From a virus (taxonomy: Duplodnaviria > Heunggongvirae > Uroviricota > Caudoviricetes): a stretch of 37,884 nt of DNA. Numbering within the stretch: position 1 is the first letter of the stretch; each line of letters begins with the position of its first letter. This document shows positions 1-37,884 of the stretch, in pieces. The stretch is from the IMG/VR virus record IMGVR_UViG_2654587996_000006, one strand, 5' to 3'. A program made the translations under genes and the position numbers. The notes below the pieces were generated by a model that saw nothing but the letters and a program-made list of their open reading frames with translations, searched no databases and had not been told where the DNA came from.

Positions 1-258
1 ATGCAAACCGTTATTTTTGGTCGTTCGGGTTGCCCTTACTGTGTGCGTGCAAAAGATCTGGCTGAGAAATTGAGCAATGAACGCGATGATTTTCAGTATC
101 AGTATGTAGATATTCGTGCGGAAGGGATCACTAAAGAAGATCTACAACAAAAGGCAGGTAAACCCGTAGAAACCGTGCCGCAGATTTTTGTCGATCAGCA
201 ACATATCGGCGGCTATACCGATTTTGCTGCATGGGTGAAAGAAAATCTGGACGCCTGA
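1..258 (+). CDS. grxA: glutaredoxin 1
   Basis: 85-aa ORF with the CPYC redox motif (GCPYCVRAKDLA); recognised as E. coli GrxA; lies next to ybjM/ybjL as in the E. coli chromosome. Confidence 0.9.
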   Translation: MQTVIFGRSGCPYCVRAKDLAEKLSNERDDFQYQYVDIRAEGITKEDLQQKAGKPVETVPQIFVDQQHIGGYTDFAAWVKENLDA

Positions 259-267
259 TCGTCTGAC

Positions 268-300
268 AAGCCCTCGCGTTGAGGGCTTTACTGATTTTTT
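268..300. terminator. hairpin aagccctc-gcgtt-gagggctt followed by a T-run; likely terminator between convergent grxA and ybjM
   Basis: 8-bp perfect stem, 5-nt loop, then tactgatttttt; overlaps the ybjM stop codon. Confidence 0.5.
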
Positions 301-665
301 CTGTGCTGTGGTTTAAACAAACTACTGATAAATAAGAAACACAGTGCCCCCAGCGCACACCAGAACACCGCGCTTAGTAACCATGCCAGCTCTTGCCAGA
401 ATGAGCGCGTCGGTGAAAAAAACAGCCGCATAATGAGCATCGAACAGGGTGCCGCCAGCATTGCGCCAAACAGAGGTTTCAGGACTTCTCTACGCTGTGA
501 AAAGAAGCTGGCCACTGCTCCAGGAAGAATGAAAAATAGCAAGCCGATTTCAGGATGCCCGGCAGCCCGAAAAGCGCCTTTCATGTGCGTCGCCAGAAAA
601 AGGCACACCACAATGAAGAGGACAAAACAGCAGATTGCCCCCGCCCAACGTTGTTTATGTTTCAC
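288..665 (-). CDS. ybjM: inner membrane protein YbjM
   Basis: 125-aa strongly hydrophobic ORF; position and size match E. coli ybjM between grxA and ybjL. Confidence 0.7.
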   Translation of the reverse strand: MKHKQRWAGAICCFVLFIVVCLFLATHMKGAFRAAGHPEIGLLFFILPGAVASFFSQRREVLKPLFGAMLAAPCSMLIMRLFFSPTRSFWQELAWLLSAVFWCALGALCFLFISSLFKPQHRKNQ

Positions 666-934
666 TCGTTCCTCCTGACACTGCGTCTATCGAACACATT
701 TTTCGCCAGTGTGGCGTTCAGTAAGATAAAGCCGCTTCGCATTCCATGCTAATATAGGCCAACGCAATTCATATAGCCGTTGATACCTAATGTGATTACA
801 CTAGTAAAATATATTGTTACTTTACTATCGTTTAGGTGCGCTGAATGAATCTGCGCCCTGAATTCTGGTAAAAAACATTATCGTAAATTACCATTTCTTT
901 CAACAGCTTACTAGTAAACAAGAAGTTAGCCTCC

Positions 935-2620
935 GTGAATATAAACGTCGCCGAATTGTTAAATGGGAATTACATTCTGTTATTATTTGTGGTCCTCGCG
1001 CTTGGGCTATGTCTCGGAAAGTTACGACTTGGTTCGATCCAACTGGGTAATTCCATTGGCGTTTTAGTCGTATCGCTGTTATTAGGCCAACAACATTTCA
1101 GCATTAACACCGATGCGCTTAATCTTGGCTTTATGCTGTTTATTTTCTGCGTCGGGGTCGAAGCCGGACCGAACTTTTTTTCCATTTTTTTTCGCGATGG
1201 GAAAAATTACCTAATGTTAGCACTGGTGATGGTTGGCAGTGCGCTGGTGATCGCCTTAGGGTTAGGTAAGCTGTTTGGCTGGGATATTGGCCTGACGGCC
1301 GGTATGTTAGCAGGCTCTATGACGTCGACACCGGTTCTGGTCGGTGCTGGCGATACACTGCGTCATTCCGGCATGGAAAGCAGGCAGCTCTCACTGGCAC
1401 TGGATAATCTGAGCCTCGGGTATGCCTTAACCTATTTAATCGGTCTGGTGAGTTTGATTGTTGGTGCGCGTTACTTGCCGAAATTGCAGCATCAGGACTT
1501 ACAGACCAGCGCCCAGCAAATCGCCCGCGAACGTGGCCTGGACACTGATGCCAACCGTAAGGTTTATTTACCGGTGATCCGCGCCTATCGCGTCGGCCCG
1601 GAGCTGGTGGCCTGGACCGACGGCAAAAATCTGCGTGAACTGGGTATTTATCGACAAACCGGCTGCTACATTGAACGTATTCGACGTAACGGGATTCTGG
1701 CAAATCCAGACGGTGATGCCGTGCTACAAATGGGCGATGAAATAGCGTTGGTAGGCTATCCCGACGCCCATGCCCGACTCGATCCCAGCTTCCGTAACGG
1801 TAAAGAAGTTTTCGATCGTGACCTTCTCGACATGCGTATCGTCACTGAAGAAGTGGTCGTTAAAAACCATAACGCTGTAGGTAAACGTCTCGCACAACTG
1901 AAGTTGACCGATCACGGTTGCTTCCTTAACCGCGTCATTCGTAGCCAGATTGAGATGCCGATAGATGACAACGTCGTGCTTAACAAAGGTGACGTTTTAC
2001 AAGTCAGCGGTGATGCCCGTCGCGTAAAAACCATCGCCGATCGCATCGGCTTTATCTCGATTCACAGCCAGGTCACTGACCTGCTGGCATTTTGCGCCTT
2101 CTTTGTTATTGGGCTGATGATCGGGATGATCACCTTCCAGTTCAGCACATTCAGTTTCGGCATGGGGAACGCTGCCGGGTTGTTATTCGCCGGAATTATG
2201 CTGGGCTTTATGCGTGCTAACCACCCGACCTTCGGTTACATTCCGCAAGGTGCATTAAGCATGGTGAAAGAGTTCGGCTTGATGGTGTTTATGGCAGGCG
2301 TTGGTCTGAGCGCCGGTAGCGGTATTAATAACGGCCTGGGCGCGATTGGCGGTCAGATGTTGATTGCCGGATTAATTGTCAGTCTTGTGCCCGTGGTTAT
2401 CTGTTTCTTGTTCGGTGCTTATGTATTGCGAATGAACCGCGCACTGTTGTTCGGCGCAATGATGGGCGCACGCACCTGCGCGCCGGCAATGGAGATCATC
2501 AGTGATACAGCTCGCAGTAACATCCCTGCGCTGGGCTATGCGGGCACCTACGCAATCGCCAACGTCCTGCTGACGCTGGCAGGGACAATCATCGTCATGG
2601 TATGGCCAGGATTAGGATAA
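935..2620 (+). CDS. ybjL: putative transporter YbjL (AAE family)
   Basis: 561-aa ORF with hydrophobic N- and C-terminal halves separated by a soluble central region; recognised as E. coli YbjL. Confidence 0.85.
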
Positions 2621-2732
2621 AACTGAAGTTGCCCTGAAAATGAAATTTTTTTGCACAACCGCAGAACTTTTCCGCAGGGCATCAGTCTTAATTAATGCCA
2701 CTGCTTTTCTTTGATGTCCCCATTTTGTGGAG

Positions 2733-2775
2733 CCCATCAACCCCGCCATTTCGGTTCAAGGTTGATGGGTTTTTT
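2733..2775 (+). terminator. rho-independent terminator-like hairpin plus T6 downstream of ybjL, near the prophage right boundary
   Basis: cccatcaacc ... ggttgatggg (10-bp stem) followed by tttttt; may overlap the attR core. Confidence 0.45.
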
Positions 2776-2855
2776 GTTGCCTGAAATTTATACCGTTTAA
2801 AATCATGATGTTAGAAGCACTGTTTTTTAACGATGGCGACAAAATGGCGGCAGCG

Positions 2856-3074
2856 TCAAAGAGAGAGCGCCACCTGTCCTGATTTCATTGGATGCGGCTG
2901 AACCGGATTTGACTCTTTTGGCGTTGCAATCGAACGAACAAAAGTTTCATGGGTAACAAAAGTATGGCTGCAGTTAATGTTCTGGCACTGGTTGTAACGC
3001 TCTTTGGTCAATGAAGATACCTGAAAACTGCTGCGAGTATGGGCGGCACTTCCACACAGTGGGCAAATCATCAT
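2856..3074 (-). CDS. ogr: late transcription activator Ogr (zinc-finger)
   Basis: ORF 2856-3107 trimmed to the internal start MMICPLCG; CPLC...CQNINC zinc-binding motif and the ~72-aa size match P2 Ogr/186 B; sits after gene D as in P2. Confidence 0.8.
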   Translation of the reverse strand: MMICPLCGSAAHTRSSFQVSSLTKERYNQCQNINCSHTFVTHETFVRSIATPKESNPVQPHPMKSGQVALSL

Positions 3075-3164
3075 TTTTCGAGTTCTCCCCATTTTTGCTA
3101 AATTCACAATAATGATACCGCATTATTCCATTTTGCAAACTTAAAAGTTCTCCATTGCGAAGAA

Positions 3165-4265
3165 TCATTCCATTTCGAAATCATCAATTCTCACTTCAAG
3201 CTCCAGACTGGTCGTAAAACCGTTATCCGGGCTGACGGTATGTGTCAGAGTCGTAATGGTCCATTCCGCATCATCTATCGGCTGTTTAAAACCACTGACC
3301 TTCACAGGCATTTCCGTGTAGAGATCTGCCCGCCCTTCCGCCAGTTGTAGCGAGAATGACGCAACTCCGCGTTGCAGGCGTTCCCACTGCATTTTCGCCG
3401 CTCGTTCGGCGTTGCTCCGATTGGCATAGGTGCGATTAAGTACCAGCACGTTTTCATCCGTACCCACCAGGTAATCGCCCTGCTTCGCTTCCGGCTCTTT
3501 CTTCTGCTTCTTAGTCCTGCGCTTACGCTTCACCATGGTGCTTTCTTTCTTCGCGGGTTCGCGGGTATGCAACCAACTGGCAATTACGCCCGTATAGGCT
3601 CCGCGATCTGCCAGGGTAAAGCGGTGACTGTCGCCGTCCTTACGTGTGATAGTGATCACCGGTAGTGGTTTACCGCTGGCACTTTTGCCCTGTCCCTGCC
3701 GGATGAATAACAGATTGCCATTTTTCACCGATGCAATGGCACCGTACTGGCGCGCCAGCCGCATCAAAAAACTGCCGTCACTCTCATTAGTCTGGTCTAT
3801 ATGATCCACGGGTTTCTCCGACAGGTCTTTACCCAGTGCCATCTTCAGTTTGTGACGCGCAGCTATTTCCTTCACCACTTCCCCGACAGTGGTCTTGTGC
3901 CACGATTTTTCACGGCGGGTATTCAGCGTTTCCCGAAAATCAGCACTTCGCGCCCGGATAGTCAGGCGATCCGGTGCGCCAGTGTGTTCAATCTCGTCCA
4001 CCGTGAATGCCCCTTTCGGGACAAGCGGCTGCCCTTTCCAGCCCAGCGCCAGCGTAATGACCGCACCACGGCGCGGCAGCACGATTTTTCCGTCGGCGTC
4101 GTCCAGCTCCAGATCAAGCTGGTCCGCTTCAAAGCCCCGGTTATCCGTCAGCGTAAGCCCCATCAGGCGGTTATCCAGCACAGTGGTGATATCCTTGCCT
4201 TCAATACTGATGCTGAATGCGGGAGTTTTGTTGCCTTTGTTAAGCAGTTCAGAGCTGAAATTCAC
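3165..4265 (-). CDS. D: tail protein D (late control gene D family)
   Basis: 366-aa ORF at the end of the tail operon; P2 gpD-like sequence and position. Confidence 0.85.
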   Translation of the reverse strand: MNFSSELLNKGNKTPAFSISIEGKDITTVLDNRLMGLTLTDNRGFEADQLDLELDDADGKIVLPRRGAVITLALGWKGQPLVPKGAFTVDEIEHTGAPDRLTIRARSADFRETLNTRREKSWHKTTVGEVVKEIAARHKLKMALGKDLSEKPVDHIDQTNESDGSFLMRLARQYGAIASVKNGNLLFIRQGQGKSASGKPLPVITITRKDGDSHRFTLADRGAYTGVIASWLHTREPAKKESTMVKRKRRTKKQKKEPEAKQGDYLVGTDENVLVLNRTYANRSNAERAAKMQWERLQRGVASFSLQLAEGRADLYTEMPVKVSGFKQPIDDAEWTITTLTHTVSPDNGFTTSLELEVRIDDFEME

Positions 4266-4747
4266 GACAGCAGCCCTCCCACCGTTTTACTGATATCGCT
4301 TAATGCAGATGTTGCCGTGTCCTGCAGATTATTCAGCTGCGAACTGAGATCACCGAACATATCGGACAGGGATTCATCCACCCGTTTGAGCGACAGGGTG
4401 AACTCAATCCGGCGCGGCATACCGTCGCGGAAAAACTCCGTTTTAGTCTGATTCAGTCCCTCAATCACATACATGCCGTAAATCGTGCCGCTACCTTCAA
4501 TCAGGGGCCATGCTTTCCCCTGTTCTGCCATCTGCTCCAGAGCCAGCAACGACAGCCTGCCGCCTGTTATCTCCGGCATAAGAACACCGGAAAGCGTCAG
4601 CATGTCGTTGTCCGGTCCCAGAAACTGCGTGGACGGACGACGGTTTACCCGACTGTTTGCCGCATGTCGCCAGCTACGTTGATACTGCAGTTCCTGATAC
4701 GGCACGGTGCGCAGCATAAACACGTACAATCCCAGCACCATCATCAT
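4262..4747 (-). CDS. U: tail protein U
   Basis: 161-aa ORF, 4-nt overlap with D, immediately downstream of the tape measure gene; P2 order T-U-D. Confidence 0.8.
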   Translation of the reverse strand: MMMVLGLYVFMLRTVPYQELQYQRSWRHAANSRVNRRPSTQFLGPDNDMLTLSGVLMPEITGGRLSLLALEQMAEQGKAWPLIEGSGTIYGMYVIEGLNQTKTEFFRDGMPRRIEFTLSLKRVDESLSDMFGDLSSQLNNLQDTATSALSDISKTVGGLLS

Positions 4748-7700
4748 GCGTCGTATCCCCCCTGATCGCTGTAGTTACTCCTGGCCTTTGCCTTCAGCCT
4801 GCGTTCACGTTCATCAAGCTGGCGGGCCACCTCCCGCGCAATATCCTGCGCACTTTGTCCTGGCTGCGTCTGAATGATGATCTGCGTCGGTGCCTCAATC
4901 CGTTGAACGGGCGGCACAATGGCTGCACGACTCACCATCGCTTCGCCGCCTTTCGCGGGAAGTGCCAAAGGATGCAACGGTGGAAGCTCTGCAGGCGCGG
5001 CAGCAACGCCCATCATTCCGGCAACAACGGCAGCCAGTGAAGCTGTATTTCTCCGGCTGGTCACGTTTGCCGGGCCGTTAACAATTTCCGGCCCGTTTTC
5101 ACCGACGATGCCAAACTGCCCGCGCGGGATATAGCCGCCGCTGTCATACATCCCCGCAAAGCCATATCCCCATGACGGAAAACCACCCGATGGCATCATC
5201 ACTTTACCGTCAGCATTCACCGTCGCAGGTTGCTGATGCGTCACGCTTTCCGGCAGTTTCGCCTTTGCAGCCTCTTTACTGACAATGCCGAGTTTATCCA
5301 GCAACCAGGAAACACCGGATTTCAGGGAGTCCAGCGGATGCATAACCATATTCAGACCTTCCGCCAGTGCCTCCCCGAATCGTCGTCCCATTGCCGCTGC
5401 GCTCTGCAGTTCGGCAGAGGTCGACTTAACGGGCGTCAGCAGATCAGTAAACCAGCCCCACAGCGCCTGCACTTTGTCGCCAATCCACTGGAACACGGGC
5501 TTAAGCGGTTCGAACGCTGCACTAACGGGACCTGCCGCCGCTTTGAATCCTTCCACCACGCCACCGAGAAATGCGGTGATGGGTTGCCAGTATTTCCAGA
5601 CAACCAGCGCCACACCCGTCAGTGCAGTAACCACAAGACCTATCGGACTGAGCAGAGCACCTAACAGACCAGATACGGCATACAGAGCAACGCGCAGCAT
5701 CGTCAGCGGACCGGATGCCAGCACTCGTAGCACCGCGCCTGCGGCAGCCAGTCCACCGCGCAGTACCGCCAGAGGATTCATAAACATCACAGCAACAGCA
5801 CGTAAAGCGGATAATCCAGACCGCAATAGTGCAACCGGCGCACCTGCTACAGTTTTCAGGACATTTCCCGTCAGTGATGCCGTACGGCGCAAAGACGACA
5901 ACGGCGCAGTAAGTAAACCCGCTGCGTTACCCGATGAAGCAAGCCCGCGTCGCAGCACTGCCAGTGGAGCGCCAGCCAGCCAGAACAACGCGCTGCTGGT
6001 TCGTGTTACTGCTGCCGTAACGGAAGGTAACGTTTTGATGCCCAGCACAGAGAATCCCAGACGGATGACTGCCAGCGGCCCCAGCACTGCAGCCAGCGCC
6101 ACAGCCAAGGTGCCGAGGCCTACGGTAACCGCAGCCACAATAGCGGCTACTTTCATCAGTGTGCCCGTCAGTTCCGGGTTAGCTTCCACCCAGCGACGCA
6201 ACGCTCCCGTAACGCTTTTCACCATGTACAGAATATCCATCAGCGGCTGGCGCAACGTTTCGCCCAGGCTGCTGAAGGTATTCTGCGCTCCGGTTTTAAC
6301 CAGCAACCACTGAGCAGAAAGTGAGTCCTTGTTGATGTCGGATTCTTTCTGCATGGAACCGAGCGCATCATTGCCCGCTGTCAGTTTTAGCTGGCGCTGT
6401 AGTTCCGGCAGGTTGTTTGCCAGTTTCGCCGCGTCATCGCCAAACTCTTTACCAAACAACATGGTCATGGCAGACAGACGCTTGTCCTGCGGCAGTGCGT
6501 TCACCTTCTCCAGTACACGCTGGATAGTTCCCATCGCATCCTTCGTCATCTGCTTTTCAATCACTTCAGGATTGAGTTTCAGCAGATTCATCCCTTCAAA
6601 GAAACTCTTGCTTTGCATGGTGGCAATGGACAATTCACGCACCATCGCGTTTGCTGCACTGGCTGCAACCTCCGGCGCAGCGCCCAGTGTCAGAAAGGTG
6701 GAACCCAGTGCCGCCGCTTTACGATAATCCAGACGGTCAGCCACACCGCCCAGACGTTGCATCACATCAATGATGTCCGCCCCTTTCGACATGGCGTTAT
6801 CATCCAGATAGTTCAGCGCATCGCCGAGCTGTTCAATATTGCGAGTAGGTATTTTGTAGAGCTGGGCGATTTTCCCCAGACTTTCTGACAGTTCATCCGC
6901 TGGCAGCTCAAAGGCTGTTGCCGCCTTTGCTGCCGTACTGGCGAAGGCCAGCAGGTCACGTTTCTGGTCTTCCCAGCTGTCGTCAGGGTTTGCGACGTTC
7001 ATGCGCGCACCACCTTCAACCAGTGCAGCGAAGTCCACCGCCCCGTTTTCCATCGGCAACTGTTCGCTGGCAGCCTTGATGGCATCCTGCATTTCATAAA
7101 AACGTGCAGTACGGTTTCCATTATCGTCACGCAGACCATTGACCTGCTTTGCCACACCTTTCATGGCATCTTCCATGCTGGTATAGCTTTTTACTGCCGC
7201 CATCACTGGCGTCCCCATTGCCAGCCCTGCAGCCGTGGTAGTGGCTCCGGCTCCTGCAATACGATCGCGCACCTCCAGCGAACGGGCATAACTGGCACGC
7301 GCCGCATTCATCCTGCGCTGAGCTTCACCCAGTCGCTTCAGCCGCGCCTCCTGTTTCGACAATTCCTGGTTATAACGTGATGTTTCACGGGCTAAACGGG
7401 CAGTTGCTCCCGCATCATCTTTCGCAGAAATTCCCGCCCGGTACAGTTCTGCACGCACAAGCGCCGTTTGCTTCTGCAAATATTTTTGCTGTTCTTCCAG
7501 GCGTTGGACTGCCAGCGTTTGCCGACCTAAAGCCACAAGGTGCCGTTGTGATGGTTGTTCCATCGCCTCCAGCTCAGAGCTAAGCAAATTAGCCTTCTGT
7601 CTGGCATAGTTCAGCCTGTCGCCTAACTTCTTGTTATCAGCCTGCAGCTTGCGAAATTTTTCCAGGCTATTACCCGCCTGATTGAGTTGCTTTAATGCGT

Positions 7701-7821
7701 CACGGGAGTTTCTGATTGCGCCAGCCAGCTCTTTCGAACTGGCCTGTGCAACACGGAATGGGCGGGTGAGTTTGTCAACCGCATTAAGAATGACCTGCAG
7801 CCGCAGGTTGTTATCACTCAT
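4744..7821 (-). CDS. T: tail tape measure protein
   Basis: 1025-aa ORF with a coiled-coil N-terminus and Ala/Gly-rich hydrophobic middle; located after E/E' as in P2. Confidence 0.9.
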   Translation of the reverse strand: MSDNNLRLQVILNAVDKLTRPFRVAQASSKELAGAIRNSRDALKQLNQAGNSLEKFRKLQADNKKLGDRLNYARQKANLLSSELEAMEQPSQRHLVALGRQTLAVQRLEEQQKYLQKQTALVRAELYRAGISAKDDAGATARLARETSRYNQELSKQEARLKRLGEAQRRMNAARASYARSLEVRDRIAGAGATTTAAGLAMGTPVMAAVKSYTSMEDAMKGVAKQVNGLRDDNGNRTARFYEMQDAIKAASEQLPMENGAVDFAALVEGGARMNVANPDDSWEDQKRDLLAFASTAAKAATAFELPADELSESLGKIAQLYKIPTRNIEQLGDALNYLDDNAMSKGADIIDVMQRLGGVADRLDYRKAAALGSTFLTLGAAPEVAASAANAMVRELSIATMQSKSFFEGMNLLKLNPEVIEKQMTKDAMGTIQRVLEKVNALPQDKRLSAMTMLFGKEFGDDAAKLANNLPELQRQLKLTAGNDALGSMQKESDINKDSLSAQWLLVKTGAQNTFSSLGETLRQPLMDILYMVKSVTGALRRWVEANPELTGTLMKVAAIVAAVTVGLGTLAVALAAVLGPLAVIRLGFSVLGIKTLPSVTAAVTRTSSALFWLAGAPLAVLRRGLASSGNAAGLLTAPLSSLRRTASLTGNVLKTVAGAPVALLRSGLSALRAVAVMFMNPLAVLRGGLAAAGAVLRVLASGPLTMLRVALYAVSGLLGALLSPIGLVVTALTGVALVVWKYWQPITAFLGGVVEGFKAAAGPVSAAFEPLKPVFQWIGDKVQALWGWFTDLLTPVKSTSAELQSAAAMGRRFGEALAEGLNMVMHPLDSLKSGVSWLLDKLGIVSKEAAKAKLPESVTHQQPATVNADGKVMMPSGGFPSWGYGFAGMYDSGGYIPRGQFGIVGENGPEIVNGPANVTSRRNTASLAAVVAGMMGVAAAPAELPPLHPLALPAKGGEAMVSRAAIVPPVQRIEAPTQIIIQTQPGQSAQDIAREVARQLDERERRLKAKARSNYSDQGGYDA

Positions 7822-8250
7822 CGTTGGCCCCGCTTCTCTGAATCGCTTTATACCGCCATTCCAGCACTTCGGTCAGCGGCATAACGTCAGTAACGGATGG
7901 CGGCCAGTGAAAAATGGTGGCGATGTCTGCCACCAGATCGTCAACCGTCAGGCTGTCGGTAAACCGGCAAGCACCGACTTCTTCAACAAAAAAGTGACAA
8001 CCTCAACCGACATAGCGGTGAGATCTGCCGGGTCCATCTCTGCGATTTCCTGTGCAGTCAGTACCGGACTGGAAATGCGGGGGATCACGGTCATCATCGC
8101 GTTCACATCCATATCCATAATGGCCTGCAGGCGCGTGCCGCGCAGCGCACCGGACTGCGGCTTACGCAGCACAATTTCGGTGATTTCCGTTTTACCGCGC
8201 TTGATAGGGGTATCCAGTTGAATGGTCTTTTCAGTCTGCTTATCGCTCAT
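7814..8250 (-). CDS. E+E': tail assembly chaperone E+E' produced by programmed -1 frameshift
   Basis: Slippery heptamer T TTT TTG (plus 7987-7993) sits 12 codons before the E stop; the -1 frame is open from there for about 57 codons to a TGA at 7814-7816 that overlaps the T start (ATGAGTGA). Predicted product about 143 aa, matching the P2 E+E' arrangement. Confidence 0.7.
7948..8250 (-). CDS. E: tail assembly chaperone E
   Basis: 100-aa ORF between FII and T; ends ...TFLLKKSVLAGLPTA with the T6G slippery site inside TFLL. Confidence 0.8.
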   Translation of the reverse strand: MSDKQTEKTIQLDTPIKRGKTEITEIVLRKPQSGALRGTRLQAIMDMDVNAMMTVIPRISSPVLTAQEIAEMDPADLTAMSVEVVTFLLKKSVLAGLPTA

Positions 8251-8304
8251 TTTGTTGTCCTGTAAATTGGGTTCTGGCGCGGTATCCCGCGCCGTTCAGA
8301 TACA

Positions 8305-8820
8305 TCAGAGGCCGAGGGCGTTGCGGTGCGCTTCCATCAGGTCCACACCGTCCACAATTTCCACCATGTTGATAAGGTCCACTTCATAGAGCACCTCACC
8401 ATTGATGGTCAGCTTCGCGTAGCTGTTGGTACTGGTCACTTTGGTGGTGTTGCTTTCGCCCGTCTTCCACTCGCCGGAATCCACTTCTTTGTGACGTCCA
8501 CGCACCACAAGCTCCACGGCCTGCACTTCCCCGGTATCGTCACGCTGGATAGAGCCGGTAAAGCGCAACTGGATGCCATCCACCGTGGATTTGCCCATCT
8601 GCTTAAACAGCAGCAGTTCGGTACCACCAATGGAAAATTCTGTATCCAGTGCACTGTCATCCAGTCCCAGATCCACATCCACCGCCCCCGGCATACCGCC
8701 GCCGCGATACTTCTCATATTTGCGGGTGAATTTCGGCAGCGTCAGCGACTCAACGATTCCCTGCCAGTTGTTCCCGTCGTTAAACAGGTTCAGATGTTTT
8801 AATTTGCGTGGTAAAGCCAT
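8305..8820 (-). CDS. FII: tail tube protein FII
   Basis: 171-aa ORF directly downstream of the sheath gene; P2 FII-like. Confidence 0.85.
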   Translation of the reverse strand: MALPRKLKHLNLFNDGNNWQGIVESLTLPKFTRKYEKYRGGGMPGAVDVDLGLDDSALDTEFSIGGTELLLFKQMGKSTVDGIQLRFTGSIQRDDTGEVQAVELVVRGRHKEVDSGEWKTGESNTTKVTSTNSYAKLTINGEVLYEVDLINMVEIVDGVDLMEAHRNALGL

Positions 8821-8829
8821 GTTGTCCCC

Positions 8830-10002
8830 TTACGCGCTGACCTGGCTGGCGAAATTCACCAGGTACTGATCGGTGATGCGCTGGCGCAGCATCAGATTTT
8901 CAAGTGGCGGCACTGGCGTGTAGTCGTAGTCGATGGTGAGTTTTCCGGCTTTAAGCGTGTCTTTGTCGTTCACCGACTCGTCCAGCCAGCAATCACCACC
9001 AATGAGATAGCCCTGACTGACCAGGCTGCGCATTTTGGCGCGGATACCTTCGATAATGTCGCGGGCCAGCGACGGGTTCAGCGGTTTGTCCACCGCCCAC
9101 ATGTGTGCTTCTGCCATCGTGTCCGTCAGCACCTGCGCCGTGCGGGTGTAGTTTTCGAAAGCAAAAAGCGGATCATCGCTCAGACAGCGGGAACCCCAGA
9201 AGCGGAAACCATCCTTGCGCACAAGCGTGGTGACGTCGTTCTGGTTCAGCAGACCTGCATCGGTTGCCGGGTCCTGCAGATCCCAGAACACATCAGCAGA
9301 AATTCCGGTGACACCGTTCACGCCCACGTTGGACAGGCTTTTGTGCCATCCGGTCTGCTCATCAATTTTGGCGCGCAGACCGAGCGCACGGGCGGTGGCA
9401 TAAGCCGTTGCTTCGGCATTCAGCACCGTGTCCCAGCCAGTAAAGTCGGGCCAGATCAGCATTCCTTCACGCTGACTGAAGTTTTCACGGTAAGTGATTG
9501 CTTCCTGCACCGTCTTGCAACCATACGCTGACAGGTAAGCAAACCCACGCAGGCTTTGCGCCACGCTCAGCAACTCAGTAGCTACCGCCTTCGTGTCGTG
9601 ACCTGGCACGCCGAGAATGCGCGGTTTAACGCCGAGCTGTGACTGGGCAGATAACAGGGCTTTCATGCCTGTTTTTTTACCTTCAGCAGTCACTGCGCCG
9701 ATGATATTGGTCGTGGTTTCTTCTTCCGTTTCACCCTGCGGCACACGCACAACAACGGTCACGGGTTTTGCCTGGTCAGCGATGGCGTCCAGCGAACGGG
9801 CCAGCGTACCGGACTCACCCGCTTTACCGCTGGCAGTCAGCACATCAGTGATCAGCACGGGTTTATTAAGAGGAAACATTTTTGCATCGGCATCATCGCC
9901 CGTGCAGACCATACCCACGATGGCGGTGCTCACCGTGGTAATGGATCGGGTGCCTTCGTTGACTTCAACAACGCGCACCCCGTGGTGGTAATCCTGAGCC
10001 AT
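8830..10002 (-). CDS. FI: contractile tail sheath protein FI
   Basis: 390-aa ORF, first gene of the F operon; P2 FI-like. Confidence 0.9.
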
Positions 10003-10078
10003 AGTGGCGAACCTCCTGATTGGATTAGGCTTCGCCCTATGTTGAAGTGATTGTGCCTGACAAACAGCTAAGCGCAGT

Positions 10079-10096
10079 TGTACCGTTATTCACACA
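10079..10096 (-). promoter_or_regulatory. Ogr-type late-promoter activator dyad (TGT-N12-ACA) upstream of FI
   Basis: TTGTACCgttattCACACAAAA, about 85 bp upstream of the FI start; nearly identical to the dyad upstream of P/O. Confidence 0.6.
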
Positions 10097-10143
10097 AAAT
10101 GACGGTATTTGTCTGCTGCAGGGATAATCAAAATAATGCTGAT

Positions 10144-10710
10144 TCAGGGAGATTCATTGCTCTTATTTGCCGGAAATTTTCTATAAATGGTAGAAACGCC
10201 TACATCAAAAATCAGTGCAATACGCTGTCTTGATTCTCCGGCCTCGAGTAAACGCCCAATCTGTGCCCACTGTTCGGTGGTCAACTTAGGACGGCGTCCA
10301 CCTACTCTGCCTTTGGCACGAGCTGCAGCCAGCCCTGCCCTGGTACGTTCAACTATCAGTTCGCGTTCCATTTCAGCCAGGGCACCCATGACATGAAAAA
10401 AGAAACGGCCCATTGGGGTGCTGGTATCAATACTGTCAGTCAGGCTTCGGAAATTCACGCCTCGCTGACGCAACTCTTCTATCAGCGTAACAAGATGCCG
10501 CATACTGCGCCCCAACCTGTCCAGCTTCCAGACAACCAGCGTGTCTCCTGCCGATAGTGTCCTGAGCAGTTTTTTCAACCCTGGTCTGTCGGACTTAGTG
10601 CCACTGATTTTATCCTCAAAAATCCGCTCACATCCCGCGCAGTTCAGTGCATTACGTTGCAAATCGGTGTTCTGGTCATTTGTTGACACGCGTACATAGC
10701 CAATAAGCAT
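10144..10710 (-). CDS. pin: serine DNA invertase (Pin/Gin/Cin/Hin family)
   Basis: MLIGYVRVSTNDQNTDLQRNAL... with the catalytic Ser in YVRVST and a C-terminal HTH; nearly identical over its length to enteric invertases (closest by memory to e14 Pin). The ORF as given starts 2 codons earlier at 10716. Confidence 0.9.
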   Translation of the reverse strand: MLIGYVRVSTNDQNTDLQRNALNCAGCERIFEDKISGTKSDRPGLKKLLRTLSAGDTLVVWKLDRLGRSMRHLVTLIEELRQRGVNFRSLTDSIDTSTPMGRFFFHVMGALAEMERELIVERTRAGLAAARAKGRVGGRRPKLTTEQWAQIGRLLEAGESRQRIALIFDVGVSTIYRKFPANKSNESP

Positions 10711-10777
10711 GATCATCCCCCTGAATAAAAACCGGGGATGATGCCAGTTAGCCGTAATCGCTGCATTTTCTTAAACG

Positions 10778-10792
10778 TTGGTTTGGGAGAAG
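10778..10792. repeat. left inversion crossover site (inverted repeat TTGGTTTGGGAGAAG)
   Basis: 15-bp perfect inverted copy of 12625-12639; both copies encode GLGE in frame. Confidence 0.7.
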
Positions 10793-11127
10793 CGGCAAAA
10801 CGAAATGTGGGAACAGGGGAAAATCAGATACCAGATATGTCTGCATTCCCATCTGGCAAAAACTGGTTTCAGTTACCAAGTGGTCATATTGTCCAAATGT
10901 TTTCGATGAATGTTTATGGGGCGGACACTAACGGAACTACTGGTAATTTCCCTATTGCATTTCCTTCAGGTGCACTTGCTGTTAGTGCCTTATGGTCTGA
11001 TGGCACATTAACGGCTGCTCCGACCTTTAAACTTATGGGGTACACGACAACAAGGACATCAGTAACCTTAAAAGTATCAACCGGAAATGGTTTGTATGGA
11101 ACTATGATTATTGCAATAGGAAGATAA
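10793..11127 (+). CDS. alternative tail-fibre C-terminal segment (silent in this orientation, no start of its own)
   Basis: The open frame continues in frame from the crossover site (...VGLGE|AAKRNVG...); after inversion it would fuse to the constant N-terminal part of H. Confidence 0.55.
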
Positions 11128-11128
11128 T

Positions 11129-11572
11129 ATGAATCAATATATTTATTCCCCTTCGGAAAATGCATTTTATGCTGTTAATTTAAAAAATACTTATGAAGTA
11201 AATGGAACATGGCCCGCTGATGCATTAGATATTCCTGATAACATTTCTGTAAAATATATGGCGAAACCGCCACAAGGGAAAATCCGAGTTGCAGGGGTAA
11301 ATGGTTTTCCCACATGGGCTGAAATACCTCAACCATCACATGAAGAACTTATTCAACAGGCAGAATCAGAAAGACAATTATTGCTTAATCAGGCCAACGA
11401 ACACATGAACAGTAAGCAATGGCCAGGTAAAGCCGCTATTGGTCGTCTGAAAGGTGAGGAACTGGCGCAATATAATTTGTGGTTGGATTATCTGGACGCA
11501 CTGGAACTGGTCGATACTTCCAGTGCTCCAGATATTGAATGGCCTACGCCTCCGGCAGTTCAGGCCAGATGA
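11129..11572 (+). CDS. alternative tail-fibre assembly chaperone (Tfa/U')
   Basis: 147 aa; C-terminal ...LWLDYLDALELVDTSSAPDIEWPTPP matches the conserved C-terminus of G (...LDYIDAVTVTDTSTAPDVIWPELP). Confidence 0.75.
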   Translation: MNQYIYSPSENAFYAVNLKNTYEVNGTWPADALDIPDNISVKYMAKPPQGKIRVAGVNGFPTWAEIPQPSHEELIQQAESERQLLLNQANEHMNSKQWPGKAAIGRLKGEELAQYNLWLDYLDALELVDTSSAPDIEWPTPPAVQAR

Positions 11573-12146
11573 CATCCGGCGCGGTGCTGGTATCTGTTAC
11601 CGTCACCGCGTCAATGTAATCCAGCACGGCGTTAAGTCGGGTTGTTTCTGCCTGCGTCAACTTCCGTCCGGCCTGCAATTTCAGTTGAATCAGACTAATG
11701 GAAGCCATTGCAGTATCAATCAGTGACTGACGTTGTGCTTCTGCCGCGTCTACTGCGGCGCTATGCTGTGCCTCGGTATCCGTCACCCATTTCTCACCAT
11801 CCCATTTATCGTATGGCGTTAACGGGGCGATAGTGGTTGTTTTTTCGGGGTAATCACCCGGAGTTGTGATTTCTTTGGCGTCTCCCGTTTCGGTGTTATA
11901 GACGATTTCACCGCGATGGTCTGGCACATATTCCCATGAGTTTAAATCCATCGAACGGCAGATAGCATAACCCGCCTTATGTGTGCCAGGGGCATCTAAA
12001 CAGGAATATGCAGGGATACCGACGCCAACAGCAAGATATTCATTTGAAGTGGAAATATATTCTCGAGTTTCACCATCATAGTTATAGACGGTAATATTCC
12101 CTGCTTTGGTGGCGATAATCTCGCTATTTAATATGGCGTTATCCAT
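11544..12146 (-). CDS. G: tail-fibre assembly protein G
   Basis: 200 aa, start overlaps the H stop (TAATG); conserved Tfa C-terminal motif. Confidence 0.85.
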   Translation of the reverse strand: MDNAILNSEIIATKAGNITVYNYDGETREYISTSNEYLAVGVGIPAYSCLDAPGTHKAGYAICRSMDLNSWEYVPDHRGEIVYNTETGDAKEITTPGDYPEKTTTIAPLTPYDKWDGEKWVTDTEAQHSAAVDAAEAQRQSLIDTAMASISLIQLKLQAGRKLTQAETTRLNAVLDYIDAVTVTDTSTAPDVIWPELPEA

Positions 12147-13687
12147 TATGCAGCCCTCACAATATAGTTAAATGCAATATTCCTTGGTCGAACCCTAAAA
12201 CCAGCCCCTGCGCCTGCTCCAGTTGGTGGCAATTCGATAGAGGGGTATGCTGTTGCAGGGGAATATAAACCTTCACGGGAATCATAATCAGTCGTCATAT
12301 AGTTAGACGTATTATCAGAAACAGTTTCTGTCGGTCTGGTAACCAGACGATAAGAGCCAGTGGTTGGTGACCTGACCAGACCAAAACTTTCAACCAGAGT
12401 GGCTTTTTGAAAGCTTAATAATCCCCGACCACTGTCAGCTCCACGCCCGTCATCCCAGCCACGAATAAACTCACCACGTAAATCAGGCAATTTATTTGTC
12501 GGATAAGCCTTTGCCAGTTCCGGGTATTCTTCAGCAGAAAAAGCTGCACCGTTGCATTTCAGCCAGCCTGTCGGCGGAGTGGCTGAAGGCCATGGAACAG
12601 GTACACCAACAGGTAATGCCGAACCTTCTCCCAAACCAAGGTATGCGAGAAGACCAGCTACATCCTTTCCACTCAAATTAGTCAGCGTATTGTCCAGCGG
12701 TTGTTTACCTGCCAGCGCATTAAGCATTGTCGTGGCAAAGTTCGGATCATTCCCCAGCGCCGCCGCCAGTTCGTTCAGTGTATCTAGGGCCGCAGGTGCA
12801 GAACCCACCATTCCTGCAATCGCCGATTTCACAAAAGCCGTAGTGGCAATCTGTGTATTGTTGACCGACTGCGCCGCCGTGGGGGCTGTTGGCGTTCCGG
12901 TGAGTGCCGGACTCGACAGCGGCGCTTTCAGTGCCAGCGCATTGTTAATGGTGGTACTGAATTTCGGATCATTGTTAATGGCTACGGCTATTTCTTTCAG
13001 CGTGTCCAGCGTGGCTGGCGCACCATTAATAAGAGCCGTCAGTGCCGCCTGAACAAATGCGGTGGTCGCAAGCTGCGTGGTATTATTCCCCGCCGCTGGC
13101 GTTGGCGCTTTGGGGGTTCCGGTAAACGTCGGACTTTCTTTGGGTGCATACTGTGAATGCGGGTCCGGTGCGGCAAGATGTTTTGCCATCAGGTCATCCA
13201 CGTACACCTTCAGCTCCAGTGCCTTGTCATCCACATACTTGCGGGTTGCCAGCACTACAGCAGGGTCGATTTTCAGGGTGATATTGTCCGTACTGCTGGT
13301 AATCAGCACCATGCGCACGGTCTGGGTGCGCCCGCTGCCTTCAGCCAGTTGCGGCTTATAGCTTTCCGGGCAGTTGCCCACGGCAATCAATGCCCCGGAC
13401 TCATCAAACAGGCCCACTTCACGTATCCACCAACCGCCCTCGTTTTCAGGGATCACCTGTTCAGCAATAATCTGGCTGCTGTTCTGCGGGTCGATATAAA
13501 GCATATTCAGCGCAGCCCGGCGTTTCTCATTTACCAGTGCCGTCTGCTTTGCGTCCGGCGTTGGCAATACTCCGCCGCCATCGCCCACCGCCATATGGGT
13601 AATTTTTAGCGGCACACCGAGCGCGGCGGCGCTGGCAAGTTTCGCCGCGCCAATATCCGTCAGCAGGGTATAAAATTTTGTGCTCAT
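12146..13687 (-). CDS. H: tail fibre protein H (constant N-terminus plus currently expressed variable C-terminus)
   Basis: 513 aa; Ala/Thr-rich repeats (TTAFVxxA, NDPxF) typical of tail fibres; the inversion crossover site lies inside the gene at 12625-12639. Confidence 0.9.
   Translation of the reverse strand: MSTKFYTLLTDIGAAKLASAAALGVPLKITHMAVGDGGGVLPTPDAKQTALVNEKRRAALNMLYIDPQNSSQIIAEQVIPENEGGWWIREVGLFDESGALIAVGNCPESYKPQLAEGSGRTQTVRMVLITSSTDNITLKIDPAVVLATRKYVDDKALELKVYVDDLMAKHLAAPDPHSQYAPKESPTFTGTPKAPTPAAGNNTTQLATTAFVQAALTALINGAPATLDTLKEIAVAINNDPKFSTTINNALALKAPLSSPALTGTPTAPTAAQSVNNTQIATTAFVKSAIAGMVGSAPAALDTLNELAAALGNDPNFATTMLNALAGKQPLDNTLTNLSGKDVAGLLAYLGLGEGSALPVGVPVPWPSATPPTGWLKCNGAAFSAEEYPELAKAYPTNKLPDLRGEFIRGWDDGRGADSGRGLLSFQKATLVESFGLVRSPTTGSYRLVTRPTETVSDNTSNYMTTDYDSREGLYSPATAYPSIELPPTGAGAGAGFRVRPRNIAFNYIVRAA
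12625..12639. repeat. right inversion crossover site inside H
   Basis: CTTCTCCCAAACCAA is the reverse complement of 10778-10792. Confidence 0.7.
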
Positions 13688-14289
13688 GGATTCACTCTCA
13701 TTGTGTCAATAACATGGACCGCCCCGCCTTCATGCGCGGTGCCACCGGAAATAATCGTTTCGTTGATATACGGATAGATCGTGATTTCTTCGCCAAGATA
13801 GCTGGCGGCTCCCACCCAATGCGGGCCGCTGGTCTGCAGATTGATGGACATGCCGATCATGTGGCGGCTACATGGTTTGGCATCGCTTATCAGTCGCTCA
13901 AGTTCCAGATAGGTATCTTCAGTGATGCCCTGGTCCTGCACGCCGATATCCAGGCGAAACGTGCCCGGTGCCTCTCCGGTCTGCCACCACTCAATAATGC
14001 GGATCAGAAAGCCGAACGGCTCCACCACCCGCCGCACGGCACTGGTGGTCCCTTTATGCTGATGAATATAAAAAGCATCCTTCACCACCTGGCGTTTGAC
14101 GCTTTCTGTCCAGCCCTCGTCCCAGCGATCCACAGAGAACGCCCAGGCGAGATAAGGCAGGAAACTGACCGGACAGGTTGCCGGATTCCACAAGTCACGC
14201 AGCGGCACCTGCAGATCAGAAATCCCGCTGCAGGTTTGCGCCAGTCGGCGCTCCAGTGGTGTTGAACCCGGTGGCAGCAGACTATTCAT
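13684..14289 (-). CDS. I: baseplate assembly protein I
   Basis: 201 aa; P2 gpI-like, between J and H. Confidence 0.8.
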   Translation of the reverse strand: MNSLLPPGSTPLERRLAQTCSGISDLQVPLRDLWNPATCPVSFLPYLAWAFSVDRWDEGWTESVKRQVVKDAFYIHQHKGTTSAVRRVVEPFGFLIRIIEWWQTGEAPGTFRLDIGVQDQGITEDTYLELERLISDAKPCSRHMIGMSINLQTSGPHWVGAASYLGEEITIYPYINETIISGGTAHEGGAVHVIDTMRVNP

Positions 14290-15190
14290 CCGTTCCTCCG
14301 TTGGTTACGCTCCACTGCGTACATGATGCCGCCTGTGTTTTGTTCAGGACCACATCCGCCAGAGGAGAAGCCAGCTCCACACGCTGCACACCCTCAACAT
14401 GCAGGGCGGCAAAGATGGCGCTACGGCGAATATCCCGACCAAGACGCGTCTGACTGGCGATGTACTTCTGCAGGCTGGCTTTTGCCGCTGCCATTACCGG
14501 CTCTGCTTCCGGTCCAGGATAGAGAAAAATGGTGGCTTCCACGCGATACGGGATGATTTCTGCGCTGCGAACCGTAAGACGGTCAGCCACCGGGCGGACG
14601 TTCTCACTGTTCAGAGCTTTTTCCACCACGTCCAGCAGGTCTTTTTCTGCAGTTCCATCGCCTTCGCGGCTAAGGACAGTCAGCACCACCTCTGCAGGTG
14701 CCGGGCTGGTTGCACTGGCATCCGCCACCCGACCGTCGGCGCTTCGGGCATGAAATTCATAAGCTGCAGTTGGCCCCGCAACTGAAAGCCCTTCAAAGGC
14801 TGCAGGCACACGCAGGCGTAACGCTTCATCGCTTTCCATCACAGCTGCAACGGGCGGCACAGCGTCATTATCAGCAGGCGTCACCGTCAGGCGTTTCACG
14901 TTGTAGTTGGCAGCGAGCTGGTCAAGATCGCTGCCCATCGCGTAAGCCACCATCACAGCCTGCGCGGCTTCGTTAATGCGCTGGCGCAGAAGCAACTCAC
15001 GGTAAGCGTTCTCCTGCAGCAATTTGGTGACGGGTTCAGATTCCAGTTCCAGAGTGCGGATCACTGCTTCCTGCTCATCTTTCGGATGAAGCGCAACAAA
15101 TTCGGCCTTGCGTTCGGCAAGCAGCGTCTCAAAGTCCGGCACATCGACAATCTGCGGCGCAGGCAACTGCGAAAGGTCAATCACTGCCAT
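14282..15190 (-). CDS. J: baseplate assembly protein J
   Basis: ORF 14282-15229; likely start at MAVIDLSQLP (15190), giving about 302 aa as in P2 J. Confidence 0.8.
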   Translation of the reverse strand: MAVIDLSQLPAPQIVDVPDFETLLAERKAEFVALHPKDEQEAVIRTLELESEPVTKLLQENAYRELLLRQRINEAAQAVMVAYAMGSDLDQLAANYNVKRLTVTPADNDAVPPVAAVMESDEALRLRVPAAFEGLSVAGPTAAYEFHARSADGRVADASATSPAPAEVVLTVLSREGDGTAEKDLLDVVEKALNSENVRPVADRLTVRSAEIIPYRVEATIFLYPGPEAEPVMAAAKASLQKYIASQTRLGRDIRRSAIFAALHVEGVQRVELASPLADVVLNKTQAASCTQWSVTNGGTDE

Positions 15191-15536
15191 TCTCTGCTCC
15201 TGTTGATACGGAAAGGGAAACAGGCACACCGTTATTACGCCGCCCGGTCAGCCCCACCACCATTGAACCGTCAAAATTGCTTTTAATGGTGATGGAATCC
15301 AGCGTCAGCCGTGGCTCCCAGCGACTCAGCGCCACATAAACTGCCGACATGACCTGCAGGCGTAATGCCGGATTTTGTGGCTGGTCTATCAGTGTCGACA
15401 GCAGGGAACCATATTCACGACGGGCAATGCGGCTACCCTGCGGTGTCAGTAGAATGTCCCGCACCGACTGACGCAGATGGTCAATATCAGTAATGGCTTT
15501 ACCGCTGGTATTGTTCATCCCGATATAAAGCGTCAT
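15177..15536 (-). CDS. W: baseplate protein W
   Basis: 119 aa; P2 gpW-like, between V and J. Confidence 0.8.
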   Translation of the reverse strand: MTLYIGMNNTSGKAITDIDHLRQSVRDILLTPQGSRIARREYGSLLSTLIDQPQNPALRLQVMSAVYVALSRWEPRLTLDSITIKSNFDGSMVVGLTGRRNNGVPVSLSVSTGAENGSD

Positions 15537-16111
15537 ACCGGGCCTCCGGTTGTATCGCCGCCTTTCAGGACGCCAGTATGCTGATGCGCATCAACCACGA
15601 TCCCGTTAGAACTCATCGCTCCGCCGCCCTGGGTAACGCCACCATTGATCACCACTTCGCTGTTAATGCGCGTGCGGTCAGCCTCCAGTACAAACTCACT
15701 GGTTTTCATGGTGATGTTGTCAGCGGCCTCAATGACCATTGATTTGATGCCCCTGACATACCAGCGCCCGGTGGCGGGTTCGTATTCAAACCAGCCACCG
15801 TCAGGATGTTCTGTCACGCAGGCGTCCGCCGACGTCGACGGTGGTGCGAACTGATTCGAATAGACAGCGGGCAGCGCAAAGGCGGTCTCCAGATTGCCGC
15901 CCAGACTCAGCAGCACCACCTGCTCACCTTCCGATGGTTTCCACCATGTGCGGGCATTACCCGCGCGCAGCGTCAGCCAGTTAATCCAGTTGGTTTCAAG
16001 GTCGCCCGTTTTCACCCGACAAAGCCAGTTTTCCCGGTCCACTTCGGTGACTACCCCAGTGCGGATCAGGTTGGTGATAAGGCGCATGATTTCGGTTAAT
16101 TGTGCGTTCAT
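15533..16111 (-). CDS. V: baseplate spike protein V
   Basis: 192 aa; first gene of the V-W-J-I-H-G operon. Confidence 0.8.
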   Translation of the reverse strand: MNAQLTEIMRLITNLIRTGVVTEVDRENWLCRVKTGDLETNWINWLTLRAGNARTWWKPSEGEQVVLLSLGGNLETAFALPAVYSNQFAPPSTSADACVTEHPDGGWFEYEPATGRWYVRGIKSMVIEAADNITMKTSEFVLEADRTRINSEVVINGGVTQGGGAMSSNGIVVDAHQHTGVLKGGDTTGGPV

Positions 16112-16157
16112 AGGGAAAGGTTGCCATCAGGGGAAGAAAGGCGGCAGTGCTGCAACT

Positions 16158-16175
16158 TGTATCAGTGCTGATACA
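16158..16175 (-). promoter_or_regulatory. Ogr-type late-promoter dyad upstream of V
   Basis: TTGTATCagtgctGATACAAAG centred about 55 bp upstream of the V start codon. Confidence 0.55.
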
Positions 16176-16179
16176 AAGA

Positions 16180-16626
16180 TCACCCCGCCAGCCATTGCAG
16201 AATCATGTCGCGGGTCATTGCCTCAACATCATCATTTACACCCAGCAGGCGGCGCTCTGCGTAACGGACCTCCGGTCCTTTGCGACTGACGCGATCACGC
16301 AGGCCGTAATGGTGAACACGGGCAATACGCTGCACCTTGCCTTCAAACTGTACGCTGGCAGAGTCGGCGCTGGCGGCAGTTTTCAGGTATTTTGTGGTGC
16401 GCAGCTTTGCAAACATCTGACGTTTGATGCGCCCCTTCTTGCTGCGTGCTGTTACCCTGCGCGGTTCATAACTGCTGCCATCAGGATTGCGCTGCATCCT
16501 GATATTCTGCTGCTGTGTCCGGCGCAGTTCCTGCGCCAGCTGGCGCATCATGCGGCTTCTGGCGGCTGGTTCCAGATTCGCCAGCAAGGCACTCAACCAG
16601 TCGTCCACCTTCTGCAATTCAGCCAC
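16180..16626 (-). CDS. S: tail completion protein S
   Basis: 148 aa; P2 gpS-like. Confidence 0.8.
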   Translation of the reverse strand: MAELQKVDDWLSALLANLEPAARSRMMRQLAQELRRTQQQNIRMQRNPDGSSYEPRRVTARSKKGRIKRQMFAKLRTTKYLKTAASADSASVQFEGKVQRIARVHHYGLRDRVSRKGPEVRYAERRLLGVNDDVEAMTRDMILQWLAG

Positions 16627-17071
16627 GTTTCACCGTCCACATTTCTTCAGGTTCATCAGGTTCCGCTACCGCTTCAACGTTCGACACACTGCCGTCAGTG
16701 CTGACCAGCACACGCTCTGTCAGTTGCAGGTTAAGGCTGATATCACAGACATCGTTGCGCAGAATATCCACCTCAAAGGTGAATAACTTTTCCCGTAACG
16801 CCGGGTTATTGATGGCATCGGGCTGGTTATCCCGCAACCACAGCAAAACCGGGGCCATCAGCAGATTCTGGTCGCCGCTGAAATCCTCAATCACTGCGTT
16901 CAGGGTGTAACGGTACTCCCATGACATGGAGCTGGCCCCCGTGGCAACCAGCGAACCGTTATCCACAAACAGATGCAGTTTGTCCGGGTTATTGCGGACA
17001 TAAGGCACCGCTTTATTGAGGGCGTGGCGCAGGGATTGTGGTTTGTTCACTGTTTCGCTCCTGACACGCAA
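16619..17071 (-). CDS. R: tail completion protein R
   Basis: 150 aa; P2 gpR-like; overlaps the lysC 3' end. Confidence 0.8.
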   Translation of the reverse strand: MRVRSETVNKPQSLRHALNKAVPYVRNNPDKLHLFVDNGSLVATGASSMSWEYRYTLNAVIEDFSGDQNLLMAPVLLWLRDNQPDAINNPALREKLFTFEVDILRNDVCDISLNLQLTERVLVSTDGSVSNVEAVAEPDEPEEMWTVKRG

Positions 17072-17303
17072 TAATCATGTCCACTTTGTCTGCACAGACC
17101 GCCCAGGCGGCCTCCGTTTCATCCAGCAATGCGTTCAGATCACCGTTAGTGCGCGGCGCTGTCTGATCCAGCCGACACGGCGTCACTCGCGGACAACCAC
17201 TGACGGTAAGCTGCACCTCCGGTGAGTGCCGGACGTTCCCGCAGCCGGATAATGTCAGCAGGCAAAGGAGTATCAGCCCAGCGGCGTAAATCCTCGTTCT
17301 CAC
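17013..17303 (-). CDS. lysC: outer-membrane spanin lipoprotein (LysC/Rz1-like)
   Basis: 96 aa; signal peptide with lipobox LTLSG-C; begins embedded out of frame in lysB, the classic Rz/Rz1 architecture. Confidence 0.7.
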   Translation of the reverse strand: MRTRIYAAGLILLCLLTLSGCGNVRHSPEVQLTVSGCPRVTPCRLDQTAPRTNGDLNALLDETEAAWAVCADKVDMIIACQERNSEQTTIPAPRPQ

Positions 17304-17574
17304 GTTTCAGTTCCTCGATCCGGCGTTGTCGTTGTCTCAGCTGTGCGCTGGTCTGTTCTGCTTCGGCATAGAGCCGCGCCTGCTCCCGGTTATTGGTTTC
17401 AGTCAGAATGGACAGGCTGATAAGCTGGCTGTTGCTCTTTGCCAGTGCCTGGCTTTTGCTCCGAAGCTCGTCTGCCTGCGTGCTGATGGTCTGGCTGGCA
17501 TCAGCCAGCCGCCACGTCTGCCAGCCCAGCGCCGCCAGTAATAACGCCAGCACAACCAGCAGCAACCGGTTCAT
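17146..17574 (-). CDS. lysB: inner-membrane spanin (LysB/Rz-like)
   Basis: 142 aa; N-terminal TM helix followed by a coiled coil rich in charged residues. Confidence 0.75.
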   Translation of the reverse strand: MNRLLLVVLALLLAALGWQTWRLADASQTISTQADELRSKSQALAKSNSQLISLSILTETNNREQARLYAEAEQTSAQLRQRQRRIEELKRENEDLRRWADTPLPADIIRLRERPALTGGAAYRQWLSASDAVSAGSDSAAH

Positions 17575-17948
17575 GCTGCTACCTGTTGCGCCATCTGATT
17601 ACGGGTGATCCAGAAGGCAATAACGGTCAGTAGATAAAAGACCAGGGTAATAGCCCACCCCGTCCAGGCGAGACTGACGACAATCAGCAATCGCATCATC
17701 CAGCTGATAAATACGTTTTCTTTTCGGGTAATTGTCTTCAGCAAAGATGCCCTCAACTCCTGCCAGAGCGGGCCATTCTTAATTAACGCAGCCAGTGCTA
17801 CCGGAATTACCGCCCATGTCAGCAAACAGGCTACCCAAACGCCGGACGCTGCCAGTACCGGAAAAATCCCCTGCGGATACACCATTGCGGCGATTAACAG
17901 CGCCATCCATAACATCAGAAACAGCCCGCTGATTAATTTCTTTTTCAT
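17571..17948 (-). CDS. lysA: LysA-like lysis-timing membrane protein
   Basis: ORF 17571-18020 trimmed to MKKKLISGL; about 4 TM helices; occupies the P2 lysA position after the endolysin gene. Confidence 0.6.
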   Translation of the reverse strand: MKKKLISGLFLMLWMALLIAAMVYPQGIFPVLAASGVWVACLLTWAVIPVALAALIKNGPLWQELRASLLKTITRKENVFISWMMRLLIVVSLAWTGWAITLVFYLLTVIAFWITRNQMAQQVAA

Positions 17949-17949
17949 T

Positions 17950-18462
17950 TCAGTTTGCTCCCTGTAAACACCAGGCCATCTCCCGCGCACGGCGGTTATC
18001 CAGCCCCTGATTAAACACACCTTTTACATAAACCCAGCGCGGCAACTGTCGGCACGCATCCGCCCAGCGCCGCTGATTGAGTAATTTCACCAGCGTGGAA
18101 CTGCAGGCATTGCCCGTACCCACGTTGAAGGCAAACGACACCGCAGCGTCATACACCTTCTGCGGCGGCTGTTGCTTCACACACCTTTCCAGCGCCCGCT
18201 CCACACGCAGCACGTTGGAGATCAGCCCTTCCGCTGCCTGTCGTTCCGTAATGGTTTTGCCTAGAATGACGCCAGATGTATTACCAATGCCGTCGGTCCA
18301 GACACCCGCGCTGCACTGATACGGCTGCAGACGACAGCCTTCGTAATCGGCAATCAGTTTCAGTCCCTCCACGGAGGTGTGAAGCTGCTGAAAACCCGGC
18401 AGCGTGGCAGCAATAGCCAGCACGGCCCCGACAAGGCAGCGTTTAACGATTGATGGATTCAT
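17950..18462 (-). CDS. K: endolysin (phage lysozyme, gpK)
   Basis: 170 aa with an N-terminal hydrophobic segment; P2 K-like. Confidence 0.8.
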   Translation of the reverse strand: MNPSIVKRCLVGAVLAIAATLPGFQQLHTSVEGLKLIADYEGCRLQPYQCSAGVWTDGIGNTSGVILGKTITERQAAEGLISNVLRVERALERCVKQQPPQKVYDAAVSFAFNVGTGNACSSTLVKLLNQRRWADACRQLPRWVYVKGVFNQGLDNRRAREMAWCLQGAN

Positions 18463-18658
18463 AGTCCTCCCGCGAGATCTGCCCGTCGCGCAGAAGCTGG
18501 TAGGCTTTGTGTTTGTAGTACCAGTTGATAGCCAGCATCAGCACACCAATCATCAGGCCGCCCAGCGTTGAGGCATCCTTGATGGACAAATCGCCCAGCC
18601 AGGCCAGCACAACGGCGATGCAGTACGTGATAAAGGCGCTGATTCGCTCAAGCGTCAT
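18443..18658 (-). CDS. Y: holin
   Basis: 71 aa, two TM helices and a charged C-terminus; directly upstream of the endolysin gene. Confidence 0.6.
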   Translation of the reverse strand: MTLERISAFITYCIAVVLAWLGDLSIKDASTLGGLMIGVLMLAINWYYKHKAYQLLRDGQISREDYESINR

Positions 18659-18661
18659 AAT

Positions 18662-18865
18662 TCAGTCCCATAGCTGGACGGTCTGCACGGTGGTGGTGGG
18701 CGGAATGTCCGGCAGCTCCACCGGCAGCCCGTGAGGTAAAAAGGGGCCATATTCGGCAAGCCCCGGATTTGCCTTCAGTACCTGCTCCGTGACCCCCTGC
18801 GTGCGCCCGTAATGACGCCAGCAAAGCGCGTCCACCGTGTCATACTGATGCGCACGCACTTTCAT
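18662..18865 (-). CDS. X: tail protein X
   Basis: 67 aa, same size as P2 gpX; between L and the holin. Confidence 0.8.
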   Translation of the reverse strand: MKVRAHQYDTVDALCWRHYGRTQGVTEQVLKANPGLAEYGPFLPHGLPVELPDIPPTTTVQTVQLWD

Positions 18866-19392
18866 CAGATAAGCTCCACTGTGCAGTGCGGCGCATCCTG
18901 CACCCGGCTGATGGCCCAGCGGGCGTCACGCCACAAATCACCGCTGGATTCCGCCAGTTCCTCGCCTCGCTTCACACCGGATGCCGTGGCGTCATAGTCC
19001 TGGTATCGTTCGTTGAGCATGGCGCGTGCCCAGCAGTAAACTGCGTTGAAATAGTGCTGAATGCGCTCACTTTTGCCGTCCAGCTGTTCCGCCGGAACCT
19101 CAGCCAGCGACGCATACCCCAGCATCTGCTGACGTCTGCGAAACTCATACAGCTCTGCGTTGACCTCCGAAATTGCCGACAGCGCAACCTGCTTTAAACG
19201 CGGCTGCGTCACCGTGCCGTCAGTGCGCATGACACTGCGAAACTCCGACAGGTCCACATCAGGCCAGAACGGCGTATTTCTGATGATTTCCGCCTGTTCC
19301 GGTGCCTGTTCTGGCGCAACAAACTTCATGCTGCTTTCTCCTGAAATAGAGGGCGGTGGACGGGGTTTTGATGTGGCAGTGCCTTTCGCCAC
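18865..19392 (-). CDS. L: head completion/stabilisation protein L
   Basis: 175 aa; P2 gpL-like; start could alternatively be the internal MKFVAPEQ. Confidence 0.75.
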   Translation of the reverse strand: MAKGTATSKPRPPPSISGESSMKFVAPEQAPEQAEIIRNTPFWPDVDLSEFRSVMRTDGTVTQPRLKQVALSAISEVNAELYEFRRRQQMLGYASLAEVPAEQLDGKSERIQHYFNAVYCWARAMLNERYQDYDATASGVKRGEELAESSGDLWRDARWAISRVQDAPHCTVELI

Positions 19393-19424
19393 CCCGTGCC
19401 GCCCGTGCGCGGGGGCACGTTCTG

Positions 19425-20075
19425 TCAGCGGCTGTCATTGCGCAGTCTGCGCTCCAGCTGCTGTTTGTCTTTTTTCACGCCACAGCGGGGATCGAGCTGT
19501 AACGCATGGTTGAGATGATTAAGGGCGGAAGCCGGGTTGCTTTCACTCAGGACAGCGCCAATCGCTTTATGCAGACGCGCCCGTGACTGGTCCGGCATAT
19601 CCATACCGTCTGTCAGCTCCAGGGTCTGCAGCAACAGATCGGCATCAAAGCCGGTGGCGGCAAGCATTGCGCTCTGGGCTGCATCTGCCATTTCCTCTGC
19701 CAGCACGGTCTGCACGTTGCGGTTACCTAACGGCATCACCCAGCCATGACGCAGGGCGTGACGCCCGATCTCCAGCGCCCCGGCATAATCTCCGGCATCA
19801 ATGCGCCACAGCATCACGTACATCAGCACGTCATCCTGCTGTGCGCCTCCGGCAGTCAGGACACCCTCTGCCCAGGCGGCGTACTTCGGCAGCAGTTCCA
19901 CCTTAATCTCCGCTTTTTTGACCGTGGACTGAACGCCCTTGAGACGGCGGCGGTCTTCCGCCAGTTGCAGCAGCATCAGGTCATAGCCCGACGCGTGGCG
20001 AACGCTGCCGCCCTCACGGGCGGCCTGTTCAGCCTGAACGCGCAGGCGATGCTGCCGTGCGGGACTCAGGCTCAT
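19425..20075 (-). CDS. M: terminase endonuclease (small) subunit M
   Basis: 216 aa; follows N in the P2 order O-N-M-L. Confidence 0.8.
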   Translation of the reverse strand: MSLSPARQHRLRVQAEQAAREGGSVRHASGYDLMLLQLAEDRRRLKGVQSTVKKAEIKVELLPKYAAWAEGVLTAGGAQQDDVLMYVMLWRIDAGDYAGALEIGRHALRHGWVMPLGNRNVQTVLAEEMADAAQSAMLAATGFDADLLLQTLELTDGMDMPDQSRARLHKAIGAVLSESNPASALNHLNHALQLDPRCGVKKDKQQLERRLRNDSR

Positions 20076-20078
20076 GGG

Positions 20079-21137
20079 TTACGCTCCGGCTTCTGCTGCA
20101 GCGGCGCTGAAATCGCCAATCTGGATGTTTTCCACCAGTGCGGCGCAGCGGTAGTCCTCAACCACATAGGCTTCGTTAACGGATTCAAAGTTTTCAATCC
20201 GGTCACGTTTCGGGTTGTCGATAACTGAACGGCGGCGGGTGTCTTCCTGCCAGTAGATGGACAGGTTATCCAGACGGGTGATCAGCAGCGCATTCGGCGG
20301 GAAGAACGGCGCACGCACGGCCTGCAGGCCACCCATGCGTTTCTGGCTGATGATCATATCGGCAGCCAGTTTTTCACTGTTTTCCTGCTCTTTGTTGACC
20401 AGCGGGAAATACTTGTCAGACAGCAGTTCACGACCGCAAATCACCACCAGATCGTCATCGTCCTGGTAGACCACGTCGATAAGCTCATTGACGGCATCCA
20501 TCACCACTGCGTCCAGGTTGGCATATTCGCCACCTTTACCGACTTTCACCGCACCCGGTGTGGTTTCACCGCCCGTGGTGGTGCTGCCCATGACGTGATC
20601 CGGTGCATCCTCACGGATTTTCTGCAGCCAGCCTTTGTTCACATCCTGCAGTAGCGGGTTTTCACTACGGTTGGAGGTTTTCGCACGCTTCACGCCGTTA
20701 AAGCCGATCATGATGCGGTCCAGTGCCTGACGTTTCACGATGGCGTCACGGATACGCACCTGGAAATCCTGAAACTTCGCCCACAGGTCCAGCTTCGCGT
20801 AGGTCAGCACCGTGTCAAAGTTGGTCTGCTCGCATTTATATTCCACATCGACCATCAGCGTCGGATCGACAGGTTCACGCTCTTTCGCGGTGGTGTCAGT
20901 GGTTCCGGCAATGGTGCTGCCAACACCCAGCCCCAGCAGCTGACCGGACTGCTCAGTCACTGGCGTGACGTTAATCAGCGTCAGGAAAGCGGCGGACTGC
21001 TGGATCTGGTCTTCCAGCGTCTGCTGTACAGACGGCTCCACGGTGAACTTGCTGGACAGTTCTTCAACTGCCACACCGTTCAGACGCGCCAGCTGCTGCA
21101 GGTAAGCGTTAAAAGCAAAGCGGGTATTCTTCTTCAT
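20079..21137 (-). CDS. N: major capsid protein N
   Basis: 352 aa; P2 gpN-like. Confidence 0.9.
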   Translation of the reverse strand: MKKNTRFAFNAYLQQLARLNGVAVEELSSKFTVEPSVQQTLEDQIQQSAAFLTLINVTPVTEQSGQLLGLGVGSTIAGTTDTTAKEREPVDPTLMVDVEYKCEQTNFDTVLTYAKLDLWAKFQDFQVRIRDAIVKRQALDRIMIGFNGVKRAKTSNRSENPLLQDVNKGWLQKIREDAPDHVMGSTTTGGETTPGAVKVGKGGEYANLDAVVMDAVNELIDVVYQDDDDLVVICGRELLSDKYFPLVNKEQENSEKLAADMIISQKRMGGLQAVRAPFFPPNALLITRLDNLSIYWQEDTRRRSVIDNPKRDRIENFESVNEAYVVEDYRCAALVENIQIGDFSAAAAEAGA

Positions 21138-21153
21138 CAGGTTTTGTGCTCCA

Positions 21154-21987
21154 TCAGCAATTGGTCAGAGTGTCAGCGGGGGCGTTACCGCCTGTTGCAC
21201 GCTGGCGGTAGTCCTGGCGGCTGTCTTCATGGCTCAGCTTGTCCACCAGTTCGTTAAAGGCGGTCTGCTGTGCCTGCAGGGCAGTCTCCAGCTCAGACAG
21301 GCGTTCTTCCTGCTCAGACAGGGATTTTTCGGTGCGCGCACTCAGGTTCTGCTGCTCAGTGGCGACCAGTTCCACGGCCTTATGCACATCAGAGAACCGG
21401 GCGTCATCGGACTGCTCTTTTTTGGTGAACAGCGCCGTGACACGGGCAAACAGGGACGGTTTGTCATCCTGGATTTCTTCCAGTTCGATCACCGTTTCCT
21501 CTGCAGCGGTAAAAAGATTGGCGGGATTCTGCTTGCGGTTTGCCAGCGGGTTATGGGCTGCACTGGCGCTGAATGTCAGCATTTCAGTGCCCAGACTGGC
21601 AGGGTCATCAGTGGCAGCCAGGCCGACCAGGTAGGCTTTGCCCGTATCAGCAAACTTCGGGCTGACTTCCATAGAGGTGAATAATTTCTGGCCTTTTTTC
21701 ACCAGTTCCACCAGGGACTCCGTTGGCTCAACGTCGGCATACAGCGCCATCTTGCCTGCCAGCGGACCTTCCGTGATTTCTTCAGCAAACAGCGCAGTCA
21801 CCTTGCCGTAGCGGTTAAAGGTGCTGTCCGGCAGATAAGACTTGATGTGCTCAAGGTTAATCAGCGCGGTATACACCGCCGGGTTGTAGCTGGCTGCCAT
21901 CTGTTCCAGCCATTCACGCTGGATTTCGCGTCCGTCGGTGGTGGCACCTTCCACCCCGATGCGAAAACGCTTTGCTTTCACTGTCAT
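21154..21987 (-). CDS. O: capsid scaffolding protein O
   Basis: 277 aa with an acidic coiled-coil C-terminal half; first gene of the O operon, divergent from P. Confidence 0.85.
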   Translation of the reverse strand: MTVKAKRFRIGVEGATTDGREIQREWLEQMAASYNPAVYTALINLEHIKSYLPDSTFNRYGKVTALFAEEITEGPLAGKMALYADVEPTESLVELVKKGQKLFTSMEVSPKFADTGKAYLVGLAATDDPASLGTEMLTFSASAAHNPLANRKQNPANLFTAAEETVIELEEIQDDKPSLFARVTALFTKKEQSDDARFSDVHKAVELVATEQQNLSARTEKSLSEQEERLSELETALQAQQTAFNELVDKLSHEDSRQDYRQRATGGNAPADTLTNC

Positions 21988-22065
21988 GAGCCGTGCTCCG
22001 TTAGAAAAAACTTACTGGAGCCTTATGGTTGCGGTGATGGGGGCAGTGAAACAATGCGCGGTATT

Positions 22066-22083
22066 TGTACCAACAACCACACA
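22066..22083. promoter_or_regulatory. Ogr-type late-promoter dyad in the divergent O/P control region
   Basis: TTTGTACCaacaaccaCACACAAAC within the 142-bp O-P intergenic region. Confidence 0.6.
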
Positions 22084-22129
22084 AACCGCAGGCGGGGAAA
22101 GCCTTCATTCAAGGCTGTAGGTTTGTGCC

Positions 22130-23896
22130 ATGAACACCACACTGACACCCGCAGATCTCGATCCCCGTCGGCAGGCCATGCTGCTGTACTTTCAGGGATA
22201 CCGCGTCGCCCGCATTGCTGAAATGCTGGGCGAGAAAGTTGCAACCGTTCACAGCTGGAAAAAACGCGACAAGTGGGGTGACTATGGGCCGCTGGATCAG
22301 ATGCAGCTCACCACCGCCGCACGCTACTGCCAGCTCATTATGAAGGAGCACAAAGAAGGGAAAGATTTCAAAGAAATTGACCTGCTGGCACGCCAGTCTG
22401 AGCGCCACGCGCGGATCGGCAAGTTTAACAATGGCGGCAACGAAGCCGACTTAAACCCTAACGTTGCCAACCGCAACAAAGGCCCACGTCGTCAGCCGGA
22501 AAAGAATGTTTTCACCGATGAACAGATTGAGAAACTGGAAGAAATCTTCCATTCCTCTATGTTCAACTACCAGCGCCACTGGTGGGAAGCCGGAAAAACC
22601 AACCGCATCCGCAACCTGCTGAAGTCACGCCAGATCGGCGCGACCTTTTACTTTGCCCGTGAAGCCCTGATTGACGCCCTGCTGACCGGGCGTAACCAGA
22701 TTTTCCTTTCTGCCAGCAAGGCTCAGGCCCACGTCTTTAAACAGTACATCATCGACTTTGCCAAAGAAGTGGAGGTGGAGCTGAAAGGCGATCCGATGGT
22801 GCTTCCTAACGGGGCCACGCTTTACTTCCTCGGCACCAATGCCCGCACGGCCCAGAGTTACCACGGCAACCTGTATCTGGATGAATATTTCTGGATACCG
22901 AAATTCCAGGAGCTGCGCAAAGTGGCTTCCGGTATGGCTATTCACAAAAAATGGCGACAAACCTATTTTTCCACGCCATCCAGTCTGACACACAGTGCTT
23001 ATCCGTTCTGGTCCGGTGCGCTGTTCAACCGTGGGCGCAACAAAGCCGATAAGGTGGACATCGACCTGTCCCACAGCAATCTGGCCCCCGGCCTGCTGTG
23101 CGCAGACGGGCAATACCGCCAGATAGTCACCGTGGAAGATGCGGTGCGCGGCGGCTGTAACCTGTTCGACCTCGACCAGCTACGCATGGAGTACAGCCCA
23201 GACGAATACCAGAACCTGCTGATGTGCGAGTTTGTGGACGATCTCGCGTCCGTGTTTCCGCTCAGCGAGCTGCAGGCGTGCATGGTGGACAGTTGGGAAG
23301 TCTGGACCGACTTTCATGCACTGGCGCTGCGCCCGTTTGGCTGGCGCGAAGTGTGGATCGGTTATGACCCGGCAAAAGGTACGCAAAACGGCGACAGCGC
23401 TGGATGCGTGGTGGTGGCACCGCCAGCCGTGCCGGGTGGTAAGTTCCGCATTCTTGAGCGTCACCAGTGGCGCGGGATGGACTTCCGCGCCCAGGCTGAC
23501 GCCATCAAAAAACTTACCGAACAGTACAACGTGACTTATATCGGTATCGACTCAACCGGCGTTGGTCACGGGGTTTACGAGAACGTGAAAGCGTTCTTTC
23601 CTGCCGTCCGGGAGTTTGTCTACAACCCCAACGTTAAAAACGCCCTGGTACTCAAGGCCTACGACATTATCAGCCACCGCCGTCTGGAGTTTGACGCCGG
23701 GCACACCGACATTGCGCAGTCATTCATGGCAATCCGTCGCGCAACCACCGCCAGTGGCAACCGCCCAACCTATGAAGCCAGCCGCAGCGAAGAAGCCAGC
23801 CACGCCGATCTGGCCTGGGCAACAATGCACGCACTGTTTAACGAACCACTGCAGGGCGAGTCCGCCAATACCAGTAATATTGTGGAGATTTTTTGA
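22130..23896 (+). CDS. P: terminase ATPase (large) subunit P
   Basis: 588 aa; P2 gpP-like; divergent from O. Confidence 0.9.
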   Translation: MNTTLTPADLDPRRQAMLLYFQGYRVARIAEMLGEKVATVHSWKKRDKWGDYGPLDQMQLTTAARYCQLIMKEHKEGKDFKEIDLLARQSERHARIGKFNNGGNEADLNPNVANRNKGPRRQPEKNVFTDEQIEKLEEIFHSSMFNYQRHWWEAGKTNRIRNLLKSRQIGATFYFAREALIDALLTGRNQIFLSASKAQAHVFKQYIIDFAKEVEVELKGDPMVLPNGATLYFLGTNARTAQSYHGNLYLDEYFWIPKFQELRKVASGMAIHKKWRQTYFSTPSSLTHSAYPFWSGALFNRGRNKADKVDIDLSHSNLAPGLLCADGQYRQIVTVEDAVRGGCNLFDLDQLRMEYSPDEYQNLLMCEFVDDLASVFPLSELQACMVDSWEVWTDFHALALRPFGWREVWIGYDPAKGTQNGDSAGCVVVAPPAVPGGKFRILERHQWRGMDFRAQADAIKKLTEQYNVTYIGIDSTGVGHGVYENVKAFFPAVREFVYNPNVKNALVLKAYDIISHRRLEFDAGHTDIAQSFMAIRRATTASGNRPTYEASRSEEASHADLAWATMHALFNEPLQGESANTSNIVEIF

Positions 23897-24924
23897 TGGG
23901 AAAGAGTAAGAAGAACCGCGCTGCGTCGACGAACCAGATCCAGCATAAAAGTCAAACTACAGCCGAAGCATTCAGCTTCGGTGATCCCGTTCCTGTTCTG
24001 GACCGCCGCGAACTACTGGACTATGTGGAATGCGTACAGACAGATCGCTGGTATGAGCCGCCAGTAAGCTTTGACGGACTGGCGCGCACCTTCCGCGCCG
24101 CCGTGCATCACAGTTCACCAATTGCGGTGAAATGCAACATTCTGACCAGTACCTACATCCCCCACCCGCTGCTCAGCCAGCAGGCTTTTTCACGTTTTGT
24201 GCAGGACTATCTGGTATTTGGTAACGCCTACCTGGAGAAACGCACGAACCGCTTCGGTGAAGTTATCGCCCTTGAGCCTGCTCTGGCAAAATACACCCGA
24301 CGCGGGTTAGACCTGGATACCTACTGGTTTGTGCAATACGGCATGACTACGCAGCCGTATCAGTTCACGAAAGGCAGCATCTTTCATCTGATGGAACCGG
24401 ATATCAACCAGGAGATCTACGGCCTGCCCGGTTATCTTTCTGCCATTCCGTCAGCCCTGCTCAACGAGTCCGCCACGTTGTTCCGCCGTAAGTATTACAT
24501 TAACGGCAGCCATGCAGGCTTCATCATGTACATGACCGATGCCGCGCAGAATCAGGAGGATGTGAACAACCTCCGCAACGCGATGAAAAGCGCCAAAGGT
24601 CCAGGCAACTTCCGCAACCTGTTTATGTACTCACCTAACGGCAAAAAAGACGGGCTTCAGATCATCCCATTGTCAGAAGTCGCGGCGAAGGATGAATTTC
24701 TGAATATCAAAAATGTCAGCCGCGATGACATGATGGCTGCGCACCGCGTACCGCCGCAAATGATGGGGCTTATGCCAAGTAATGTTGGGGGATTTGGGGA
24801 TGTGGAAAAAGCGAGTTTAGTGTTTGTTCGCAATGAGTTAATCCCCCTTCAAAAAAGATTTGAGGAGCTGAATGAATGGATAGAAGAAACAGTAATTAAG
24901 TTTAATGAATATAAATTAAATTGA
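23893..24924 (+). CDS. Q: portal protein Q
   Basis: 343 aa (P2 Q is about 344 aa); 4-nt overlap with P. Confidence 0.9.
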   Translation: MMGKSKKNRAASTNQIQHKSQTTAEAFSFGDPVPVLDRRELLDYVECVQTDRWYEPPVSFDGLARTFRAAVHHSSPIAVKCNILTSTYIPHPLLSQQAFSRFVQDYLVFGNAYLEKRTNRFGEVIALEPALAKYTRRGLDLDTYWFVQYGMTTQPYQFTKGSIFHLMEPDINQEIYGLPGYLSAIPSALLNESATLFRRKYYINGSHAGFIMYMTDAAQNQEDVNNLRNAMKSAKGPGNFRNLFMYSPNGKKDGLQIIPLSEVAAKDEFLNIKNVSRDDMMAAHRVPPQMMGLMPSNVGGFGDVEKASLVFVRNELIPLQKRFEELNEWIEETVIKFNEYKLN

Positions 24925-24930
24925 TTAATT

Positions 24931-24962
24931 CAGTAGTAGCAACTTTAAAGGCGCTACTACTG
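24931..24962. terminator. hairpin between convergent Q and the KAP NTPase gene
   Basis: cagtagtagc / gctactactg 10-bp stem in an AT-rich context. Confidence 0.4.
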
Positions 24963-24970
24963 AACAAACA

Positions 24971-26635
24971 CTATAAATTGAATTTATGCATTCTTAACTC
25001 ATTCAATTTACTCTCTCTAGAAATCTTCATTAAAGCAGCCTTAGCTTTTATAGAAACAGATCTCGTTTTCTCATTTACATTACCAATACGACTAAATTTG
25101 AGACAAGTAGCAACGTGGGATGTTAAATGATTCCCATGCAAACTTTTAAAATAATGATAATAATCATCTTCAGTAGCGCTACTTAATACTTCTATATCAT
25201 CATCATTCCAGCCATTTTTTCCACTGAGCGCATCCAACACCTCACCTAAAGTGCGCTTGGGTGAATCAGTTAGATACACACCTTTAAATTTCTCAATGAT
25301 TTCTGCATCTTTGATTGGTCTAAAAAGATAAAAATTATCCAGATCAAATAACTCTATTTCACTTCGTCTTTCTTGAATATAATACGTAATCATCTCAGAT
25401 GCCTTTGTATCTTCACCTAGTTCACGGAAGACCCCAACAAGGCTATCAAGATCATTAGGAGATACTTGAGTTACACAATCCATAAAGCACTTATAAAAAT
25501 GAGAAACAACTTCTTCTACATTATCATCAAAACTATTATGGAATAAATCCCATGCACTTCTAAATGAGTTTGACTTTTTATTTTCTAAAGCCTGTTTATT
25601 TATAATTTTTATTGCCTCATTAAACTCTGTCATATCTATATAACCATTCCTGACTAGCTTTGCTATTTTCCTATCCAGCTCATCAACCCTTGTAAAATTA
25701 TAGCTCAGTAAAATATCCTTCCATTTTTTTTCTTCTTCTGTTACATCCTTTTTGCCTATTGAGTAAATACTTTCCATAGATTCGAGGAAATCCAAAGAGG
25801 GAACATCCTTATCTGATTTAGAGCAATAATAGGCCCAATTCATTAATACAACCGTATGCAAAAATTGCATTTTAACTTCACTTTCGCACTCTTCAAAAGC
25901 TCGCCATGCATTTTCTACGTTTCGCTCTATTTTCTTTAAAACTCTAATATTTTTGATGCCTAACGAAATAGTATATTGTGCTAACGGCTTATGAAAATCC
26001 TTACTATTATCATATGCTATCTGTGCAGATTCACTGGGCGTAGGTGAAAAATGCAACTCAATGTCAATTACTTTTTCTTTAAACTTTTCATAATCAGCAA
26101 CTTCTTTAGTACCATCATTGAGTAAAAGTATAACCTTACATTTCTTTTGTTCTTTTAACAAAGAAATAAGACCTAATACATCTTTAAGTTCTAATGACGA
26201 TCCTTTACGCTCTAAATCATCTATGCAAATTAATGAATCTGACACAGACATAAATGACCATGCTTCTATTGCAGGAGCGGCAGACTTTATATACGGCAGC
26301 TCTTTCAATTTACTCCACGAACCTCGCCCCAATATTTCAAGCATACCTAATGTATTTTTTCTTAAACTATCTAAACTTGGCTCATGTCCTATGGAGTCTT
26401 TTGAAACTGCATTTTCAAAAATGGAATATTTTAATCTATCTAACGAAGATATACCGAAAAGAGAGACATAGGAATAATGCGAAGCAGAAATCATATTTTG
26501 ACACTTTGCTTCCAGAAGAAACTTATTCCAACTAAATGTCTTACCAACTCCCCACTCTCCTTTAATTGCCATAACCGAAGGGGCTGATTTAGAAACAAAG
26601 TTTAGAATTTGTTCTCGTACCAAGCTTAGCGACAT
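24971..26635 (-). CDS. KAP-family P-loop NTPase (cargo gene, candidate anti-phage factor)
   Basis: 554 aa; Walker A GEWGVGKTF matches the KAP signature GxWGxGKT; Walker B LICIDDLER; strong RBS AAGGAG; visibly AT-rich compared with the flanking phage genes. Confidence 0.8.
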   Translation of the reverse strand: MSLSLVREQILNFVSKSAPSVMAIKGEWGVGKTFSWNKFLLEAKCQNMISASHYSYVSLFGISSLDRLKYSIFENAVSKDSIGHEPSLDSLRKNTLGMLEILGRGSWSKLKELPYIKSAAPAIEAWSFMSVSDSLICIDDLERKGSSLELKDVLGLISLLKEQKKCKVILLLNDGTKEVADYEKFKEKVIDIELHFSPTPSESAQIAYDNSKDFHKPLAQYTISLGIKNIRVLKKIERNVENAWRAFEECESEVKMQFLHTVVLMNWAYYCSKSDKDVPSLDFLESMESIYSIGKKDVTEEEKKWKDILLSYNFTRVDELDRKIAKLVRNGYIDMTEFNEAIKIINKQALENKKSNSFRSAWDLFHNSFDDNVEEVVSHFYKCFMDCVTQVSPNDLDSLVGVFRELGEDTKASEMITYYIQERRSEIELFDLDNFYLFRPIKDAEIIEKFKGVYLTDSPKRTLGEVLDALSGKNGWNDDDIEVLSSATEDDYYHYFKSLHGNHLTSHVATCLKFSRIGNVNEKTRSVSIKAKAALMKISRESKLNELRMHKFNL

Positions 26636-26728
26636 AACTCACTCCTTGATTGCGAATGTTAATTATATATTTTACCAAAAATCTTAATCACCACCTATAG
26701 AAAGGTGAAAGATGGGTGCTGGCGCGCG

Positions 26729-26747
26729 CTCGTATCCCCGCCACGCC
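26729..26747 (-). other. candidate cos cohesive-end site
   Basis: Minus strand reads GGCGTGGCGGGGATACGAG; the first 13 nt match my recollection of the 186/P2 19-nt cohesive end (GGCGTGGCGGGGAAAGCAT); GC-rich island in an AT-rich region, in the expected place between Q and the replication genes. Confidence 0.4.
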
Positions 26748-26786
26748 TGCCCGCTTTGTGTAGTGGTTTTCATGCACCTGCATGAC

Positions 26787-26806
26787 ATAAGCAAAAGCCC
26801 GCCAGC
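26787..26806 (-). terminator. hairpin gcccgcca-gctc-tggcgggc with a short U-run on the minus strand
   Basis: 8-bp GC stem; minus-strand continuation is TTTTGCTTATG; lies between the HNH gene and the KAP gene. Confidence 0.4.
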
Positions 26807-26929
26807 TCTGGCGGGCATCAGCAAAAACGATCCTCAAACGATCATGCGATTTCATGCGGCATAGACATGCGTTGGCAAAAATGTACGAAATACTCAGCTT
26901 ACAGGAAATGGTCTTTTTCCAACCTCCAG

Positions 26930-27649
26930 TTAGCCAAAGCAGAAACCAATATTGCAATTTGAAACTCCACAGTTGTGAAATTGATGTGGACCGACTCTTA
27001 GCTTGTGTTCGTCTCCTACAATCCGAGTCCCCTTAACCAACATATCTAATCTTTCCACAATCAATCTTTCAGGCGCATCAACTTTAATAATTAAACGAGG
27101 ACCTTTCCTTTTTTCTATAATAGTTATTCTAGGACCAACAACCTGAACATCCCAATGCCTTGCACTACAAACCCACTCATTCTTAATTAATTCAAGATTA
27201 ACAATACCTTGACTATCGTAAAATTTACCCGAAATAAGAAAAGCATTATTTTCTTTTTCAATGGTTAACAATGGCTCATTTTGAAACATTATTGGTACAG
27301 TACAGGATTCAAATGTCGCACCACCAAATATTATTGTTGGATGCCTATCAGAAAAGTCCAATATATCGGCCACATTCCCTTTTTGTAAGGCTGCAGGAGA
27401 TTCCATTGCTTTAATTATTTTCTCTTTAGAGTAAAGACGTTTCGTTACTTTCGCATGGCACGTAGGACAAAGTAGTGCTATTGCATTTGGAGAGTGCTCC
27501 TTTGCATCAGCGTATGTGGGAATTACATGCTCATACTCAACAATGGGAGAAGCACAAACAACGCAACCAAAGCCACAGCGCTGCCTTACCTCCAGTTTTA
27601 CAGGTTCAGGAATTGTTCTAGATAACCCATGCTTGTTAATAGTTGTCAT
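26930..27649 (-). CDS. HNH endonuclease-motif protein (cargo gene)
   Basis: 239 aa; N-terminal CGFGCVVC ... EYEHVIP ... N ... CPTCH, the Cys4/His-Asn-His layout of HNH nucleases; AT-rich. Confidence 0.7.
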   Translation of the reverse strand: MTTINKHGLSRTIPEPVKLEVRQRCGFGCVVCASPIVEYEHVIPTYADAKEHSPNAIALLCPTCHAKVTKRLYSKEKIIKAMESPAALQKGNVADILDFSDRHPTIIFGGATFESCTVPIMFQNEPLLTIEKENNAFLISGKFYDSQGIVNLELIKNEWVCSARHWDVQVVGPRITIIEKRKGPRLIIKVDAPERLIVERLDMLVKGTRIVGDEHKLRVGPHQFHNCGVSNCNIGFCFG

Positions 27650-27771
27650 AACCTTACCTTAAAACTTCGAGAAACCTTTTATATATTGATACTATATCAA
27701 CTAACGCCTCGCACAGCTCGTTGTTCAACCTTGCTGACGCCAGAAGCAAGTTCAGACGCCAGCAACGTTTC

Positions 27772-28005
27772 TTAATGCAGCCAGCTGTCGTCTTCCCACA
27801 CCTTCTGCATAATTTTCATCACTTGTTTTCTTTCTTCGTCCAGTTGCAGTCCGGTCAGTTCCACACCGTTAGAGCTACCTTTACGGATACGAATTACCGT
27901 TTTGGGATACAAGGGGCGCAGATTGCGGTAAAGCTCGGATTCAAGGGCGTCCAGGGTAGACTGGCTAATCTTCTGCTCTTTATCGATCATTATTTCAATG
28001 CGCAT
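27772..28005 (-). CDS. DinI-like protein (Tum-type SOS antirepressor module?)
   Basis: ORF 27772-28077 trimmed to MRIEIMIDK (RBS AGGTGA); alignable with E. coli DinI (MRIEVTIAK...QETWE); downstream of a LexA box. Confidence 0.7.
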   Translation of the reverse strand: MRIEIMIDKEQKISQSTLDALESELYRNLRPLYPKTVIRIRKGSSNGVELTGLQLDEERKQVMKIMQKVWEDDSWLH

Positions 28006-28015
28006 AAAAGTCACC

Positions 28016-28204
28016 TCAACTGATGACATCCATTGAGCGGTTGTATTCGTGGGTTCTGATTTTTGCCATGAGTTCATCAGTCAATTCAGAAACCCACTGC
28101 AGAGCCAGCCCCTTCTCTTCATCACTACACTCACTAGCCGCGACAAGCTTAAGAAAAAAATCAATGCGCTGGAGCTTCAAAGACTCCAAAAAATAGTCCT
28201 GCAT
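28016..28204 (-). CDS. small protein (62 aa) co-transcribed with the DinI-like gene
   Basis: ORF 28016-28306 trimmed to MQDYFLESLK, which has the RBS GGAGGA; the LexA box lies about 40 bp upstream. Confidence 0.55.
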   Translation of the reverse strand: MQDYFLESLKLQRIDFFLKLVAASECSDEEKGLALQWVSELTDELMAKIRTHEYNRSMDVIS

Positions 28205-28245
28205 TTTTCCTCCTATGACACCACACACAATACTGTATGTATAAC

Positions 28246-28265
28246 CACTGTTTATATTTACAGTA
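28246..28265 (-). promoter_or_regulatory. LexA box (SOS operator) with promoter
   Basis: caCTGTttatatttACAGta, a perfect CTGT-N8-ACAG with an AT-rich spacer; on the minus strand it is preceded by TTTACA and TATACT promoter-like hexamers. Confidence 0.75.
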
Positions 28266-28357
28266 TATAATAATCTTACTGATGTAAAACGTTTTTTTAC
28301 GTTCATCAGCCTGATATGCCTGGTATTATTAAGAGCACGAATTGTTAACCCGCGTAA

Positions 28358-30772
28358 TTAATACAGGTTCCGCCACTTATCATCTTCCCGCAAACGCTGG
28401 TTCCGATAGAAGATACGCAGGCCTGCTCCTGACGGAATACTGCCGCCGCGAAGGAGTAAATCGACCTCTTTCTCGCTACCATCAAATCCTCTGGACTTCA
28501 GCTCATAGACGAGCTGCAGTCGCTGATGGTCTGTAATTCGCTGTTTGTAGTCTTTACGCCGTATCGGTTTAACCAGGCGTAGCCTTGCTGCCAGTTCCCG
28601 GCGCTCTTTTTTGCTCATACTGTGCAGGAAATCGTGCAACTCCTTGTCATCCATGCTGATAATATCCGTTCTGGGGTCCCCATCTGCTGATTTATCTTTC
28701 TCCTGTTGGTTCAAATTTTCAGCAAGGGGACAGTTATTGCCACGAGTCCAAGGGGCGCAAGCGCCCTGGTCGGCTACCGCCTCCTGAACGTCAACGGCTT
28801 TACGAACCATTTTCCACTTCACTGCATGAGTGCAGATCTTGCCCTCTGCAATGGGTGACCAGATGCCATAAATACGAATACCGTGATCGCCATAAGCGGT
28901 CGGCTCTTCGTTAATTTCATAAGCTGTTCTGATAAGGTGATATTTGCGGGGAACCAGTACGCCGCCCTGCTTCATGATGTAGGTGGCAAAACAGCCAGCA
29001 TCAGCGGCAGCCAGGATGGCATCAAGGCGCGGGTCATCCAGTACCGGCGCACCTGCTTTTTTGTCACCCTGTTGCCTTGCCGCCTGACCAGCCAGCAAGC
29101 GAAGTTCACGGTACGCCTGACGCCCCGGAATACCAAAGAAGCGGAACTGCTGAACACGATGCAGAGACGCCCAGGCATTAACGTATTCGGCGTTATCACG
29201 CAGGGATTTACCCGTTTCCTTGCTGATCTCGCCAGCCAGACCACGTCCGTCAATGTTCTTACTGATGTATTTCGCGATGTAGCTTGTCGGCGTTCCTTTG
29301 CGCGGGTTTATCAGCTCAGACTTAAAGCGTGGACCCGTGTTATTGCCCAGTTCCTCGCGGTCTTCACGGATGGCAAACTTACGCAACAATGCAGTAATGG
29401 CGCGGCGGTCTTTTTTGCGCATGAAACACATGAGATGCCAGTGCACAGTACCGTCATGGTGCGGCTCAGCCACCCGCACGCCATACCAGCGCAACCCGGC
29501 TTTGTGCATAGCCTTACGAAATGCAGCAAACATGCCGACCAGATAATCGCTGCTTTGTCTTACCGTCGCATTTGTCCAGGTTGGGTTTGGTCTGCCGTTA
29601 TTGAGCGTAGAATGGAAACGTGACGGACAGGTAATGGTGTAGAAAACGGCGCAGTCACCACGCATTTCCGCGATAAGCTCCAGACCTTTAACACAGGCCA
29701 TCATCTCATTGCGGCGGTGCGCCGGGTTGCTGCTGCTGGCGTTTACCACGTCTTCCATATCCAGCGTGTCGCCGTCTTCGTTCACCAGTTCATGAGAACG
29801 GAAAAACTCCAGCGACTTGCGGCGCTGCTCACGTTTATGCGTCACTGCTTCATAGCTGACATAGGGAGATGCTTTTTTGCTGACCAGGCAGACAGCACGC
29901 AACTGCTCTTCCCGCCATTCGCAACGTATCTTCCACAATTTTCGATACCACCAGTCGGCGCAAAGCATACGTGCCAGCGAACCCGGTATGAGTTCATAGG
30001 GCACGGGTTTGCGGCGGTTTCTTTTCCGACGGAGTTTCTCAAACGCAGGCGGGATAACATCCAGACGCAGGGTTTCCGCTGCCACCTTTTCCCATGTCTT
30101 GCGGATTTCTTCTGGCTTAACGTCATCGGAGGCATACAAATCACCACAAGCGGCCTCAAGACACATGCTCATATGCGCTGCTACCAGGGTGGACAGGCGT
30201 TTTACCTGATCCTGACTCATTTCAGGCAGGATCAGCAGGCCCTCAAGCCCTTGATGGCTTGCCATAAAACGGAAAGAAGCGGATAGCTGACTGTCGCGTA
30301 CATACTCCAGTCGCTCCAGACATGGCTTAATCGTCTCACGCAAATAGCGGGAATAAGCCTTTGGCCTGCCCAGGCTGCTGAAGTATTCGATACGTTGCAT
30401 CAGCGGCTTGCTGATGTGGGTGGGCTGGGCGCTGACGTCCGCCAGAATGACCATGTCCGGGTTAAAACGCTGCTGCTCATGCGCCAGCTTTGCCCGACTA
30501 ATGAGATTATCCTGCTCCATTTCGCGCTGGACAGGATCACGGGATTCATTAAAGAAATAACGCTCCCAGACCTGCTCACTCAGTGCATCGCGGCGCAGCT
30601 GTTCCTGCTCGTTATCGGCAGCGTACAGAGTGATCATGTTTGAAAGTGCAGACTCCGGCGCAACTTCCGCCGGGTCCAGATAAGGGTTAATGGCCTTTTT
30701 CGGGCCGTTCCATGAAAATGCTGCAGCGGCCTCGTTAAAGCCGCTAGAGTTGCTCATATCGTCATGACTCAT
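28358..30772 (-). CDS. A: replication initiation protein A (HUH rolling-circle endonuclease)
   Basis: 804 aa; HUH-type motif GTVHWHLM and tyrosine motif YIAKYISK; P2 gpA-like. Confidence 0.85.
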
Positions 30773-31626
30773 ACACGCACCTCGTACACAGCAGAACTAT
30801 CCACGCCACGCGAAGGATCAAATCCCACCCAGCAGCGCGCCCCGGAAACAGCAATGATTTCTGTTGCAGATTTACTCTCGCCAGCCGACACGCCGATGCT
30901 GCGTTTTGCCTTGATGTAGTGGTGAGTGAAATTGCGATACAGCGAACGAATCAGGGATGTGTCACTGTTAGAAACAATGACCGGATGACCTTCAGATGAT
31001 CGATGTTCAAGAACGGATGCCAGGTGATACTGGTCATCCTCAGTGAAGCCATCAGTGTGATAGCCGGAAAACGTACCGTCATAAGGCGGATCGCAATACA
31101 CCACATCCCCCGCCTTCAACATCGCCAGCGTTTCATCAAAGCTGGCGCAGATAAACGTTGCTCGCTGGGCTTTTTCTGCAAATTTGCGAATTTCTTTTTC
31201 AGGGAAATACGGATTTTTATAATTCCCGTAGGGAATGTTGAAATGCCCGCTCTTGTTATAGCGACATAACCCACGGTAACCATGACGATTGAGATACAGG
31301 AAATATACCGCTTTCATGAAATCAGTAATTTCAGTGGAGTAATTAAACTCCTGCCTTATGTTGTAATAAGCCACCTCCCTGTTTGCTTCCTCAAATAAAG
31401 CTCTGGCACGAGATATAAACGCCTCGCAATCAGCAGCAACCTTTTTATAGAGGTTGATTAAATCAGGATTAATATCCGCAACAAGATAGCTGGGGTAATC
31501 CGTCTCTATCATCACAGCACAAGAACCCGCGAAAGGTTCAACCAGTCGCGGGCCAGCAGGAAGGTATTTTTTCAGTTCCGGCATAATGGCGGTTTTATTA
31601 CCCGCCCATTTCAGGATGGTGCTCAT
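30769..31626 (-). CDS. dam: DNA adenine methyltransferase (Dam-like, orphan)
   Basis: ORF 30769-31740 trimmed to [11 protein letters not shown]; AdoMet motif EPFAGSCAV and catalytic DPPY; start overlaps the upstream stop (ATGA) and the 3' end overlaps the A start. Confidence 0.8.
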
Positions 31627-31850
31627 ACAGCACCTCCGTTGTAATGTTTGCCTTTCAGCTCTGCGATTTCCTGACAGGTAATGCAAAGCTGCACACCCGG
31701 AATGGCGCGACGTCGTGCTGGCGGAATTGGTGCTTCGCACTCAATGCAAAGCACGCGGGATACGCCCGGCGTTTTGGCGCGGGCAGCACGGATATGACGC
31801 TGGCGTTCTTCTTCAACGCGCTGCTGTACGAGATCCATTGCATCAGCCAT
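31623..31850 (-). CDS. TraR/DksA-family C4 zinc-finger protein
   Basis: 75 aa; CIECEAPIP...CITCQ four-Cys motif. Confidence 0.7.
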   Translation of the reverse strand: MADAMDLVQQRVEEERQRHIRAARAKTPGVSRVLCIECEAPIPPARRRAIPGVQLCITCQEIAELKGKHYNGGAV

Positions 31851-32089
31851 CAGTGGATCTCCTGCGCTTCGTTCTGGATTGCTTCAGCAGTCACACGCAG
31901 CAGTTCTGCCGCTTCGACGTGGTTTAGCTGGCGGGATGTGATATGACACGCCAGGCTATCAAGGCGAGCTGCCATTGCTTCAGCCCTTGCCCGGCGTTCT
32001 TCCAGACGAGCCTCTGTCAGTAAAATATTAAGCCCTGCATCATCCGGTCCGGTTTTAGTCGTGAGGGTTTCAATATTACGCATAATCAA
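31850..32089 (-). CDS. hypothetical early protein
   Basis: 79-aa ORF packed into the early operon with start/stop overlap. Confidence 0.5.
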   Translation of the reverse strand: MIMRNIETLTTKTGPDDAGLNILLTEARLEERRARAEAMAARLDSLACHITSRQLNHVEAAELLRVTAEAIQNEAQEIH

Positions 32090-32150
32090 TTCTCCTGAAT
32101 TTAGATAAAGGGATGCCTGGCGGGTTTACGCCATGAATTTCATTAGTTGG

Positions 32151-32492
32151 TTAATTCGGCATGGTTAGCCGTCTGGGAAATAAGCTCACCACTGCACGAA
32201 AATGATTCATTGCTTTAATCAGCTCCCGCTTTTCGTCAGTGGTCAGCTCATTAATGCTGATGCTATGACGTTCAGCTGGAATTTTTGCCATAAAGAATAT
32301 GGCAGCCAGTGCCCGTTTATTTTGTTCATTATTGATATCCCGTGGATCACGCATATCTTTAATAAACCGCTCAAGCTCTGACTCAATATTCAGGCCAAAA
32401 ACTTTCGCTCTTAATTCCGCAATGTGATTAAGTCCATTCAGGCGTTCACCGGGGCTTAATGGAACAGTCGCCGCAGCGCCATTAATTGCCAT
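32151..32492 (-). CDS. hypothetical early protein
   Basis: 113-aa ORF; a possible GGGGA RBS lies upstream. Confidence 0.5.
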   Translation of the reverse strand: MAINGAAATVPLSPGERLNGLNHIAELRAKVFGLNIESELERFIKDMRDPRDINNEQNKRALAAIFFMAKIPAERHSISINELTTDEKRELIKAMNHFRAVVSLFPRRLTMPN

Positions 32493-32514
32493 AATTCATA
32501 TCCCCAAAACGCAA

Positions 32515-32739
32515 CTATCGTTCTTTGTTCTTACGGTAACGCTCAAGGGGAGATACATTTTTTCGTACCGTCTCTTTAACCTGCTCTCCCCGTAAAAACG
32601 TCCCATCCTTTAGTGTGAAAAAGTAACTGCCATCGCCCGACAACGACGGATAACAACAGAGCAAATCATCTTCAGGTACTGAATAACTACCCCCTCTGTA
32701 ACGAAACTGATAAACCACTTCACTTTCTGCCGCATACAT
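32515..32739 (-). CDS. hypothetical early protein
   Basis: 74-aa ORF with a good RBS (GGAGAAA); the overlapping ORF 32610-32852 lacks an RBS. Confidence 0.45.
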   Translation of the reverse strand: MYAAESEVVYQFRYRGGSYSVPEDDLLCCYPSLSGDGSYFFTLKDGTFLRGEQVKETVRKNVSPLERYRKNKER

Positions 32740-32829
32740 TTGGACTTTCTCCGTTTCCTCGTGGTCACTTCAGACAGCAATTCATCTTGTGAATAACATG
32801 GATGCCAGCGTTTACCATCCTCACCCATG

Positions 32830-32889
32830 ATCCAGCCGTGACCGTAGTGCATTGCCGGGCTTTGTTTTACCAGCAGCGATGCAAATGAT
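32830..32889. repeat. 60-bp direct repeat, copy 1
   Basis: 59 of 60 nt identical to 33633-33692 (atccagccgtgaccgtagtgcattgccgg[g/a]ctttgttttaccagcagcgatgcaaatgat). Confidence 0.85.
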
Positions 32890-32979
32890 TGTGCCGGGAA
32901 TTTTTCTACACGCCCGGCGCGTGCCTCAGTGGTAGACTATTTGTGCTAACAATCATCTACCCCTCAAAGGAGAAAACTG

Positions 32980-33060
32980 ATGTCAGAAACAGACAACTTT
33001 CATGTACTCCCTCGCCCGGCTCCAGCACCTCAGCCTGAACCGGGGCAAGAGAAGAAATAG
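32980..33060 (+). CDS. 26-aa Pro-rich leader peptide (MSETDNFHVLPRPAPAPQPEPGQEKK)
   Basis: Strong RBS AAAGGAG 7 nt before the ATG; stops 9 nt before the next ORF. Confidence 0.4.
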   Translation: MSETDNFHVLPRPAPAPQPEPGQEKK

Positions 33061-33069
33061 GAATCCGGC

Positions 33070-33528
33070 ATGACTAAACAAAGCTCCGAATACTTCCAAT
33101 TACACTACTGTTATTACCTTGAACTAATGACAGCAACGTTCCATGGTCGAGCTGATAAATTAATGACAGCAATCCAACTTATAAGCGGAACAGCTGTATT
33201 TGCTAATACAGGTCTGGAATGGTTGTTCGCTTTTCCTGTTGTTGTAATCGCAACAATCCAACTTGTATGGCAACCAGCTATTATTGCGGAACGAGCAAGC
33301 GTACAAAGCCGACAATATGGTGAGTTGCTTTACGCCGAGGATGAATTGTCTCCACAGTTCATTGCACAAAAATTGAAAGCTTTGCATCACTCTGACTCCA
33401 CAACATTCGGATCTTTGTTAAACCCTGCCTACAAAAGAGCTGCTATTGCCTGTGGTCGGGTTGACGATGTAAACCTCAGCTTCCAAGAAAAACTTTTCGC
33501 TTGGTTCGCAGGTTGTTTGCCACGTTAA
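33070..33528 (+). CDS. small predicted 2-TM membrane protein (cassette gene, antisense to the early operon)
   Basis: 152 aa with two hydrophobic helices (LMTAIQLISGTAVF, LFAFPVVVIATIQLVW); the only plus-strand ORF in this minus-strand operon; bracketed by the 60-bp direct repeats. Confidence 0.5.
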   Translation: MTKQSSEYFQLHYCYYLELMTATFHGRADKLMTAIQLISGTAVFANTGLEWLFAFPVVVIATIQLVWQPAIIAERASVQSRQYGELLYAEDELSPQFIAQKLKALHHSDSTTFGSLLNPAYKRAAIACGRVDDVNLSFQEKLFAWFAGCLPR

Positions 33529-33709
33529 CCATAAATCTTTGTAGGAATCGCTTTTTATTTCTTCCCCGGTAAGCCTGTTGCCGGGGTTGTAATTCAAAAC
33601 TTGGATGCCACTTTTTCCCACAAGGTAAATAAATCCAGCCGTGACCGTAGTGCATTGCCGGACTTTGTTTTACCAGCAGCGATGCAAATGATGGTTCTTT
33701 CGTCAGCAT
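33476..33709 (-). CDS. small basic protein immediately downstream of cII
   Basis: 77 aa from MLTKEP with RBS GAGGTG; its coding sequence contains repeat copy 2. Confidence 0.4.
   Translation of the reverse strand: MLTKEPSFASLLVKQSPAMHYGHGWIYLPCGKKWHPSFELQPRQQAYRGRNKKRFLQRFMVNVANNLRTKRKVFLGS
33633..33692. repeat. 60-bp direct repeat, copy 2
   Basis: See copy 1; the copies are 803 bp apart. Confidence 0.85.
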
Positions 33710-33716
33710 AAGCACC

Positions 33717-34226
33717 TCACAGCAAACCGAATGAAGCACCGAGGCCAGTCACGGTATCAACTGCACTCGCCATCGCAGGATTAGCCTGTAAACGGGCCTG
33801 CAATGAAACAGCAGCCAGCGCCATCAGTCGTGTTACAGAGTTAATGCTGCTGATAGCATCACGACGACCTGCACTGGTTTTTACATCGCCAGATACCGCA
33901 CCTGCAGCAACACGTCCGATCTCTGCGGTTGCACTCATGACGTAATGTGGCAGTTTCTCTTTTGCTACCTCATTAATCGGTACACATGGCAGACAGTGAA
34001 TCTGAGCCAGAAAGCCATCTACCAGCGTCGAATCTTCAGTCAGATCGGTAAGCAGCCAAATTTCTGGTGCGGTTAATAAATGAGGTTGAGCAGGGTTCAA
34101 CTTGTTTCGCAGAATCTGCACATTCATTCCTGCACGTCCTGCCAGCTGCACCAGGTTGTGGCGCAGTGCGAATGCACGACAGGCTTCATCAAAATGTGGA
34201 TGTTTGGAAACTTGGTAATCAAACAT
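33717..34226 (-). CDS. cII: 186-type CII lysogeny-establishment transcription activator
   Basis: ORF 33717-34235 trimmed to [11 protein letters not shown]; about 169 aa; recognised as close to coliphage 186 CII; HTH around [13 protein letters not shown]. Confidence 0.7.
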
Positions 34227-34290
34227 GGTTTTCAATTCCGAACTTATCGCAAAATCGAACTCAGCGTCTTATTGCGAAAATAGACGTCTA

Positions 34291-34494
34291 TTAAGCAGAC
34301 AAAGCATCAACAGTCAGAGCAGCCAGGTTAATCATTACCTTTTCACGTTTTTTGTCTTTACGAAGACGATGACGAGGTAGTCGGCCATCAGCCAACATGT
34401 CGTTAATCGTATCAATAGAAAGGCCAGTCAGTTCGCTATAACGTTCGATTGTGACATGTGGTGTATTCAGAGTAATTGAAATGTTAGGTGTCAT
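34291..34494 (-). CDS. apl: Apl/Cox-like excisionase and lytic-promoter regulator
   Basis: 67-aa HTH protein ([29 protein letters not shown]), first gene of the early operon, facing cI. Confidence 0.6.
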
Positions 34495-34552
34495 AAGGCA
34501 ACATTCCTTCTAGATATGGCTTGTGGCGAGCCGTTGTTTGTCGTGATTAGTA

Positions 34553-35209
34553 GTGAAGGCTCCAAAAGAAGACTTCTGGTTCAACTTTAAGATCGCTTTT
34601 GGAATCTGTCAACGAATTTTGGATTTCTTTGGAGGATTTGTGGATTTCAATAGCGGCGGTAAGAAAGCCATAGAACGTTTGGTTGAAGCATACGGGTTCG
34701 GTACCCGTCAGGCTCTCTGTGATCATTTAGGTGTTTCTAAGAGCACCATGGCAACGCGTTATATGCGTGATATTTTTCCGGCAGATTGGGTAATCCAGTG
34801 CGCCCTTGAAACGGGTACCTCGCTTAATTGGCTAACAACAGGGCATGGTTCAAAGCAAGCATCAGCAAATACAAATACTATAGAAGTAGTAAAATATTTA
34901 TTGTCTGATGGAGCATTGCAGGAAGACGGTTTTTATATTTTTGATAAGGGATTTCTACCCTCTACGTTTAAAAAACCTTTTGTCATCACAGATAACAATT
35001 CTGAATTTATTTGTGATAAAGAATTTGATGATATACGTGATGGTAAATGGGTAATAAGTATTGATGGCGAAATAACAATCCGCGACATCACTCGTTTACC
35101 CGGTGGAAGAATTTTCGTTGAAGGTGGAAACAGAGCCTTCGAGTGCAAGATAGAAGATGTTGAAATAATTGGAAAAATTATAAGCTTAACAGTTAAGTAT
35201 GTTAGATAA
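34553..35209 (+). CDS. cI: CI immunity repressor (186 type)
   Basis: N-terminal HTH region (RLVEAYGF...ALETGTSLNWLTTGHG); the real start may be the in-frame GTG at 34640 (about 189 aa, preceded by GGAGG), which would leave a longer apl-cI switch region. Confidence 0.7.
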   Translation: MKAPKEDFWFNFKIAFGICQRILDFFGGFVDFNSGGKKAIERLVEAYGFGTRQALCDHLGVSKSTMATRYMRDIFPADWVIQCALETGTSLNWLTTGHGSKQASANTNTIEVVKYLLSDGALQEDGFYIFDKGFLPSTFKKPFVITDNNSEFICDKEFDDIRDGKWVISIDGEITIRDITRLPGGRIFVEGGNRAFECKIEDVEIIGKIISLTVKYVR

Positions 35210-35224
35210 TACCTGGAGGAAACT

Positions 35225-35407
35225 ATGCTTGGTAAGTTTTTTTTTGTGGTTTTATCATGCTCTTTGTTATTAAACCCACTAACTACCTATGCTAAAAATT
35301 ATCCTTGTTCTGGGAAAAAGGGAGGTGTCTCTCACTGTACCTCTGATGGAAAATTTGTTTGCAATGATGGAACCATCAGTAAATCCAAAAAAACATGCAT
35401 CAAATAA
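35225..35407 (+). CDS. small secreted Cys-rich protein (60 aa)
   Basis: Signal peptide [23 protein letters not shown] followed by a 37-residue mature part with 5 Cys; AT-rich; between cI and int. Confidence 0.5.
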
Positions 35408-35420
35408 TAAGGAAATATGA

Positions 35421-36752
35421 ATGAGCACAGATATAACTTTCGATATACGTGATGAATATAAAAGAAAAGCCATTGCAGAAAAAATAATAAGTTTGCTAGA
35501 GTCTAATATTCCTGTTTCACCTATGGTCATAGATGGGGACTGGGGGACTGGAAAAACAGAGTTTTCAAAAAAGTTAGCATCCTTAATTGAAATAAACTCG
35601 ACCAATCATAAAGTAGTTTATATAGATGCTTTTACTGAAGATCACAACGATGCTCCCATACTTACAATAATGGCCGCAATTGCAGCTCTATATAATAGCG
35701 ATGAAAAAAAGGAATTAATATCTAAGGCATTGCCAGCCCTCAGATTCGGACTTAAGACTGTACTCAAAGCTGGTGCTGGTTGGGTATTAAAACAAAATGC
35801 GGATGAAATTAATGAGGAATTTGAAGAGGTTATCAAAGACGCTGCAAATTCAGCTATCGATGGAACCATCGAGGCTCTGTTAGAAGATCATATCGAGGCA
35901 CAAAAGAACGTTCTTGCTCTAAAAGAAGTACTAACCAAATTAGCTGGAGAAAGTAAACTAACAATAATTATAGATGAGTTAGACAGATGTAAGCCTAGTT
36001 TTGCCATTTCTATTATTGAAAATATAAAACATGTTTTTGATATAAAAAACATTAACTTTTTATTAATTGCAAACACAACTCAACTAAAAGCATCCATAAA
36101 TCATATCTATGGCTCTTCTGTAGACTCCAACCGTTATCTTGACAAATTTATAAAATTTACATACAGCCTTCCTGTTACCTTTAAGGAAGATAATTATAAT
36201 GACACTTTAACTTCCAAAAATCATTGGATGATGCTATGTGAGCAATCTGAAAGGCTGACCGCTGCAGTAGAAGCCAGCGAAGATATTTTCTTACAGTTCA
36301 TTGAAAGTAGAAAATTATCATTACGTGAGGTTGAAACACTTGCTAGATATGTTGAAATATACCAACTACTATCAGGCGACAAAATTAGCAACAAATATAT
36401 TTATGGATATTGTTATTACAGGACTCTAGCGATAATAATCTACACTTTTAACCGAGAGTTAGCTCTCAACTTTCTTGAAGATAAAGTTGATGCTCAATCA
36501 ATCATGAAATTGTTTGGTTTATCTAAATTTTCATATCAAACAAGTGAATATAATGTAGATAATTATGAATATGCTATATTTGGAATAGTTTACAAATACT
36601 TATCTGAAAACTCATCTCTTTTACCTGCTGAGGAAAATATAAAAAGACAATGGGCAGAAATGAGTGAATACCATTTTTTAAAAGGTGGTGGCGGTATTGG
36701 TGAACCAACAAATATTGTGAAAGATGCTTTAAAAGTTTTTTTACTTCAGTGA
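35421..36752 (+). CDS. KAP-family P-loop NTPase, second copy (cargo gene, candidate anti-phage factor)
   Basis: 443 aa; Walker A IDGDWGTGKTEF matches the KAP signature; Walker B LTIIIDELDRCKP; AT-rich; lies between cI and int. Confidence 0.8.
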   Translation: MSTDITFDIRDEYKRKAIAEKIISLLESNIPVSPMVIDGDWGTGKTEFSKKLASLIEINSTNHKVVYIDAFTEDHNDAPILTIMAAIAALYNSDEKKELISKALPALRFGLKTVLKAGAGWVLKQNADEINEEFEEVIKDAANSAIDGTIEALLEDHIEAQKNVLALKEVLTKLAGESKLTIIIDELDRCKPSFAISIIENIKHVFDIKNINFLLIANTTQLKASINHIYGSSVDSNRYLDKFIKFTYSLPVTFKEDNYNDTLTSKNHWMMLCEQSERLTAAVEASEDIFLQFIESRKLSLREVETLARYVEIYQLLSGDKISNKYIYGYCYYRTLAIIIYTFNRELALNFLEDKVDAQSIMKLFGLSKFSYQTSEYNVDNYEYAIFGIVYKYLSENSSLLPAEENIKRQWAEMSEYHFLKGGGGIGEPTNIVKDALKVFLLQ

Positions 36753-36831
36753 TATGTATGGCTATACAAATTCATACATTGACACTGGTTATATATACAG
36801 TAAAAATGCTCTCCACTGGAGGGCATTTTTT

Positions 36832-37884
36832 ATGGCTGTACGAAAACTCACCACAGGAAAATGGCTTTGCGAATGTTACCCCGCCGGACGTAGTGGGCGT
36901 CGTGTGCGTAAACAATTCGCCACCAAAGGCGAAGCACTGGCTTTTGAGCGTCACACGATGGAAGAAACCGAAGCAAAGCCCTGGCTGGGTGAATCAGTGG
37001 ATCGTCGAACACTGAAAGACGTGGTTGAGCTATGGTTCAAACTACATGGTAAATCTCTGACTGCTGGGCAGCATGTCTATGACAAATTGCTGCTGATGGT
37101 TGACGCTCTGGGCAATCCCCTTGCAACTGATCTAACCTCTAAAATGTTTGCCCACTATCGAGATAAACGCCTGACAGGTGAGATCTACTTCAGCGAGAAA
37201 TGGAAGAAAGGAGCAAGCCCGGTCACCATTAACCTGGAGCAAAGCTATCTAAGTAGTGTTTTTAGCGAACTATCCCGCCTGGGCGAATGGTCGTATCCGA
37301 ACCCACTGGAGAACATGCGAAAATTCACCATCGCAGAAAAAGAGATGGCATGGCTTACCCATGAGCAGATTGTTGAATTACTGGCTGATTGCAAACGTCA
37401 GGACCCAATTCTGGCACTGGTAGTTAAGATATGCTTAAGCACAGGCGCACGCTGGCGAGAAGCCGTAAATCTTACCCGCTCACAGGTGACCAAATACCGA
37501 ATTACCTTTGTAAGAACGAAGGGGAAGAAAAACAGAAGCATCCCTATCAGTAAAGAGCTTTACGAAGAGATCATGGCGCTTGATGGGTTCAATTTCTTCA
37601 CAGACTGCTATTTTCAATTTTTATCCGTGATGGAAAAAACGTCTATCGTGCTCCCTCGCGGTCAACTCACACACGTTCTGCGCCATACGTTTGCGGCGCA
37701 CTTCATGATGTCGGGTGGAAACATTCTGGCCTTACAAAAAATTCTCGGACACCACGATATAAAAATGACTATGCGTTACGCACATCTGGCACCGGATCAT
37801 CTGGAAACGGCGCTCCGTTTCAATCCTCTGGCAACGCTGCCAAGTGGCGACAAAGTGGCGGCAGCGGTTGGCATTACCCCGTAA
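36832..37884 (+). CDS. int: tyrosine integrase
   Basis: ORF 36754-37884 trimmed to MAVRKLTTGKW (RBS GGAGGG); C-terminal catalytic region ...HVLRHTFAAHFMMSGG...HHDIKMTMRYAHL with the R/H/R/Y residues. Confidence 0.85.
   Translation: MAVRKLTTGKWLCECYPAGRSGRRVRKQFATKGEALAFERHTMEETEAKPWLGESVDRRTLKDVVELWFKLHGKSLTAGQHVYDKLLLMVDALGNPLATDLTSKMFAHYRDKRLTGEIYFSEKWKKGASPVTINLEQSYLSSVFSELSRLGEWSYPNPLENMRKFTIAEKEMAWLTHEQIVELLADCKRQDPILALVVKICLSTGARWREAVNLTRSQVTKYRITFVRTKGKKNRSIPISKELYEEIMALDGFNFFTDCYFQFLSVMEKTSIVLPRGQLTHVLRHTFAAHFMMSGGNILALQKILGHHDIKMTMRYAHLAPDHLETALRFNPLATLPSGDKVAAAVGITP

Follow-up and report, generated by a model that had tools for sequence, protein, structure and literature searches.

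A KAP-family NTPase gene, a candidate single-gene defence, and an independent YdcA-family gene share an exchangeable cargo slot between cI and int in a 186-like Escherichia coli prophage

The DNA analyzed here (the window; 37,884 nucleotides, IMG/VR record IMGVR_UViG_2654587996_000006) carries a 186-like prophage whose integrase end adjoins rcdA/ybjJ in E. coli, as seen from the RefSeq context. Toward that end, four plus-strand open reading frames follow one another in the order cI, a 60-amino acid ORF, a gene for a 443-amino acid KAP-family NTPase, and int, all four located where an earlier reading made from the sequence only had placed them (Table 1). The gap between cI and the 60-amino acid ORF is 15 nt, that between this ORF and the KAP gene is 13 nt, and the two ORFs are preceded by Shine-Dalgarno sequences GGAGGA (strong) and AAGGA, respectively. 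Because both give profile matches and have homologues (1,373 for the KAP protein), these cargo ORFs are real genes and not chance reading frames. Note that cI, when defined simply as an open reading frame, extends upstream of its RefSeq start and spans 34553-35209.

Table 1. Features of the cI–int region and of the second KAP locus in the window.
Feature	Coordinates	Strand	Evidence
cI repressor (186-type)	34640..35209	+	Pfam Phage_CI_repr 3.3e-31, Phage_CI_C 1.6e-28; RefSeq start 34640
YdcA-family small secreted protein	35225..35407	+	NF007463 108.8 bits; phrog_6000 2e-32; PF27300 on homologues
KAP-family P-loop NTPase, 443 aa, soluble, PADLOC candidate PDC-S20	35421..36752	+	Pfam and PADLOC profiles
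KAP cassette, approximate limits relative to the commoner cI-YdcA-int form	35405..36740	+	Alignment borders
Conserved int leader, right border of slot	36771..36831	+	97% identity with L002, L003, L008
Terminator/attenuator-like A-tract, hairpin, U-tract	36801..36831	+	RNA fold -21.6 kcal/mol
Tyrosine integrase (int), end of prophage	36832..37884	+	Pfam Int_N 3.8e-32, Phage_integrase 1.1e-21; RefSeq start 36832
Second KAP-type NTPase, 554 aa, PADLOC candidate PDC-S49	24971..26635	-	Pfam KAP_NTPase 2.9e-5
HNH-motif protein, 239 aa	26930..27649	-	Pfam HNH 2.4e-5; phrog_6544 2.5e-111

In phage 186, cI stops and int starts at one shared position (22433). Because cI abuts int in that phage, the 1.6 kb that separates the two genes in the window is truly extra. 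The initial description of this stretch as an AT-rich insert was therefore right about its presence relative to 186 and about its composition, with a GC content of 32.9% across positions 35210-36831 compared with 50.3% over the whole window and 48.7% in int, but it placed the left edge too far to the right. The AT-rich variable tract begins within cI itself, at approximately position 34850. The N-terminal, DNA-binding half of cI (GC 0.48) is conserved with relatives, homology ends at 34816-34848, and the C-terminal half beyond it is AT-rich (GC 0.33) and diverged.

Assignment of the 443-residue protein to the KAP family, originally based on motifs, survives a profile search. Pfam PF07693 (gathering score 20) is matched with 182.5 bits and an E value of 1.4e-53 over profile positions 1-291 of 293. 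Both of the motifs reported earlier, VIDGDWGTGKT and IIIDELDRC, were found, with the Walker A sequence GDWGTGKT at residues 39-46 and Walker B at residues 182-190, and 50 homologues (40-71% identity) share G39, W41, G42, G44, K45, D185, E186, L187, D188, R189, and C190 without exception. The family has already been catalogued, because the protein matches PADLOC profile PDLC04956 (PDC-S20) from end to end (2.4e-171, 569 bits, residues 1-441 on profile positions 1-447 of 450). Three further PDC-S20 subtypes are also matched in the PADLOC profile search. Thus, the KAP protein of the window is a full-length member of PDC-S20 with no structural difference from it. In PADLOC-DB v2, PDC stands for 'phage defence candidate', which is a computational designation only, and our literature search for PDC-S20, WP_000102108, and WP_001350185 found no paper naming them and no assay.

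The KAP protein is composed of an NTPase core (residues ~1-260) and a helical domain (residues 261-443) whose last 120 residues are hypervariable. A helical insert occupies residues 93-175, and its conserved portion (93-151) is modelled with low confidence. Transmembrane helices between Walker A and Walker B are typical of many KAP proteins, although they are not universal. A transmembrane insert in the window protein was considered and rejected on a hydropathy scan only, in which the highest Kyte-Doolittle mean over 19 residues is 0.93 and no transmembrane segment is predicted. We also recognized no effector domain (nuclease, transmembrane, TIR, or similar) in the protein. Among seven sampled genomic contexts, the neighbouring genes differ and no conserved partner gene was found. 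The sole recurrent neighbour is the YdcA-family gene, which is dispensable, and the sampled contexts fit a system made up of one gene. The KAP profile gave no match to the sequences of solved structures, and structural neighbours come from fold comparison only. By this comparison, the nearest solved folds are the defence ATPases RdrA and BrxC, and the fold also resembles those of the DNA-handling AAA+ proteins ORC/Cdc6, DnaA, and TnsC. Weaker sequence matches limited to the NTPase domain were obtained with PifA (7e-16) and QatA (1.5e-11).

The 60-residue product had been described as a protein with a signal peptide and five cysteines, which agrees with our analysis: a 23-residue signal peptide containing one cysteine is followed by a 37-residue basic mature peptide containing the other four. 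Its score exceeds the curated NCBIfam cut-off (93 bits) for the subfamily of E. coli YdcA (PRK10040 / PF27300). In the alignment, C28, C38, C46, and C58 show little or no variation, and a cleavage site resembling A-x-A is conserved. From genus to genus the mature peptide hardly changes, whereas the signal peptides are variable, a pattern pointing to very strong purifying selection on the mature part. A lipoprotein reading was rejected, given that Cys12 is too near the N-terminus and that relatives carry I or V at position -1; it is also countered by a signal-peptidase-I site that the alignment reveals to be conserved, with (Y/F/M)A before and K/R-NYPC after the point of cleavage. In 186-like prophages of Escherichia, Klebsiella, and Yersinia, as well as in Haemophilus phage HP2, the first gene 3' of cI is habitually YdcA, and it adjoins cI in 482 of 5,426 complete E. 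coli genomes (~9%). The literature on E. coli ydcA mentions the gene in lists only.

A second KAP-type NTPase is encoded elsewhere in the window, in the gpA-portal (old/tin) hotspot between a portal-like ORF (23893-24924) and gpA (28358-30772). It scores 23.9 bits against the Pfam cut-off of 20 and matches PDC-S49 (1.1e-29) and phrog_4740 (1.2e-131). The HNH-motif protein lies upstream of it in the same orientation and in the same hotspot. A plus-strand reading of this second gene was discarded because the interval 24971-26635 gives 42 stops on that strand. The two KAP proteins are as divergent as had been proposed, aligning with each other only at Walker A and falling into separate PADLOC candidate families (PDC-S20 and PDC-S49).

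The interval between cI and int had been proposed to be a cargo position, and comparison with related phages bears this out. Empty in phage 186, the interval ranges from 385 to 2957 nt across 80 IMG/VR viral loci chosen for an integrase 99-100% identical to that of the window, and it holds at least nine different contents. YdcA is the only gene between cI and int in 47 of these loci. PADLOC profiles identify Old (1.4e-234), PD-Lambda-1 (7.3e-120), PDC-M11A (9.6e-134), or a KAP protein of a second PDC-S20 subtype (6.2e-78) in others, and further loci carry unknown genes. PD-Lambda-1 occupies the slot in vB_EcoM-813R9 and in Klebsiella phage KP12; it has a DUF4041 plus T5orf172 architecture, and a protein of this architecture is a validated defence (PMC9519451). 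The earlier notion that the small ORF and the KAP gene form a single insert does not hold, as they are separable modules and the commonest state is cI followed by a YdcA-like ORF alone.

The borders of the KAP cassette can be placed closely. Alignment with locus L026 fades out at 35393-35404 and picks up again at 36741-36772, and megablast matches to genomes that carry only YdcA end at query position 199, which corresponds to window position 35393. The cassette is thus little more than the ribosome-binding site and the ORF. When the spacer of the YdcA-only form was considered as a possible scar of KAP deletion, the only match found between it and the KAP sequence was 18 nt long, at the KAP stop. 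On the right, the int leader is common to prophages with different cargo, with the shared sequence starting at 36771/36772. This leader includes a promoter-like TTGACA-17-AAAAAT (36779-36807) and ends, directly 5' of the int ATG, in a hairpin with a 7-bp stem (fold z -5.85) whose 3' arm contains the int Shine-Dalgarno sequence. Other int leader variants keep the hairpin and the U-run with differing stem sequences. Variant lengths also differ, and RNAalifold consequently mis-registers the hairpin, making the single-sequence fold the stronger evidence. From its sequence, the element looks like a terminator or attenuator between cargo and int.

These data establish the cI–int interval of E. coli 186-like prophages as an exchangeable cargo slot and a defence hotspot. 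It resembles other P2-family hotspots (old/tin between gpA and portal; Z/fun; cI–int of Vibrio K139-like phages) in that prophages which are otherwise nearly identical carry different, mostly AT-rich defence genes at the same conserved interval. It differs from them in being located in E. coli 186-like phages at rcdA/ybjJ, in its defined borders, and in having YdcA as its commonest occupant. We found no prior description of this E. coli slot with its borders and YdcA in the literature on P2-family hotspots. Nevertheless, the slot is less novel than first judged, because the KAP family already exists as PDC-S20 in PADLOC and because P2-type phages have previously been described to carry cargo in the cI–int interval or in that from int to gpA (PMC9122126; preprint 10.64898/2026.02.27.708500).

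Single-protein defence by KAP NTPases has precedents. EF_KAP and three others depend on Walker B (PMC12632615), and Reve, a single-protein KAP NTPase, acts as a defence in P4 hotspots (preprint 10.64898/2026.02.27.708500). The protein in the window shares with EF_KAP, Reve, Tmn, and PifA a KAP-type P-loop NTPase core and carriage on mobile elements. Compared by listed signals, the likeness to Reve extends to PF07693, PF13401, and Foldseek ORC matches, all of which appear in the Reve supplement as they do for the window protein. In contrast, EF_KAP and Tmn have transmembrane helices and EF_KAP has a 322-residue C-terminal region, whereas the window protein is soluble and has 443 residues in total. 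PifA, which is responsible for T7 exclusion by the F plasmid, is similar only in the NTPase core (residues 11-252 on profile positions 17-255 of 720, E value 7.2e-16), and with PifA being ~720 residues long there is no full-length similarity.

RdrA (RADAR), BrxC (BREX), and QatA (Qat) are 540-850-residue subunits of multi-gene systems and share 8-15% sequence identity with the window protein. Their partners are the RdrB deaminase, BrxB/PglZ and others, and QatBCD, respectively, and we found no RdrB, BrxB/PglZ, or QatBCD gene near the KAP gene of the window. The protein does not belong to Qat, since it scores 41.3 bits against the QatA NCBIfam cut-off of 600 and its neighbours are a ydcA-like gene and int. 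Nor does it belong to RADAR, as the locus has no RdrA of ~800 residues with an adjacent RdrB adenosine deaminase.

Our preferred reading, which we hold with moderate confidence, is that the slot carries a lysogen-expressed single-gene NTPase defence together with an unrelated YdcA gene of the lysogenic operon. The cargo genes are oriented with cI and tightly spaced, as originally noted, and no convincing terminator precedes the KAP stop; because of these features, transcription of the cargo with cI in a lysogen is the natural inference. Indeed, no credible terminator was seen in the cargo until the hairpin at 36801-36831. The slot would therefore lie within the lysogenic operon, its left border falling in or after the variable C-terminal domain of cI and its right border being the conserved 60-nt int leader that closes in the terminator-like hairpin. 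The YdcA gene, the usual resident, would yield a basic, disulfide-bonded periplasmic peptide of ~37 residues, which is probably a lysogenic-conversion factor active at the envelope. The KAP protein, produced constitutively with cI in the lysogen, would most likely provide single-gene defence against phage. Its conserved core could be a switch of the AAA+/STAND type that oligomerises, driven by NTP, like those of RdrA, BrxC, and ORC/Cdc6, and its hypervariable C-terminal helical domain may recognize a component of a superinfecting phage. Once activated, the KAP protein would block replication of that phage. Note that the support for defence that comes from location and fold similarity is circumstantial.

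Instead of defending, the KAP protein might serve the prophage or its host by controlling lysogeny or induction, by excluding plasmids or conjugation, or as a moron that influences host physiology. Such a role would fit the lack of an effector domain and the likeness to DNA-handling proteins noted above. Our literature search found no defence experiment for PDC-S20, and PMC12632615 quotes the view that excluding T7 is not what PifA primarily does. Nevertheless, we regard it as unlikely. More than 1,100 genomes carry the int or cI region, whereas only 34 carry KAP. Because the gene is missing from most otherwise near-identical prophages, it is dispensable to the phage life cycle. Moreover, other prophages have validated defence genes in this slot in place of KAP, the KAP C-terminus is hypervariable in the manner typical of arms-race proteins, and its best structural neighbours are defence ATPases.

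A more speculative proposal concerns the YdcA peptide. The YdcA family profile matches Legionella Dis2 (Lpg0823; E value 2.2e-4), a two-lobed component of the Dot/Icm outer-membrane cap (PMC8486379), and the structural model superposes on one Dis2 lobe (probability 0.97, 40% identity, 1.7 Å). Both are disulfide-rich envelope proteins with signal peptides, but the phage protein is single-lobed and has no T4SS context. Because of this kinship, the near-invariant mature sequence, and the habitual position after cI, the peptide could be a lysogenic-conversion factor, widespread but so far unrecognised, that binds to some conserved structure of the envelope, possibly to block DNA entry by superinfecting phages or conjugation, with the KAP protein as a second, independent layer. 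We consider this proposal doubtful.

It is also improbable that the YdcA peptide and the KAP protein constitute one two-gene system that was inserted together, for example as an envelope sensor or effector with a cytoplasmic NTPase. The genes are close neighbours on the same strand, and the order cI-YdcA-KAP occurs in three diverged modules: besides the window, it is seen in an E. coli module of the P0001 type, with a KAP protein at 71% identity, and in Klebsiella L106, with one at 55%. This recurrence leaves a functional link a low probability. However, KAP is present in 34 of 5,426 complete E. coli genomes, and 448 of the 482 with YdcA next to cI lack it, as do the 47 YdcA-only viral loci. 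YdcA likewise directly follows cI without KAP in Yersinia and Haemophilus phage HP2, and in Hafnia it lies within the cI–int interval, again without KAP, with one gene between cI and YdcA. Conversely, KAP homologues occupy the slot in E. coli, Serratia, and Klebsiella, in some cases without YdcA; others without YdcA reside in lambdoid prophages of Cronobacter and Citrobacter, at the Q-lysis moron site, and another is found in a Photobacterium island. KAP proteins that are 72% identical to each other differ in whether YdcA accompanies them. The mature YdcA peptide remains ~90% conserved while the KAP proteins diverge to 55%, and thus the two have not co-evolved. Finally, the cassette borders enclose KAP only, and the two products belong to different compartments. 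The YdcA gene and the KAP gene are therefore independent modules in one slot.

That the cargo is carried along as an inert leftover, decaying or not expressed and without current function, is suggested by its low GC content and patchy distribution but is highly improbable, because both ORFs are intact with good ribosome-binding sites, KAP is full length and at least 99% identical in all 34 E. coli genomes that carry it, its catalytic motifs are invariant among the diverged homologues, and mature YdcA appears so strongly constrained.

Under our preferred reading of a single-gene NTPase defence beside an unrelated YdcA gene, the window offers a well-delimited case for candidate family PDC-S20, namely a minimal KAP NTPase, soluble and lacking any obvious effector, in the setting where it would naturally be expressed. 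Because the same slot holds validated systems, isogenic prophages that differ only in slot content exist naturally and are directly comparable. The YdcA peptide deserves to be flagged as a putative lysogen-expressed envelope protein encoded beside cI in ~9% of complete E. coli genomes, and the cI–int slot of E. coli 186-like phages can be added to the defence hotspots with defined borders. If the KAP protein does defend, then phage would be stopped by nothing more than an AAA+/STAND-like NTPase whose C-terminal domain varies, without a fused effector.

The region from cI to the end of the window consists of four consecutive ORFs on the + strand (34553-37884), with the CII gene lying upstream of cI on the opposite strand. 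Only 15 nt separate cI from the small ORF and 13 nt separate the small ORF from the KAP gene, and good ribosome-binding sites precede both cargo ORFs. RefSeq calls cI a 'phage repressor protein CI', the small ORF a 'hypothetical protein' or 'YdcA family protein', and the 443-aa ORF a 'KAP family NTPase'. Because the cI stop and int start of phage 186 coincide at one shared position, 1.6 kb is extra here relative to the type phage. At 32.9% GC, this interval (35210-36831) lies below both the window (50.3%) and int (48.7%), which bears out the AT-rich insert proposed in the sequence-only reading. Its extent requires correction, since AT-rich, diverged DNA starts already inside cI at ~34850. The portion of cI encoding the C-terminal (oligomerisation) domain (34816-35209) is 33% GC and has diverged from relatives sharing a 90% identical N-terminal DNA-binding half, and therefore the slot's left recombination border falls within cI. 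This domain appears to travel along with the cargo. The window sequence is identical to a prophage adjoining rcdA/ybjJ in E. coli CI5, NC101, NGF1, and others. Separately, a 152-aa ORF that is flanked by two Fil-family genes and faces the opposite direction may be a further early-region moron.

Features of the window discussed in the text
Feature	Coordinates	Strand	Annotation
554-aa KAP-like NTPase	24971-26635	-	PADLOC PDC-S49 (1e-29), phrog_4740
239-aa HNH protein	gpA-portal hotspot		phrog_6544
DinI-like ORF	27772-28077	-	gpA-portal hotspot
152-aa ORF	33070-33528	+	no Pfam match; RefSeq hypothetical
CII gene	upstream of cI	opposite	Pfam
cI	ORF from 34553, RefSeq start 34640, stop 35209	+	Pfam Phage_CI_repr, Phage_CI_C
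Small ORF (YdcA-like), 60 aa	35225-35407	+	ORF
KAP, 443 aa	35421-36752	+	ORF
int leader, 60 nt	36771-36831		conserved; TTGACA-17-AAAAAT (-35/-10-like)
Leader hairpin	36801-36831		A-tract, 7-bp hairpin, U-tract
int	36832-37884	+	Pfam Int_N, Phage_integrase

The distance from cI stop to int start was measured in 80 IMG/VR contigs whose integrases are 99-100% identical, and the contents of the interval were found to differ among them. A YdcA-like ORF alone occupies the interval in 47 loci (385-395 nt), two loci have the same arrangement as the window (1622 nt), 30 carry various other contents (1068-2957 nt), and one gave no cI match. The contents found in those 30 include Old (PADLOC, 1.4e-234), PD-Lambda-1, a 505-aa KAP of another subtype of the PADLOC candidate family PDC-S20 (6.2e-78), PDC-M11A inside a three-gene set (9.6e-134), single genes of unknown kind from two families, a two-gene set of unknown kind, and, at one locus, a likely mobile-element insertion, which is the sole exception to their AT-richness. 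Between slot types, homology stops inside cI (~34816-34848) and restarts sharply at 36771/36772, ~60 nt ahead of the int ATG. In vB_EcoM-813R9 and Klebsiella KP12, whose integrases are 97% identical, KAP is replaced by a 558-aa protein that matches PD-Lambda-1 and has a membrane-anchored DUF4041 coiled-coil plus nuclease-like architecture, which is represented among validated systems (Vassallo et al., PMC9519451). The cI-int interval is thus a genuine defence hotspot. The concept is not new: such a hotspot has been described in Vibrio K139-like P2 relatives (Rousset et al., PMC9122126), and 8% of P2 defence systems sit between integrase and primase (10.64898/2026.02.27.708500, hereafter the 2026 preprint).

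The small ORF and KAP had been regarded as a single insert, but their distributions separate them. The cI-linked YdcA-like gene is present in 482 of 5,426 complete E. coli genomes, whereas the KAP allele is present in 34, each time at least 99% identical. The segment by which the window exceeds the YdcA-only form begins in the last small-ORF codons (~35393-35404), ends around the KAP stop (36741-36772), and amounts to little more than the KAP ORF and its ribosome-binding site. Among KAP homologues, one from Serratia (49% identical) and one from E. coli (55%) sit in the slot with no YdcA, and YdcA accompanies those of Klebsiella (55%) and of another E. coli module (71%); the Klebsiella protein and the YdcA-less E. 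coli protein are 72% identical to each other. Others reside in a Photobacterium island and in lambdoid prophages of Cronobacter and Citrobacter, where they are encoded on the opposite strand with the Q antiterminator on one side and the lysis genes on the other. Where KAPs diverge to 55%, the mature YdcA peptide remains ~90% identical. These observations argue for two independent cargo genes, in agreement with the PADLOC 'single-gene' label. A functional link between peptide and NTPase might be read from the recurrence of the YdcA-KAP order in three diverged modules, but we consider it improbable given the unequal genome counts and the existence of KAPs that lack a YdcA neighbor.

KAP matches Pfam KAP_NTPase (1.4e-53), confirming the family assignment, and matches PDC-S20 over its whole length (2.4e-171); matches to PifA and QatA are confined to the NTPase domain. 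The motifs noted earlier, and the cysteine count given for the small protein, are correct. Walker A and Walker B (DELDRC) are invariant in 50 homologues (40-71% identity), whose identity to KAP averages ~60% over the NTPase core and falls to 21-28% in the C-terminal 120 residues. KAP has no predicted transmembrane segment, and a PDB search revealed no sequence relatives. An AlphaFold model built on the homologue alignment is confident overall (pLDDT 81, pTM 0.76), with the exception of a conserved helical insert (residues 109-151). Taken together, these features make KAP a compact, soluble NTPase of the AAA+/STAND-like type; its helical C-terminal domain is variable, and the protein contains no recognisable effector module. 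Protein clustering at 90% identity files KAP under a 350-aa integrase representative and its listed members, evidently a clustering artefact, and because of this misfiling the first homologue search gave nothing above 71% identity.

Unrelated KAPs do occupy two cargo positions of the prophage, as had been proposed, with the correction that the second lies on the minus strand; this is simply what results when two hotspots each draw on a large pool of NTPase-based candidates. The second KAP's location, the gpA-portal (old/tin) hotspot (24925-28357), is 37% GC, and the 554-aa NTPase may pair with the HNH protein as a two-gene candidate system. A further KAP-like ORF (>518 aa, faint Pfam match) occurs at 4651-6177 of a Yersinia prophage (L114), beyond int and before the prophage end, a position that recalls the minor int-att hotspot of the 2026 preprint.

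Downstream of the cI stop, no credible + strand terminator was found before the end of KAP. The predicted hairpin immediately 5' of the int ATG (-21.6 kcal/mol, z -5.85) holds the int Shine-Dalgarno within its 3' arm; the stem sequence differs in other leader variants and prophage lineages, which retain a hairpin and U-run all the same. This structure is likely a terminator or attenuator separating the cargo slot from int. Given its position and the lack of an earlier terminator, slot cargo would be transcribed together with cI in a lysogen, and read-through into int, or int translation, would be damped.

Scored against NCBIfam NF007463, which describes a subfamily of E. coli YdcA, the small protein clears the curated threshold, and its homologues carry PF27300. 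Their signal peptides vary, the cleavage site is conserved, and the mature peptide is near-invariant, with four conserved Cys and net positive charge. Such extreme conservation suggests that the peptide meets a conserved host target rather than taking part in an arms-race interaction. Genes of this type are found in several temperate phages and as chromosomal genes outside phages. Haemophilus phages HP2 (NC_003315, 2486-2668, minus strand) and S2 each carry an unannotated 60-aa YdcA-family ORF whose ATG overlaps the cI stop. In both, a secreted OB-fold protein and int come next; in HP2 the secreted protein is orf1(S), whose OB fold is tRNA_anti-like. HP2 is a distant P2-family member, and its ORF holds the after-cI position seen in the window. 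In 186-like prophages, the gene lies within the cI-int interval directly after cI in Yersinia and behind a 143-aa ORF in Hafnia. The AF2 model is confident over the mature part. Only one meaningful relative emerged, in structure as in sequence: the repeated lobe of Legionella Dis2 (Lpg0823), with a Foldseek probability of 0.97 at 40% identity and 1.7 A, and E 2.2e-4 for the PF27300 profile against Dis2. Dis2 is a disulfide-pinned, outer-membrane-proximal cap component of the Dot/Icm T4SS, reported by its authors to have no structural relatives (PMC8486379).

The data show that KAP belongs to the KAP and PDC-S20 families, that it is housed in a defence hotspot, and that it is independent of YdcA. 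Beyond this we favor, with some reserve, a reading in which KAP is a lysogen-expressed NTPase defence. KAP would act as a switch that oligomerises in an NTP-dependent way, with the variable C-terminal domain sensing superinfecting phage. This proposal draws support from single-protein KAP NTPases that defend in a Walker-B-dependent manner (PMC12632615) and from Reve, a KAP-only system active from P4 hotspots (2026 preprint). What the mechanism chiefly lacks is an effector domain. Because KAP resembles ORC/Cdc6 and TnsC, it might sequester or remodel a phage replication or packaging complex; alternatively, it might use a host partner. KAP adds a new member to a catalogued candidate family, in an already known kind of hotspot. 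More unusual are the finding that YdcA is the slot's default occupant, its relationship to Dis2, and the hairpin before int.
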